Of a DNA stretch of 57,505 bases, positions 1 to 57,505 are shown one piece after another. The position numbers were made by a program, and so were the translations under genes. Numbering within the stretch: the first letter of the stretch is position 1; each line of letters opens with the position of its first letter. A model generated the notes under the pieces. That model saw only the letters and a program-made list of their open reading frames with translations, made no database searches and was not told the origin of the DNA. The stretch is from the sequence record SRR31156797_353. One strand, given 5' to 3'.

Positions 1-36
1 TAAGTCCCTTGCGTCTACCAGTTCCGCCATCCAGGC
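1..36 (-). tRNA. tRNA-Leu (probably TAA anticodon), 5' half; runs off the window edge
   Basis: Reverse complement reads GCCTGGATGGCGGAACTGGTAGACGCAAGGGACTTA: acceptor arm, D-arm typical of tRNA-Leu and anticodon arm AGGGA-CT-TA..; the third anticodon base lies outside the window. Confidence 0.85.
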
Positions 37-46
37 ACAGTGCGCT

Positions 47-77
47 ATTATATACACAGCGGGGAAATATTTGTCAA
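47..77 (-). promoter_or_regulatory. sigma70-type promoter of the tRNA
   Basis: Minus strand has TTGACA (77-72), then TATATA/TATAAT 17/19 nt later, just upstream of the tRNA 5' end. Confidence 0.65.
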
Positions 78-196
78 ACCACAAATGAGACAAAGCCGCT
101 GAGGTTTCAGGAGTTTAACATAAAGAAAAAATGAAAATTGTATGCTATGCTCAAATAATTATCAGAGATTAAAAGTATTTTTACATTGGCCGACAG

Positions 197-1183
197 ATGC
201 GCAGAGCTCTTATCATAAGTAGTTTATTTTTAATGCTTCTTGTTGTTGGTACCATCGGCTATATGCTGCTCGAGAATACCAGCTTCTGGGGCGGTCTGTA
301 TCTAACCATTATTACCGTTTTCACGGTTGGCTACGGAGATATTGTCCCGATTCATCCTTCAGGAAAAGTTTTTACGGTATTCCTTGTTATCACCAGCGTC
401 AGTTTTGTGATGTATACGTTCAGCAAGATTACTGAAACCATGATTGAGGGAGAAATACGTGGATTGTACAGGAGAAGGAAAATGAAGCAACATGTTGCAC
501 GTCTTCAAGATCATTATCTGGTGTGTGGCTTTGGAAGAATTGGCAAGGAAATTTGTAAGATATTACAAGAAAACGAACGGCAATTTGTGGTTATCGATAA
601 CGATCCAGAGGTTGTCGTAGAAATAGAGGCGCTTAAGTATCTCGCCTTTGAGGGAGAAGCCGCTGATGATGATGTTCTGCTCACTGCTGGTATTAAAAAA
701 GCAAAGGGGTTGATCTCCGTGGTTCATACGGATGCCGATAACCTCTACATCACGCTGACGGCAAGAGGGCTTAATCCTGAGCTTTACATTTTAACACGTT
801 CAAGTGGTGCTGCCGGTGTGCAGACAAAGCTAATGCGGGCCGGAGCGTCAAAGGTTATCTCGCCTTATGCGATAGGGGCGAGGAGGATGGCGCACCTGGT
901 TGTGCGGCCAACGGTAACTGATTTTATAGATTTGACCATGCGTGCCGGAGAATTGGATCTGCTCATGGAAGAACTCAGGGTGAGTTCAAGCTCACCCTTG
1001 ATTGGTAAAAATCTGATAGAGTCTGAAATTAGAAAAAATTATGATGTGATTGTGGTTGCCATCAAAAGAGCAGATGGCACAATGCTCTTTAACCCGAAAC
1101 CTGCTACCTGTATCTATTCTGATGATATACTCATTGTTCTTGGCTCCTATGAAGATATTACAGGGTTAGGTAAGGAGCTTTGA
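197..1183 (+). CDS. Potassium channel protein (2-TM pore + TrkA-N/TrkA-C RCK domains)
   Basis: TVGYGD selectivity filter, CGFGRIG Rossmann motif, C-terminal RCK-C-like segment. Confidence 0.92.
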
Positions 1184-2348
1184 CAATGGCGCACATTTCA
1201 CGAACAGCCTGATCCAGCCCTACCATCACAGCCCTGCTGATGACCGAATGACCAACACTGAGTTCTTCAATGGTTGGTAAAGCCGCTATGGGACCAGCAT
1301 TCCTGTAATCCAAACCATGGCCTGCATTAACCCGCAAGCCTGATTCAAAGGCAAGTTCCGCAGCGTGCTCAATCAGACGAAATTCCTGGCCCTGTTCTTT
1401 TTCGCTTTGCGCGTCGCAGTAACGGCCAGTATGCAATTCGACAAAGGTTGCACCTATTTCGGCTGATGCTTCCACTTGTTCTGCATCGGGATCGATGAAC
1501 AGTGAGACAGGTATCCCTGCTTTGTTCATTTTTGCGATTGTCTTTTTTGTTTTTTTGAGATTGCCCACAACATCAAGCCCGCCTTCTGTTGTTAATTCCT
1601 GTCTTTTTTCCGGAACCAGTGTGATCATATCTGGTTTTATTTCAAGGGCGATATCTATTATTTCGCTGGCTATCGCCATTTCAAGATTAAGTTTGGTTTT
1701 AATTGTCTGGCGGAGTAAACGAACGTCTCTGTCCTGGATGTGGCGTCTGTCTTCCCGCAAGTGGACCACTATTCCTTCTGCACCAGCGAGTTCACATATA
1801 CCGGCAGCGAGAACGGGATCTGGTTCGTTAATTCCACGGGCCTGACGTACAGTTGCAACATGGTCAACATTGATGGCAAGGTGCGGCATGGTATTTCTCC
1901 TGAATGTTTTAAGTTGCTGAAAAAGAAGCTTTTCTTTGTCCCACATCTCAATGGCTTCTTTTTCGGAACGTTCATGGTCATAACCGATGAGGTGAAGTAC
2001 CCCATGGATAATAAGTTCTGTTAATCGTTGATGGAGTGTTATCCCTTGTTTTTCAGCTTCTTTTTCCGCAGTCTCTACCGAAATAAGTATATCTCCGAGC
2101 TCATTAGGCGGCACCATGAAATGGCTATCAGTAGAATCTACAGGGAAAGAGAGGACATTGGTTGGACCCGTTTTGTTGCGATATTGAAGGTTATAATCTG
2201 CTATTTCAGGGTCACTCATAAACACGATGCTGAGTTGTACGTTTCTTAACTCCAGCAGAGAGAGGAGAGCAGCCGTACGTTGTTTAAGCAGAACCTGGTT
2301 AAGTTTGCCTGTGTCGATGGCAGAAGTGTAGGAAATGTTCATGGGCAT
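1158..2348 (-). CDS. ybeY-pdxJ: In-frame fusion of rRNA maturation endoribonuclease YbeY (aa 1-153) and pyridoxine 5'-phosphate synthase PdxJ (from M154, nt 1889)
   Basis: YbeY motifs [25 protein letters not shown]; PdxJ motifs [35 protein letters not shown]; no stop between them. Confidence 0.92.
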
Positions 2349-2375
2349 ACACTGATAGCAGCTGTGATGGGTTAA

Positions 2376-3344
2376 CTATTGTTGTGGCGTTGATTGCTTT
2401 TCGTAAGCATGGATTATTTCCTGAACCAGGGGATGACGTACTACATCGGATTTGGAAAAGTGAGTGAATCCAATCCCCTGGATATTGTTTAAAATCCGTT
2501 TTGCCTCAACAAGGCCTGAGTGTTGATTGCCAGGCAGATCGATTTGGGTTACGTCACCAGTAATTACGGCTTGTGAGTCAAACCCTATCCTGGTCAGGAA
2601 CATTTTCATCTGTTCTCTTGTCGTATTTTGGGCCTCATCAAGGATAATAAAAGCATTGTTCAGGGTGCGCCCGCGCATGAACGCCAAAGGGGCGATTTCT
2701 ATGACTCCGCGCTCTATTAATTCCTGGGCCTTTGTCTGGCCCAGCATATCGTTTATTGCATCTGTCAGAGGGCGAAGGTAAGGATCTACTTTCTGGGCCA
2801 AGTCACCCGGAAGAAAACCGAGTTTTTCCCCGGCTTCTACAGCTGGCCGGGTGAGGATAATGGTGTCGACTTGTTCACTGGTCAAGGCTGAAACGGCCAT
2901 GGCAACAGCTAGATATGTCTTTCCAGTGCCTGCTGGACCAATGCCAAAGACAATGTCATTGTTACGGATTTTTTCGATGTAGCGCTTTTGGTTAACGGAT
3001 TTGGGAGAGATAACCCGCTTGCGGGAGGTGATATACACCTTATCTAAAAAAATCTCTTCCAGTGTTGTTTTTGGCGAGGATTCGAGGATCTTCACCCCAA
3101 AAGCGATATCTTGGGTGAAAACCGGGTAGCCTTTCTGGATAAGAGTGTACAACTGTTTCAGGGTTGACTCGGCTATACCTACGGCATGGTTTCTCCCTTC
3201 GAGCTGAACATGATTACCCCGAACATGAATGCTTACCCCGGTTGCCTGTTCAACGGTTTGTAGGTTTTTGTTAAATTCACCAAAGAGGATCTGTGCGGTG
3301 GTGTTGTCCAAGAGCTCAAGATCCTTTGTGATCGTTGAGTTCAT
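2376..3344 (-). CDS. phoH: PhoH-like ATPase (YbeZ family)
   Basis: GPAGTGKT, TRPAVEAGEKLGFLPG, AFMRGRT, DEAQN motifs; likely start ATG 3344 (ORF open to 3374). Confidence 0.93.
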   Translation of the reverse strand: MNSTITKDLELLDNTTAQILFGEFNKNLQTVEQATGVSIHVRGNHVQLEGRNHAVGIAESTLKQLYTLIQKGYPVFTQDIAFGVKILESSPKTTLEEIFLDKVYITSRKRVISPKSVNQKRYIEKIRNNDIVFGIGPAGTGKTYLAVAMAVSALTSEQVDTIILTRPAVEAGEKLGFLPGDLAQKVDPYLRPLTDAINDMLGQTKAQELIERGVIEIAPLAFMRGRTLNNAFIILDEAQNTTREQMKMFLTRIGFDSQAVITGDVTQIDLPGNQHSGLVEAKRILNNIQGIGFTHFSKSDVVRHPLVQEIIHAYEKQSTPQQ

Positions 3345-3363
3345 GTCTGTTCCATTTTTAAGC

Positions 3364-4227
3364 TTATTTCGCACTGCTGTTCACCAGTGCCTGGTCAACC
3401 ATTGCCTGAAGATCTTTAAACGATCGGCTTTTTGCCCGCACACCATTGATAAAAAGGGTGGGAGTACCTGTTATCTCTGATTTCTGAGCGTCAAACATGT
3501 CTTTGGTAAGTTGCTGGCGAGTAGCAGCTGCATCTTTGTCTTTTTTAAATTCTTCCATGTTGAGGCCAATTTTTTGGGCGGACGCTTCAATAGTTTGCGG
3601 AGATAATTTTTCAGTCTTGAAAAGTTCATCATGCATTTCCCAGAATTTGCCTTGTTTCTGAGCAGCAATAGCAGCTAAAGCTGCTATTTCAGCCTGGGGG
3701 TGCATACGGAGAGGTAAATGTTTAAATGCGACTTTTAATGTTTCAGGATTAGCTTTGAGGAGCTTATCGAGGATTGGTTTTACTTTGCTGCAATAAGGGC
3801 ATTCAAAGTCAGAAAATTCAACCAGGGTGACCGGTGCCTCAGGGTTGCCTAGAATAGGGGCTGTGCTTACGTCGATATTTTGGGTAAAGCTTATATCCAG
3901 AGCGGTAAAACTGCGATCGGCTTTGTTTAGCAGGTATAGAATTTCACCACGAGGGGCGATGTCAATATCTATAATATCTGCAGATACAGGTAAGGCTCCC
4001 AACTCTTTTCCATTAGCGTTAAATATATGGACTTTTGCGTCTGTACCAAGAACAAAGGTTTTTTTATTGTCAAGAGACTGGACAAAGGCAACCGGAGCGA
4101 CATTCATTTTCCAGCTTTTTTGAGTTGACCAGTTAAGAGCACCTGAACTGTTCATAACATTTGTTTCAGCGGCATGAAGCGCAGCGGGAAGGGTCAGCAG
4201 GGTACAGAAAGCAAGTGTTTTCAGCAT
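3364..4227 (-). CDS. Exported DsbA/thioredoxin-like thiol-disulfide oxidoreductase with an extra N-terminal domain
   Basis: Signal peptide, EFSDFECPYC active site, cis-Pro motif GTPTLFING. Confidence 0.88.
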   Translation of the reverse strand: MLKTLAFCTLLTLPAALHAAETNVMNSSGALNWSTQKSWKMNVAPVAFVQSLDNKKTFVLGTDAKVHIFNANGKELGALPVSADIIDIDIAPRGEILYLLNKADRSFTALDISFTQNIDVSTAPILGNPEAPVTLVEFSDFECPYCSKVKPILDKLLKANPETLKVAFKHLPLRMHPQAEIAALAAIAAQKQGKFWEMHDELFKTEKLSPQTIEASAQKIGLNMEEFKKDKDAAATRQQLTKDMFDAQKSEITGTPTLFINGVRAKSRSFKDLQAMVDQALVNSSAK

Positions 4228-4471
4228 TTAAATTGTTCCTTATAAAATGAGAAAAGGCCTTAAGAGGCCTGGGATTTTAAAATATTAGTTTAGATACTGG
4301 CACTATAATGAACGTTGCCTGAATTAGCAAGCTGCATGGATGTCTCAATGCAGGCAATGAAGGATACAGGTTGACGTATCTGTTTAACTTAGAATATCTT
4401 ATCCTGTCTTTTGGATGGAGCAAAAGATGTCTATGCATCACTATTTGAAAACATTTATAGGAGGTCTCTCT

Positions 4472-4888
4472 TTGAAATATTTTTCTACTATTGCTTTGGG
4501 GTTAGTTATTCTCGGCTTACTGTCAGGGTGTGCGACCACCACAGCCCCCACAGAAAGTTCTACTAAAACGTTTGATAAAACAACCAACGCAACCCTCGAT
4601 GCTACCTCGAGTACCAGTCCTGGTTCATCAGGAAGCAGCAGTGCCGGGGTTGAGGCGTTTACCCGGGAGAATTTCATTGCGATCAAGGGAGAAATGGCTG
4701 CTGGCGAGGGCGAACATCTTGCTGCCCTCGGCGGTTTGTTACATGTTCCGGCAAATGAAGAGGAGAACTTTTTTATGGTCACCCAAAAGACTTATGATCA
4801 GCTTTATCCCTCACCTTCTACAACCCCCCGGCAGATGCTTGTCACACTTAATGATAAACTGAGCGCAGCAGATATAACCTACCAGTAG
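4472..4888 (+). CDS. DUF3015-like lipoprotein
   Basis: GGAGG RBS before TTG at 4472 gives MKYFSTIALGLVILGLLSG-C (lipobox); EMAAGEGEHLAAL resembles DUF3015. Confidence 0.7.
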   Translation: MKYFSTIALGLVILGLLSGCATTTAPTESSTKTFDKTTNATLDATSSTSPGSSGSSSAGVEAFTRENFIAIKGEMAAGEGEHLAALGGLLHVPANEEENFFMVTQKTYDQLYPSPSTTPRQMLVTLNDKLSAADITYQ

Positions 4889-4914
4889 GCATTTTCGTTT
4901 TTTTTATCAAAGTA

Positions 4915-6891
4915 ATGATCGGCAAGAAGGAGAGGTTAAGAGGTACTGTGTACAGGAAGCTACCTCTCTTTCTTTTGCTGTTTCCCCTGTTTTCTTTCCC
5001 CGTATCAGAAAATGCCCACAGTGCTCAATCGTCTCTGGATAAATTGCGTCAACGTGCTGCCCAGATGGAGCTGTGGCACTCCCCAGCATGGTTGCGGCTG
5101 TTGCACTATGAACAAGAGACCCCTTTCAGTAAAGCTGGGAGCCGTATAGACAGCGGCTCTTTTTTTCTTTCTCCAACAGGTAGATACGATCCGGTTGCAG
5201 AAGGAGAAGCTTCACTTACCCAGCTCTTTGGCAGAAATGTCGGTAATGCTGAAGACAGAGAAAAAGACAAGCGTTGTCAATATCCAGCTCGTTACCATTT
5301 TCTCAAAACAAAACTTGCTGGAGAGGCAGCCACTTTTTCAGAACCCGAACCACAATGCGAACAGCTCGGTCTGTGGCTGGCAGGGATGAAGCCCTCAGGC
5401 GTAACCCTTGTGTTTCCTGTCTCCTATCTTAATAATCCTGCTTCCATGTTCGGGCACACGCTTTTGCGGATAGATTCGGACGAGTTTTCTCCAACTTATC
5501 CTTTATTGACAGCCAGTGTCGGCTTTGCTGCAATAACCGAACAAGAACATGGTATGAGTTATGCTGCAAAGGGGATTTTCGGCGGGTATACCGGCGCTTT
5601 TACAGCAGAACCCTATTATATTCAGGCAAATAGATACGGACAGCTGGAAAATCGCGATATATGGGAGTATCCCCTTGATCTCAGGGCCGATGAAACGCGA
5701 TATCTCCTGCTCCATGTCTGGGAACTCCGTAATGCTGGCTTTTCCTATTATTTTTTTGACGAAAATTGTTCTTTTCAGTTGCTGGCACTTCTTGAGGCTG
5801 TACGGCCTGCCTTGGATTTAACAGACTCAGCGTATCGTTTTTGGACTGTTCCGGTTGATACTGTAAGGGATATCGTCGGGAGTGCTGGTAAACCTGGACA
5901 AGCTGCCTTCCGGCCGAGTTTAAGGACAAAGCTTGAGTTACGTGCAGCTGCAATGGATGTGTCACTTGTTAGTTTAGCCAAAGAGATGGCTATTGGCAAG
6001 GTTGCCGTTACCGATTTGTGCGTTTATAACCTGAGTGCATTGGATACGGCACAGTTACTCGAATTTGCCCACCTCTATTATCAATACGCAGTGGCTGTTG
6101 GCATGATAAATGAGGAAGAAGTCCGTGATGATCGCCTTCATCTCATAGACACATTACGCAGCACCATAGAGATACCTGTGCCATCTCCTTCTGTTACTAT
6201 TCCAGGTGTACGTCCTGATCAGGGCCATGCAGTCAGCCGTCTCAATTTGGATATTGGCAGTTATGGGCAGCAGGCCTACCTTCAGCTCGGTATTCGGCCT
6301 GTATTTCATGATGTTTTTGATCCTCTTGATGGGTTTGAAAAGGGGGTACAGATAGAGGCCCTGTATCCACAGTTTCGTTTTTACCCAGAGACGGAAAGGT
6401 TCCAGCTCGAATCATTTGATTTACTTAATATCCTTTCAGCCGCTCCGGCAACAACAGCGGCTGCACCCCTTGCCTGGAAAACAAACATTGCGCTGCAGCG
6501 GTTGAGGATTGGAGAAAGTAAACGGAAATTAGCCCTCACGGGTGAAGTAGGTTTTGGTTTTAGTCGTGATTTGACTAAGGATACCCTGTTGTACGGTTTG
6601 GCGGGGGGAACCGTATTTGTTTCGGATCGATTAGAGTATATTCTGGATGCTGGGCCTGCCGTATTTGCTGGCATTATAGCTAACGTTCATAAAGAATGGA
6701 CCTTCGGACTCACAGGGCAGGTGTCGTATATGGTTTTGGATAACCAGGAAACGCTGTATGATTTTTCAGCTGTACAAAGCTTTCACTGGTTACATGATAG
6801 TGCTCTACAGATAAAAGCAGGAATGAAAAATGAATTATCACAACTGGAATTCTATGCATCTTTTACCTGGCACAAATTTTTTCGTTTTTAA
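4915..6891 (+). CDS. DUF4105 (Lnb N-terminal/NlpC-P60-like) domain protein with a C-terminal beta-rich region
   Basis: WLRLLHY, LNNPASMFGHTLLRID, ENRDIWEYPL, YYFFDENCS motifs; aromatic C-terminus. Confidence 0.82.
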   Translation: MIGKKERLRGTVYRKLPLFLLLFPLFSFPVSENAHSAQSSLDKLRQRAAQMELWHSPAWLRLLHYEQETPFSKAGSRIDSGSFFLSPTGRYDPVAEGEASLTQLFGRNVGNAEDREKDKRCQYPARYHFLKTKLAGEAATFSEPEPQCEQLGLWLAGMKPSGVTLVFPVSYLNNPASMFGHTLLRIDSDEFSPTYPLLTASVGFAAITEQEHGMSYAAKGIFGGYTGAFTAEPYYIQANRYGQLENRDIWEYPLDLRADETRYLLLHVWELRNAGFSYYFFDENCSFQLLALLEAVRPALDLTDSAYRFWTVPVDTVRDIVGSAGKPGQAAFRPSLRTKLELRAAAMDVSLVSLAKEMAIGKVAVTDLCVYNLSALDTAQLLEFAHLYYQYAVAVGMINEEEVRDDRLHLIDTLRSTIEIPVPSPSVTIPGVRPDQGHAVSRLNLDIGSYGQQAYLQLGIRPVFHDVFDPLDGFEKGVQIEALYPQFRFYPETERFQLESFDLLNILSAAPATTAAAPLAWKTNIALQRLRIGESKRKLALTGEVGFGFSRDLTKDTLLYGLAGGTVFVSDRLEYILDAGPAVFAGIIANVHKEWTFGLTGQVSYMVLDNQETLYDFSAVQSFHWLHDSALQIKAGMKNELSQLEFYASFTWHKFFRF

Positions 6892-7003
6892 CCGCACTTT
6901 TTTTGTTGCTTTTTGTACTTTCCATTTTTTCCTAAATAGTAAATAATCGCCCGCTGACCTGAACCTGTTGAAAATGTGAGGCTTTTTCGGGTCAGTGGTA
7001 AAA

Positions 7004-7051
7004 ACACAATATATAGTGCGCTTTCTTCTTGATGTGTCCTATATGTTGTGA
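7004..7051 (+). promoter_or_regulatory. Tandem NrdR boxes
   Basis: acacaatatatagtgc (7004-7019) and gtcctatatgttgtga (7036-7051) match acaCwAtATaTwGtg, 32 bp apart, upstream of nrdJ. Confidence 0.85.
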
Positions 7052-7398
7052 TAATCTTGCCAGCAGTCAAGTGGGGATTGGTTGGTTTTTCTCCCTGTTT
7101 GTAGGATGTTACTTTCGAGTCAGGCTTTATTCTTCGATATATTAAGGGCAAAGTAAAACATGCGTACCCGTGCTGCTCGAAGGTTATTAATTATAAGTAT
7201 TCGCATTACCAGATAGCAGATTTTTCCAGCACAGATTCCCGATTTAAATTTTTTTATTTGTTGTACTGATTGAGTTGTACTTGTCAGTTTGCTCGGAGCC
7301 CGACTGCTTGCGTTGTTTTGTTTGCTGGTAAGCGATTTTTTTATTTGTGCACTACTTATTCAAAGTAAGAAAAGAACCTTTTTGAGAGAGGGGAATAT

Positions 7399-9570
7399 AT
7401 GTCCAAAGATATGCCTAGACACCGTTTAACTGAAACCGCTGAAACTGTATTAAATCGTCGTTACTATTTAAAGGATGAGCAGGGAAATCCCATTGAAAAC
7501 TGGGAAACGCTTTGCCGCCGTGTCGCTAATGCCGTAGCTGTGGTGGATCAGGATCTGGATGACTATGAGCGTATCCGTGATGAATTCTTCAGTATGATCT
7601 ACGACCTCGACTTTCTGCCCAACTCGCCCTGTCTTATGAATGCTGGGACGGACCTGGGGCAGCTCTCTGCCTGTTTTGTGCTGCCAGTGGAAGATTCAAT
7701 GGACGGCATCTTCACCTCTATTCGTAACGGAGCGCTTGTTCATAAAACAGGCGGCGGTACAGGATATTCTTTTTCCAGGCTTCGGCCTAAGAATTCAGCT
7801 GTTCGCTCAACCCAAGGGGTTGCATCAGGGCCTTTAAGCTTTGCGGCTGTTTTTGATGCTGCCACCGAAACAATTAAGCAGGGGGGCAAACGGCGTGGGG
7901 CGAATATGGGGGTGTTACGGGTCGATCATCCTGATATACTCGAGTTTATTTCCGCCAAGGAAGACCAGGAAAAGTATACCAACTTTAATTTCAGCGTGGC
8001 TATTACAGATCAGTTCATGCGCGCAGTAAAAGAAGATCAAGAGTATAGCCTTGTAGATCCTTCGAACGGTGATGTGGTTAAAAGTTTACGTGCCTTGGAT
8101 GTCTTTAATAAGATTATTGACCTTGCCTGGCATAATGGTGAGCCTGGCGTTTTGTTTATTGATGCTGCTAACCGTGATAATGCAACTCCCCAGTTAGGAG
8201 ATTTCGAGGCCACTAATCCATGTGGTGAGCAGTGGTTGCTGCCTTACGAATCCTGTAACCTTGGTTCCATTAACCTTGGACAGTTTGTTGTTGACGGCAA
8301 TGTTAACTATAAACGCCTGGAAAAGACCGTACATCTGGCAGTCCGATTTCTCGATAATGTCATTGACTGCAACCGGTTTCCGATCCCGGAAATTGCAGAA
8401 ATGACGCAGAAAACACGAAAAGTAGGATTGGGTATTATGGGACTGCACGATATGTTGATTCAGTTGAAGCTCCCTTATGGTACCGAAGAGGGGCGCACCT
8501 GCTCAGCTGATGTAATGTCGTTTATACGTAAAGAGGCAGAATTGGCATCCATTGGTCTTGCAGAGATAAAAGGACCTTTCCCAGCTTACGATGCGGAGGT
8601 CAATACGTATCCCGCTCGTAGAAATGCCGCGTTAACATCTATCCAGCCGACCGGAACCGTCTCGATGATCGCCGATTGTGCGTCTGGCTGTGAGCCTTAT
8701 TTTTCTATTGTTATGGAAAAAAATGTCATGGATGGTGACAAGCTGCTCATGGTGAATAAGCATTTTGAAAACGTGGCCAAGAGAGAAGGGTTTTACTCTT
8801 CTGATTTGTTGGAGGACGTTGCCAGGGACGGTTCTGTTATAGATAATGAGCGTATTCCCGAGCAGTGGCAGGAAATTTTTAGGACAGCACAGGATATTTC
8901 TCCGGAGAAACATATCCGCATGCAGGGCATACTTCAGCAAAATGGGGTGGATTCTTCCATCAGTAAGACCATTAACCTGCCTTCGTCTGCGACCCTGGAG
9001 GATGTGCGCACCTCATATCTGCTTGGCTATGAATTGGAGTGTAAAGGACTGACTGTTTACAGAGACGGATCCCGTGATCACCAGGTATTGAACACGACCA
9101 CCACTAGTGATGAAAAAAGCGCGGTAGTCTCTTCAGCTGGGGTGGTAAGAAAGACAACCCTCCCCGATATGCTCAGTGCAAAACGATATCGCTTAAAAGA
9201 TATTAATGAAAACACCATCTATTTGATTGTCTGTTTTGATGAAAATGAAAACCCGATGGAAGTTTTTGCTAAATTCCCTTTTGATAACCGGGTTGATCTC
9301 AAGGATAAATCAACAATGTGGACCACGACCTGTCGTTTGGTTTCCCTAGCTCTTCGCTATCAAATTCCAATGGATGAGATCATCAAACAACTTGATCGCT
9401 CCAGCGGGCATATGCTTGATTTGCCAGCACAGCTTGGCAAGTTGCTGAAATCTTTCATGGCAGGAACTCATCACGGGTTTGCCTCCATCTGCCCCGAATG
9501 TAAAGGAAAACTGGTGTTTGAGGAAGGATGTGAAATTTGTCATGACTGTGGATATTCGAAGTGTTCGTGA
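7399..9570 (+). CDS. nrdJ: Class II (adenosylcobalamin-dependent) ribonucleotide reductase with C-terminal TSCPD-like domain and Zn ribbon
   Basis: PNSPCLMNAG, LSACFV, ATNPCGEQ, ESCNLGS, PTGTVS, TVYRDGSR, CPEC..CHDCGYSKCS. Confidence 0.95.
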   Translation: MSKDMPRHRLTETAETVLNRRYYLKDEQGNPIENWETLCRRVANAVAVVDQDLDDYERIRDEFFSMIYDLDFLPNSPCLMNAGTDLGQLSACFVLPVEDSMDGIFTSIRNGALVHKTGGGTGYSFSRLRPKNSAVRSTQGVASGPLSFAAVFDAATETIKQGGKRRGANMGVLRVDHPDILEFISAKEDQEKYTNFNFSVAITDQFMRAVKEDQEYSLVDPSNGDVVKSLRALDVFNKIIDLAWHNGEPGVLFIDAANRDNATPQLGDFEATNPCGEQWLLPYESCNLGSINLGQFVVDGNVNYKRLEKTVHLAVRFLDNVIDCNRFPIPEIAEMTQKTRKVGLGIMGLHDMLIQLKLPYGTEEGRTCSADVMSFIRKEAELASIGLAEIKGPFPAYDAEVNTYPARRNAALTSIQPTGTVSMIADCASGCEPYFSIVMEKNVMDGDKLLMVNKHFENVAKREGFYSSDLLEDVARDGSVIDNERIPEQWQEIFRTAQDISPEKHIRMQGILQQNGVDSSISKTINLPSSATLEDVRTSYLLGYELECKGLTVYRDGSRDHQVLNTTTTSDEKSAVVSSAGVVRKTTLPDMLSAKRYRLKDINENTIYLIVCFDENENPMEVFAKFPFDNRVDLKDKSTMWTTTCRLVSLALRYQIPMDEIIKQLDRSSGHMLDLPAQLGKLLKSFMAGTHHGFASICPECKGKLVFEEGCEICHDCGYSKCS

Positions 9571-9770
9571 CGGGATAAAGGTTGAAGAGACCAGTTTCTC
9601 CCCATAATAGGCATCTGGCAACAAGATACGTCTATTTTGCCTGTTGCTTGCTGGACTGTAATCTGTTAAGTGCTCTTAAGGATTGAAAAATATATCAGGA
9701 GACTGCCAGTACTGTATGTCATTCGGGTATTTGTTGAGAGTGTCGTTAAAAAGAGCAAGGGCTAAATACA

Positions 9771-10271
9771 ATGGGCAAGATCGGAAGGAATCAACCCTGT
9801 CCATGCGGGTCAGGGAAAAAACACAAGCATTGCTGTCTTACTGCACAGCAGGTGGAGCGGCAAACTGTCAAGGAAGATCAGATAAAGGTCACCTTGATGA
9901 ATGCTATTGCGAAGATACAGCGGGCAGCGGAGAAGAAAAAAGAGGAATTTTTTGAACTCGGTGTGTTTCTTTTCTTCAGTAGCGCCAAAGGTGATGCCTG
10001 GTTGCTGGAAGTAACCGACTCAGATGCTGTGCAGGTTGCCCGCGATGGGGAAGCACTTGAAGCCCCCATAGAAGAAAATAGTGAGACGATTGAGATTAAT
10101 TGGAGCCATATTTATAGCCTGCGCGATAAAAAGCTCTTTCTAACATCCTATGCAGACAAAGTGGAAACGGAGCTGGATGGTGCTCCGACCCAACAAATTA
10201 ATGCAGCCATGAGAAGGGTGAAGAAGCGGTATTCGCAGGATTTACTGGATCAGGTGCATATTGCCCAGTAA
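9771..10271 (+). CDS. SEC-C motif (Zn-binding) protein
   Basis: N-terminal KIGRNQPCPCGSGKKHKHCC. Confidence 0.85.
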   Translation: MGKIGRNQPCPCGSGKKHKHCCLTAQQVERQTVKEDQIKVTLMNAIAKIQRAAEKKKEEFFELGVFLFFSSAKGDAWLLEVTDSDAVQVARDGEALEAPIEENSETIEINWSHIYSLRDKKLFLTSYADKVETELDGAPTQQINAAMRRVKKRYSQDLLDQVHIAQ

Positions 10272-10287
10272 ACGAGGAGCCTGCAGT

Positions 10288-10704
10288 ATGAAAGGCATCG
10301 GAAAATACGGGTTGCGAGCTATCCCCATGGCAGTGGTCATGGGGATAATTTTTTACCTTTCCCACCAGCCTGGTGATACGTTTCAGCTTCCCTTGATTAA
10401 CGGCCTGGATAAGATACTCCATGCCTTTATTTACGCGGTATTAGGTTTGTGTACCTGTTTTGTTTTTCCTTTCCAAGTATGGCGGCAACGGGCTGCTTTG
10501 GTATCGATAGGTGTTATCCTTTTCTGCCTGATGTTTGGCATAACCGACGAAATACATCAAAGCTTTATTGCCGGACGCTATCCCTCAGGAGCTGATGTTA
10601 TAGCGGACGTTGTTGGCGCGTTGGCTGCGGTTGTGCTGTATCGTTTTTGCTGCCCTGCAGCAGTAGCTGCATATGGCCGCTGGTCGTCCTGTACCGATAG
10701 TTAA
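10288..10704 (+). CDS. VanZ-like membrane protein
   Basis: DKILHAFIY, DEIHQSFIAGR, DVIAD motifs; GAGGAG RBS before ATG 10288. Confidence 0.85.
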   Translation: MKGIGKYGLRAIPMAVVMGIIFYLSHQPGDTFQLPLINGLDKILHAFIYAVLGLCTCFVFPFQVWRQRAALVSIGVILFCLMFGITDEIHQSFIAGRYPSGADVIADVVGALAAVVLYRFCCPAAVAAYGRWSSCTDS

Positions 10705-10726
10705 TCAGGATGCTGCAGAGAGACAA

Positions 10727-10761
10727 CAGGAGCACACCGGTATTAATAAGGTGTACTCCTG
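10727..10761. terminator. Hairpin between convergent vanZ and hemB
   Basis: caggagcacacc ... ggtgtactcctg, 12-bp stem with one mismatch; weak U tracts. Confidence 0.5.
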
Positions 10762-10781
10762 ATTAGTCATACTGTTTTCCT

Positions 10782-11756
10782 TTATTTTACCAGCAGCTTT
10801 GCCATGTCCTTTGCAAAGTAAGTTAAAATAATATCCGCGCCGGCCCGGCGTATGGATAATAGCGTTTCCGCCATTACCCGTTCTTCATCTATCCAACCTT
10901 TTTCCGCAGCAGCCTTGATCATCGCATATTCGCCACTCACATGGTAGGCGGCGACTGGTAGGTCGAATTCGTCCCGCAATTGTCTGATGATGTCCAGATA
11001 GGCAACAGCTGGTTTTACCATGAGGATATCAGCGCCCTCTTCAACATCTAATGTCGCTTCACGTAGTGCCTCCCTGCTGTTTGCCGGATCCATCTGATAG
11101 CTTCGACGGTCCCCAAATTGCGGTGAGCAGTCAGCAGCATCCCTGAAAGGACCGTAAAAAGCTGAGGCATATTTGACCGCATAGGACATGATTGGTGTCA
11201 TGTGGTAAGAGTTTTCGTCCAGCACAGAACGGATTTCACTTATCCGGCCGTCCATCATATCTGATGGTGCGACAATGTCGGCCCCTGCTTCAGCGTGGGA
11301 CAGAGCCGTCTTCGCTAACAGCTCAAGTGTGGCGTCATTGTCCACCTCATTATTTTGAAGGCAGCCGCAGTGGCCATGGTCCGTGTACTCACATAAACAT
11401 ACATCTGTTATGACATTGAGATCTGGAGCCTTGTTTTTAAGCTCTTTAATGGCCTGCTGAATTATGCCGTTCCTGGCATAGGCCCCTGAACCGAGAGCAT
11501 CTTTTTTTTCAGGTAAACCAAACAGGATCACCGAGCGTATTCCAAGGTCAAGGCACTCGTTGGCTTCTTGCTTGAGTTGATCAATGGAGAGCCTGAAAAC
11601 ACCAGGCATGGAGGAAACCTCCTCTCGCTGCCCCTTACCCGGCAGGACAAAGAGAGGGTAAACCAGCTGGTCTGGGGTTAAATGTGTTTCACGGATCATG
11701 GACCGCATGGTTTCATTCTGACGCATTCTACGGGGGCGATATTCTGGAAAAACCAT
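10782..11756 (-). CDS. hemB: Porphobilinogen synthase (ALA dehydratase)
   Basis: [20 protein letters not shown] Zn site, SDMMDGR, MVKPA. Confidence 0.97.
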
Positions 11757-11799
11757 TGTTGTACCTGTGTGTGTAAATTAGAGGGTGTGAAGAAGCTGC

Positions 11800-13185
11800 T
11801 TACGCAGATTGTTCACCAATTTTAGCGGCATCAATGCCGAGAGATTTCAGCTTTTTATGAAGATGACTGCGTTCCATGCCCACCTGTTCGGCAGTTTTGG
11901 AAATATTTCCGTCATTTTCTGTGAGCTTAGCTTTAAGGTATTCGACCTCAAATGCTTTACGTGCTTCCTTGTACGGGAGGTGCTGAATATTTTGTAAAGG
12001 CAGATTGTCTGTCCCGGCTGCAGCTACCTCTTTACCGAGAAAAAGGGCCACGTCACTGTCAGCAATGATGTCCTTTGGACTCATGATAACCATCCGCTCT
12101 ATCATATTTCGCAACTCGCGGACATTGCCTGGCCAGTTATGCTGCATGAGGGTTGTGAGCGCTTCCTTGGATAATTGTTTATCACCAAAACCTTTTTTAC
12201 GAAAATTTTGGATAAAATCAGCAGCAAGCAGTGGGATATCTTCTCGTCTATCCATAAGAGCCGGTACATTTATCGGCACCACATTGAGGCGATAGAAGAG
12301 ATCCTCTCTGAAGTTGCCTTTGTGCATTTCCTCTTCGAGGTTTTTATTGGTAGCAGCCAGTACCCTGACATCTACATTGATAGTCCTGGCACCGCCGACT
12401 CGTTCAAATTTCTGTTCCTGCAGAATTCGTAAAACTTTTGCCTGACTTTTAAGACTCATGTCGCCTATTTCATCAAGGAAAAGGGTCGAGCCGTTTGCCT
12501 GGTCAAATTTACCTTTTTTGGGTTCGGTCGCACCTGTGAAAGCCCCCTTAACATGGCCAAACAGTTCAGACTCGATCAATTCTTCCGGGATGGCAGCACA
12601 GTTAACCTCTACCATGGGGTGGGTATTTCGATGGGATTTGCGGTGGATGGTTTGTGCTACCAGTTCCTTCCCTGTCCCATGACCGCCACGGATGAGCACC
12701 CAGGCATCAGTAGGGGCAACACGTTCAATCTGCTCTCGCAGGGAGTTGATAACATCACTTTTTCCGGTAATGTTGGGTTTGGCAGGACCACTTTCTCTCA
12801 GGAGCTTGTTTTCGCGTTCAAGCCTAGCGACATGGAGCCCCTTGTTGATTGAATGGACTATTTTGTCATACGACAAAGGTTTTTCGATAAAATCAAATGC
12901 TCCAATTCGCGTTGCCTGGACAGCTGTTTCGATTGTACCGTGGCCAGATATCATGATGACTGGTAAGTCGTATTGTTCCTTGATCAGTTTCAGGGCTTCA
13001 AGCCCGTCCATGCCAGGCATCCAGATATCAAGCAGTGCCAGGTGGATTTCTTCTTCTGCAAGCACCTGAAGGCCTTCCTCTGCAGACCCAGCAGAATGAG
13101 GGACGAACCCTTCGTCGGCAAGAATCCCGGACAATGATTCACGGATGGGTTGTTCGTCGTCTATGATCAGTATATGGATTGACAT
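11800..13185 (-). CDS. ntrX: NtrX-like sigma54-dependent response regulator
   Basis: REC (DIWMP), AAA+ (GTGKE, GAFTGA, FLDEIGD, WPGNVRE), Fis-HTH; follows an ntrY-like kinase. Confidence 0.88.
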   Translation of the reverse strand: MSIHILIIDDEQPIRESLSGILADEGFVPHSAGSAEEGLQVLAEEEIHLALLDIWMPGMDGLEALKLIKEQYDLPVIMISGHGTIETAVQATRIGAFDFIEKPLSYDKIVHSINKGLHVARLERENKLLRESGPAKPNITGKSDVINSLREQIERVAPTDAWVLIRGGHGTGKELVAQTIHRKSHRNTHPMVEVNCAAIPEELIESELFGHVKGAFTGATEPKKGKFDQANGSTLFLDEIGDMSLKSQAKVLRILQEQKFERVGGARTINVDVRVLAATNKNLEEEMHKGNFREDLFYRLNVVPINVPALMDRREDIPLLAADFIQNFRKKGFGDKQLSKEALTTLMQHNWPGNVRELRNMIERMVIMSPKDIIADSDVALFLGKEVAAAGTDNLPLQNIQHLPYKEARKAFEVEYLKAKLTENDGNISKTAEQVGMERSHLHKKLKSLGIDAAKIGEQSA

Positions 13186-13246
13186 CAGTGGCGTGAAATG
13201 ATCAGCTTAGGCAAAATTTGATAATAAGTTGAGGGGACTAACAGTA

Positions 13247-15472
13247 TCAGGAGTCCAAGGGTAATTCAACTGTAAATACCGTGCCGTTGGGCTTGTTTTC
13301 GTGGACAAGAATTGTTCCGTTGTGCTCGGTAATAATTGTATGGGCTATCGCTAGGCCAAGACCAGTCCCTGATTTTCTGGTAGAAAAATAAGGCTCAAAA
13401 AGACGGAGTTTAACCTCTTCTGTTATGCCTGGTCCATCATCGGCAACTATAAGCCGAACGGTTTGCGGCTGCTGCTTGTGGAGCATGAGACTGAGAGAAA
13501 TGGTCCCGCTATTTTCAATAACACTGACTGCGTTGTCGAGGAGGTTAATCAGTACTCGTTTAATTTGCACCGGATCAAAAAAGAATTCGGGTAGTTGCTC
13601 ATCGGTTTCCAGGGTAAAGGCAATGTGTTTGTGCGCTTCCTTGTAGAGAAAATATACTTCTTTGACCATCTTTTTTATGTCAGAACGCTTTTTATGAATT
13701 TTCGGCATTCTGGCAAAATCTGAAAATTCACTGACAAGACGCTTTATTTCTTCAACCTGATTGACGATAGTGGCTGTGCATTGGTCAAAAATGTCCCTGT
13801 CTTTTGGTATGCTGTCCATGTAGCGTTTTCTCAGGCGCTGAGCTGACAGCTGGATAGGCGTCAATGGATTTTTTATTTCATGGGCAATGCGTCTGGCAAC
13901 CTCCTGCCAGGCGGCAAGCCGCTGGGCTTTTTCCAGTTTGGTTAAATTGTCAAACACAATTACAAACCCAATGGGATTTGATTGTTCATCGACCATTCGG
14001 GTTATGTTGACCTGAAGGGACAAGGTCTCACCACGGCGAACAGTCACGCGAAGATGGCGCTCAATGGAATGTTTGCCTGTGGAGAGAAGTTCTTTGAGAA
14101 AGCTTTCCACTATCATAACATGGGTTTTAGGCAGGAACTCATGGAAATTTTTGCCGACCAGTTTGATGGGCTTAATATGGAGCAGTTCCTCTGCAAAACG
14201 ATTGATGGTGGTAATTTTACTGTTTTCGTCAAGAGCGATCACACCTGCTGCAACATTTTCCAGGATGGTCTCAAGGTAACGCCGCTGTTGCTCTGAAACG
14301 ATATTGCTTTCCTGGAGCGCCTGGTGGGCAACACCAAGTTTTTCGTTGGATGCCTTGATGTCGGTAGTCATCGAGTTGAACGAATCAACCAGCAGTCCCA
14401 TTTCGTCGTCAGATTCTTTTTCAATGATAAAGTTGAGGTCACCGTCAGCAACGCGTCTGGTTGCAAGCGCGAGTTTGTTGATGGGGCCGGTTAAACTTTT
14501 GGCTATATAGAAACCGAACCAGATAGCTCCAAACAGGATCAGTAGGGTGATTATCAACATCATGATAATCAGGCTGAGTTTGATTGGTGCTTTGAGGATA
14601 ACCAGTTGTCGGTAGTCGGTAATACCTTCAGAAACTATCTGCATCCGTTCCAACTTAGTGGTAGGGATCAGAAGTGAGGTAACAAGAAAAATAGGTTGTC
14701 GGTAATGTTGGGGTAAGTGCACCGGCACGATAGCCAAGATGAGTTCGCCGACACTGGTGTTGTTGGTGATTATTTCAGTGGCATTGTTATTGGCAGCCTG
14801 ACGCATAGCCTCCGAAGGAACAGCAGGCAGTACAATGGGTAACAGGCGTGGGCCACGGCGAGCAAGCAGCTGGTTGCCATTGTCGTCTATCAGGACAATA
14901 CTGTCAGGTGCCCCTGGCGGGGCAATAGCCAAGGTTCTTTGAAACAGCTGCTCAAGGGCAGCCATGTCGCCAATATCCACGGTGTTGTTTTCAAGCATCT
15001 CTCCCAGCTGGTTGCCTATCCCGCTCGCCCTGTTTTCGGTGTCATGAAAAATTGTTTGAGCGAGTTTAAGAGAGGCTTGCAGAGAAGCTTCGACGTTGGA
15101 ATTGAACCAATAATCCATGGAGGTCGAAACAAAGCGCAAAGCGATAACAAATAAAAGAATGGTAGGAACCAGGGACAGAGCAATAAAAGAAACAACAAGC
15201 CTGGTTTTTAGTTTTGAACCAAGAATGTTGTGTTTTCGTTCAAAAAGTACTTCTACAAGGTTACGTAAAACCAGGTAGACCATCAGCAATAACAGTAATC
15301 CGTTAATGTTGATTAAGGCAAATATAAGGACAGTACTTGAAAAGGGGAGGTGAAAGTCGCCTTTAAGAAGGCCGCGCTGGAGGTAGCCGAGAAAAGGTAT
15401 CAGTAGGATGCAGAAAATTATAACATAGCGAATAAGCTGTTGTTTCTTTTTTTTCTGTTCAGGTGTGAGCAT
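13247..15472 (-). CDS. ntrY: NtrY-like sensor histidine kinase (TMs, HAMP, PAS, HisKA, HATPase)
   Basis: AWQEVARRIAHEIKNPLTPIQLSAQRL H-box characteristic of NtrY; GTGLGL. Confidence 0.88.
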   Translation of the reverse strand: MLTPEQKKKKQQLIRYVIIFCILLIPFLGYLQRGLLKGDFHLPFSSTVLIFALININGLLLLLMVYLVLRNLVEVLFERKHNILGSKLKTRLVVSFIALSLVPTILLFVIALRFVSTSMDYWFNSNVEASLQASLKLAQTIFHDTENRASGIGNQLGEMLENNTVDIGDMAALEQLFQRTLAIAPPGAPDSIVLIDDNGNQLLARRGPRLLPIVLPAVPSEAMRQAANNNATEIITNNTSVGELILAIVPVHLPQHYRQPIFLVTSLLIPTTKLERMQIVSEGITDYRQLVILKAPIKLSLIIMMLIITLLILFGAIWFGFYIAKSLTGPINKLALATRRVADGDLNFIIEKESDDEMGLLVDSFNSMTTDIKASNEKLGVAHQALQESNIVSEQQRRYLETILENVAAGVIALDENSKITTINRFAEELLHIKPIKLVGKNFHEFLPKTHVMIVESFLKELLSTGKHSIERHLRVTVRRGETLSLQVNITRMVDEQSNPIGFVIVFDNLTKLEKAQRLAAWQEVARRIAHEIKNPLTPIQLSAQRLRKRYMDSIPKDRDIFDQCTATIVNQVEEIKRLVSEFSDFARMPKIHKKRSDIKKMVKEVYFLYKEAHKHIAFTLETDEQLPEFFFDPVQIKRVLINLLDNAVSVIENSGTISLSLMLHKQQPQTVRLIVADDGPGITEEVKLRLFEPYFSTRKSGTGLGLAIAHTIITEHNGTILVHENKPNGTVFTVELPLDS

Positions 15473-15492
15473 TCACCCTCCGGTAAAAGCAG

Positions 15493-16068
15493 TCAATAGC
15501 GAAATTCTACGGTTCGCCAGTCTGTTTCAAAATTCCACAGTGAGTTAAAAGGTAAAACGTAATGCATGCCAAAGGGCAGGGTGTTTTTTTCTAGCGTTGC
15601 TTTCAGGCGCAATGCGTATTGGGCTTCGGGCTGTAGTTGTTTCAGGGGAATGACTGGTACACTGTTAAGTTCTGCCATCAATTCCTTGGCTTCTTTAAGT
15701 GAACGGGTTGTTATTATTTTGCCATTCTTGTCTGAATGGTGGATCTGGTATTCCTCTTTAAGACTGTTGTAGGTCATTGTGTGGGTAATGGTCGTATTAA
15801 CCAGTGAGGAATCGAACCAGTTGCTGCGTAATTTATTGAGCTCAATGTAAAAGGTAAAAGTGATCGGGATTCCATTTTGTACACCGATTATCATTTCAGG
15901 CGTAAAAGAGTTGAAAACTGCTGCGAAAAGGAGCAGATCGGTATTAGAGGTGGTGACAATAATATCTTTCAGCTCCGGCGAAATATCGTCCTGAGCTGAA
16001 ACTTGTCCGACACTGAAGAATGTCAGGCAAAAGAAGAGCAGTATGAGTTGAAAAAAGGAGCGTGTCAT
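15493..16068 (-). CDS. DUF4390 family exported protein
   Basis: Signal peptide, GIPITFTF, WNFETDW; usual position upstream of ntrY. Confidence 0.75.
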   Translation of the reverse strand: MTRSFFQLILLFFCLTFFSVGQVSAQDDISPELKDIIVTTSNTDLLLFAAVFNSFTPEMIIGVQNGIPITFTFYIELNKLRSNWFDSSLVNTTITHTMTYNSLKEEYQIHHSDKNGKIITTRSLKEAKELMAELNSVPVIPLKQLQPEAQYALRLKATLEKNTLPFGMHYVLPFNSLWNFETDWRTVEFRY

Positions 16069-16445
16069 ATAATAAAGTTTCGGGCAGCACCGTGCTTAGT
16101 ACGATAAAGGGAGATCATTTTATAAGCGATGAACCTTACTTCATTGGTCCAGTTTTGTCTATCTATTGACACGGTTTGTTGAAGAGTATCAACGGTCTTT
16201 TAAAAGTTGAAAAAGAGCGTAATATACATCAAGGCCTTGAAGATTTCTTGTATATTTTCAGGAAAAAAAGTATGACTGCTTCACCTGTTTTATGTCTCGA
16301 ATGACGAGATATTGTGATGTGTCTCATCTAAGATTGTCTCGCAATAGATATTTTGCTCTGGTTTGTTGCGGAAATAATTTTTATCGAGTTGTCCCCTAAC
16401 CGTATTCCCTGAAAAGTTACCTGTAGCCAATACAAGCAAAGAAAA

Positions 16446-16757
16446 ATGTCGCCGAGACCCAAGAAAAAACGTCACTGCCAAGGCCCGTTCTGTACAAAAT
16501 CATTCAAACCTGCCGGTACACCTCTTCGTGAATTACCAAAGGTCTATCTGTACCATGATGAGCTTGAGGCGTTACGGCTTTGTGATTATGAAGGCCTTTT
16601 TCAGGAACAGGCCGGTGAGCAAATGGGGGTTTCCAGGGGGACTGTGCAACGGACGCTGACCTCAGCCAGGAAAAAAGTCGCCCAGGCCCTCTCCACCGGT
16701 TCTGCGATTGTTTTTGCCGTTGAGGGGGAAAAAGTGGTGGAGGAAGATCTGTCGTAA
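16446..16757 (+). CDS. DUF134 family DNA-binding protein
   Basis: PRPKKKR, FKPAG, DELEALRLCD, MGVSRGT, ARKKVA. Confidence 0.88.
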   Translation: MSPRPKKKRHCQGPFCTKSFKPAGTPLRELPKVYLYHDELEALRLCDYEGLFQEQAGEQMGVSRGTVQRTLTSARKKVAQALSTGSAIVFAVEGEKVVEEDLS

Positions 16758-16881
16758 AGCTTGCAATTCACTGCCCTACGGTAGTCACACAATCTTGGTC
16801 ACTCTCGCCCAAATTGTATTACATAAAACAACACATTAACGATCCCCTTACTGGGTATATTTATCAGAGGTAAATGATTTC

Positions 16882-17955
16882 ATGAAACGAAATGTACTGG
16901 TCACCGGTGGCTGCGGCTTTATCGGTGCGAATTTTATTCGGTTACTCCTCGCGACCCAGCCAGATTGGCAGGTGATTAATCTTGATAAACTGACCTATGC
17001 CGGTAACCTTGAAAATTTGGAAGATGTTGCTAGGAATTCCCATTACAGTTTTGTTTGTGAGGACATTTGTAATCAAGAGCAGATGGAAGAGCTTTTCAAA
17101 GAGCGATCCATTGATACCGTGGTTCACTTTGCTGCAGAATCACACGTGGACAGATCAATAACTGATCCGGATGCTTTTATTCAGACGAATGTTTTTGGTA
17201 CTTTTTCCCTGCTGGAAGCTGCCCGTAAAGCCTGGTTAACAGATGAAGAGGGGACTGCATCTCAGCGGCGCTTTCTTCATGTCAGTACTGATGAGGTTTA
17301 TGGTTCGCTGGGGGAGACCGGTTATTTTACAGAAGAGACAGCATATGATCCTCGGTCACCGTATTCTGCTTCCAAGGCCTCCTCTGATCATCTTGTACGT
17401 TCTTATTACCATACCTATGGACTTCCGATACTGATAACCAACTGTTCAAATAACTATGGGCCGTATCAGTTTCCGGAAAAATTGATTCCTTTGATTCTCA
17501 ATAATGCCTTAAAAGGGGAGAAACTGCCTGTTTATGGGGATGGCGCCAATGTCCGTGACTGGCTCTACGTTGTTGATCACTGCGAAGCCATTGTTCGAGT
17601 TGTGGAAGATGGAACTGTCGGTCAGTCTTACAATATCGGCGGGCATAATGAGAAAAAAAACCTAGAGGTCGTGGAATTGTTGTGCAACACTCTAGACAAG
17701 AAGATCGGGCTGTTGCCATCGGGCAGGCCGCGAACAGAATTAATTACTTTTGTAAAGGATCGGCTCGGCCACGATCGTCGCTATGCAATAGATGCAGCCA
17801 AAATTGCTGACCAGCTTGGTTGGACGCCTCGTTATACATTTGAAGAGGGTATTGAGAAAACCGTTGGGTGGTATTTAGCCAACAAGAAATGGATGGATGC
17901 CATTATCGATGGTTCCTATCAGAAGTATTATAAGAAGATGTATGCCGACCGGTAA
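16882..17955 (+). CDS. rfbB: dTDP-glucose 4,6-dehydratase
   Basis: GGCGFIG, AAESHVDRSI, STDEVYG, YSASK, GHDRRYA. Confidence 0.96.
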   Translation: MKRNVLVTGGCGFIGANFIRLLLATQPDWQVINLDKLTYAGNLENLEDVARNSHYSFVCEDICNQEQMEELFKERSIDTVVHFAAESHVDRSITDPDAFIQTNVFGTFSLLEAARKAWLTDEEGTASQRRFLHVSTDEVYGSLGETGYFTEETAYDPRSPYSASKASSDHLVRSYYHTYGLPILITNCSNNYGPYQFPEKLIPLILNNALKGEKLPVYGDGANVRDWLYVVDHCEAIVRVVEDGTVGQSYNIGGHNEKKNLEVVELLCNTLDKKIGLLPSGRPRTELITFVKDRLGHDRRYAIDAAKIADQLGWTPRYTFEEGIEKTVGWYLANKKWMDAIIDGSYQKYYKKMYADR

Positions 17956-18062
17956 TAGCGTATTAGCAAGAAAAGCATCTTGTTGTACAGCAGAAAACTA
18001 CAAATAACATTGGCACTTCAGCCGGTAAGGTGAGGTTCCTTTGAAAATACCATATTGAGAAA

Positions 18063-18611
18063 ATGAAAATTACAGCATCAACCACCATACCCGATGTGCT
18101 TATCATTGAGCCGCAGGTCTTTGGCGACGAACGTGGTTTTTTTTACGAAAGTTTTAATCAGAAACGTTGGCAGGAGCAGACAGGCCTGAATAGACTCTTT
18201 GTTCAGGAAAATCACTCTCGCTCAGCCCATGGGGTACTCCGAGGCCTGCATTACCAGATCAAACAGCCCCAAGGAAAATTGGTTCGGGTGATTGCAGGAG
18301 AAGTGTTTGATGTTGCTGTCGATCTTAGGCGCAGTTCACCGACATTTGGCAAGTGGGACGGCATTCATCTGACAGCAGAGAATAAGAAACAGTTTTGGGT
18401 TCCAGAAGGTTTTGGCCATGGATTTGTCGTACTATCAGAAGTGGCTGAATTCCTCTATCTCACCACCGACTACTATGCCCCTGAACATGAACGGGCCATT
18501 ATCTGGAACGATACTCAGTTGGGGATTGAGTGGCCGCTTGCGGCTGAACCGCTTTTATCAGAAAAGGATAAGTGTGCTGTGAAATTTGCCGAAGCGGAAG
18601 TATACCGCTAG
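18063..18611 (+). CDS. rfbC: dTDP-4-dehydrorhamnose 3,5-epimerase
   Basis: DERGFF, VLRGLHYQ, QGKLVRV, GFGHGF. Confidence 0.96.
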   Translation: MKITASTTIPDVLIIEPQVFGDERGFFYESFNQKRWQEQTGLNRLFVQENHSRSAHGVLRGLHYQIKQPQGKLVRVIAGEVFDVAVDLRRSSPTFGKWDGIHLTAENKKQFWVPEGFGHGFVVLSEVAEFLYLTTDYYAPEHERAIIWNDTQLGIEWPLAAEPLLSEKDKCAVKFAEAEVYR

Positions 18612-18680
18612 CGCATATTTTTCAATAGTTGCTGCGGGATAAGATCCAATAGTTATTGGCAATCAAAAGGTAAGTGTAGA

Positions 18681-18726
18681 TGTAACTGTTCCGTTGGCCT
18701 TCATTGGGTGCTGCTGAACAGTTACA
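18681..18726. repeat. Short GTAAC...GTTAC palindromic repeat copy
   Basis: tgtaactgttc ... gaacagttaca is a perfect 11-bp terminal inverted repeat; its right end (tgggtgctgctgaacagttac) nearly matches 29302-29322. Confidence 0.7.
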
Positions 18727-18732
18727 AACGAT

Positions 18733-20739
18733 TTACCACTCAAAACGTAAAACACCGTCCAACGGTTTGACCCTGGCCAGGTTAACCTTGACCGTGTCGC
18801 CAACTTCTGTCTGAAAGTAAGGGTTGGGGGGCAGGTCGATATCGAAAAGGCAATCGGTGAGCAACAGGTTAACCCTCTTTGGTCCCTGCCCGACAATCAG
18901 TGCACTCATCGACTGTCCCTGTTTTGGCTCTAAGTACCTGAGTATCCAATAGCGGTGTCGTTGTTGGCGTACTGCATTGGCCCTGCTGAGTTTTTGTTGA
19001 ATAGTCCCGGTAAAGGTTTTGCATTCGTCTGCTGAAAATAAAATCCCTTTGCCATGAACCATATGACTAATCTGGTGCTGCATGGCCAAATCAAGGAACC
19101 GACGGATAGGCGACGTTATGGTGGTATAACTGTTAAGCCCAAGGCCGCTGTGCGGTTTTGGGTGGGCTGTCAGTTCACCCCTTGACAGAAAGCGACGTTG
19201 TAGTGCTATATCGGTCAGGCTGTTACTGGCCCCTGAGATAAGGCGTCTTCTTGGTGGCGGCTGTGAACGGAAAAGTCCAGGGGCTCCTCTTCCAGCAAGA
19301 TAATCGGATGCAACCCCATTGGCGAGTATCATCAACTCGGAGACAAGGCTCCGCGAAGGCGTGTCCACCGGGGCAAGAAAGATTTGGATTTTATCGCGAT
19401 CCCTGATATCGATATTGGCATCAGGAAAAGGGAGCAGCAACGCACCTCTGTCGACCCTGCTTTGTCGCAGTTTTTTCCACACTGCGTTAAGCCCGGCCAA
19501 GTCGTGATCTTTTGCAATCAGGTTGTCTGCTTCCCTGTAGCTGAGTTGTCTTTGAACCTTTATGACAGAGGGAACAATGGAGGTATGGGTAATAAAACCT
19601 GTATCGTCAAGGGTAACTAGGAAACTGATGGCTGGACGTGTCTTTCCTTTAATAAGGCTGCAGACATCAAGAGAGAGGGATTTGGGCAGCATTGGAACAT
19701 GCCCTTCCGGGAAATAGAGTGTTGTGGCTCTTTCTTGGGCCTCTGCAAACAGCGTGGAACGTGGGGATATATAGTAGCTGACGTCCGTGATATGAATCCC
19801 TACCAGTACTTTTCCGTTTTCCAACTGTTCAAAATGGAGAGCATCGTCAAAGTCGCGGGTGAAAGCCCCGTCAATGGTCAGCAGTGGGAGATCACGAAAA
19901 TCCTTTCGTTTTGGGTCGGCCAGTAATTCCTGCACCGATGCTTCTTTTATCTGCTCCGCATCAGTTAGGCAGGGAGTGGGGAATTCCAACGGATGTTCAG
20001 ATTTCAGCAGCGCCAGATTTTCGTCCGCATTCCAATAACCGGCTTTTACCAGAATGTTGTAGCCTGTATGAGGAGTAGTCAGCTCTGCTTTTTTGAGCAG
20101 GTTGCGAATGAGTGCGCTTTCCTCACCATCATTGCCGAAAAGTTCATACTGCGATAGCCAGTAAAGGCATTTGTCGCGATCAGGCCATTCCTGATTGGAG
20201 ACATTTTCTCCCTGTAGAATCTTTTTAAGATACCTGGCCCCTGATTCGAGGAGTAGTTCTTTTTCCTGTTGTTTTTGATATTCGTTTTGTAGGTGTTCGA
20301 CCTGTTCCTGGGTATGGATAGTGATTTGATCGTTTTTATATTTAAAATAAAAGCGATCGGCAAACACTGCGCGTACAAAACCGGCCATCTGGTCGTCATC
20401 AAGCTCATCGCCATAAATGAGCTCAGCCAGAAAGGTAACCGTATATTTTCGTTGTTCTTCTTCGTCGACAATTTCCCATAGTTCCTCAAGGTTCGTGTCG
20501 TCAGCCAGGGCGCTACGTTTTTTAGCAGCAGTTTTAAGGAGATCCGTCAGCTCTTCCCTGGAGGATTGGGTGGAATAATGCTGTTTGGAAAGGGTGACAA
20601 TACGAGATTGAGGAAGGGTGATTTCGCGACCGTTCTGATTAATCAGGTGGGCGCGTTTTTCAGATATTCTAGTTACGAGGGCGCAAATAAATTTACCGCC
20701 GTCGATATAGTCAACAATATTGCCGGGAGTGATCATCAT
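18733..20739 (-). CDS. Ribonuclease II/R family exoribonuclease (RNB domain)
   Basis: [42 protein letters not shown]. Confidence 0.92.
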
Positions 20740-21026
20740 CTAACACATTGCGAAGTTCTAAAGTCATGGTAAGTTACAGTGGATAGCAGGAATATGTATC
20801 TTTGTCATTATTTTCTTTAGATATATTTCATATTCCTGCAAGCAAAAAGAGCGTGTTGGAACACTCACTCATGCTTAGTATGTAAACGAGGTGTTTTTAA
20901 TTTCCGAGAACCGGTATCTGCACACGTGAAAGTGAAGGGAAACAGAGAGCAGAAATAGGGACTGGAGCAGTAAACACTTTCTAAAGGCAGCCATCAAGTA
21001 AAATGAATATAGAAAAAGGGTAGCAC

Positions 21027-21932
21027 GTGAATCAAGAAACATATCGTTCCGGAGTCGTAGCTATTATTGGTCCTCCCAACGCTGGAAAATCCACTTTGCT
21101 CAATCATTTGTTAGGGCAAAAAATTGCCATTGTTTCCAATAAACCGCAGACAACAAGAAACCGGATTTTGGGAATAGTAACCGGCGACAATTATCAGATG
21201 ATAGTATTGGATACCCCAGGGTTGCACAAGGCCAGGGACTTAATGAATAAGGAGATGATGAAAGTTGCCCTTGAAAGCCTTGGTGAAGCTGACCTTGTCC
21301 TTTTTATAGACGATAGTGCCGGGTTATCTGAAAAGTTGCTTGAAAAAAGAGAAGAAGAGTATCAGCAGTATTTTAACAATATTAACGTACCAACTTTACT
21401 GGCCCTTAACAAAATTGATTTGATAAAGCCGGAACAGTTGCTGCCGCTGACCAAATGGTATAGTGATCGACATGCCTTTGATGCAGTGGTACCCATTTCC
21501 GCACTCAAAGGGGCAGGCACGGATATCCTGGTTAAAGAAATGGTGAGCCGTTTACCAGAAGGACCAAAGTATTATCCGGACGATATCCCCACCGATGCCT
21601 CTGAACGGTTTATTGTTGCCGAGATAATAAGGGAGAAAATTTTCAGGCTTACCCGGGAAGAAGTTCCTTATTCAACTGCAGTGGTGATTGATTCCTTTGA
21701 TGAAAGCAATCCCTTGTCTGTTGTTATTCATGCAACTATAGTCGTTGAAAGAAGTACTCAGAAAGGTATTGTCATCGGCCATCGAGGGCAGATGCTTGCT
21801 ACTATACGTAAACAGGCAACAAAGGATATTGTAAACCTGCTTGGCTGTAAAGCCAGGTTGCAATTATGGGTAAAAATTAGGAAAAATTGGACCGACAATG
21901 AACACATACTCAGGGAATTTGGACTGAGTTAG
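21027..21932 (+). CDS. era: GTPase Era
   Basis: GPPNAGKS, PQTTR, DTPG, NKID, KH domain (REEVPY, QKGIVIG). Confidence 0.96.
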   Translation: MNQETYRSGVVAIIGPPNAGKSTLLNHLLGQKIAIVSNKPQTTRNRILGIVTGDNYQMIVLDTPGLHKARDLMNKEMMKVALESLGEADLVLFIDDSAGLSEKLLEKREEEYQQYFNNINVPTLLALNKIDLIKPEQLLPLTKWYSDRHAFDAVVPISALKGAGTDILVKEMVSRLPEGPKYYPDDIPTDASERFIVAEIIREKIFRLTREEVPYSTAVVIDSFDESNPLSVVIHATIVVERSTQKGIVIGHRGQMLATIRKQATKDIVNLLGCKARLQLWVKIRKNWTDNEHILREFGLS

Positions 21933-21985
21933 TGATTTTTTTTGGGGGGATCCCCCCCCCAAAAAAAAAGAAACCCTGTCTTTTG

Positions 21986-23356
21986 CTATTTGGTGTGCCC
22001 TTCCATTTTATCTCCGACTATCTCAAGGCTTTTCAGGATGATAAGGGCAGTTCGTAATTGGCTGTCTTTTTCAAGCTTTTTAGCGATCTCCCGCTGTTTA
22101 GGTGGAATGTCATCTATTGTTTCTAAAAATTCTTTCTCTGCTTGCAGCTTATCTTGGGTAGTGTTTGTGAAGTGGCCGGGGAGATCTTTTTCCCTGACCA
22201 GCGGAGTGGCGATATCTTTGGTTTTCTTTTGTGTCCCATGGGTGAGAGGAGCTTCGATATCTGGCTGGATACCTTTGGCCTGAATTGAGGTGCCGCTTGG
22301 GGTGTAGTACCTTGCCGTGGTGAGGCGTATCCCAGCTCCTCCCGGCATGGGGAGGACTGTCTGTACAGATCCTTTGCCAAAGGTTGTTGTCCCCAGGATG
22401 ATGGCTCGTTTGTTGTCTTGTAACGCTCCTGCTACGATTTCAGAACCGCTTGCTGAACCACCATTAACCAGAACAACCATGGGGAAATCGTTATTAGAAC
22501 CTCCGTTGTGGGCTTCAAATACCATCTGCTCTCTGCCGTCACGTCCCTTGGTTGAAACAATGATGCCATTATCAAGAAAGATATCTGCAATCTTTACCGC
22601 TTGGTCAAGCAGGCCTCCAGGATTATTGCGTAAGTCAAGTACAAGCCCGTTTATCGGGTTGTTTTTTGCAGCAGTACGTAGTGCCTTGCGAAAATCCCTC
22701 GTTGTAGCAGCCTGAAAGCTGGTAATGCGGGTGTAGAGAATTCCCGGTTCTAGAACAAGTGACTTGACCGAATGAAGCGGGATGATGTCCCTTTTAAGGG
22801 TTATTTCTCGCATTTCTTTCCATTTCTCTCGGTAAATGGTCAGTGTCACTTCGGTATTGATCTCCCCGCGTAATGATTTGACAACCTCCATCAGTGACAT
22901 ATTTTTGGTCAGCACGCCGTTGACACGAATAATTTGATCACCAGCCTGGAGGCCCTTTTCCGCGGCAGGTGTTCCTTCAATAGGGGCAACTATTGTGAGG
23001 ATATTGTCACGGACTGTAATTTCGATACCAATACCATTAAAGCTGCCTTGGGTTTCTTCTTGGAGCTCGCTAAAATCATCGGGCGACATATAAGAAGAAT
23101 GTGGATCCAGGGTATTAAGCATGCCATTGATGGCACCATTAATGATTTTTTCGGTGTCAACCTGATCAACATAATGTTGTTGGAGCAAGACGAGTACATT
23201 GGAAAAAATCTCGAGGTGCTGATAGGTATCGCGGTTGAGCTGACTGTCATCAGCCCGCGTTGTGCCTGCGCCAAAGTTCAATAATATGAAGAGCAGCGAG
23301 AGGCATATCCTTCTTTTTGTGAGGGCCGCATGTGGTGATAGTCGGGTAAGCTTCAT
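21986..23356 (-). CDS. ctpA: C-terminal processing peptidase, S41A (PDZ)
   Basis: LDPHS, GIGI, DLRNNPGG, SASGSEI, GKGSVQ; likely start ATG 23356 (the ORF extension overlaps envC). Confidence 0.92.
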   Translation of the reverse strand: MKLTRLSPHAALTKRRICLSLLFILLNFGAGTTRADDSQLNRDTYQHLEIFSNVLVLLQQHYVDQVDTEKIINGAINGMLNTLDPHSSYMSPDDFSELQEETQGSFNGIGIEITVRDNILTIVAPIEGTPAAEKGLQAGDQIIRVNGVLTKNMSLMEVVKSLRGEINTEVTLTIYREKWKEMREITLKRDIIPLHSVKSLVLEPGILYTRITSFQAATTRDFRKALRTAAKNNPINGLVLDLRNNPGGLLDQAVKIADIFLDNGIIVSTKGRDGREQMVFEAHNGGSNNDFPMVVLVNGGSASGSEIVAGALQDNKRAIILGTTTFGKGSVQTVLPMPGGAGIRLTTARYYTPSGTSIQAKGIQPDIEAPLTHGTQKKTKDIATPLVREKDLPGHFTNTTQDKLQAEKEFLETIDDIPPKQREIAKKLEKDSQLRTALIILKSLEIVGDKMEGHTK

Positions 23357-23489
23357 GGCGTTATGTGCTGCTTGCCTGTAATAGTAATAAAAAAGATTGA
23401 AAGCGTTTAAACTAACGGGAATGTATCTGCGACGCAATCCATATGTACCGAAATTCAACCGTGGGCAGGTATTACGCGGTAAACAGCCC

Positions 23490-24647
23490 TTATTGACGGA
23501 GACTGTCAGGCTGGAGCCAGAGTAAAGGGTTCTCTGGAGTTGATCCATGGCGGATTTCAAAATACAGCCCACGACCGAAAAGGGTGGCAATATCACCGGT
23601 AGTGCCTATCACCTGTTTGCTTTTTATTTTCATACCTTTTTTACTCCGGATGGAATCTAACCGTGAAGTAACTGTATAGTATTGGTGGCCATGGTCAATG
23701 ATAACTGTTTTACCGAATCCTTTCATATAACCGGCATATATAACTTTGCCGTCATATACAGCCTGTACCTTGGCACCGTCAACGGTCTTGATTGTTATAC
23801 CGTTACGCAGGGGGCTTTTCTCTGCACCATCAGGCTGAAATGTTGATTGCAGGGTCCCTTGGACAGGAACAGGAATTTTACCCTTACTAAGCAGGAAACC
23901 TTTACTTCGTTTTTCCTCCTTTTTCTTTAGTTGTATGATGGTGGCTGTTAAATCTCCTTCAGCCTTTTGCATTTCTTTGAGTGCCAGGGCATAGAGACTT
24001 TTTTTGTTTTTGGTCTGTTTTAAGAGGGTGTTTTTTTCAGATGCAATAAAATCAAGCGATTTCTTTTCTTCTTCAGCCTGTTGCAGGAAGTTCATTTTGA
24101 TTGATTTTTCAAGCTCATGAACCTGCTTAGCAATCTGGATTTGATTTTTTTTCTCTCTATACGCCTTGAAAATCTCTCGATCGTAGAGTATCAGGTTGTG
24201 AAAGGCGTCGTCAAAAAGCAACAGGTCTGGCAGGTTTTTTTGAGAAAAAGTTACCTTAAGGAAATTGGTTTTTCCCATGAAATAAAATGATCGTAATCGA
24301 TTAACCAAGTGGGCTTGGAGAGCGCTTTTTTCCTCGTCAACGGCTATAATTTCTTTTTCCCTGGCTTCAATGAGCGCATCTTGTTGTGCAACCTGTACTT
24401 CAATTGATGCTATTTTTTCCATCTGTTTTTCAATTCGGACATCAATGTCCTCTAGCTCATCAAGGATGTTTTTTTCCCTTTTATCACTCTGGACCACCTT
24501 GTCTTGGTGTCGCTCTATCTCCTTGCGCAGTTTGCCAATGCTAATTTTGTGCCTTTGGATAGGTTTAGTGCTGGCATTCTGGGCCAGGACCTGACTAGGA
24601 ATCGTGCAAAGCCAGATAAGGATGAGGAAGGCTGGGGAAAAATGCAT
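23490..24647 (-). CDS. envC: Murein hydrolase activator EnvC (coiled coil + degenerate M23)
   Basis: Signal peptide, long coiled coil, NGITI / LYFEIR M23-like tail; follows ftsEX. Confidence 0.85.
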   Translation of the reverse strand: MHFSPAFLILIWLCTIPSQVLAQNASTKPIQRHKISIGKLRKEIERHQDKVVQSDKREKNILDELEDIDVRIEKQMEKIASIEVQVAQQDALIEAREKEIIAVDEEKSALQAHLVNRLRSFYFMGKTNFLKVTFSQKNLPDLLLFDDAFHNLILYDREIFKAYREKKNQIQIAKQVHELEKSIKMNFLQQAEEEKKSLDFIASEKNTLLKQTKNKKSLYALALKEMQKAEGDLTATIIQLKKKEEKRSKGFLLSKGKIPVPVQGTLQSTFQPDGAEKSPLRNGITIKTVDGAKVQAVYDGKVIYAGYMKGFGKTVIIDHGHQYYTVTSRLDSIRSKKGMKIKSKQVIGTTGDIATLFGRGLYFEIRHGSTPENPLLWLQPDSLRQ

Positions 24648-24657
24648 AGATCGCTAA

Positions 24658-25545
24658 TTAGAGGCGCAGAGTCTGTCTGGCAGAAGAAAAACTGCCAAAG
24701 GCGCAGAGCAAGGTTGATGCTACGATCAAAATTATAACTATGGGCAGTGGAAGAAAAGAAAAGGGAAATAATTGAAAGAGACTGGAGCCCGAAAATTGAA
24801 GGATAATCCAATTGTAGAGCATATAGAGGGCTCCAATGCCCAGACTTGCCCCAATGAGTCCCTGGAGAGCACCTTCAAAAAGAAAAGGCATGCGGATATA
24901 ATTATCAGTGGCTCCTACAAGACGGAGGAGTTCGAGCTCTTTTTGCCTGGAAAGCAAGGTTAACCGAATGGTGTGGGCAACCATGAAAGTGGTGGTCATG
25001 ATCAGCAGAAAACCGGACAGGATAACAATGATTCGGATCAGCTGGATAAAGGAATAAAATCTTTCAATCCAGTCTTTGCCGTACTGTACCTTCAATACAC
25101 CCGGTAAAGTATACAGATAATCAGAGAACCTCTTGATCCGGGACAGACTGTCCAGAGTTTTAATAGGGTAGACTTCGATTGATGGCGGAAGGAAATCTTG
25201 CTGTATATCAAGTAAAATGTCCTTATCATCACCCAGCTGCTTTTCAAAACGGTCAAAGGCTGCTTGGCGGCTGACAAAAACAATTTGGTCCACGGCATCG
25301 AATTTTTTTATTTTTCGCCTGTATTCTTCCTGCAGGGGAGGGGAAGGGTCCTCGTCAAGATAAACTATAAGCCGCAGATCATCGCCTAATTCCTGGCCAA
25401 TATTAAGGGCGTTAAAGTACGAAAGGTAAAAAAAAGAAAAAATTAAGATGGAAAGAGAGACCGTGAACAGGGTCATGACCTGTGCCTTCCAGGTATGGAG
25501 CATGTTTCGGCCAGTATGTTGAAAAGCTGAAGATAAAAGGCTCAT
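24658..25545 (-). CDS. ftsX: Cell division permease FtsX
   Basis: 4 TMs, TIRL..R..E..LVGAT..YIR.PFL.EG. Confidence 0.92.
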   Translation of the reverse strand: MSLLSSAFQHTGRNMLHTWKAQVMTLFTVSLSILIFSFFYLSYFNALNIGQELGDDLRLIVYLDEDPSPPLQEEYRRKIKKFDAVDQIVFVSRQAAFDRFEKQLGDDKDILLDIQQDFLPPSIEVYPIKTLDSLSRIKRFSDYLYTLPGVLKVQYGKDWIERFYSFIQLIRIIVILSGFLLIMTTTFMVAHTIRLTLLSRQKELELLRLVGATDNYIRMPFLFEGALQGLIGASLGIGALYMLYNWIILQFSGSSLFQLFPFSFLPLPIVIILIVASTLLCAFGSFSSARQTLRL

Positions 25546-25557
25546 GAACAGGCGTGA

Positions 25558-26280
25558 TTAATTAATGGCTTGCATTGAAGCAACCGATTCAGGGGCTTGA
25601 GGAGTGTTTTGCTGACCGAACGCAAGTTGAATAACCCTATGTTGTTGGTTGAAGATCGACGTGTCATGGGTTGCGATCAGAAGGGTAGTGCCCTGTTGAT
25701 GGAGATCATCGAAAAGTGACATCACGCGCCCGGTTGTTTCAGCGTCAAGGTTGCCTGTGGGCTCGTCGGCAAGGATAATTTTCGGGTAGTTGGCAACTGC
25801 CCTGGCAATAGAAACGCGCTGCTGCTCTCCGCGAGAAAGCTCAGCAGCCGGGGTGTTGATTTTTGCCTGCAGTCCCAGTTGTTCCAGCAGTTCCCTGGTG
25901 CGTTTAATGATAAAGGAATTCTTGCGGTACACAACTTCCATGGAAACAGCAATGTTCGCTGCAACCGTTCGTTCAGGAAGTAATTTGAAATCCTGGTAGG
26001 CCATCCCTATTTTTCTTCTCAGGGAATACAGGTTACGCTTGGGTATTTTTGCGATGTCAAGCCCGTCTACCTCTACCATTCCCTTGGTAGGGAGTTCAAC
26101 TTTGCTGATAAGCTTGAGCAGTGTTGTTTTTCCTGCACCACTTCTGCCGGTAAGAAAGACCATCTCGCCTTTGTTGACCGAAAATGTAATGTCTGCCAGT
26201 GCCTGCACATCAGGAGCATAGATTTTGGTGACCTTAATAAGATCAATTATAATACTGGGGGCCTGTTCTTGCTGCTCCAT
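25558..26280 (-). CDS. ftsE: Cell division ATP-binding protein FtsE
   Basis: GRSGAGKT, QDFKLL, LSRGEQQR, ADEPTGNLD; start at 26280 or 26301. Confidence 0.92.
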   Translation of the reverse strand: MEQQEQAPSIIIDLIKVTKIYAPDVQALADITFSVNKGEMVFLTGRSGAGKTTLLKLISKVELPTKGMVEVDGLDIAKIPKRNLYSLRRKIGMAYQDFKLLPERTVAANIAVSMEVVYRKNSFIIKRTRELLEQLGLQAKINTPAAELSRGEQQRVSIARAVANYPKIILADEPTGNLDAETTGRVMSLFDDLHQQGTTLLIATHDTSIFNQQHRVIQLAFGQQNTPQAPESVASMQAIN

Positions 26281-26707
26281 CGCTACCTGGTGTTGTTTCA
26301 AGTGACTGAATTTTCATGTTTTGTTAGGTGTTTGCTGAAGAATTGCTGCACACTTACATATCCTGTCGTAAGCTGAGACCGACCGAGCTACACCATCGCG
26401 TGATGCATATATAGCTTAAACGCCCTGTTTTTCCCAGTAAAAACCATAAAGCAGAGACAGGGCTTACCCCTTCGACCGGAATTTTTGTGTGCAAAGTAAA
26501 CGTAGCGCAAAATATGAAATCCTACAGTAATGACACAAAAAATATTTACGAGGTCGTTCACTGGCTGGTATAAGGTTGCGGTGCACCTAACTGACCATGC
26601 CAATAATTTATTGCTAAGTGGGTTGTTGCATCTGACCACATCATTTTTACCCAAAAGTCTGCAACAATACAGAATTCACTTGTTTTGTTTTTATAAAGGA
26701 AAAAGTA

Positions 26708-27373
26708 ATGCGTTACAAAGCTGTTATTTTTGATTTGGACGGTACCCTGCTCGATTCACTTGCAGATTTAGCAAATTCTGGCAACAGGGTGCTTAAACAA
26801 CTTAACCTCGATCCCCATCCGACAGATGCATATCGTTATTTTGTGGGTGACGGTATGGCAACCCTTGTCGAACGATTTTTACCGGAAAATATGAAGACCC
26901 CTGCTTCCATAGCCCAAACAGTAGCTCTCTTTAAGGAAGACTATGCACAGAACTGGGATGTGGACACAGACATGTATCCTGGGGTTGCTGAAATGTTGGA
27001 TGAACTGACCCTGATGAAAGTCAAGCTTTGCATCCTTTCCAATAAGCCGGATGGATTTACCACGCTGTGTGTGGACAGATTGTTGCCAAAGTGGCAGTTC
27101 CATCCTGTGCATGGGCAGCGTGATCAGGTACCTAAAAAGCCGGACCCTGCAGGGGCACTGGAAATCATAGCACTGCTGGCAAAGGATGATATGGAGGCAA
27201 GTGAGATCATTTATGTTGGTGATACCGCAGTGGACATGCAGACAGCAGCCGGGGCCCACCTTGATAGTGTTGGAGTGCTCTGGGGGTTCAGAGATGCTGA
27301 AGAGCTGCAGCAAAATGGTGCCAAGTTTCTTGTCAACCATCCAAGAGAAATAGTCGATATCATACGTTGTTAA
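26708..27373 (+). CDS. HAD family hydrolase (phosphoglycolate phosphatase-like)
   Basis: FDLDGTL, SNKP, KKPDP, VGD...D motifs. Confidence 0.9.
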   Translation: MRYKAVIFDLDGTLLDSLADLANSGNRVLKQLNLDPHPTDAYRYFVGDGMATLVERFLPENMKTPASIAQTVALFKEDYAQNWDVDTDMYPGVAEMLDELTLMKVKLCILSNKPDGFTTLCVDRLLPKWQFHPVHGQRDQVPKKPDPAGALEIIALLAKDDMEASEIIYVGDTAVDMQTAAGAHLDSVGVLWGFRDAEELQQNGAKFLVNHPREIVDIIRC

Positions 27374-27433
27374 TTCTTGATCTCTTACTTCGTTTGTTAC
27401 CTCTTCCTTTACTTTTTTAGCAGGATCGTTGAT

Positions 27434-29035
27434 ATGCAATATTCAGATGTTATTTTTTTTGCCACCTACGCAGGACCACCAATTATTGGCGCTTTTATTG
27501 GCTATCTTACTAACCGGATAGCTATCCGAATGCTGTTTCGGCCACTTAAAGCGTGGCACATATTCGGTCTCCGCGTCCCCATGACTCCCGGCGTTATTCC
27601 GTCTAAAAGAGCTGAACTGGCAGTAAACATTGGCGAAATGGTTGGAGAACACTTGCTGACAAGTACGGAGATAGGCACAGCCCTTTCCAGGGAACCTTTT
27701 CAAGAACATCTCCATTCCCTGATAGATACACGTGTGCAAGCTGTTTTAAGAAAAGAGCTGGGTCCTGTCTCTTCATTTGTTCCCGAGCGGTTTCAGTCTT
27801 ATTTTAAAGTCGCCGTGCAGACCATGAAGTACCGCCTTGGTGTTGGCCTTGGGACTTTTCTTGCCAGTGAAAAGTGGCAGGGGGAGGTACACGCTTTCAT
27901 CGTTGAGCGGCTCGATGCCATGGGTGATAAAAAAATTAATCAACTCATCGCTCCTGAAACCAGAACCACCTTGTACAATGTGTTGGAAAGTGTGGTGCAA
28001 AATATTCTTGCAAGTCCGGCTGCCAGTTCCAAGCTTTCTGCCTTTATTCAGCGCTGGATTCAGGCGGAAGCAGATCAAGGGAAAACGCTCAAAGACCAAC
28101 TGCCGGACCAGGTTGTTGAGCTGCTGCATACAGCAATTCGCAAGAACACGCCTGCTTTGTTGGAGCAATTGGGACGGCAGCTGTCAGAACCCTTTATCCG
28201 TGAACGGATTATTACCGGTATCCTGGGTGGGGTAGATCATTTCATTGATTCCCTTGGCCCAATGGGAGCAATGGCACGTGGCATGATTGATATGGATTCG
28301 CTGCAAAGTACTGTTGATGTGTATCTAACAGATAAAGAGGACGATATTATCGGCTGGTTACAAGAACCGACCCTGAATGATCACCTGGGAAGCGTCCTTT
28401 GCAAACAGATGGACGCAGTGCTGGATCGTCCCCTTGGTGAGCTGCTCGAACAGGCAGGGGAGGGGAATGTGCAGGGAATTTGTGACGGTCTCGCAGAACA
28501 GGTGTTAGCCATGTTTGCCGCTCCTGGCAGGGGTGAAAACAGTATGTTGCAGGAGACCCTCGAAGGGTGGTGTCAACAGGGCGAGCTAACATTCCATGCT
28601 CTTGGTGAAAGAATATATGGAGGTGAGGAAACAGGAGAGATACGTGAACTCATTGCACGGCAAAGCCTGGATCTGCTGCAGTCGGCAAATATTGAAAATG
28701 TACTCCACATTCTAACCGACAGAGCCATTGATGTACTTCTTGAAAGACCTGTTGGTACTTTACATGCGGTTATACCGCAAGGCGTACAAAAGGGGGTGAC
28801 CGAGTACGTGGTCTTAACCACCAACACCATGCTGTTAAAAGAGGTTCCCGGATTAGTGGGTTCGTTGAATATTAGCGAGTTGGTCACAGAAAAAGTGAAC
28901 TCCCTTGATCTGTTAAAGCTGGAACGCCTTCTGCTGTCGATTATGGAAGAGCAGTTCAAATACATCAATCTTTTTGGGGCTCTTCTCGGTTTCCTTATTG
29001 GTTGTATAAATCTCCTTATTATAAGGATGGTTTGA
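27434..29035 (+). CDS. DUF445 family membrane-anchored protein
   Basis: IGYLTNRIAIRMLFRP N-terminus and INLFGALLGFLIG C-terminus. Confidence 0.85.
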   Translation: MQYSDVIFFATYAGPPIIGAFIGYLTNRIAIRMLFRPLKAWHIFGLRVPMTPGVIPSKRAELAVNIGEMVGEHLLTSTEIGTALSREPFQEHLHSLIDTRVQAVLRKELGPVSSFVPERFQSYFKVAVQTMKYRLGVGLGTFLASEKWQGEVHAFIVERLDAMGDKKINQLIAPETRTTLYNVLESVVQNILASPAASSKLSAFIQRWIQAEADQGKTLKDQLPDQVVELLHTAIRKNTPALLEQLGRQLSEPFIRERIITGILGGVDHFIDSLGPMGAMARGMIDMDSLQSTVDVYLTDKEDDIIGWLQEPTLNDHLGSVLCKQMDAVLDRPLGELLEQAGEGNVQGICDGLAEQVLAMFAAPGRGENSMLQETLEGWCQQGELTFHALGERIYGGEETGEIRELIARQSLDLLQSANIENVLHILTDRAIDVLLERPVGTLHAVIPQGVQKGVTEYVVLTTNTMLLKEVPGLVGSLNISELVTEKVNSLDLLKLERLLLSIMEEQFKYINLFGALLGFLIGCINLLIIRMV

Positions 29036-29198
29036 AGTGTGAGGACGTTAGCAAATTGCCCTCGTATTTTTAGTATTTGATACCTTAGGCTGCATCGTAT
29101 GAGAACCACAGGAATCAACCACGAGCCTGATATTTTACAAATAAAACTTCTTGTAACTATTTATCGAATAATAAATAACCTCGCTTTAACCTTGATCT

Positions 29199-29322
29199 GT
29201 AAATGTTCACCAGAACTCCTGATGCGTTCAATCAGTCTGGAAGACTATAGTAATGCTTTGTTTTCCTGCCTGAACGTGCGTGGAGTTAAGCGCAGACTCC
29301 GTGGGTGCTGCTGAATAGTGAC
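29199..29322. repeat. ~124-bp MITE/REP-like element of the GTAAC family
   Basis: Imperfect terminal inverted repeats gtaaatgttcacc / gctgaatagtgac; internal taagcgcagactccgtggg also occurs inverted at 30347-30369. Confidence 0.6.
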
Positions 29323-29484
29323 AACTTTTTAAAAGCTGCCGATCGCAAACACTGCTGCAGTGGCGTTAAGGAAATGTGTTTTTTGGAAAAACCAGACGTT
29401 TGTGTTGCCGAATAAATGATCCGTTATTGTAAGAGGGGATCATTTATTCGGCTTTTTATTAAAACCTTATTATCGGAGACAATC

Positions 29485-30261
29485 ATGAGGAAATTACTAC
29501 TTTTTTTAACATGCTGCATTCTGGTAACTGTAACAGCAAGTTTTGGTTATTCTCGCAGCCTTGATGAAATACTCTCCACAGGTGGTTTGAAAGTTGGCAC
29601 CACCGGTGATTATAAACCTTTCTCTTTTTACAATGATGGAAATTACGAAGGCTTTGATATTGCTGTAGCAAAAAGCTTTGCCACTAAGTTGGGAGTAAAG
29701 CTTGAATTGGTTAAAACCTCCTGGCCGACATTACTGGGTGACCTCAAAGAGGGCAAATATGATATCGGAATGAGTGGGATCACCCGCACGGTCAGCAGAC
29801 AGAAGGAGGCCCGTTTTTCTCAAGGTTATGTAATGTTTGGCAAAACGCCACTAGTTGCAGCAAGCAATGCCGAGAAGTATGTATCACTTGCTGATATAGA
29901 TAAAAAAGGTGTGAAAATTGGTGTGAACCCTGGTGGCACCAATGAAAAATTTGTCAAGGCAAATATTACTAATGCTGAAGTGATTCTGTATGACTCCAAT
30001 CTCGCGATTCCAAAAGCCATTGCGGCTCAAGAAGTGGATGTGATGATTACCGACAGCGTCGAGGCACTTTATTACGCCGCTGTAGACTCAAAACTGAGTG
30101 CTCCGATTGCCGATAAACCATTCACCCGCGCTGAACTTGGATATCTTATACCGGCTGGTGCCGAACGTTTGCAAGATACTGTCAACTTCATGATGGACCA
30201 AATGATCCTGAAAGGTGAAATGGGAACTTTGAAAAAGAAATATTTGCATATGGTTGAATAA
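29485..30261 (+). CDS. pheC: Cyclohexadienyl dehydratase / SBP_bac_3 family periplasmic protein
   Basis: Signal peptide, GTTGDYKPFS, NPGGTNEKF, DVMITDSVE as in PheC-like proteins; GGAGA RBS before ATG 29485. Confidence 0.72.
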   Translation: MRKLLLFLTCCILVTVTASFGYSRSLDEILSTGGLKVGTTGDYKPFSFYNDGNYEGFDIAVAKSFATKLGVKLELVKTSWPTLLGDLKEGKYDIGMSGITRTVSRQKEARFSQGYVMFGKTPLVAASNAEKYVSLADIDKKGVKIGVNPGGTNEKFVKANITNAEVILYDSNLAIPKAIAAQEVDVMITDSVEALYYAAVDSKLSAPIADKPFTRAELGYLIPAGAERLQDTVNFMMDQMILKGEMGTLKKKYLHMVE

Positions 30262-30332
30262 AGCGATCCGTATTAACCGTGGTGGTGCAACAGAGCTTTT
30301 AATGCGTTTGTCAAAGAAGTCTCTCCTGAAGC

Positions 30333-30385
30333 GTAACTGCTCAAACGCACCCCACGGAGTCTACGCTTATTTCTTCGAACGATCA
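30333..30385. repeat. Partial inverted copy of the GTAAC-family element
   Basis: gtaactgctcaaacgcaccccacggagtctacgctta is near-identical to the reverse complement of 29287-29322. Confidence 0.7.
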
Positions 30386-30444
30386 TAGTTTCCGGTATAG
30401 ATAGGCTGGCAGAGTCTTCGCTACTCTATGTTTGCTAGAGGAGC

Positions 30445-32244
30445 CTATGCTAAATCCACTTCCAACGGAATCAGACGACTGGCGTTAACATCAATGATCC
30501 CTTTATCGGAGAGCTTAAATTCCGTCAGGGTCGGGCATGCTGCAAAGGCCAGGGTCATAAAGGGCGAGGGGAGATTACATCCCAGGTCTTTAGCGGCCAG
30601 GGTGAGTTTATGCAGCTCCTCAATGACCTGCTCATAAGGCTGTTGAGACATCAACCCACCCAGGGGGAGGGGCAGTTCTGCAAGTATTTCTCCCTGATTG
30701 CACACCACAATGCCGCCCTGCAAGGTGATCAGCCGATTGACGGCGATTGCCATATCCCTGTTGGTAACCCCAACGGTCACAATTTGGTGGATATCTGGGG
30801 CAATACTGCTGGCGATCGCCCCTTGGGTAAGCCCAAATCCCTTGACCAAACCTTGGCCTATGTTGGTTGGTTCGGTTTTGCCATGGCGTTCAATCACCGC
30901 GAGTTTGAGAATATCCCTGTCAACATCGGGCACAATTTCACCGTGGGCAACTTCTAGGTGCTCGGGTTCGTCAAGGCTGATAATCTGATCCGGGAATACT
31001 TTGAGGACGTGGGCCTTGGTACTGCTGGCCTGGTTTGTCTTGAGGGTAAAGTCCTTAGCGCGCAGTTGCTTAGGCACCTGCACTGTATTAACCATCCAAG
31101 AGGGGTAGCTGGCGGGAGGGAGATCCACCAGTAATTGTCCGTTGGCTGCCACACGTTGCCCATTGACAATGACTTGATTTACAACAAAGTTTTCTAGATC
31201 ATCAACCAGCAGAATATCGGCCATTTTACCGGGGGCGATACCACCAATATCGCGATCTAAACCAAAATACTCTGCTGAGTTGAGGGAGGCCATTTGCACC
31301 ACCGTTACTGGATCGATGCCTGCTTGGATGGCTTTCCGTACGAGATCATCTACCAACCCTTCTGCAGCAATTTCTCGGATATCTTTGTCGTCCACGCAAA
31401 AGCAGCAGCGGCGCGAGCTTAAATGCTGCTTGGTGATAGTTTTAATCAACTCATCCAGGTTGCGCATACTGGAGCCTTCCCGGATCACCAAACGCAGGCC
31501 CAAGCGAATCCGCTCAATGCCTTCTGCGAGGGAAATGGCCTCATGGTCCGATTGAATTCCAGCTGCTGCGTAAGCATTGAGGGCTTTGCCAGTGAATTCA
31601 GGGGCGCTGCCATCGATGGTTTTGTCATGGCTATAGGCCAGCTGAATCTCCTGGTGAATGGTGGGGTCATTTTGAAGCAGATCATTGAAGAGCACAACTT
31701 CCCCCAGTCCCACAGTTTTGGGTTGTGCCATCAGGTTTTCAAGGTCTGTAAGGGTAAACTCATGGGCCGGGGTCACTAGAGCAGGTGACGCACAGGGAAC
31801 CCCTTGTGCCGCAGTGGCAAAAAACTTCAGCGGAGTGCTGCTGCATTCTGTCAATAAGTGCTGGATGCCTTCAGCACCAAGAACGTTGGCGGTCCAGAGC
31901 GTTTCCCAGTTGACAGCAGTAGTGCCTCGGGGCAGTACTGCCCGTGCAAACTGGCTCGGGGTTACTGCGCTGGCTTCAATGTGGACGTGGGCATCGATTA
32001 AGCCGGGCGACAGGGACATCCCGTGGGCGTTTAAAACATCGGTTTGGGGACCAATGGTATGGTTAACCTCGCCGACAAGGGCAATGCGTTCTCCCTTGAT
32101 TGCCACGTCGGCAGGGTAAATTTCACCACTAAATACGTTGATTAACTGTCCACCGCAAATCACCCGATCGGAGGGTTGGCGCCCCATTGCTACATTGACT
32201 AAATCTTCTCGCCGTACAGCGGTCTGAATAGGCTTAAGCATCAA
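30445..32244 (-). CDS. Adenine deaminase (Ade) family amidohydrolase with divergent active-site motifs
   Basis: DAHVHIE, GEV, SDHE, IREGS, VDD, C-terminal LPLGGLMS/SPFMTL; the DPHE and GHxP motifs are altered. Confidence 0.88.
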   Translation of the reverse strand: MMLKPIQTAVRREDLVNVAMGRQPSDRVICGGQLINVFSGEIYPADVAIKGERIALVGEVNHTIGPQTDVLNAHGMSLSPGLIDAHVHIEASAVTPSQFARAVLPRGTTAVNWETLWTANVLGAEGIQHLLTECSSTPLKFFATAAQGVPCASPALVTPAHEFTLTDLENLMAQPKTVGLGEVVLFNDLLQNDPTIHQEIQLAYSHDKTIDGSAPEFTGKALNAYAAAGIQSDHEAISLAEGIERIRLGLRLVIREGSSMRNLDELIKTITKQHLSSRRCCFCVDDKDIREIAAEGLVDDLVRKAIQAGIDPVTVVQMASLNSAEYFGLDRDIGGIAPGKMADILLVDDLENFVVNQVIVNGQRVAANGQLLVDLPPASYPSWMVNTVQVPKQLRAKDFTLKTNQASSTKAHVLKVFPDQIISLDEPEHLEVAHGEIVPDVDRDILKLAVIERHGKTEPTNIGQGLVKGFGLTQGAIASSIAPDIHQIVTVGVTNRDMAIAVNRLITLQGGIVVCNQGEILAELPLPLGGLMSQQPYEQVIEELHKLTLAAKDLGCNLPSPFMTLAFAACPTLTEFKLSDKGIIDVNASRLIPLEVDLA

Positions 32245-32321
32245 GTTTCACCTTTATATCTTAAAAACAACTGGTCTTGTTGTTCTTTAAAACTAGTAAG
32301 AGGGGGAACCGTGGCAGAAGC

Positions 32322-32939
32322 TCACAGATCATCCTCATCCCGGAGTGCTAATTCAATTTGCTGGAGTGTGTCAGTAAAAGAGCCGGCCTCTGGGACTTCG
32401 GGTAGGCTGAGCAGGAGGAGGTCTTTGATGCCTCGTCGCTGAATTTCGGCCTTCAGCTCTTCGGTAAAGACACCCTCTGTGGCCCCGAAACGTTGAAGGG
32501 GACTAGCGTTCCAAACCATGCCGCCCCAGATTTGCTCAGAATCCGCTTCGACCGCAGAGCACTTGAGGCCGCACGTCGGGCTACCGTCCCTGAACACGAT
32601 GCCGACCACCTGATGATCGTTGTCACTGTAAGTTTGAATCTGGTCGCATGTCTGTTCCGCGATCTGTCGGCAATGTCGACGAAACATAGGATTACTATAC
32701 ATTTTCTTGACCTGGCCCCAGCGCATTGAGCCCAGGTAAGTCACTTCCGGGCAAGGCATTTGGTACATCGCTACATCATTGTCGAGCGCCAGATCGACCA
32801 TCTCGCGAATCACAGCCGGTTGACTTGCCAAGCCGCGCACACATGCGTTTTGGTTGAGAATGCAATGCGACAGGAATACCAGTTTTCCAGACCTGGCATC
32901 CTGCAGGCTGGCTTTTATCTGCCCTATCTTTTCAGTCAT
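32322..32939 (-). CDS. TudS-related (DUF523-like/CD3072-type) putative [4Fe-4S] desulfidase
   Basis: SHCILNQN, QMPCPE and DGSPTCG three-Cys pattern; GAGGAG RBS before ATG 32939. Confidence 0.75.
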   Translation of the reverse strand: MTEKIGQIKASLQDARSGKLVFLSHCILNQNACVRGLASQPAVIREMVDLALDNDVAMYQMPCPEVTYLGSMRWGQVKKMYSNPMFRRHCRQIAEQTCDQIQTYSDNDHQVVGIVFRDGSPTCGLKCSAVEADSEQIWGGMVWNASPLQRFGATEGVFTEELKAEIQRRGIKDLLLLSLPEVPEAGSFTDTLQQIELALRDEDDL

Positions 32940-32990
32940 GATCGCTCCTCTGTTTGAAGTGATAAACAATACTCTCTTCGGCCAACCGTA

Positions 32991-33854
32991 TCAGTAAGTG
33001 ATTGAAGGCAGGTAAGCACCTGTGGGCTCATTATAAAGGCCAAGGGTTATGAGGTTTGCCTGGCAGGCAAACCGGAGACCTTTGTTCAAGCACCAGCGAA
33101 CCAGATCTCCGTTGCGCGATGGCACAAGGAACCCCACACCTGGGAACTTGGGTGCTGCTCCAATTAACGCTTTCAAATCGTCATTGGACTCGGCGACGGC
33201 GTGGCCGGACCAGCCGATCCCTGTGGAATAGCCAGTTATACGGTCCAGACGTTGAACAATGGTGGCAGTTTCTTGGCGGATCGCGTCAATGAGCTCACCC
33301 GAACGATCGTGACCATGTACACGGTAGCAAAGTTGGTTGCATGCTGATAAATCCTTGTCTAGCGCTGGGCGGACATCATAACCTGAGATTTTAAGGGCGA
33401 GTGGCTTTCCCTGCATTGCTGAGAATGTCTCCAGGCAGTTAAAGCCCAACTTGGCGTAAAGCGCGAGCGCACGATAGTGCCAGGAGATCACCACACCCCG
33501 TAAACCAGGAAAGCGCGGTTGAACAGCGCGATTAATAATTGCCTGCATGAGTTGCCGCCCGATCGTAGTATTCATCACAAGAGGATCGATCGATAGCAGG
33601 CTTGCCCCAGCTATTACCGAGCGCTCATCAAGGAAAATACTGCCGACAACTTTTCCATTCAATTCAGCCACGACCGAATAAAAACCAGGGTGCGAGAGTC
33701 GCATGGTTATGAGTTCAGTGGCAATCTCTATCGTAGGCATTTGTGGTGCAAAATTATGTTGCTCGGCAATGGATTTGAACGCCTCGTAACAAATTCTTCC
33801 ACACTCTTTGGCATCTGCGATAACACCGGGTCGTAGCATCAGTTCCATGGTCAT
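32991..33854 (-). CDS. GNAT family N-acetyltransferase (two-domain)
   Basis: VVAELNGKVVG, IGRQLM, LALYAKLGF GNAT fold motifs. Confidence 0.8.
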   Translation of the reverse strand: MTMELMLRPGVIADAKECGRICYEAFKSIAEQHNFAPQMPTIEIATELITMRLSHPGFYSVVAELNGKVVGSIFLDERSVIAGASLLSIDPLVMNTTIGRQLMQAIINRAVQPRFPGLRGVVISWHYRALALYAKLGFNCLETFSAMQGKPLALKISGYDVRPALDKDLSACNQLCYRVHGHDRSGELIDAIRQETATIVQRLDRITGYSTGIGWSGHAVAESNDDLKALIGAAPKFPGVGFLVPSRNGDLVRWCLNKGLRFACQANLITLGLYNEPTGAYLPSITY

Positions 33855-34607
33855 CCATCCTTTTCGTTTGCAAGAAAAACAGCCTATAAATAATATAGTA
33901 TCTTTATATCACGCAAAAAAGAACAAGATACAGCACTGTGGCTGTGCTTCTTCGAAACAGAAAACGAATTCCTTTGCCAATCAATATATTTTTACTTCCT
34001 CAGAATTTTACCAGAGGCAGTATTATTCAGCGAGCGCACCATTTTTGTTCCGCTGCAATAGTTTTTTAGTGATACCCTCCCACAAATGATGAACGATCAA
34101 TATTTCAAATAGCTACCATATTTAATGCCATAATAGCGGGTCTAGTTTAATTCGTTGTTTTTTCGATATAAATAGAAAGCGTTGATACGGCCCCTATAGG
34201 CTTAAGAGGGAAAGTGGTGCATTTAGAGCAAGCATGGTGGTTCTTTTCAACCAAGAACCAACCCCAATCTCTACAACAGCTTTATAGATCAGTTTAGGGA
34301 GGATGCTGTCTACAAACAACAGTCATCTTTGCGTTACCGAGGGTCTGTGAAACAAAATTATTTAGAAAGCAGTTTTGTGACCGCAGTGAACTAAGAATTC
34401 AGATGGAGACAAATGGGCATACAATATTCAGAGGGAAAAATTACATTTGAAGATTAGTTTTTATTTTTATAATGTATATCGTATATTGCAGTTGTCAGGT
34501 ACTAGCACCTTTCTCCCTGATTTGACAATCGGCATCAACCCGTATAGTATTTTTCATGCGACTTTTCCGATGATATCTCCTTTAGGATCCCAAAGGCAAC
34601 GTACAAT

Positions 34608-35879
34608 ATGATTACTTCCATCACAATACGCATCGCTCTCCTCTTTGTAATGCTCGTTGGTACATTGTTAACATCATCTTGTGAGAAGTCTGCTGACGTA
34701 ACCTTTATCTGTCAAGATTCGCTGGGTTGTGTAGAAATTGCCCCCGACGAACCATTGCAAATTGGTGTATTGCAGGCTGTAAGCGGGGCTGTTGCTCCTT
34801 TGGGACAGGCTCAAATAAGAGGGCTTGAACTCGCTATGGAGTCCCGTGACAACATGTTCCTCGGCCACCCCATATCCCTCCAGATTGAAAATACCTGGTG
34901 TACACCTGAAGGAGGTGCCAATGCAGCCCTCAAAGTAATAGCTGATCCGCAGATGGTCGGAATCTTTGGCACTACCTGTTCAGGTGCTGCCGTCACCGCC
35001 TCAAAAGCGATGTCCGCAGCAGGTTTGGTAATGATTTCAGGCAACAACTCTGCACCGTTTCTTACCTCCATCGCTGCGAAAAAAGCTCCTAATTGGCAGG
35101 ATGGTTACTTCCGCACAGCACCCAATGAAGAATCTGCAGGTCAAGTTGCTGCGGAATACGCCTCTTTGGAACTTGGCTTTGGCAAGGTTGCAGTCATACA
35201 TGATAATGATATCTATACCAAAGGGCTTGTCGACAGTTTTGTAAAAGGTTTTAAGGAGCTGGGTGGATCAATCGTTCTGTATACTGCAGTCAACAAAGGT
35301 GATACAGAGATGCAGCCGGTGCTTGAGGCAGTAGCTAAATCCGGAGCAGAATTGCTCTTTTTTCCGCTTTTCCAGCCCGAAGGAAACCGAATACTTGCCC
35401 AGGCAAGGAAGATGGAAGCAATGGAAGACATTATTTTAATGAGCGACGGTGCCCTGATACAAGAGTCATTTTTGGAAGATGTTGGCGATCTTGCCAGTGG
35501 AATGTATTTTGTTGGACCTACAAAACCCAATGGCCCTGAGGTCGAGAAAATGGCAGCCAGGTATGTCAAAAAATATAAAGAAGATCCTATCGTCTCCTAC
35601 TATCTCAGTGGTCATGATGCTGCAGTTCTGCTTTTTCATGCTTTGGAGGAAACTGCGGTTCGCAGTGATGACGGGACGCTATATATCCAGCGTCAGGCTC
35701 TGCGAGATTCCCTTTATTCAATCACCACACTGGATGGCGTAACTGGCACACTAAGCTGCAATAGGTTTGGTGACTGTGCCGTCCCAGCATTTAATGTACT
35801 TCGTTTGGATACTCCGGCTCTGGGCTTGAAAGGTCTGGAGACAAATGTTGTTTATGCAAACAGAAAAAATAATAAATAG
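34608..35879 (+). CDS. Branched-chain amino acid-type (LivJ-like) substrate-binding lipoprotein
   Basis: Lipobox LTSSC, GTTCSG, YFRTAPN, HDNDIY.KGL, GVTG.L. Confidence 0.85.
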   Translation: MITSITIRIALLFVMLVGTLLTSSCEKSADVTFICQDSLGCVEIAPDEPLQIGVLQAVSGAVAPLGQAQIRGLELAMESRDNMFLGHPISLQIENTWCTPEGGANAALKVIADPQMVGIFGTTCSGAAVTASKAMSAAGLVMISGNNSAPFLTSIAAKKAPNWQDGYFRTAPNEESAGQVAAEYASLELGFGKVAVIHDNDIYTKGLVDSFVKGFKELGGSIVLYTAVNKGDTEMQPVLEAVAKSGAELLFFPLFQPEGNRILAQARKMEAMEDIILMSDGALIQESFLEDVGDLASGMYFVGPTKPNGPEVEKMAARYVKKYKEDPIVSYYLSGHDAAVLLFHALEETAVRSDDGTLYIQRQALRDSLYSITTLDGVTGTLSCNRFGDCAVPAFNVLRLDTPALGLKGLETNVVYANRKNNK

Positions 35880-35903
35880 CCGGATTACCAAGGTAACCAA
35901 CCA

Positions 35904-38900
35904 ATGGTGAAAAGGAGTATGAGTTGGAAAAGGACGGGAATAAGTAAAAAATTCCGACTTATTTTTATCCTTTTGCTGGGCCTGGTTCTTTTAAGAACCC
36001 TCGCTGGCTATCTTTCCTTTCAATATATTAACAAGCAAAGAGATAGTATCCAAACAAGCAGCAAGATAGGGCAGCTTGTTATGGAAATGGATAGGGGACT
36101 TGAACTCGCTCGGCGCTTGCATGGTAATTTTTTTATGTATTACGACCGGGTAGGACTCCAGGAGGCACATGAGCAATACGCTCAGCCATCCATACGTGAG
36201 ATTGCCCAGGTCATTACTCAAAGTAAGCAGCTTAAAAATCTTTTATCCAATGCTGATCATCGCCACATAGATGATGTTGAGCCGGCGGATGTCAACCTGT
36301 ACCTTGCCTTTGCAAAGCGTTTTGCAGATACATCCATCCAAGCCGTTGAGTTAATATCTCGGCGTGCTGCCCCCAATAAAGGTATTGAGGCCCAGCTTCT
36401 TGTGGCGAGTTCAACTGCTTCTATTCTTTTGCAGCATCGGCCCGGACTGCAACTTCTTTTCTTTGATGCACGTTCCCACCTCAAGGATTACCTTCTTCAT
36501 CGGCAGCGTTTTCAAATGCAGTCTTCATTAAATATTCTCGACGGTATATTGAATAGGATTTCTCAAGCCCCCTCCATTAAAAATACAGAAGACCAACAGT
36601 TGGCCGATAACATCACAGCCATACAAAGAATCGGCCTCACATTAGCTAATATCGATCAGGAGATCAGTGGTAAACTGCGTGATTTCCAGCTACAGGCCGA
36701 GATCGTTGCCCCGGTATCAAAAAAACTCATCCGAAATACCCAAAAAGATATTGCCGCAGCGGAACAAGGCATTGAGCGAGCAATGAATATTTCAAGGCTG
36801 ACGATGATTATCAGCACACTTTTTACCGTGTTGATCCTTCTTTATATTGCACGACTGGTCCATACCAGTATTGCCCTTAATATAATGGAACTGACTAAAA
36901 CTGCTTCTGCTCACAGCGAAGGAAAACTCGATGTCCGTGCTCGGGTAACAGACAATAATGAAATCGGTCAACTTGCTGCCACCTATAACAACATGGCAGA
37001 AAGGCTGAGCGACATGATTAACAACCTGGAAGGAAAAGTAGCAGCACGAACTGCTGAACTCTCATTGAGTGAGGAACGCTTTCGCCGCCTTGTGAATGAC
37101 CTACCTCAAATTGCCGTTCAGGGTTTTAATGCGGCCGGGGAGATTATCTATTGGAACAAGGCTAGTGAGTCACTGTATGGGTATTCCGAAGAGGAAGCAC
37201 TCGGCAAGGAATTCATAGAGCTGATATTTCCTCTGGCCCAGAGAAATGAAGCCAGGGCCCAAATTCAATCGTGGCTCCTGGAAGAAACGATTATTCCTGC
37301 TGTAGAAAGAACGCTCCAGCAACGTGGCGGGAAAGACGTGAGTGCTTTAATTTCTTATGCAATGCAGACCAGTAGTTTGGGTGAGAAAAAGATGTATTGT
37401 ATTGGGATTGATCTGGCAGAACTCAAGCAGGCGCAAGCACGAGCAAAGGTCAACGTCTCGCTCTACCGACAGCTCTTTGATCATTCCAGCAGTGGTGTCA
37501 TTGTCTATAAAACAATTGATGGAGGAAATAGCTTTATCATAATGGACATCAACCGTGCCAGTGAGAAAATTGAACAATTGAAACGGGAGGATGTACTGGG
37601 TCACTCCGTTATGGAGGTATTTCCAGGCTTTAAAGAGTTAGGCCTTCTTGAAGCGTTCCGATCTGTATGGAAAACAGGTGAACCTGTACATCTTCAAGCA
37701 TCTCACTATTCAGATAGTCGGATCCGTGGGTGGAGAGAGAACAGAGTGTATAGACTCCCTTCTGGTGAAATTGTAGCAGTATATGACGATGTTACTGCAC
37801 AGATGAATGCGGAAGAGGAGAAACATGCCATGGAACTACGACTGCAACGGTCACAGAAAATGGAGACAATCGGATTAATGGCTGGAGGTATCGCCCATGA
37901 TCTAAATAATATTCTGTCTGCCATCATCGGCTATCCGGATCTCATGCTTTCACGACTAAGTCCAGAAAATGAACTACGAAAACCACTCGGATCGATTAAG
38001 TCAGCTGGTGAGCGGGCAGCTGCAATTGTCGAGGACCTGCTTACTGTTGCCCGAGGTGTGGCGAGTGCCAAAAATCCTGCTCATCTCAACACATTGATTG
38101 CTGAATACCTTGAGTCACCGGAGTTTTATCAGCTCCAAGAAAGGTTCCCCAATATCCGATTTGAAAGTGATTTTAACCAGGATATTCCAACCATCCTCTG
38201 TTCGTCTGTTCATGTAAAGAAATGTATCATGAACCTTGCCGCCAATGGTGCCGAAGCTATCAAAACAACTGGTTTTGTGAAATTTTCTACAAGGCCCTGT
38301 ACTGCTGATGAGGATTGGCTCAATAGCCATGGTCTTGAAAACACAACATACATTGTCTTGGATATTGTCGACAACGGAACCGGTATTCCCGAAAAAGATC
38401 TTAAGCACATATTCGAACCGTTTTACACCAAAAAGGTGATGGGAAAGAGAAGTGGAACAGGACTCGGTCTCTCCGTCGTATGGAACACCATGAAAGAACA
38501 TGACGGAGCTGTGTTTGTATCCAGTGGTGCTGGCGGAACCTCATTTGAACTCTATTTTCCTATTGCCGATGAGTTTCAGGCAAGTCAAGATGTAACTGCT
38601 GACCATATCAACCTACAGGGTAACGGCGAAAAGATTCTTGTCGTGGATGATGAGGGGCAACAACGAGAACTCGCAGTGGAAATGCTGGAGCATTTTGGCT
38701 ACAGCGTCATTAGTAGGAGCTCCGGAGAAGAAGCTGTCAGCTATTTAAAAGACAACAATGTTGCTCTCATCCTGCTTGATATGATCATGGACCCAGGGAT
38801 AAATGGTCGTGAGACGTACAGATTGATCAAAGACATGAAACCGGCGCAAAAAGCTATTATTGCCAGCGGATTTTCTGATGATATTGATGTGAAAGAAACC

Positions 38901-38990
38901 ATCCTGATGGGTGCGGGTAAATATATCAAGAAGCCATATACTATGCAGGACCTCGCAGAGGCTGTTCAACAAGAGTTACAACGTGGGTAG
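35904..38990 (+). CDS. Hybrid sensor histidine kinase (2 TM, helical periplasmic domain, HAMP, 2 PAS, HisKA, HATPase, REC)
   Basis: AGGIAHDLNN H-box, GTGLGL, ILVVDDE/LLDMIM receiver. Confidence 0.92.
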   Translation: MVKRSMSWKRTGISKKFRLIFILLLGLVLLRTLAGYLSFQYINKQRDSIQTSSKIGQLVMEMDRGLELARRLHGNFFMYYDRVGLQEAHEQYAQPSIREIAQVITQSKQLKNLLSNADHRHIDDVEPADVNLYLAFAKRFADTSIQAVELISRRAAPNKGIEAQLLVASSTASILLQHRPGLQLLFFDARSHLKDYLLHRQRFQMQSSLNILDGILNRISQAPSIKNTEDQQLADNITAIQRIGLTLANIDQEISGKLRDFQLQAEIVAPVSKKLIRNTQKDIAAAEQGIERAMNISRLTMIISTLFTVLILLYIARLVHTSIALNIMELTKTASAHSEGKLDVRARVTDNNEIGQLAATYNNMAERLSDMINNLEGKVAARTAELSLSEERFRRLVNDLPQIAVQGFNAAGEIIYWNKASESLYGYSEEEALGKEFIELIFPLAQRNEARAQIQSWLLEETIIPAVERTLQQRGGKDVSALISYAMQTSSLGEKKMYCIGIDLAELKQAQARAKVNVSLYRQLFDHSSSGVIVYKTIDGGNSFIIMDINRASEKIEQLKREDVLGHSVMEVFPGFKELGLLEAFRSVWKTGEPVHLQASHYSDSRIRGWRENRVYRLPSGEIVAVYDDVTAQMNAEEEKHAMELRLQRSQKMETIGLMAGGIAHDLNNILSAIIGYPDLMLSRLSPENELRKPLGSIKSAGERAAAIVEDLLTVARGVASAKNPAHLNTLIAEYLESPEFYQLQERFPNIRFESDFNQDIPTILCSSVHVKKCIMNLAANGAEAIKTTGFVKFSTRPCTADEDWLNSHGLENTTYIVLDIVDNGTGIPEKDLKHIFEPFYTKKVMGKRSGTGLGLSVVWNTMKEHDGAVFVSSGAGGTSFELYFPIADEFQASQDVTADHINLQGNGEKILVVDDEGQQRELAVEMLEHFGYSVISRSSGEEAVSYLKDNNVALILLDMIMDPGINGRETYRLIKDMKPAQKAIIASGFSDDIDVKETILMGAGKYIKKPYTMQDLAEAVQQELQRG

Positions 38991-39230
38991 TGTTATCTAC
39001 TTTCTTCTGCGGGAGAGGAACCTTTAGGGGGGATGAGGAGTAATGATCTTCGGAAATGTTTATATTTTTTCTGATAAGACCAGCATCGCCTGCGGTTTTG
39101 GAGAGTTGGCCTTATCTCCGGCATATTCAAAAAGAAGATTCTTCGAACAGAGGATTACAGAATAGGCGTGAGTGAATTATAGCTGTAAGGTGAAACATGA
39201 TCGGCCGTGACAAGCTAATAGATGCAACTG

Positions 39231-39776
39231 CTAACACGCCAACTTCAAGCGGAACGCTCGGGAATCATGAAAATCCGGTTTCTGCCCTGGGTGTATCAAA
39301 GACCAATAGCTCATTGTGCTGGAACGGTGAAGAAGAATACAGCTTATCCCCACCTGTATAGATGACGTCATCTTGTGAGAACCACGCAAAGGAATGCTGC
39401 AACGAAGGACAACCTTGTCTGGTTCAACGGAAATCGTTGAATCAAGATGGTCTATTGTAGACTCCTCAGCCATCCCTGTTCGGTATTTTTTGAAATAGTA
39501 GACATTCCAATCACCATTAGGTGAGAGGTTCACCTCATTGTAGTCTTCACGACCGGTACCTTGCGCAAAACATTCAAAACAACTCCCCCTCCAGAGACCG
39601 TCACGGCGAACTGCAGGTGCCTGTGGTTGAGGCATATTGATCGACTTGATATCGCCTGTCACTCGATATATGATATCGAGGAAGCCGTTATGTATACTTA
39701 TTGAGCCATTGACCCCTTCAATACTTTTGCCAGGAGTTGAAAAAGGCACTAGATAAAAACCGTTGTCAATAGCCAT
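39231..39776 (-). CDS. DOMON-like domain protein
   Basis: RRDGLW..SCFECF, EVNLSPNGDWNVY, YWSLIHP..KPDFHD; likely start ATG 39776. Confidence 0.75.
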   Translation of the reverse strand: MAIDNGFYLVPFSTPGKSIEGVNGSISIHNGFLDIIYRVTGDIKSINMPQPQAPAVRRDGLWRGSCFECFAQGTGREDYNEVNLSPNGDWNVYYFKKYRTGMAEESTIDHLDSTISVEPDKVVLRCSIPLRGSHKMTSSIQVGISCILLHRSSTMSYWSLIHPGQKPDFHDSRAFRLKLAC

Positions 39777-39798
39777 CGTGATTAGTCTGCTTATAGTA

Positions 39799-40090
39799 CT
39801 AAATCCATTTGGAAAGCTCCGAGTATAAACTGTCGAGCGTAAATGGCCTTGCAATTAATGAGTCCATGCCTGATTCAAATGCACGAATTCGCTCGGCATC
39901 CAATGCTGCTCCCGTCATTGCCAGGATCGGAACGCGATTGTCCGGCTTTTCAATTTTTCTCATTTTTATCGTCGCTTCGAGCCCATTCATAACAGGCATC
40001 TGGATATCCATAAGTATGAGATCGACGGAAATATTGGATTCAATTGTACCAACAGCTTCTTCTCCATTATTCACAATTATTACCGCAAAA
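39799..40090 (-). pseudogene. Truncated receiver domain (C-terminal remnant of a hybrid kinase)
   Basis: NGEEA, DLILMDIQMPVMNGLEAT, PILAMT present; the N-terminal acidic beta1 motif and a credible start are missing, and the conserved KP reads RP. Confidence 0.6.
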
Positions 40091-40199
40091 AAAAGGTCTT
40101 TGCATTCAGTGATGCGGCCAGTAAGAGTAATTGTCACCCCACTCACAAAATGAGTTCGAACATGAAGCTACTTTGATGAGGTCTAAGATTTTAATATAA

Positions 40200-41099
40200 T
40201 TAGTCTTTTTTGATCTGTAAGGGCAGGTTGAAGAGTATTAGACCGGAAAAAATAAAAATAATTCCAGTTATATGGTACGCCTGAAAACGCTCTTCCAGGA
40301 AAAACATAGCTAGTAAAGCTGTAAACAGTGGGAGTAGATTGATGTAGAGGCCAGCGCGGTTTGCCCCAATTTCGTAAATCCCGCGATTCCAACATAAATA
40401 GGCCAGAATGGAGGGAAATAAAGCAAGGTAAAACAAGCTGAAAATGACCGATTGTGAAAGTACCAAGGGGGGGCCAAATTGTCTTTCCCAAAGGTAGAGA
40501 GGTAACAGGAAGACAACACCAACAGCAAAAGTCGTGGTCAAAAAACTCAATGGGTGAATGTCTGGCCGTTTGCGTAGAAAGGCTGTGTAAATTGCGTAAA
40601 GGGTAATTGCCAGCAACATAATAAGATCGCCGATTACAAATTCCAGACCCGTTAGTCTCTGCATGTCTCCATGGATAATAATATAGCTGGCTCCGATTGC
40701 ACAAAGAACGATGGCAAACATCTGCCTTAGCGTAATACGATCACCAAACAGAAGAAAACTGATCAGGACAATAATGGCAGGCATAATAGATTGGGTGAGA
40801 GAAATATTAATAGCAGTGGTAGTGTGGGCTGCCGTGTAAAGAAGAACATTGAATGAAGCAATACCCAGCAATCCGAGTAGGATGATGTTTTTCCATCCTT
40901 TTTTTATCTCAGGCCAATCTTTCCTGACATGTGACCAAGTGAAAGGAATTAATACCGATAAGGCGATGACCCATCGCCAGAAAGCTAACGTGATCGGTGG
41001 AATTTGTTCGGCAACAAACCGTGCAAGTGTTGCATTTCCCGCCCAGAAAAGCGGGGGTAAGATCAGGAGCAGGTAAACCCACCGTGAGTTAGATTTCAT
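40200..41099 (-). CDS. DMT/EamA family transporter
   Basis: ~10 TMs, FWAGN, PITLAFWRW, GANRAGLYINLLP; start uncertain (41099 to 41180). Confidence 0.9.
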   Translation of the reverse strand: MKSNSRWVYLLLILPPLFWAGNATLARFVAEQIPPITLAFWRWVIALSVLIPFTWSHVRKDWPEIKKGWKNIILLGLLGIASFNVLLYTAAHTTTAINISLTQSIMPAIIVLISFLLFGDRITLRQMFAIVLCAIGASYIIIHGDMQRLTGLEFVIGDLIMLLAITLYAIYTAFLRKRPDIHPLSFLTTTFAVGVVFLLPLYLWERQFGPPLVLSQSVIFSLFYLALFPSILAYLCWNRGIYEIGANRAGLYINLLPLFTALLAMFFLEERFQAYHITGIIFIFSGLILFNLPLQIKKD

Positions 41100-41244
41100 T
41101 TCGGCTAACGTTGAGATTGCCGTATCAAAGATCGAGACATTTTCCTCTTTCCTTAAATGAAGGTGGGTGCCAATCACCAATGTTTAACTCATGATTTCTC
41201 ATGAGCAGTTACCTTACTCTTTGAGTGACCTGACTGCTGCGGCG

Positions 41245-42372
41245 TCACTTTTCTATCGCCTGAAATTTTTCAATGAATTTACGATCGATGTAGTCTTTGA
41301 GTTTGAATGCTAGCTTACCGCCAAAAATAACAGATGATTTGCAGAAAATCCCTTCATCGTTGCCCAGATTATAAATGAGCAAGTAAGAACCACCCGGCTG
41401 AAAGGGCTCCAGCGTTTCGCCTGCAAGGCTTGCCAGCAAATTATGGTACTACAATACTGGGTTTTCACGGACCGCATAGACACCAACCTTGTCCAGTGGT
41501 TCCGGTTCAAAATAAATACAATCCCCACCTCCAAAAATATTTGGATGAGTAGGGCATTGGAGGAAACGATTGACCAGAAGCCCTCCATCTGGACCAATGG
41601 GTAGCCCGGACTCAGCAAAAATAGATGAAGGCCGCACGCCCACAGCAGGAAAAATAATATCAGCAGGATGACTGGTGCCATCTTCCAGTTGGACGCGTCC
41701 CTTGTTGTCTATCTTTTTAACGTAGTTGCCTTCCAACACCTTCACGCCTCTTCTGGTTAGCGACGCAATGGCGAGTTTTCGAATTTTTGCAGGCTTACCA
41801 GGCATAATCTTTCTGCCTGTGTAAATGGTTATATGCGGTCGGTGTACTGCCTGACGTTGACAGAGTTGCTGCACGTTTCCGGCAATCTCTATCGAAGAAG
41901 GGCCACCGCCGATAATGGCTATATCAATATGACGTCCATTGCTCAACGAAAGAATTTTTTCCTGGGCTTGGAGCAAGCTCTCAATTGGTTTAGCTGTAAA
42001 AATTTCGGGGCTGTCTGTTTGTATTATATCACGAGGTACAGAGGAACCAGCATTGCATGAAAGGACATCGTATCTGATTTCCTGTTCTGAGCCTTCCAGG
42101 CGAACGACCTGCTTTTCCGGATCAATTGATGTTGCCCTACCCAAAACAAAGTCCCCGCCCTGTTGTTCCACCACCTTGCGGGTGGCAAAACGAATATCAC
42201 CAGGCTGGTAGGTTCCTCCCAACATTCCTGGTCCCATACCCGAGTAGTAGTGATGATCTGAGGGTTGAATAACAGTGAGGTCATACCCTTTGTCAATAAA
42301 AGTACAGACTCTGGTAAGGGTAACCATGTGGGCGTGACCACCGCCTATAAGAACCAATCTTTTTTTTTTCAT
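41245..42372 (-). pseudogene. NAD(P)/FAD-dependent oxidoreductase (resembles the N-terminal domain of SelD fusions), interrupted by an in-frame TAG at 41449-41451
   Basis: LVLIGGGHAH, YSGMGPG, IIGGG...E, GGGDC, KVGVYAVRE; the frame continues after TAG (YHNLLASL...KDYIDRKF). Confidence 0.8.
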
Positions 42373-42382
42373 TTTTCTCCCC

Positions 42383-43216
42383 TTACGCCATTGTATCGAG
42401 ATATTGGGTTAATTTGCTTATGTGGGTACGCTCTTCATTAGCAATATGCTGTAGGACCTCGCCTATCTCTGCCTGCTCAGCTTTATCTGCAGCTCGCTGA
42501 TACAGGTCAAGCGCCTGTGCTTCTATTGATATGGCAAGAGAGAGAATGTCCAGTTCTGATTCTAGGTCTGGGCTAAAGCGTGCCATATATTGTGCAGTGG
42601 TCAAACCCCCTTCCATGGCTGGCTGCACCATTTTTTCCAAAAAAGTATCCTCAGGCAAGCTTGTTCCTGTCACTTGAGTGTAGAGCGTCAACAATTGTTT
42701 TTGGTGCAGTATTTCAATATCGGCAAGCATCTGGAAGAGGTGCCTGGCTTCCTTTGTCGCGACATTTTCCTGCATATCGAGATAGAATTCCCGCAAGCCA
42801 TGTTCTAAGCCATAGCCGATAATGATTGTTTGCTCTGCGCTTTCCGCTCCGTTAAAGAGTTCTAGGCCAAGCTCAGGAAAACCGACGGCTACCTCGTTTT
42901 TCCATGCCTTGATACCTCCACTCAGGTTGTAAATTCGTGCAAACCCTTTTCCTGCCAACATTTGCGCAGCTACACGGCTGCGACCACCAATGGCTCAGTA
43001 GACAACGACATGCTTGTTGGAATCAATTTCTCCGAGTTTTTTATCCAATTCTCCCATGGGAACAAGAAGTGAGCCAGGGATATGCCCTGCTGCATATTCC
43101 TTAGGTTGACGGACATCAAGAAAAGTGACATTGCCTGCATCTTCATCAGCGACTAGTTTTTTGGCTTGATTGGCGTCAATTGAAGTGACTGGAGTAAAAA
43201 ATTGTTTCCATAACAT
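42383..43216 (-). CDS. Selenocysteine-containing rhodanese fused to a ferritin/rubrerythrin-like domain (Sec74)
   Basis: The two listed ORFs are in frame across TGA 42995-42997: LDVRQPKEY..GHIPG..VVVY-U-AIGGRSRVAAQML..GGIKAW; C-terminal E/ExxH pairs; GAGGAGG RBS before ATG 43216. Confidence 0.88.
42959..42994 (-). promoter_or_regulatory. Bacterial SECIS-like hairpin
   Basis: After UGA: CAUU..CGCAGC-CGUGUA-GCUGCG..AAUG; the apical loop starts 18 nt downstream and contains GU. Confidence 0.75.
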
Positions 43217-43771
43217 AGCAAACCTCCTCAGTTCGGGTGAGAGCACTTTTGTGCTGCTGGTAGGACAGTAGCCTCTTCTGCAATCTGTCTTGGTCGGCAG
43301 GGAAAAGATGCCAATGTGGGATCTCATAGTATAAACCATGCCTAAAGCGCTGTGAAATATTGATTTGTTATCTTGAGAGTAGTAGTGCTGACCTCTGGGC
43401 TTTTGGTTTAGACTCGGTCACGGGTGATGAAATGCTTCATCCGCAGTATAGAACCCCTCTGTTCTGAGACCATATATTGACCTCTAAGATGTCATTATCA
43501 TTTAAAAGTAAGGTGAGCAATAACATGAAATGTCGGCTCTGATTTTTCCCTTGTCATGGTAGCCAAATCATCATGGTTTTTGTGAGTTATTTATGGACAT
43601 ATGGACTATCTCATTTAAAATGTAGAGTGAAAAATGAGGATTTAGCCATGATTGATAAATTATGTTAATAATCATTTCTACTACTCTACCACTCGTCTTT
43701 AATCTACAGGAAATACACCCTTAGCCGGGCGGCGTTTTCGGCGAAATACTATTCAATCTACCTTTTTAGCC

Positions 43772-46039
43772 ATGGATATCACTGAACTGAGCGAACTGTT
43801 TTACGAACTTGTTTATCCGAGCATGCCCAGTGAGGTTGATGTTGAAGAAAGTCTGCAGTCGCTTGTAGGCGAAAATGAAGATACTGTCACCGATATATTG
43901 CGGCAGGTGCCCATTATTTGGCCTGTTTCTTACTCACTGTGTTTTGCGTATTTGGCAAATGTGCATAAAGCAATACCGTATATCACGTGGGATAATCTTG
44001 ATATATGGGTAAAAGAATTGCTTGAGCAGTATGAGGAACAAGGGCTGCATTTTGTTCTGGCTCGGATAAAAACAGTGCGCTTTTCCAGTTCACGACTGGA
44101 GGTACAAAAAGGTCTGCGGCTGGATGATGTGCGAGGACGATTGCAGTTGTATCTTAATGGTCTGGCTGGGAGGGAAGTGCCACTTATAGCCTCAGGTACA
44201 ACCTATACCGATACCCGCTCAATTTTCGTGCCTTGGGAGTTAAATATCTTTGAGGATGACAACGATACTTTTCTCCTCTACAAATGTCTTATTTCATTTC
44301 AATGGGCATCTCAAAAATTAGGCACTGTCGGTATCCGTGGTTATGGGAATACATCTGGGAAAATGAACCATCCGCTGCAGGTTTTTTTTACATCAGGCTC
44401 GGATCCTCTGATGATTATGCAGTTGTATCATTTTTTTGAAATGGTCCGGACACTTTCTTTTTTGCGCAGAGAATTACCTGGTCTCATGAAATCTTTTACG
44501 AGCATTGCTCCTCGACTGCGTCGCCTTTTGCCTGAGACTGCAAATTCAACAGACCTTATCCTTTGTCTTCAACATCTGCTGCTTGAAGGAGCCGGATTTG
44601 ACGGTACATCATCTTCCCTCATGAATCGGATTGCGCACTGGGTGAGGCAATGCGAGGATCAGAAGGCTCTGCGCACAACCAGTCAGCGTGCTGCATCAGA
44701 TATTGCTGCTCTTGTAGGCAAAGACAGTCTTTATTCCTGGGAGAGCGAACCCCTTGTTTTTCAAGGTGAGCTACGCCTTAATGAGGTAATGGCTGCCATT
44801 AAAGAGCAGCGAATATTGCAGCAGCAGGACTTTATTGAAACATTTTCTTCCTATTTAGCTGAGTCTAAAGAGTATGATGTGGTTGGAGAGACTGTCGCAG
44901 ATCAATCTGATGACGGACGTCCTGACTGCCTGGATCAGTCAGCAGATATTATAAGAGGGCTCGACGAAGAGAAACAGGCTGGAAAACCAGTATACATTCT
45001 GCTGGGGGAACAAAAGATCGAGCTTAATGAAGAGCTTGCAGAACTTACAGAGGAGATTGTCGAGGACCTGGGACATCTGCCTGCTGATTACGTTAACCTT
45101 GCAGTCATGGAAGCCGATCAAAGTTGGGGACTGGCAGGTGATAAGGGCAATGATGCTGTGCAGACAGCTGCACGGTTTAAGTATAATGAGTGGGACTATA
45201 GGCGTAAAGGGTTTCGTAAAGATTGGTGCGTTGTTACAGAAAAGCCTGTCCAACCAATGCCGTCTTCTTTTGTGGAAGACACCCTGGGTAAATATCGGTA
45301 TCAGATAGCAATGCTCAAGAGACAGTTTGAGATGTTGCAGACCACAACCAGATATGTCTACAGACAGAAGGAAGGAGATGATATCGATTTTGATGCAGTG
45401 GTGGAATCAATTGCAGATTCCAGGGCAGGCTATACACCTTCTGACAATCTGTTCATTCGTCTGTTGCCAGATCAACGCGATATAGCGGTTTTATTTTTGG
45501 TGGATATGTCGAGTTCCACCGAGGGATGGGTCGGGAGATCTATCAAGGAAGCACTTATTTTAATAAGTGAGGCCATGGAGATGCTCAATGACAGGTATGG
45601 GATCTATGGATTTTCAGGCAGGTGTCGCTTGGGTTGTGAGATCTTTCCTGTCAAATCTCTTGATGAAAAGCATTGTGCCGAGATCAGGCAGCGAATAGCA
45701 GGTATTTCACCGAAAGAATACACACGCATGGGGCCAGCCATCAGGCATATGTTATCACTTTTTCAGCAGGTTGATGCTGCCTTGCGTTTGTTGGTGATAC
45801 TTTCTGATGGCAAACCCAAAGACTACGACGATTATAAGGATGAGTATGCCATTGAAGACACACGCCATGCCTTGTTTGAAGCGCAAGCTGCCGGTATTCA
45901 TCCATTTTGCATCACCATTGACGAGCAGGCTCACTCATATATGAGCCATATGTATGGCCCAGCCCATTTTATTTTTGTCGATAATCTGAAGAAGTTACCA
46001 ACGCTTATGCCGGAAATTTATCGTACTTTGACCACGTGA
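43772..46039 (+). CDS. NorD/CbbO-like von Willebrand factor A domain protein
   Basis: YNEWDY, EGDDIDFDA, MIDAS DMSSST, YTRMGPAIRH, LSDGKP, PFCITID. Confidence 0.88.
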   Translation: MDITELSELFYELVYPSMPSEVDVEESLQSLVGENEDTVTDILRQVPIIWPVSYSLCFAYLANVHKAIPYITWDNLDIWVKELLEQYEEQGLHFVLARIKTVRFSSSRLEVQKGLRLDDVRGRLQLYLNGLAGREVPLIASGTTYTDTRSIFVPWELNIFEDDNDTFLLYKCLISFQWASQKLGTVGIRGYGNTSGKMNHPLQVFFTSGSDPLMIMQLYHFFEMVRTLSFLRRELPGLMKSFTSIAPRLRRLLPETANSTDLILCLQHLLLEGAGFDGTSSSLMNRIAHWVRQCEDQKALRTTSQRAASDIAALVGKDSLYSWESEPLVFQGELRLNEVMAAIKEQRILQQQDFIETFSSYLAESKEYDVVGETVADQSDDGRPDCLDQSADIIRGLDEEKQAGKPVYILLGEQKIELNEELAELTEEIVEDLGHLPADYVNLAVMEADQSWGLAGDKGNDAVQTAARFKYNEWDYRRKGFRKDWCVVTEKPVQPMPSSFVEDTLGKYRYQIAMLKRQFEMLQTTTRYVYRQKEGDDIDFDAVVESIADSRAGYTPSDNLFIRLLPDQRDIAVLFLVDMSSSTEGWVGRSIKEALILISEAMEMLNDRYGIYGFSGRCRLGCEIFPVKSLDEKHCAEIRQRIAGISPKEYTRMGPAIRHMLSLFQQVDAALRLLVILSDGKPKDYDDYKDEYAIEDTRHALFEAQAAGIHPFCITIDEQAHSYMSHMYGPAHFIFVDNLKKLPTLMPEIYRTLTT

Positions 46040-46073
46040 ATTTTTTAGGTGGAGAAAAGGTAACTTTTCGTTA

Positions 46074-48350
46074 TCAAATGTAATATTTCGCGCTGGTCAC
46101 GACCTCCCTAATTTTGGCAGCAAACTCTTTTTTGGTAAATGGTTTTTGCAGCAAAGAGACATCCTGGCCTAGGACGCCTCTTCTAACAATATCGTCGGAC
46201 GAATAACCAGAGATGAACAGCACTTTGATTGCGGGGTGAATTTTCTCTAATCGATTTGCCAAGTCACGTCCATTCAGTTCAGGCATGACCACGTCGCTAA
46301 TCAGTAGATCGATTGGTTCCGGGTGGTTCTCGGCTATAACAATGGCTTCCATTGCTGAGTCTGTTGCTATGACGTGGTAGCCAAGTGCCCTGAGCATTCT
46401 TTTTGCTAAATTGAGTATTGCAGCTTCGTCTTCCACCAGCAGCACGGTTTCATTATTGCCAATAGGTGATTCTACAGTGCTTTTTGTAAGAGCTTCAACG
46501 GGCTGATCGGTTGATTTGGGCAGGTATATTTCAAAAGTACTGCCATAGCCGAGTTCACTCTCAACATGAATAAATCCATTGTTTTGTTTAATTGTACCAT
46601 ATACGGTAGACAGGCCGAGTCCGGTTCCCTTGCCACTGGTCTTGGTGCTGAAAAAAGGTTCGAAAAGGTTATCTAAAATTGTTGAGTCCATTCCTGCGCC
46701 GTCGTCGCTCACTGTTAGTCGAACAAATTCACCGGGAACGAACCCTTGTTGCAGGGAACAAGAGCTTTCGTCAAGCTCGATGTTCGCCGTTTTGATGATG
46801 ATTTTTCCCACGCCGCTTATGGCGTCTCTTGCGTTGACACAGAGATTGGCCAGGACCTGATCAATTTGAGAGGGATCGATTTTAATTGGCCAGATTTGCT
46901 TCTCTGGGTACCAAGCAAGTTCAATATCCTCTCCGATCAGCGGGTGGAGCATTTTAAGCATGCTCTGTACAGCATCATTGATATTGAGAATTTTGGGAGC
47001 TATGGCCTGGCGGCGCGCAAAGGCCAATAATTGGCGGGTTAGTTCTTTTGAGCGATTGGCCGCATCAACTATTTTGTGGAGATAGCGATACAAAGGGGTG
47101 TCGGTTGATATCCTTTCAAGTGCCATTTCTGAATAGCCGGTAATTACTCCGAGCATATTATTATAATCGTGGGCAACCCCGCCTGCCAACCTACCTATAG
47201 CTTCCATTTTTTGACTTTGGTGCAACTGCTTTTCAATGTCTTGGCGATGTTGTTCCGCCAAACCAAGACGTGTGCTCATATTGTTGAATTCGTCAACCAA
47301 CGTTGACAGGGTGTTGGTCGGCATGGCTTCGATTCTGTGTGAGAAATTGCCGCCGGATATCTGTTGAAAGGCTTGTTGGAGTCGTTCCGACGCCGCCTCT
47401 TCCATCGCTGTCTTGGGAAGACCCGAAAAGAGAATCCAATCAACACCAGGAACATGATTGTGACTGTATACCCAATCTGTGCCAGCAGAGTCTGTTATCG
47501 GCACTACGCCAGCTCCTTTTACGATAAGCTCTGCCAAGTCCAGATTCTGCCAATGTTTACCGAGCTCAGACAAAGGGTGCAGGAAAACAGATCCCTGTGT
47601 CTGGTCAATTTGAGCATGTAGTTTTTCGTGCAACACAAGCATGCCTTGGTTGTTCACAATGAACTGATTTTGCAGGGGAAAAGGTTTTGACGAGGCAAAA
47701 TCGCGGTAGAGGTATCGGATAGGCAGATCAATGCTCCACAAGCCAATAAAGGCATTTTTTCGCCAGACTGGAATGGAAACGGAAAGAATTATACCTTCGC
47801 CTGCATAATCGACAGTGGGAGAAGTCCAGCGGATTTGACGTTGCGGATTATTTTTCGGGCATACAGATAAAAAGGTGTGATAGGTCGTCCAATCGAAATC
47901 AAATGTAATAGCCTTGCGTTGATCTATGAAAGGATATTGCAAGGAGGCATTGGCGGCATCTTGGTAATAAATCCAGCCTATATCCCCCAAACGGTCGTGA
48001 ATATGCTTGAGATGATTGCCGATTTGACGATGGCAGTACATACGCTGTCGTACAGTCGGGTCAGTTTCGAGTTGTTTTCCCCAGGAAATACTGAAAGAGT
48101 CTTTGGGTGCAGTGCCTCGCCTAAAAGCAGACAACAACGGTTTACTTTGGAAAAAACCGTCTTTGTCTACAGCAAAACCCTCCATTTTCAGCCATTCATC
48201 GATTTTGTTATCTGGGGCGGTGTCAATACTCATCAATAGCTGAGTGGTTCGCTGCAGTTCCTCCAACGCATTGTATAATCTGTCAACCTGTTGGGAAAGA
48301 ATGGCACGATATCTTTCCTGCTGCCAGCTTAAGGCTTCTATTTCATACAT
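46074..48350 (-). CDS. Hybrid histidine kinase: Cache-like sensor, HAMP, HisKA, HATPase, REC; no obvious TM
   Basis: RWTSPTVD..G...SVSIPV..GLWSIDL Cache-type motif; AGGVAHDYNN; VLLVEDE/SDVVMP; likely start ATG 48350. Confidence 0.88.
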   Translation of the reverse strand: MYEIEALSWQQERYRAILSQQVDRLYNALEELQRTTQLLMSIDTAPDNKIDEWLKMEGFAVDKDGFFQSKPLLSAFRRGTAPKDSFSISWGKQLETDPTVRQRMYCHRQIGNHLKHIHDRLGDIGWIYYQDAANASLQYPFIDQRKAITFDFDWTTYHTFLSVCPKNNPQRQIRWTSPTVDYAGEGIILSVSIPVWRKNAFIGLWSIDLPIRYLYRDFASSKPFPLQNQFIVNNQGMLVLHEKLHAQIDQTQGSVFLHPLSELGKHWQNLDLAELIVKGAGVVPITDSAGTDWVYSHNHVPGVDWILFSGLPKTAMEEAASERLQQAFQQISGGNFSHRIEAMPTNTLSTLVDEFNNMSTRLGLAEQHRQDIEKQLHQSQKMEAIGRLAGGVAHDYNNMLGVITGYSEMALERISTDTPLYRYLHKIVDAANRSKELTRQLLAFARRQAIAPKILNINDAVQSMLKMLHPLIGEDIELAWYPEKQIWPIKIDPSQIDQVLANLCVNARDAISGVGKIIIKTANIELDESSCSLQQGFVPGEFVRLTVSDDGAGMDSTILDNLFEPFFSTKTSGKGTGLGLSTVYGTIKQNNGFIHVESELGYGSTFEIYLPKSTDQPVEALTKSTVESPIGNNETVLLVEDEAAILNLAKRMLRALGYHVIATDSAMEAIVIAENHPEPIDLLISDVVMPELNGRDLANRLEKIHPAIKVLFISGYSSDDIVRRGVLGQDVSLLQKPFTKKEFAAKIREVVTSAKYYI

Positions 48351-48466
48351 AACCTGAATCTCTGTAAAATAATAAAAAGAAAATCGCGGGAAATAAACCT
48401 TGTGCCAGGTCCTCTTGGGTAAAGGGGACCTCATCGGGCCACCGGATAAGATTGAAAATAGAGAGT

Positions 48467-49459
48467 TTATATACTCTTATTGTCTAGCATTATTTTCCAT
48501 TCTGCAGGGCTATTTTGTTGGCTTTCATTTTTCCACGCACTAGCAATCCCAATGTCATAGCCATAAATTGCATTTATCATTAAAGAGTCTTTCGAGGAAA
48601 GAGAAGGGTATGAGTTGATAACAATTTCTGCAATTTCACCTATAGATTTTTTGAAATTTTCAGGCTGGTATTTCAACACCGCATTTACTGCAAGATAAGT
48701 ATGTTCATTCTGGTTGTCACTGCTTGAGTCGTATGTCCAACTTGATCCACTTGAGAGTGTCGAATAATGGACAATGCCAGAGGCCTGTATTTGTTCTTGG
48801 GTAATGAGCAGCTCCGTGAATAATTTTTTTTGGGCAAGTCCAGGTATTATGACTGTTGTTCCACCAATAATCAGGATAAGAAAAATCCCAATAGTTACCA
48901 TGTGTCCTTTCCATACAGTTTCACCTGCTATAGATTTATTAATAGTTATGACATAGGTTCCCACGACCAAATCGTGTAGCGATTGCCTGGTTTTCCTATT
49001 AAATATGTAAAGGTAGATTGTTGTTCCGCCTATGAAAAAAACTATCAAAGCTAGTAAAATAAGGACCACTGGACGGTGCATGATATCTGGTGATATGGGG
49101 GCACCATTAAAGAAAAAAGGAAGTCCAAGCACTGTATAGCGAAGCAAAGATTTGTGGAGTGATATTGGATCGCCATTTGCCCCAACAACTTGGATTTTGA
49201 ATATTTTTTTCCCTAGAGTCTGGCCGCCAAGAAGAGAGCTGTTCGCAAAACCAAAATAAGCTAGGGCAATGGCAAAACCTATTAAGCGGCCATAGCCGCC
49301 AAGTTGAGCGAAAAAATCGTAGCCAACTGAGCCAATAAGAAGGCCTACTATCCCTAGCAAAATACTATCAATTGCTAGGGCGAATAATCGACGCCAGAAG
49401 CCACAAATCGCTTTTGTCTGGTGAAAATTATTTTCCGTGGAAACTGCTTGTTGGTTCAA
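48467..49459 (-). CDS. RDD family membrane protein
   Basis: GFWRRLFALAID, GQTLGK, RQSLHDLVVGT. Confidence 0.88.
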   Translation of the reverse strand: MNQQAVSTENNFHQTKAICGFWRRLFALAIDSILLGIVGLLIGSVGYDFFAQLGGYGRLIGFAIALAYFGFANSSLLGGQTLGKKIFKIQVVGANGDPISLHKSLLRYTVLGLPFFFNGAPISPDIMHRPVVLILLALIVFFIGGTTIYLYIFNRKTRQSLHDLVVGTYVITINKSIAGETVWKGHMVTIGIFLILIIGGTTVIIPGLAQKKLFTELLITQEQIQASGIVHYSTLSSGSSWTYDSSSDNQNEHTYLAVNAVLKYQPENFKKSIGEIAEIVINSYPSLSSKDSLMINAIYGYDIGIASAWKNESQQNSPAEWKIMLDNKSI

Positions 49460-49814
49460 AATTATTTATCCTTATTTTGAGGATCCTTTAGAGCAGAACG
49501 TTTAGGCCGGGTTGTATCCGCAATACGGAGCAACCAGGTTCTAAAAATCTGAACTATTGGTGGTTAAGGTTAGGGCCTGACAAAAAACAGAATATTGGGG
49601 GCGTGGTGTAAGTCCTGCGCGTGTTTTATGGCATGTAAGTAGGCTAGCATAAAATAGGAACCAATAGCAAGTTCGCTACAGGAAGGAGGGGGGGAAGGAA
49701 ACCAGAGAGGATACTTCCCTCATTCATGGACAGGCACGAGTTAACAAAAGACTGCTGCCATCGGAAACAATGATTACAAGTAATATCGGGACGCGAGAAA
49801 GAAAAGGACAGCTC

Positions 49815-49856
49815 GAAAAGAAAACCTACCCCTGGAATATGATCCGGAGGTAGGCT
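49815..49856 (-). terminator. Rho-independent terminator of the symporter-amidohydrolase operon
   Basis: Minus strand CCTACCTCCGGA-TCATAT-TCCAGGGGTAGG-TTTTCTTTT, just after the stop at 49864. Confidence 0.75.
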
Positions 49857-49863
49857 CGTGAGC

Positions 49864-51039
49864 TTATTTTAGCAAAGTTAACGCCATATCACAGAAGAGC
49901 TCTACCCCCGTAAGCAGTACATTTTCATCAAAATCAAATTTGCTGTTATGGAGGGGAGCGCATCCGGGCTGGCCGGTTCCTAGAAAGATAAAACACCCTT
50001 TGGTCTTTTCCAGATAAAAGGACATATCCTCTCCGCCCATGGTTGCCTCGGGAACGGTTACATTCTTTTCTCCCATCACCCTGGTTGCGCATTCCCCAGC
50101 AAGAGCCGCTATTTCAGCGTCATTGGCTGTGGGGGGATATCCTACCTTGTAGTCCAAGGTATACTCAGCTCCCATGGATTGGCAGACCCCTTTGATAATT
50201 TTTTCCATCCGTTTTGGCCATGAGATCCAGATATCTCGGTCAAAGGTTCGGGTAGTGCCCTTGAGGCTGACCGTATCCGGAATGATATTATAACTGCTTC
50301 CCCCATTGATGCTGCTGATGGTAACTACAGTTGGACTGATAGGACTCATTTGGCGACTGGCTATACGCTGAAGAGCATTGATTACCTGGGCTGCGGTATC
50401 AACGGGATCAACACAGAGGTGGGGCATGGCTCCATGACCACCCTTTCCAGTTATGGTCAGATCAAAAAAATCCATGGCCGCCATCAGCGGACCTTCTTTG
50501 ATGCCGACCAACCCCTTTTCAAGAGCAGGCCAGAGGTGAGCCCCCAGAGCATAGTCTACATGGGGATTTTCAAGGACTCCAGCTTCGACCATGGGTTTTG
50601 CTCCGCCAGGGCCCTCTTCCGCAGGTTGAAACAAAAATTTTACTTGGCCGTTAACCCTTTCTTTCATGGTGCTGAGTACCAAAGCCGTACCAAGAACCAT
50701 GGCCATGTGGCCATCGTGGCCGCAAGCATGCATATTACCCTGGTGGGTGGAGGTCCAAGGCAAACCGGTTTCTTCGGTCACTGCCAGTGCATCCATATCC
50801 GCCCGGATCATAAGGGTTTTACCGGTTTCCGCATTCGGCCCATTGCCCTTCATCAGCCCTGTGAGACCATATTGGGCAATGCCTGTTTCCATTTCAAGCC
50901 CGAGTTCACGGAGCTGCGCCTCAACAAACATACTGGTCTTTCGTTCGGTGAATGCGGTTTCCGGAATGCGGTGTAATGTGTGCCGGTAATCGAAAATTGT
51001 TGATTTGTGTTTCTCAACTATAGATTTAAGTTTTGTCAT
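49864..51039 (-). CDS. M20D family amidohydrolase
   Basis: RADMDAL, MHACGHDGH, FQPAEE, GGHGAMPH, GGEDMS, PLHNSKF. Confidence 0.93.
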   Translation of the reverse strand: MTKLKSIVEKHKSTIFDYRHTLHRIPETAFTERKTSMFVEAQLRELGLEMETGIAQYGLTGLMKGNGPNAETGKTLMIRADMDALAVTEETGLPWTSTHQGNMHACGHDGHMAMVLGTALVLSTMKERVNGQVKFLFQPAEEGPGGAKPMVEAGVLENPHVDYALGAHLWPALEKGLVGIKEGPLMAAMDFFDLTITGKGGHGAMPHLCVDPVDTAAQVINALQRIASRQMSPISPTVVTISSINGGSSYNIIPDTVSLKGTTRTFDRDIWISWPKRMEKIIKGVCQSMGAEYTLDYKVGYPPTANDAEIAALAGECATRVMGEKNVTVPEATMGGEDMSFYLEKTKGCFIFLGTGQPGCAPLHNSKFDFDENVLLTGVELFCDMALTLLK

Positions 51040-51206
51040 AATTTTTCCCGTTTACCCTGATATGTTGGCAAGAAAAGGTCGCAAGACTCCGAGGACAGCA
51101 GTTAATAGTGGTACAAAGGCATACATTGGGCAGATGAGCACCATAAATAGTACCACGATCTGTAACCGAAGTCTTGCGAGGCCATTTTTTTTACCAATTG
51201 ATAGAA

Positions 51207-52667
51207 TTATAATTCTACATATTGACGGACATGTGATTTTTCCATGGGTTTTGTCAGGTAAGAAACAAGCACCAGGACTAAAATGTTCAAAAGAAGACCC
51301 TGAAGGCCTGGGTGGATACCAGCGAACTTGGGAATAACTTTGAGCACGATAAGGTAATTAAAAGTGACCCCGGTCAGGACGCCGCAGATAGCACCGGCTT
51401 TAGTTGCCCTTGGCCAGAAAAAAGTGGCTGCGGTCAACGGCAGCAGCTGTACGATTGAACCGTAGGATCCAAGGAGCAGGGAAACCAGGGTCTGTCCACC
51501 GAACACTGCTACCAGATAGGAGACCAAGCCAAAGCCTAAAACGGATATGCGAATCCAGTGAGTAGCTGCAGCTTCACTCTGAGGCTCTTTTTTAAGAGCC
51601 TGTACCAGATCCTGCGCAAAAATAGATCCGGCTGCATGGGTAATAGTGTCCTGGGTGGACATGGCAGCAGCCAACGCTGCAGCCAGGACCATGCCAATGG
51701 CTACAGGGCCAAAGTTCATATTGGCAAACATCCAGGGAAGAATACGATCTGGAGCTCCGAGTACTTCAGGGTCCACCTGCATGATTCCTGCAAATCCAAT
51801 GAACAGAACTGGTACGAGGAAGATGGCAAAGGTGGGATACCAGACAATGGTACGTTTCAGGGTGCGTTCACTTTCGGCGGTATATGCTTTCATGAACAAA
51901 TGCGGCCACATGGAAAATCCCAGGACAGAAACCAGAACGGCCGTGGCATATTCCACATATCCCATTTTTGTACCCGGCCCCACCAGAAGATGAGTGGGCA
52001 TTTTTTCAGCAATCATGGTGAACATATTCGTAGGCCCACCATAGAGAGAAAAAGCAAAATACAGTCCAAGAACCCAGGCTGTGACCACCATGAAAACTCC
52101 CTGGAATACATTGGTCCATGCAACAGCACGAACACCCCCCAAAAAGACATAAGCCACTACAACCACATAGGCGATGGCAGCACCAGCCCAAAAGGGAATC
52201 CGGCCCCCGGATGCAATTTCAAACACATACGCACTACCTTTCATCTGCAGGGTGATGTACTGGATAAAGGCAAGGATTGAAACTGCCGCTACGATGACGG
52301 AAAGGGCCTTGGACTGAAATCGACCGGAAAAAAGCTGGGCCTGGGTCACATAGTTAAATTTTTTTCCGGCACGAATGGCACGAGGACCCCAAATCCACCA
52401 GGGAACAAGGCCCAGTGCACAGTAGCCCATGATGAAAAAGGACGCTGCCCCCTTTGAATATGCCCACCCTGGTCCACCAAGATAAGCAAAAGCAGAAAAA
52501 ATTGCCCCGCCCATGAGAAAGTAAAGAACAACAAATCCGAGACTGGAATCAGCGGCAATGTATTCCTTAACAGAACTTTCCCTCCCTTTCCCGGCAAAAG
52601 AACCGATACAAAATACGATAGCAAGGTAGGCGACGATAACGGCCATGGTAATTATCCAGTTCATCAA
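51207..52667 (-). CDS. Sodium:solute symporter (SSS) family protein
   Basis: ~13 TMs, SAFAYLGGPG, GGVRAVAWT..FQG, AAAMST.D. Confidence 0.9.
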   Translation of the reverse strand: MMNWIITMAVIVAYLAIVFCIGSFAGKGRESSVKEYIAADSSLGFVVLYFLMGGAIFSAFAYLGGPGWAYSKGAASFFIMGYCALGLVPWWIWGPRAIRAGKKFNYVTQAQLFSGRFQSKALSVIVAAVSILAFIQYITLQMKGSAYVFEIASGGRIPFWAGAAIAYVVVVAYVFLGGVRAVAWTNVFQGVFMVVTAWVLGLYFAFSLYGGPTNMFTMIAEKMPTHLLVGPGTKMGYVEYATAVLVSVLGFSMWPHLFMKAYTAESERTLKRTIVWYPTFAIFLVPVLFIGFAGIMQVDPEVLGAPDRILPWMFANMNFGPVAIGMVLAAALAAAMSTQDTITHAAGSIFAQDLVQALKKEPQSEAAATHWIRISVLGFGLVSYLVAVFGGQTLVSLLLGSYGSIVQLLPLTAATFFWPRATKAGAICGVLTGVTFNYLIVLKVIPKFAGIHPGLQGLLLNILVLVLVSYLTKPMEKSHVRQYVEL

Positions 52668-52936
52668 TTATCTCCACTCTTTTCTTTGGGTTCCATGGCA
52701 TACATTGCTGCAAGGGCAATAAATTCCAGGGCAATTAACAACACCACTGTGAACAAACCAAATGGCATGCCCAGAATGATCGGCTCAACGCTGTTTGCAA
52801 CCACCCAATAACAGGCTTGTCCAAGAATAATAATACTGAGTACGGTAAAGAAAAACAGGCCTTTACGTTTTTCGCCTGGAGGTGTCCCCTCCTTGAAAAT
52901 TACGACACCATAGTCGTCTTTTTGCGCATTGCTCAC
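52664..52936 (-). CDS. Small two-TM partner protein of the SSS transporter
   Basis: NSVEPIILGMPFG motif typical of small proteins preceding SSS genes; its stop overlaps the symporter start. Confidence 0.72.
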   Translation of the reverse strand: MSNAQKDDYGVVIFKEGTPPGEKRKGLFFFTVLSIIILGQACYWVVANSVEPIILGMPFGLFTVVLLIALEFIALAAMYAMEPKEKSGDN

Positions 52937-53599
52937 AACTCTCTCCCTTCTTCTTTTGGTTTAAAAAAATGCATTTGATTTGATAAAAAAATTAAATGCA
53001 TTTTATTTTTATATCAACCTTAATGAATATGCTAGAAAAAAGTCTTATTAAGCAATGGTTAGGTAGTACATTTGAAATGAGTTCAGGGGGATAAGGGGGT
53101 AACTTATATAGGCTCAAGGTTCCAAGTAATGGTACAGATTGTGTCCATAGGGCGTGAGGATATAGGATCAACGTGTACCAGTTGATAACATGCGTTGCCG
53201 AGCAAGGCAAAATCGTAGCAAATAACTCTTATTGGTATTCACTTGAAGTGACGCCGATTCCAATACACCTCTGAACGAAGTTAGTGTTGTCATTCCTCCA
53301 CGTAGGCAGAACTGAATATGTAAATACTTCTAAAGATGTGAAAACACATCATGCAGCTAACAGGTTATTTTTTAGGGAGCAAAAGACATGGAATCACGTA
53401 ATTGCCTCTTATCTGAAATCGATAGCCAGGTTGAAAACTTTATAATAACCTTCTGGATTGGCTCATTACTTTTTCTTTTGCCTTGCTTTATTGTGCGAGT
53501 AAAAGAGTTGAAGAAGAGCAGGGTAGGTTTGTATAGGTTATTTAGCCTGCTCTACGATATCACTTCCTTTACTTTCAGCTGTCCAGGAGTAGCGTTACT

Positions 53600-53829
53600 A
53601 TGTCCTCTAAGTCCCTCGAGGTAACCCCGTCTCGTCATTGCGAATAGTTCTAATTGTACCGTACGTAACACTTGTTATCCTGCTCGTGGCAGTGCTTGGA
53701 TTTTTATCCTATCACACTGGTCGTGATGCAGTGTTAGTGGTTTCTAATCATCTGCTTGAAGAAACAGTAAACCGTATCATTCAGGCCGTGGACAGGCATG
53801 TAATAGGTTCAGTGACGAGGCTTATTTGA
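53600..53829 (+). pseudogene. 5' remnant of a membrane Cache-type sensor gene
   Basis: LRIVLIVPYV..LGFLSY..GRDAV..LLEETVNRI.QAVDRH resembles sensor N-termini; the RBS-linked ATG 53600 is out of frame and the ORF stops after ~63 aa. Confidence 0.5.
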
Positions 53830-54421
53830 TGGATAAAAGAATGATTTTTCAAGACAGGCCTGGCCGCCCTGCAGGTTCCAAAGTTGGCTATTACTCTTCA
53901 GACGATTAGGATAATTACAGATCGTTAAATCTTATAAATGGCACTTCTACAATATTCTGTGCACACAGGATAAAAAAGAGGGGGTAGAGGCATTGTTTGA
54001 AAAACCTCTTATTTTGAAAGACGAAGAACCTTCATGTCCTCAAAAAAAGTTTGTATCTATGAAGCAGTACTCCACGGAATCTAGGCTTACTTCTAGACAA
54101 GATCAAGCAGGAAAAAAATCATTGCTAGAGTCATCCCACTTACTGGTTCCCATCTGGAGCACTGTGACCAAGTGCATTAGAAGGTGAAGCGAGATTATGT
54201 TCTAATAGCTAAAGCTTTGCATCTGATTTAGCCATTTGTTAATGCAATGACTGAGTTAACAAATCGTATTTTTTGAGGCTGTCATAGGAGAAAGATTTCG
54301 CCGACAAGCAAGTAAACCAGCCACGGGCTCGAAGCTGAAAAATAATTTTTTATTGGCCAAGAAAAAATGTTAATTTGGCCCCTGTAACGGACGATTGATG
54401 CTGTATTAAGGTGCGGATATG

Positions 54422-55726
54422 TTATTTTTTAACGGTAGGGTTAAAGGCCCATTTCCTTCCAGCTATGATATAGAGCAAGACTGAGAAAAGAATAAAATAC
54501 CCAAACATTTCCACATTCTTTGTTTTAAGTACAAACGCTATGGTAACGATAATTGTTGCGCTGGTAAGAAAAAACAATGGCTTGGGGATATGCTTGAGGA
54601 TGACCCGAGCAAAGTGAGCAAACCGGATATGGCTTATCATCAACCCGACTGTACAGGTAGCTATTATCCACAGAAAAAGAGGTTTGGCCACCAAGGCTGC
54701 GCCAAGGACTATTAGTGCCCCTGCAGGACTGGGAAGTCCATTGAAGACACCTTCTGGAATATCTGTTCGTTTTTTGTCAATGGTAACAAAGCGTACCAGC
54801 CGGTAGGCAACCCCAATAAAAAACAGAATGGCAAAAAGCCACGCCAAGCTTCCCCCTGATTGAACAATGACATAGGCGGGTGCGAGACCAAAGCTTACAA
54901 AATCTGCTATATCATCCAAGTATGGTCCATATTTAGTTCCACCATGTTTTTCAGCCATTCGTCCATCAAAAAGATCAAAAAGCTGGCCTAGAATTATTAC
55001 AAAAATAGCCCAGGCAAACATTTTGTTATGCGTCAGAACGAGGCTGGTGATACCACAAAAAAAGTTAAGGGTGGAAAGTATGTCTGCATATAGGCGGTTG
55101 GGGATAAATTTAAATACCACCGACGCAGAAGCAAGTATTATACACGCGATGAGTATTTCATCACCTATATTAATGATAAACAAGTTGGAGCTTTTTTCGA
55201 GTAGCGAACAAAATATCATCAGGGTAAAACAGATGATCGCCTTAATTTTACCAAAGTTATTTGCAGCCACCGAACACTTCATGTACGAAAGAATGTGTCT
55301 GGCGAAAAATTGTCCCAAGAGTTCAATGACTACCAGTGTCCAGACTAGATTAGTCGAAAGAATACCAGCATAAGCAAAGCCAATCAGCGGCGGCAGGTAG
55401 GTTAATTTGTCACACATGGGATCAAGCCATTCGCCCCATGAGGTTGAAAGGTTGCAAACCCTTGCAACTGTCCCGTCTACACCGTCGAGTATGGCGGCAA
55501 AGGTGAAAATGATTATGGCTATAGCCTGGAAACCTATAAAGAAATAAAGGACATAAGCAATTAATGCAATGGCGGTCCGCCAATAACAAATTGCATTAGG
55601 ATGCATCAGCCAGTGGTTAGCCTGAATAAACTCCTGCATGTACTGTTTCTGTACTGCCCGGGCGAACCAGTAATAAAAGGCAGTACCCAGCGTGGCTGCA
55701 AAGGCAATTAAAAGTAGTCTTTCCAT
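54422..55726 (-). CDS. Tandem CDP-alcohol phosphatidyltransferase (two catalytic domains)
   Basis: DGVDGTVAR...GEWLDPMCD and DLFDGRMAE...GPYLDDIAD; the second half has PssA-like FVSFGLAP, RLVRF, FNGLPSP. Confidence 0.88.
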   Translation of the reverse strand: MERLLLIAFAATLGTAFYYWFARAVQKQYMQEFIQANHWLMHPNAICYWRTAIALIAYVLYFFIGFQAIAIIIFTFAAILDGVDGTVARVCNLSTSWGEWLDPMCDKLTYLPPLIGFAYAGILSTNLVWTLVVIELLGQFFARHILSYMKCSVAANNFGKIKAIICFTLMIFCSLLEKSSNLFIINIGDEILIACIILASASVVFKFIPNRLYADILSTLNFFCGITSLVLTHNKMFAWAIFVIILGQLFDLFDGRMAEKHGGTKYGPYLDDIADFVSFGLAPAYVIVQSGGSLAWLFAILFFIGVAYRLVRFVTIDKKRTDIPEGVFNGLPSPAGALIVLGAALVAKPLFLWIIATCTVGLMISHIRFAHFARVILKHIPKPLFFLTSATIIVTIAFVLKTKNVEMFGYFILFSVLLYIIAGRKWAFNPTVKK

Positions 55727-55890
55727 TTTATACTCGGCAACGGGTAAGTACTCATTAAAGAGTACGGTTACAAGGGGAAGAAAAAAGAATTCCTGGACGC
55801 CTGTTTACCACTTAATTACAGATTAGTCTATGGGCAGAATAGCTATTTAGAGAGGTGGGTTTGCTTTCACCCACAAGAAAGGAGATCATT

Positions 55891-55929
55891 AAAATAAAAA
55901 GCCCGCTGCAGATAACTGCAACGGGCTTT
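55891..55929 (-). terminator. Rho-independent terminator of the OmpA-family gene
   Basis: Minus strand AAAGCCCGTTGCAG-TTAT-CTGCAGCGGGCTTTTTATTTT. Confidence 0.85.
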
Positions 55930-55955
55930 AACAAGTTGAATGTGAGGTAAAGCTG

Positions 55956-57505
55956 TTATTCTACTATCTGGTGTAATTCAACCCTTCTGTTTTTTGCACG
56001 TCCTTCGGCTGTGGCATTGTCCGCTATTGGGTCAGCCAAGCCGTATCCCTTAGCGATAAGTCGCTCAGCATCAATTCCTTGCTCAACAAAGTAGTCGACT
56101 ACTGATTGGGCACGGAGGTTTGAAATCTGAAGATTTCTCTGCTCATTGCCAACAGAATCAGTGTAACCTGCGACTTCAAGCTTAATCGAGGGGGATTTAA
56201 GAAGTGCTGCTGCAACCATATCCAAGTTTTCTTTGGATGCCGGTGTCAAATCAGCAGTTCCAGTTTTGAAGGTAACTCCACTGAGGATGATGTTTTTTGT
56301 TTCTTCACATCCCAGTTGGTTAACAACGCTTCCCTCTGCGGAATCGTTACAGAGATCGAGGCTGTCAACAAGTCCGTCTTTGTCAGTGTCAGGCTCACAG
56401 CCAGTCGCGTCGACTTTTACACCAACTGGCGTTTCGGGACATTTGTCAGTCGCATCCATAATACCATCTTTATCGGTATCAGTGCTTTGCAGGGCAAGTT
56501 GAGTGCGTTCTTGATTGAGGGCATCCAACTCTTTTTGCAATGCTTCGACTTGGGCTTGCAGTTGTGCGGTTGCCTCATTGCCAGCAGCAAGCTGCTGTTG
56601 TAAATTGTTGTTGGTATCTTCGAGGTTGGCAAGAGCTTGCTCTGTGGCTACAAGTTCCTCGCTTTTCCCCTTGCTTGCTTCGAGTTGCTCATTGAGATCG
56701 GTGAGTTGTTTCTCAAGGGAAGCAATTGTTTCTTGGCTGGTTGCTTTGTCCTGCGTTAATTGCTCTGCTGCGGCACTTTTTTCACTGAGAGAGGTTGTAA
56801 GTGCGGCAATTTGCGAAATCGAAGATTGCAGCTTAGTATCAAGCGCGCCTAAGTTACTGTCACTCTCTGCAAGGGAATTGGAAACCTGTTGCACCTTGCC
56901 TTCCAAAGTTGTTGCCTTTTTCTCCAAGGCTGTAACCTTTTGTTCTGCCGCAACTTTACTTGCCTCAGCTTCTTGAACCTGGGTGCTAAGACCTGCAATC
57001 TGTTTACTAAGCGGATCAACTTTTGCGGCTTTTTCCTGTAACGCTTGCACCTGCTTTTGTGCTGCAGCTAAGGCTTCATCTTTTTGTTGTACGGTTTTTG
57101 TAAGTGTTTCAATCTCTTTAGCTTTGGCCTGTGCTACCTTGAGCTCTTCAGTCAAAGATTTCTGCTGTCCTTTAGCTGCGGCAAGTTCGTCAGCTAATGC
57201 TGCTGCCTTTTCTTGTGCAGCTGTAAGCTCTTCAGTCAACGAAGCCTGTTGTCCTTTAGCTGCGGTAAGTTCGTCAGTTACTCCAGTCGCCTGTTTTTGG
57301 GCAGCAGCCATTTTTTCATTCAACGAGGCCTGCTGCTCTTTAGCTGCGGCAAGTTCGTCAGCTAACGCTGTCGCCTGTTGCTGGGCAGCAGTCAACTCTT
57401 CATTCAAGGAAGCTTGCTGTTCTTTAGCTGCACCAAGTTCATTAGCTGCACCTGCAGCCTGTTCTTGGGACGCAACCAGTTCCTCAGTCAATGCAGCTTG
57501 TTGTG
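55956..57505 (-). CDS. OmpA-family peptidoglycan-binding protein with long coiled coil and TSP3-like acidic repeats (5' end outside the window)
   Basis: GYTD..G....N..IS..RA..V, GYG...P, NRRVE; DTDKDG..D..D.C repeats; the frame stays open to the window edge. Confidence 0.9.
   Translation of the reverse strand, partial: QQAALTEELVASQEQAAGAANELGAAKEQQASLNEELTAAQQQATALADELAAAKEQQASLNEKMAAAQKQATGVTDELTAAKGQQASLTEELTAAQEKAAALADELAAAKGQQKSLTEELKVAQAKAKEIETLTKTVQQKDEALAAAQKQVQALQEKAAKVDPLSKQIAGLSTQVQEAEASKVAAEQKVTALEKKATTLEGKVQQVSNSLAESDSNLGALDTKLQSSISQIAALTTSLSEKSAAAEQLTQDKATSQETIASLEKQLTDLNEQLEASKGKSEELVATEQALANLEDTNNNLQQQLAAGNEATAQLQAQVEALQKELDALNQERTQLALQSTDTDKDGIMDATDKCPETPVGVKVDATGCEPDTDKDGLVDSLDLCNDSAEGSVVNQLGCEETKNIILSGVTFKTGTADLTPASKENLDMVAAALLKSPSIKLEVAGYTDSVGNEQRNLQISNLRAQSVVDYFVEQGIDAERLIAKGYGLADPIADNATAEGRAKNRRVELHQIVE
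57130..57491 (-). repeat. Intragenic 84-bp (28-aa) tandem repeats
   Basis: Unit L(T/N)EEL.AAQ.QA....DEL.AAK.QQAS repeated at least four times. Confidence 0.85.

Follow-up and report, generated by a model that had tools for sequence, protein, structure and literature searches.

A probable selenoprotein gene joining a rhodanese and a ferritin-like di-iron domain next to an NDH-2-like flavoprotein gene

The stretch of DNA analyzed here (57,505 nucleotides of sequence record SRR31156797_353; hereafter, the window) carries on its minus strand two open reading frames, 42995..43339 and 42383..42961, which share one frame and are divided by a single TGA only, as the first-pass annotation had noticed. 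When this TGA was translated as selenocysteine (Sec, U), reading from the ATG at 43216 to the TAA at 42385..42383 gave a protein of 277 residues, in which U74 lies in the motif VVY-U-AIGGRSRVAAQ. The TGA is the only in-frame stop within the 277 codons, and residue 74 is the sole Cys or Sec of the protein. Five genome loci of relatives could be read in the same manner, and the full-length homologues measured 275-281 aa. On the basis of the comparisons described below, we consider it very likely that 42383..43216 is one gene, in which UGA encodes Sec at the catalytic site of a rhodanese domain. The product would be a cytoplasmic protein with Sec74 in a canonical rhodanese sulfurtransferase loop (U-A-I-G-G-R-S), followed by a ferritin-like di-iron domain. 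A flavoprotein gene lies directly downstream, and the features of the locus are collected in table 1. A scan of the window for other selenoprotein genes, in the form of same-frame open reading frame pairs split by TGA, yielded this gene alone; one other such pair (32991..33854 and 32322..32969) was interpreted as two ordinary genes lying side by side.

Table 1. Features of the locus of the predicted rhodanese/ferritin-like selenoprotein (positions are those of the window)
Feature	Position	Strand	Basis or remark
Putative selenoprotein gene, rhodanese/ferritin-like fusion	42383..43216	-	277 codons + TAA; translation with TGA=U
In-frame TGA, codon 74, probably read as Sec at the rhodanese catalytic position	42997..42995	-	aligned with invariant Cys
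SECIS-like hairpin directly 3' of UGA	42954..42994	-	fold and comparison of Sec and Cys forms
Rhodanese domain, residues 19-108	42893..43162	-	Pfam PF00581, E 2.3e-23
Ferritin-like four-helix-bundle domain, residues 122-277	42386..42853	-	Pfam, AlphaFold2, VIA-align
NDH-2-like/TIGR03169-like FAD flavoprotein, 10 nt after stop	41245..42372	-	NCBIfam and PDB profile search
Shine-Dalgarno-like GGAGG, 6 nt 5' of ATG 43216	43223..43227	-	sequence reading
Promoter-like TTCACA-17-TATACT upstream of gene	43328..43356	-	consensus match only, 10/12 positions

Both parts of the predicted protein were recognizable by sequence profile and by structure. The N-terminal part, a member of PF00581 with Sec in a U-x-x-G motif (U74-A-I-G77), matched single-domain rhodaneses in Foldseek and VIA-align comparisons (e.g., 3gk5; Z 16.9, rmsd 1.3, 97 residues aligned). 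It scored below the cut-offs of the NCBIfam models NF041203 (rhodanese_LYCAU (seleno)protein; 41.7 bits, cut-off 115) and NF045694 (TsoB; 26 bits, cut-off 805), and gave weak matches to the selenouridine synthase MnmH and to ExtH. The C-terminal half had been described as "ferritin/rubrerythrin-like" with two E...ExxH sets; both sets are present (E138, E168xxH171, E232, and E262xxH265) and invariant in 115 aligned sequences. The Pfam family Rubrerythrin (PF02915) was matched with 40 bits (cut-off 22.8), over model positions 1-55 only. An AlphaFold2 model reached a pLDDT of 87.8 and a pTM of 0.63, the latter leaving the orientation of the two domains uncertain. In VIA-align, residues 122-277 gave Z scores of 15-16.6 with 3fse, the Dps-like PA4880 (8w1d), mini-bacterioferritin (9qq4), the bacterioferritin-related "thioferritin" (2vzb), the Pyrococcus 2fzf protein, and symerythrin (3sid), and of 14-16.6 when rubrerythrin/nigerythrin (1yux) is included; scores of this height are common among helical bundles. 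The window domain resembles these ferritin-like di-iron carboxylate proteins, and bacterioferritin, in its four-helix bundle and its E, ExxH, E, ExxH pattern; however, identity to them is only 6-22%, a rubredoxin domain is missing, and the bundle is fused behind a rhodanese. We take a C-terminal rubredoxin-type Cys4 iron site to be the defining feature of rubrerythrins; no such site is present, the protein ending at residue 277 with no Cys besides position 74. The description thus holds for a ferritin-like or bacterioferritin-like di-iron bundle but not for a true rubrerythrin.

The TGA had been placed at the catalytic-Cys position of the rhodanese (VVY-U-AIGGRS), and U74 indeed aligned with the invariant Cys of the full-length homologues. 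Cys or TGA was to be expected at this site in relatives, and one or the other was found in all 87 homologous instances (TGA in 54, TGC or TGT in 33). Genomes and metagenomes supplied these instances, with 86 of the 89 sources contributing; three loci lacked the motif. The TGA forms include that of the cultured Desulfogranum marinum DSM 2058 (83% identity), whereas Desulforhopalus vacuolatus has a Cys form. The read-through products of four relatives (L001 and L003-L005) were 55-84% identical to the window protein, with conservation running unbroken across the UGA and an invariant loop immediately after it. A tree of 84 rows needed at least 7-10 switches between Sec and Cys. The rhodanese/di-iron family occurs commonly among sulfate reducers and sulfur-disproportionating bacteria, and was carried by 65 of the 301 sampled genomes of the phylum, 27 of these 65 having the in-frame TGA. 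Comparison among homologues therefore showed a single gene with a conserved UGA; that selenium is actually inserted at residue 74 is what we infer from it.

If translation instead ended at the TGA, the products would be a 73-aa rhodanese fragment devoid of the catalytic residue and a 192-aa ferritin-like protein starting at ATG 42961, and these are exactly the pieces that standard open reading frame calling and public gene calls produce. Six C-terminal pieces of 191-192 aa (80-86% identity) represent the split products in public gene calls, and the D. marinum gene appears there as pieces of 73 and 191 aa on the same contigs. Nevertheless, we judged termination at this codon to be very improbable, since the invariant active-site loop AIGGRSRVAAQ is encoded by the 11-codon stretch that separates the TGA from ATG 42961, the TGA recurs at the catalytic residue in the 54 independent sequences mentioned above, the hairpin that follows is constrained in TGA forms only, and a rhodanese ending at residue 73 would, on structural grounds, be left without half its fold. 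Even less probable is a gene inactivated in this organism by a window-specific TGC or TGT to TGA nonsense mutation, or a base error through misassembly. Some decay at the locus is possible because the adjacent flavoprotein gene carries a disruptive insertion specific to the window; however, the same TGA recurs across the clade, the closest relatives L001, L009, and L010 included, and both halves of the protein are fully conserved. In addition, a separately assembled Logan contig of run X1 was identical across 41200..43300 at a word depth of 25. The first-pass annotation had named TGC or TGT at codon 74 as grounds for rejecting Sec; at the level of contigs the X1 assembly has TGA as well, although it is not an independent sample because X1 is probably the source run.

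In bacterial selenoprotein genes such as Escherichia coli fdhF, the SECIS is a stem-loop that lies within the coding region and starts directly 3' of the UGA. A candidate for such an element had been pointed out in the window, and its 6-bp stem (CGCAGC and GCUGCG), its loop CGUGUA, and the 18-nt spacing from UGA to loop were all present. The upper stem pairs 42982..42977 with 42970..42965 (+13..+18 with +25..+30) around the loop at 42976..42971, and a lower stem of 4 bp pairs 42994..42991 with 42957..42954 (+1..+4 with +38..+41), the total fold having an energy of -16.9 kcal/mol. As a single sequence, the hairpin was no more stable than expected by chance (z = -0.97; 33 of 200 shuffles folded equally well), and in a 71-nt context (z = +0.63) the minimum-energy fold did not contain it. 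No Rfam family was matched at gathering score anywhere in the window, and a looser scan of 42000..44000 returned three chance-level matches only (E 5.8-7.8). The comparison between Sec and Cys forms, in which shared ancestry was not corrected for, gave a different picture. All six stem pairs were formed in 34 of 50 distinct Sec forms versus 2 of 32 Cys forms. Upper-stem pairing amounted to 94.0% of 300 cells in the 50 Sec forms, a value reached by none of 500 shuffles, and two of the stem pairs showed compensatory C-G to A-U changes among these forms; in the 32 Cys forms, pairing fell to 65.6%, which 109 of 500 shuffles reached. Likewise, the Ala83 codon was GCU in 48/50 Sec forms but in 4/32 Cys forms, and the Ser80 codon was AGC in 50/50 and 24/32, respectively. 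The hairpin is thus kept specifically in TGA forms and decays at synonymous sites in Cys forms, and it is this comparative evidence, rather than its fold energy, that raises it above chance and indicates that it is under selection. The predicted hairpin resembles the fdhF SECIS in starting right after the UGA within the coding region and in its G/U-containing apical loop about 18 nt downstream; its sequence is unrelated, and its nucleotides also encode the conserved active-site loop (RSRVAA), so that protein and RNA constraints overlap.

With the hairpin directing it, the UGA would be read as Sec by the bacterial SelB/tRNA-Sec route. Evidence for the Sec machinery comes from the genomes of relatives, a circumstance that leaves some room for the TGA being a stop. 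Among five such genomes, selD (each copy with its own in-frame TGA), selA, and tRNA-Sec (64-72 bits) were found in all five, and selB above cut-off in four. Within the window, a tRNA scan found no tRNA genes, and no sel genes occurred either there or among the conserved neighbors. One of the 27 sampled genomes with a TGA copy (G174) had no selD match at E <= 1e-50. Since selD was present in 275 of the 301 sampled genomes, a test of co-occurrence with selD has little power. Taken together, the claim of one Sec-decoded gene for a rhodanese plus a di-iron ferritin-like domain was supported by TGA or Cys at site 74, by the TGA-specific conservation of the hairpin, by the Sec machinery of the five relatives, and by the identical TGA in the X1 contig.

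In 64 of the 72 loci with enough flanking sequence, the next gene downstream on the same strand encoded the flavoprotein, and the fusion protein and this partner were the only families conserved across loci. The best NCBIfam match of the partner was TIGR03169 ("Nterm_to_SelD"); the window piece scored 194 bits and the intact orthologue in L001 scored 248 bits over the whole length, both below the family cut-off of 310. A PDB profile search placed NDH-2 on top (9pxk, 4nwz, and 5na1), with NADH oxidases and peroxidases lower. Across 51 partner sequences, a single Cys, that of the GGGDC FAD motif, is invariant, so no redox Cys is conserved. In the window, the partner is interrupted by an in-frame TAG (41451..41449) at residue 307 of about 374, which represents a window-specific 3-nt insertion absent from eight of eight relatives; its reading as pyrrolysine was rejected because these relatives lack the extra codon. 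The truncation of the partner by the inserted TAG means that the two-gene module may be impaired in this organism.

We tentatively propose that the fusion protein and the NDH-2-like flavoprotein form a two-protein redox module for the handling of sulfane sulfur or persulfides. Sec74 would carry a persulfide-type (Se-S) intermediate, whose reduction or oxidation might employ both the FAD of the flavoprotein and the di-iron site; NAD(P)H or a quinone would serve as the second redox partner. The nearest solved rhodanese domains, which include flavoprotein persulfide reductase fusions (3nta, 3icr, 6pfz, and 8a56) and a persulfide dioxygenase (5ve3), speak for this proposal; the partner speaks against it, as it lacks a conserved redox Cys and is nearer to NDH-2 and FSP1 than to persulfide reductases. 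The same pairing of a rhodanese with a flavoprotein of the pyridine-nucleotide-disulfide-oxidoreductase fold occurs in Npsr of Shewanella loihica, CoADR-RHD of Bacillus anthracis, the NAD-dependent persulfide reductase of Archaeoglobus fulgidus, and the CoA-persulfide reductase (the four structures above, in that order). Reductases of the Npsr and CoADR-RHD type combine both parts in a single chain, with a catalytic Cys beside the FAD of the flavoprotein; here, each part has its own gene, conservation of Cys in the partner is confined to GGGDC, a di-iron domain is added, and Sec stands in place of Cys.

The same selenoprotein might alternatively act in a rubrerythrin-type defense against O2 or peroxide, in which NAD(P)H would pass electrons through the flavoprotein to a di-iron site reducing H2O2 or O2, with Sec74 as the peroxidatic residue or a relay. 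We regard such a defense as possible but rather unlikely: it would fit the complete di-iron ligand set of the ferritin/rubrerythrin-like domain, a partner without redox Cys that resembles NADH:acceptor oxidoreductases, and the concentration of the family in anaerobes, but it leaves unexplained a rhodanese loop built for anionic sulfur species, and true rubrerythrins, unlike this protein, have a rubredoxin domain. A role in selenium supply, in which selenium bound by the Sec/Cys rhodanese would be reduced by the TIGR03169-like flavoprotein and so reach SelD as selenide, appears improbable. The flavoprotein is related to a domain that is fused to SelD in other bacteria, and this role draws on the full-length match of the partner to that model and on the weak rhodanese matches to MnmH and ExtH. 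However, the partner stays below the family cut-off, the sel genes are absent from the window and the conserved neighborhood, and at least 4 of the 65 carriers gave no selD match (G011, G092, G155, and G174); at least two of these, G092 and G155, have intact Cys forms, which argues against a selenium-specific role. There is also a small chance that the fusion protein and its partner constitute an uncharacterized two-component enzyme class, in which a selenolate-held chalcogen (S or Se) would be processed at a carboxylate-bridged di-iron center, NAD(P)H or a quinone acting as redox partner. We know of no studied rhodanese, ferritin-like protein, or flavoprotein that shows such chemistry between a selenolate-bound chalcogen and a di-iron site.

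The first-pass annotation had regarded the architecture as one of no known function. In the literature searched, we found no experiment on any family member and no study of the fusion, although figures of the 2004 selenoproteome and 2005 bSECISearch work may show the protein. The architecture is nevertheless not obscure, as it has 2746 database matches, some named "rhodanese-related sulfurtransferase/rubrerythrin," and rhodanese-like selenoproteins with a UxxG motif (forms 2/4) have already been catalogued (PMC13188914). The window gene adds a member to these UxxG Sec-rhodaneses, with which it shares, as far as the catalogue passages describe them, PF00581, Sec in place of the catalytic Cys, U-x-x-G, deltaproteobacterial hosts, a bioinformatic basis, and the lack of an assigned function. 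The catalogue rows name the rhodanese domain only, the comparison is one of descriptions, and the passages concerned do not mention a fusion, a flavoprotein partner, or a Sec-specific codon constraint (PMC13188914).

Because gene calling consistently breaks the gene at the Sec codon, many proteomes lack the protein and selenoproteome counts are too low. The frequent interchange of Sec and Cys forms makes the family well suited to studying what a rhodanese gains from selenium, and the location of the hairpin in codons of the active-site loop makes the comparison of synonymous sites between Sec and Cys forms a clean and reusable test for SECIS elements. Three redox devices are coupled in this family: the sulfur carrier (selenolate or thiolate), the di-iron site, and the dedicated flavoprotein. 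Since the rhodanese/di-iron protein is present in about one fifth of the sampled Desulfobacterota genomes, the module, if it is a two-component enzyme of the kind considered above, could account for a step in the anaerobic cycling of sulfur or selenium that has been overlooked.

The first-pass annotation had proposed that two minus-strand ORFs were one frame split by a TGA at the rhodanese catalytic-cysteine position, and both points were borne out. The two ORFs shared one frame, and translation from the ATG with TGA read as U gave 277 residues and a TAA stop, with U74, within VVY-U-AIGGRSRVAAQ, as the sole recoded codon. A Logan contig of sequencing run X1, which is probably the source sample and not independent material, was identical to the window across the locus (word depth 25); thus, the TGA is no peculiarity of a single assembler. 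When the protein was searched with Cys substituted for U, 2746 matches were returned, most of them 275–281 residues long with both domains present, and several were labelled 'rhodanese-related sulfurtransferase/rubrerythrin' by their source. Six of the closest matches (191–192 residues, 80–86% identity) had as their first residue precisely the Met that follows the TGA, as expected from a gene caller that stops at that codon. At the DNA level, 8 loci from reference genomes and 80 from metagenomes were compared, and the catalytic codon was readable in 87 instances from 86 of 89 sources (the motif was absent in loci L008, L040, and L051); it was TGA in 54, TGC in 18, and TGT in 15, in line with the expectation of Cys or TGA at position 74. 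Comparison of these sequences showed that the window locus is one gene with a conserved UGA in the catalytic position, and we concluded that the 277-codon gene is a real selenoprotein gene mis-split by gene callers. Elsewhere on the minus strand, another two same-frame ORFs were separated by a TGA; this candidate selenoprotein was rejected, as its translation corresponded to two ordinary neighbouring genes, each with its own start.

Features of the selenoprotein locus and other stretches of the window
Feature	Position	Strand	Remark
ORF before TGA	42995..43339	minus	
ORF after TGA	42383..42961	minus	
Selenoprotein gene	43216..42383	minus	ATG at 43216
GGAGG	43227..43223	minus	upstream of ATG
Sec codon (U74)	42997..42995	minus	TGA
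Hairpin stem	+13..+18 and +25..+30 after UGA	minus	CGCAGC/GCUGCG, loop CGUGUA
Partner flavoprotein gene	42372..41245	minus	starts 10 nt after the selenoprotein gene's stop
In-frame TAG in partner	41451..41449	minus	NPVL-*-YHNL
Identity with X1 contig	41200..43300		
Two ORFs separated by TGA	32322..33854	minus	TGA at 32993..32991
755-residue protein	43772..46039	plus	C-terminal von Willebrand A domain, no NCBIfam match
Stretch of about 1.5 kb	52940..54420		

The TGA form was observed in Desulfogranum marinum DSM 2058 (83% identical to the window protein) and in three genome bins of Desulfobulbaceae (one bearing the label Desulfobulbus sp., another D. propionicus), and Desulforhopalus vacuolatus DSM 9700 carried TGT. 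In a maximum-likelihood tree, built from 84 complete sequences after 3 incomplete ones were left out, Sec and Cys had to interchange 10 times, and well-supported branches forced no fewer than 7 of these changes; the window fell in a well-supported clade of four Sec and two Cys forms. Of 301 genomes sampled evenly from the same phylum, 65 had a full-length family match, with one in-frame TGA in 27 (its position checked in genome G001 only), no stop in 36, TAG in one, and TAA in one. The full-length members with TAG or TAA, in genomes G219 and G011, are possibly pseudogenes.

The predicted 6-bp hairpin with a CGUGUA loop was found after the UGA, and with a short lower stem added it folded at -16.9 kcal/mol. 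Judged alone, the window hairpin is not unusual (z-score -0.97; 33/200 shuffles fold as well), and the minimum-energy fold of its 71-nt context does not use it. Because the stem overlaps the codons for the unvarying residues R-S-R-V-A-A, conservation of its nucleotides is not evidence by itself, and the informative test was that of synonymous sites in 50 distinct Sec forms versus 32 distinct Cys forms. In these counts, which ignore shared ancestry, all six stem pairs were formed in 34/50 Sec versus 2/32 Cys forms, and the codons were Ala83 GCU in 48/50 versus 4/32, Ser80 AGC in 50/50 versus 24/32, and Ala84 GCG in 31/50 versus 3/32. The fraction of cells paired was 94.0% versus 65.6%, with the observed pairing reached by 0/500 versus 109/500 shuffles, and at two stem pairs C-G to A-U double changes occurred in three Sec sequences each. 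Despite shared ancestry, the repeated Sec/Cys switches provide several independent contrasts. The two Cys forms with the full stem, L002 and L011, look like recent Sec-to-Cys conversions because both branch from within the Sec clade to which the window belongs. These patterns showed that the RNA hairpin is under selection in UGA forms only.

A tRNA scan of the whole window found no tRNA gene, and the window had no Rfam match at gathering score; the decoding machinery was searched for in the five relatives' genomes behind loci L001–L005. There, selD (every copy with its own in-frame TGA), selA, and tRNA-Sec (64–72 bits) were found in 5/5, and selB exceeded the cut-off in 4/5, the fifth genome being only 1.8 Mb. 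Gene matches thus place the Sec machinery in the window's close relatives, and Sec insertion at codon 74 would be SelB-dependent. In the phylum, selD was found in 275/301 sampled genomes; no selD match was found in the TGA-form carrier G174, which is probably an assembly gap yet counts against recoding. Nearly all listed SelD genes of the phylum (G001–G005 and most of the 275 genomes) contain one in-frame TGA each, which makes SelD a selenoprotein too in those genomes.

Pfam placed a rhodanese domain at residues 19–108 (E 2.3e-23) and a rubrerythrin-type match, to the N-terminal part of the model only, at residues 223–275 (40 bits, cut-off 22.8). The AlphaFold2 model (pLDDT 87.8, pTM 0.63) contained a rhodanese fold at residues 10–112 and a four-helix bundle at residues 122–277. 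The former resembled single-domain rhodaneses (e.g. 3gk5, Z 16.9) and the corresponding domains of persulfide reductases and a fused persulfide dioxygenase; the latter resembled ferritin-like 3fse, 8w1d, 9qq4, 2vzb, 2fzf, and 3sid at Z 14–16.6, just above the arrangement-only range for helical bundles. Across 115 sequences, E138, E168, H171, E232, E262, and H265 of the bundle and Y73, C/U74, G77, R79, S80, and R81 of the rhodanese loop were invariant. The window protein has no Cys besides position 74 and no rubredoxin domain; thus, its C-terminal domain is ferritin-like or bacterioferritin-like and not a true rubrerythrin, and the chain offers Sec74 no resolving thiol.

In 64 sources (45 Sec, 19 Cys), the partner flavoprotein gene immediately followed the rhodanese/ferritin-like gene in the same orientation; another 8 lacked it despite 1200 nt or more of available flank, and in 14 further sources the flanks were too short to tell. 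No third conserved family was found around the pair in the loci compared. The partner's in-frame TAG, present in the X1 contig and absent in 8/8 relatives, looks like a 3-nt GTA duplication; its absence in the relatives led us to reject a pyrrolysine site, and the window's product would end at residue 307 of about 374. The divergent 755-residue protein has an orthologue in the same position in D. marinum (L001 2892..5162), so that in close relatives, and only there, gene order is conserved past the two-gene module. The 1.5-kb stretch lacked ORFs of at least 100 residues, tandem repeats, and Rfam matches at gathering score.

We tentatively favour, at somewhat below even probability, a two-protein module handling sulfane sulfur, because of the sulfurtransferase-type loop, the structural pairings, and the sulfur-cycling hosts: in solved structures, rhodanese domains are repeatedly paired with persulfide-acting enzymes of the flavoprotein or iron type. 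Sec74 would hold a persulfide-type intermediate, with the partner's FAD and the di-iron site serving in its redox turnover. Against this, known persulfide reductases have a catalytic Cys in the flavoprotein, but the only invariant Cys among 51 partner orthologues is in the GGGDC FAD motif, and their profile was closest to type II NADH dehydrogenases (9pxk, 4nwz, 5na1) and FSP1, then to sulfide:quinone reductases, so that the partner resembles an NADH:quinone enzyme. Rubrerythrin-like defence against oxygen or peroxide ranks next, and is rather unlikely. Selenium supply is improbable: the partner's best NCBIfam match was TIGR03169, an oxidoreductase domain found fused to SelD, but the intact L001 orthologue scored 248 bits, below the cut-off of 310, and no selD match was found in at least 4 of 65 carriers, including two intact Cys-form carriers, although this co-occurrence test is weak because selD is so widespread in the phylum.

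Selenoprotein catalogues list rhodanese-like selenoproteins, UxxG forms included, and the window protein matches their description (PMC13188914, PMC9312934, PMC1976440). A full-text literature search found no study of the rhodanese/ferritin-like fusion, which earlier selenoprotein surveys outside its scope may show. The Sec recoding here is textbook. Neither the family nor its partner has been characterised; both are common, and cultured relatives make experiments on them possible.
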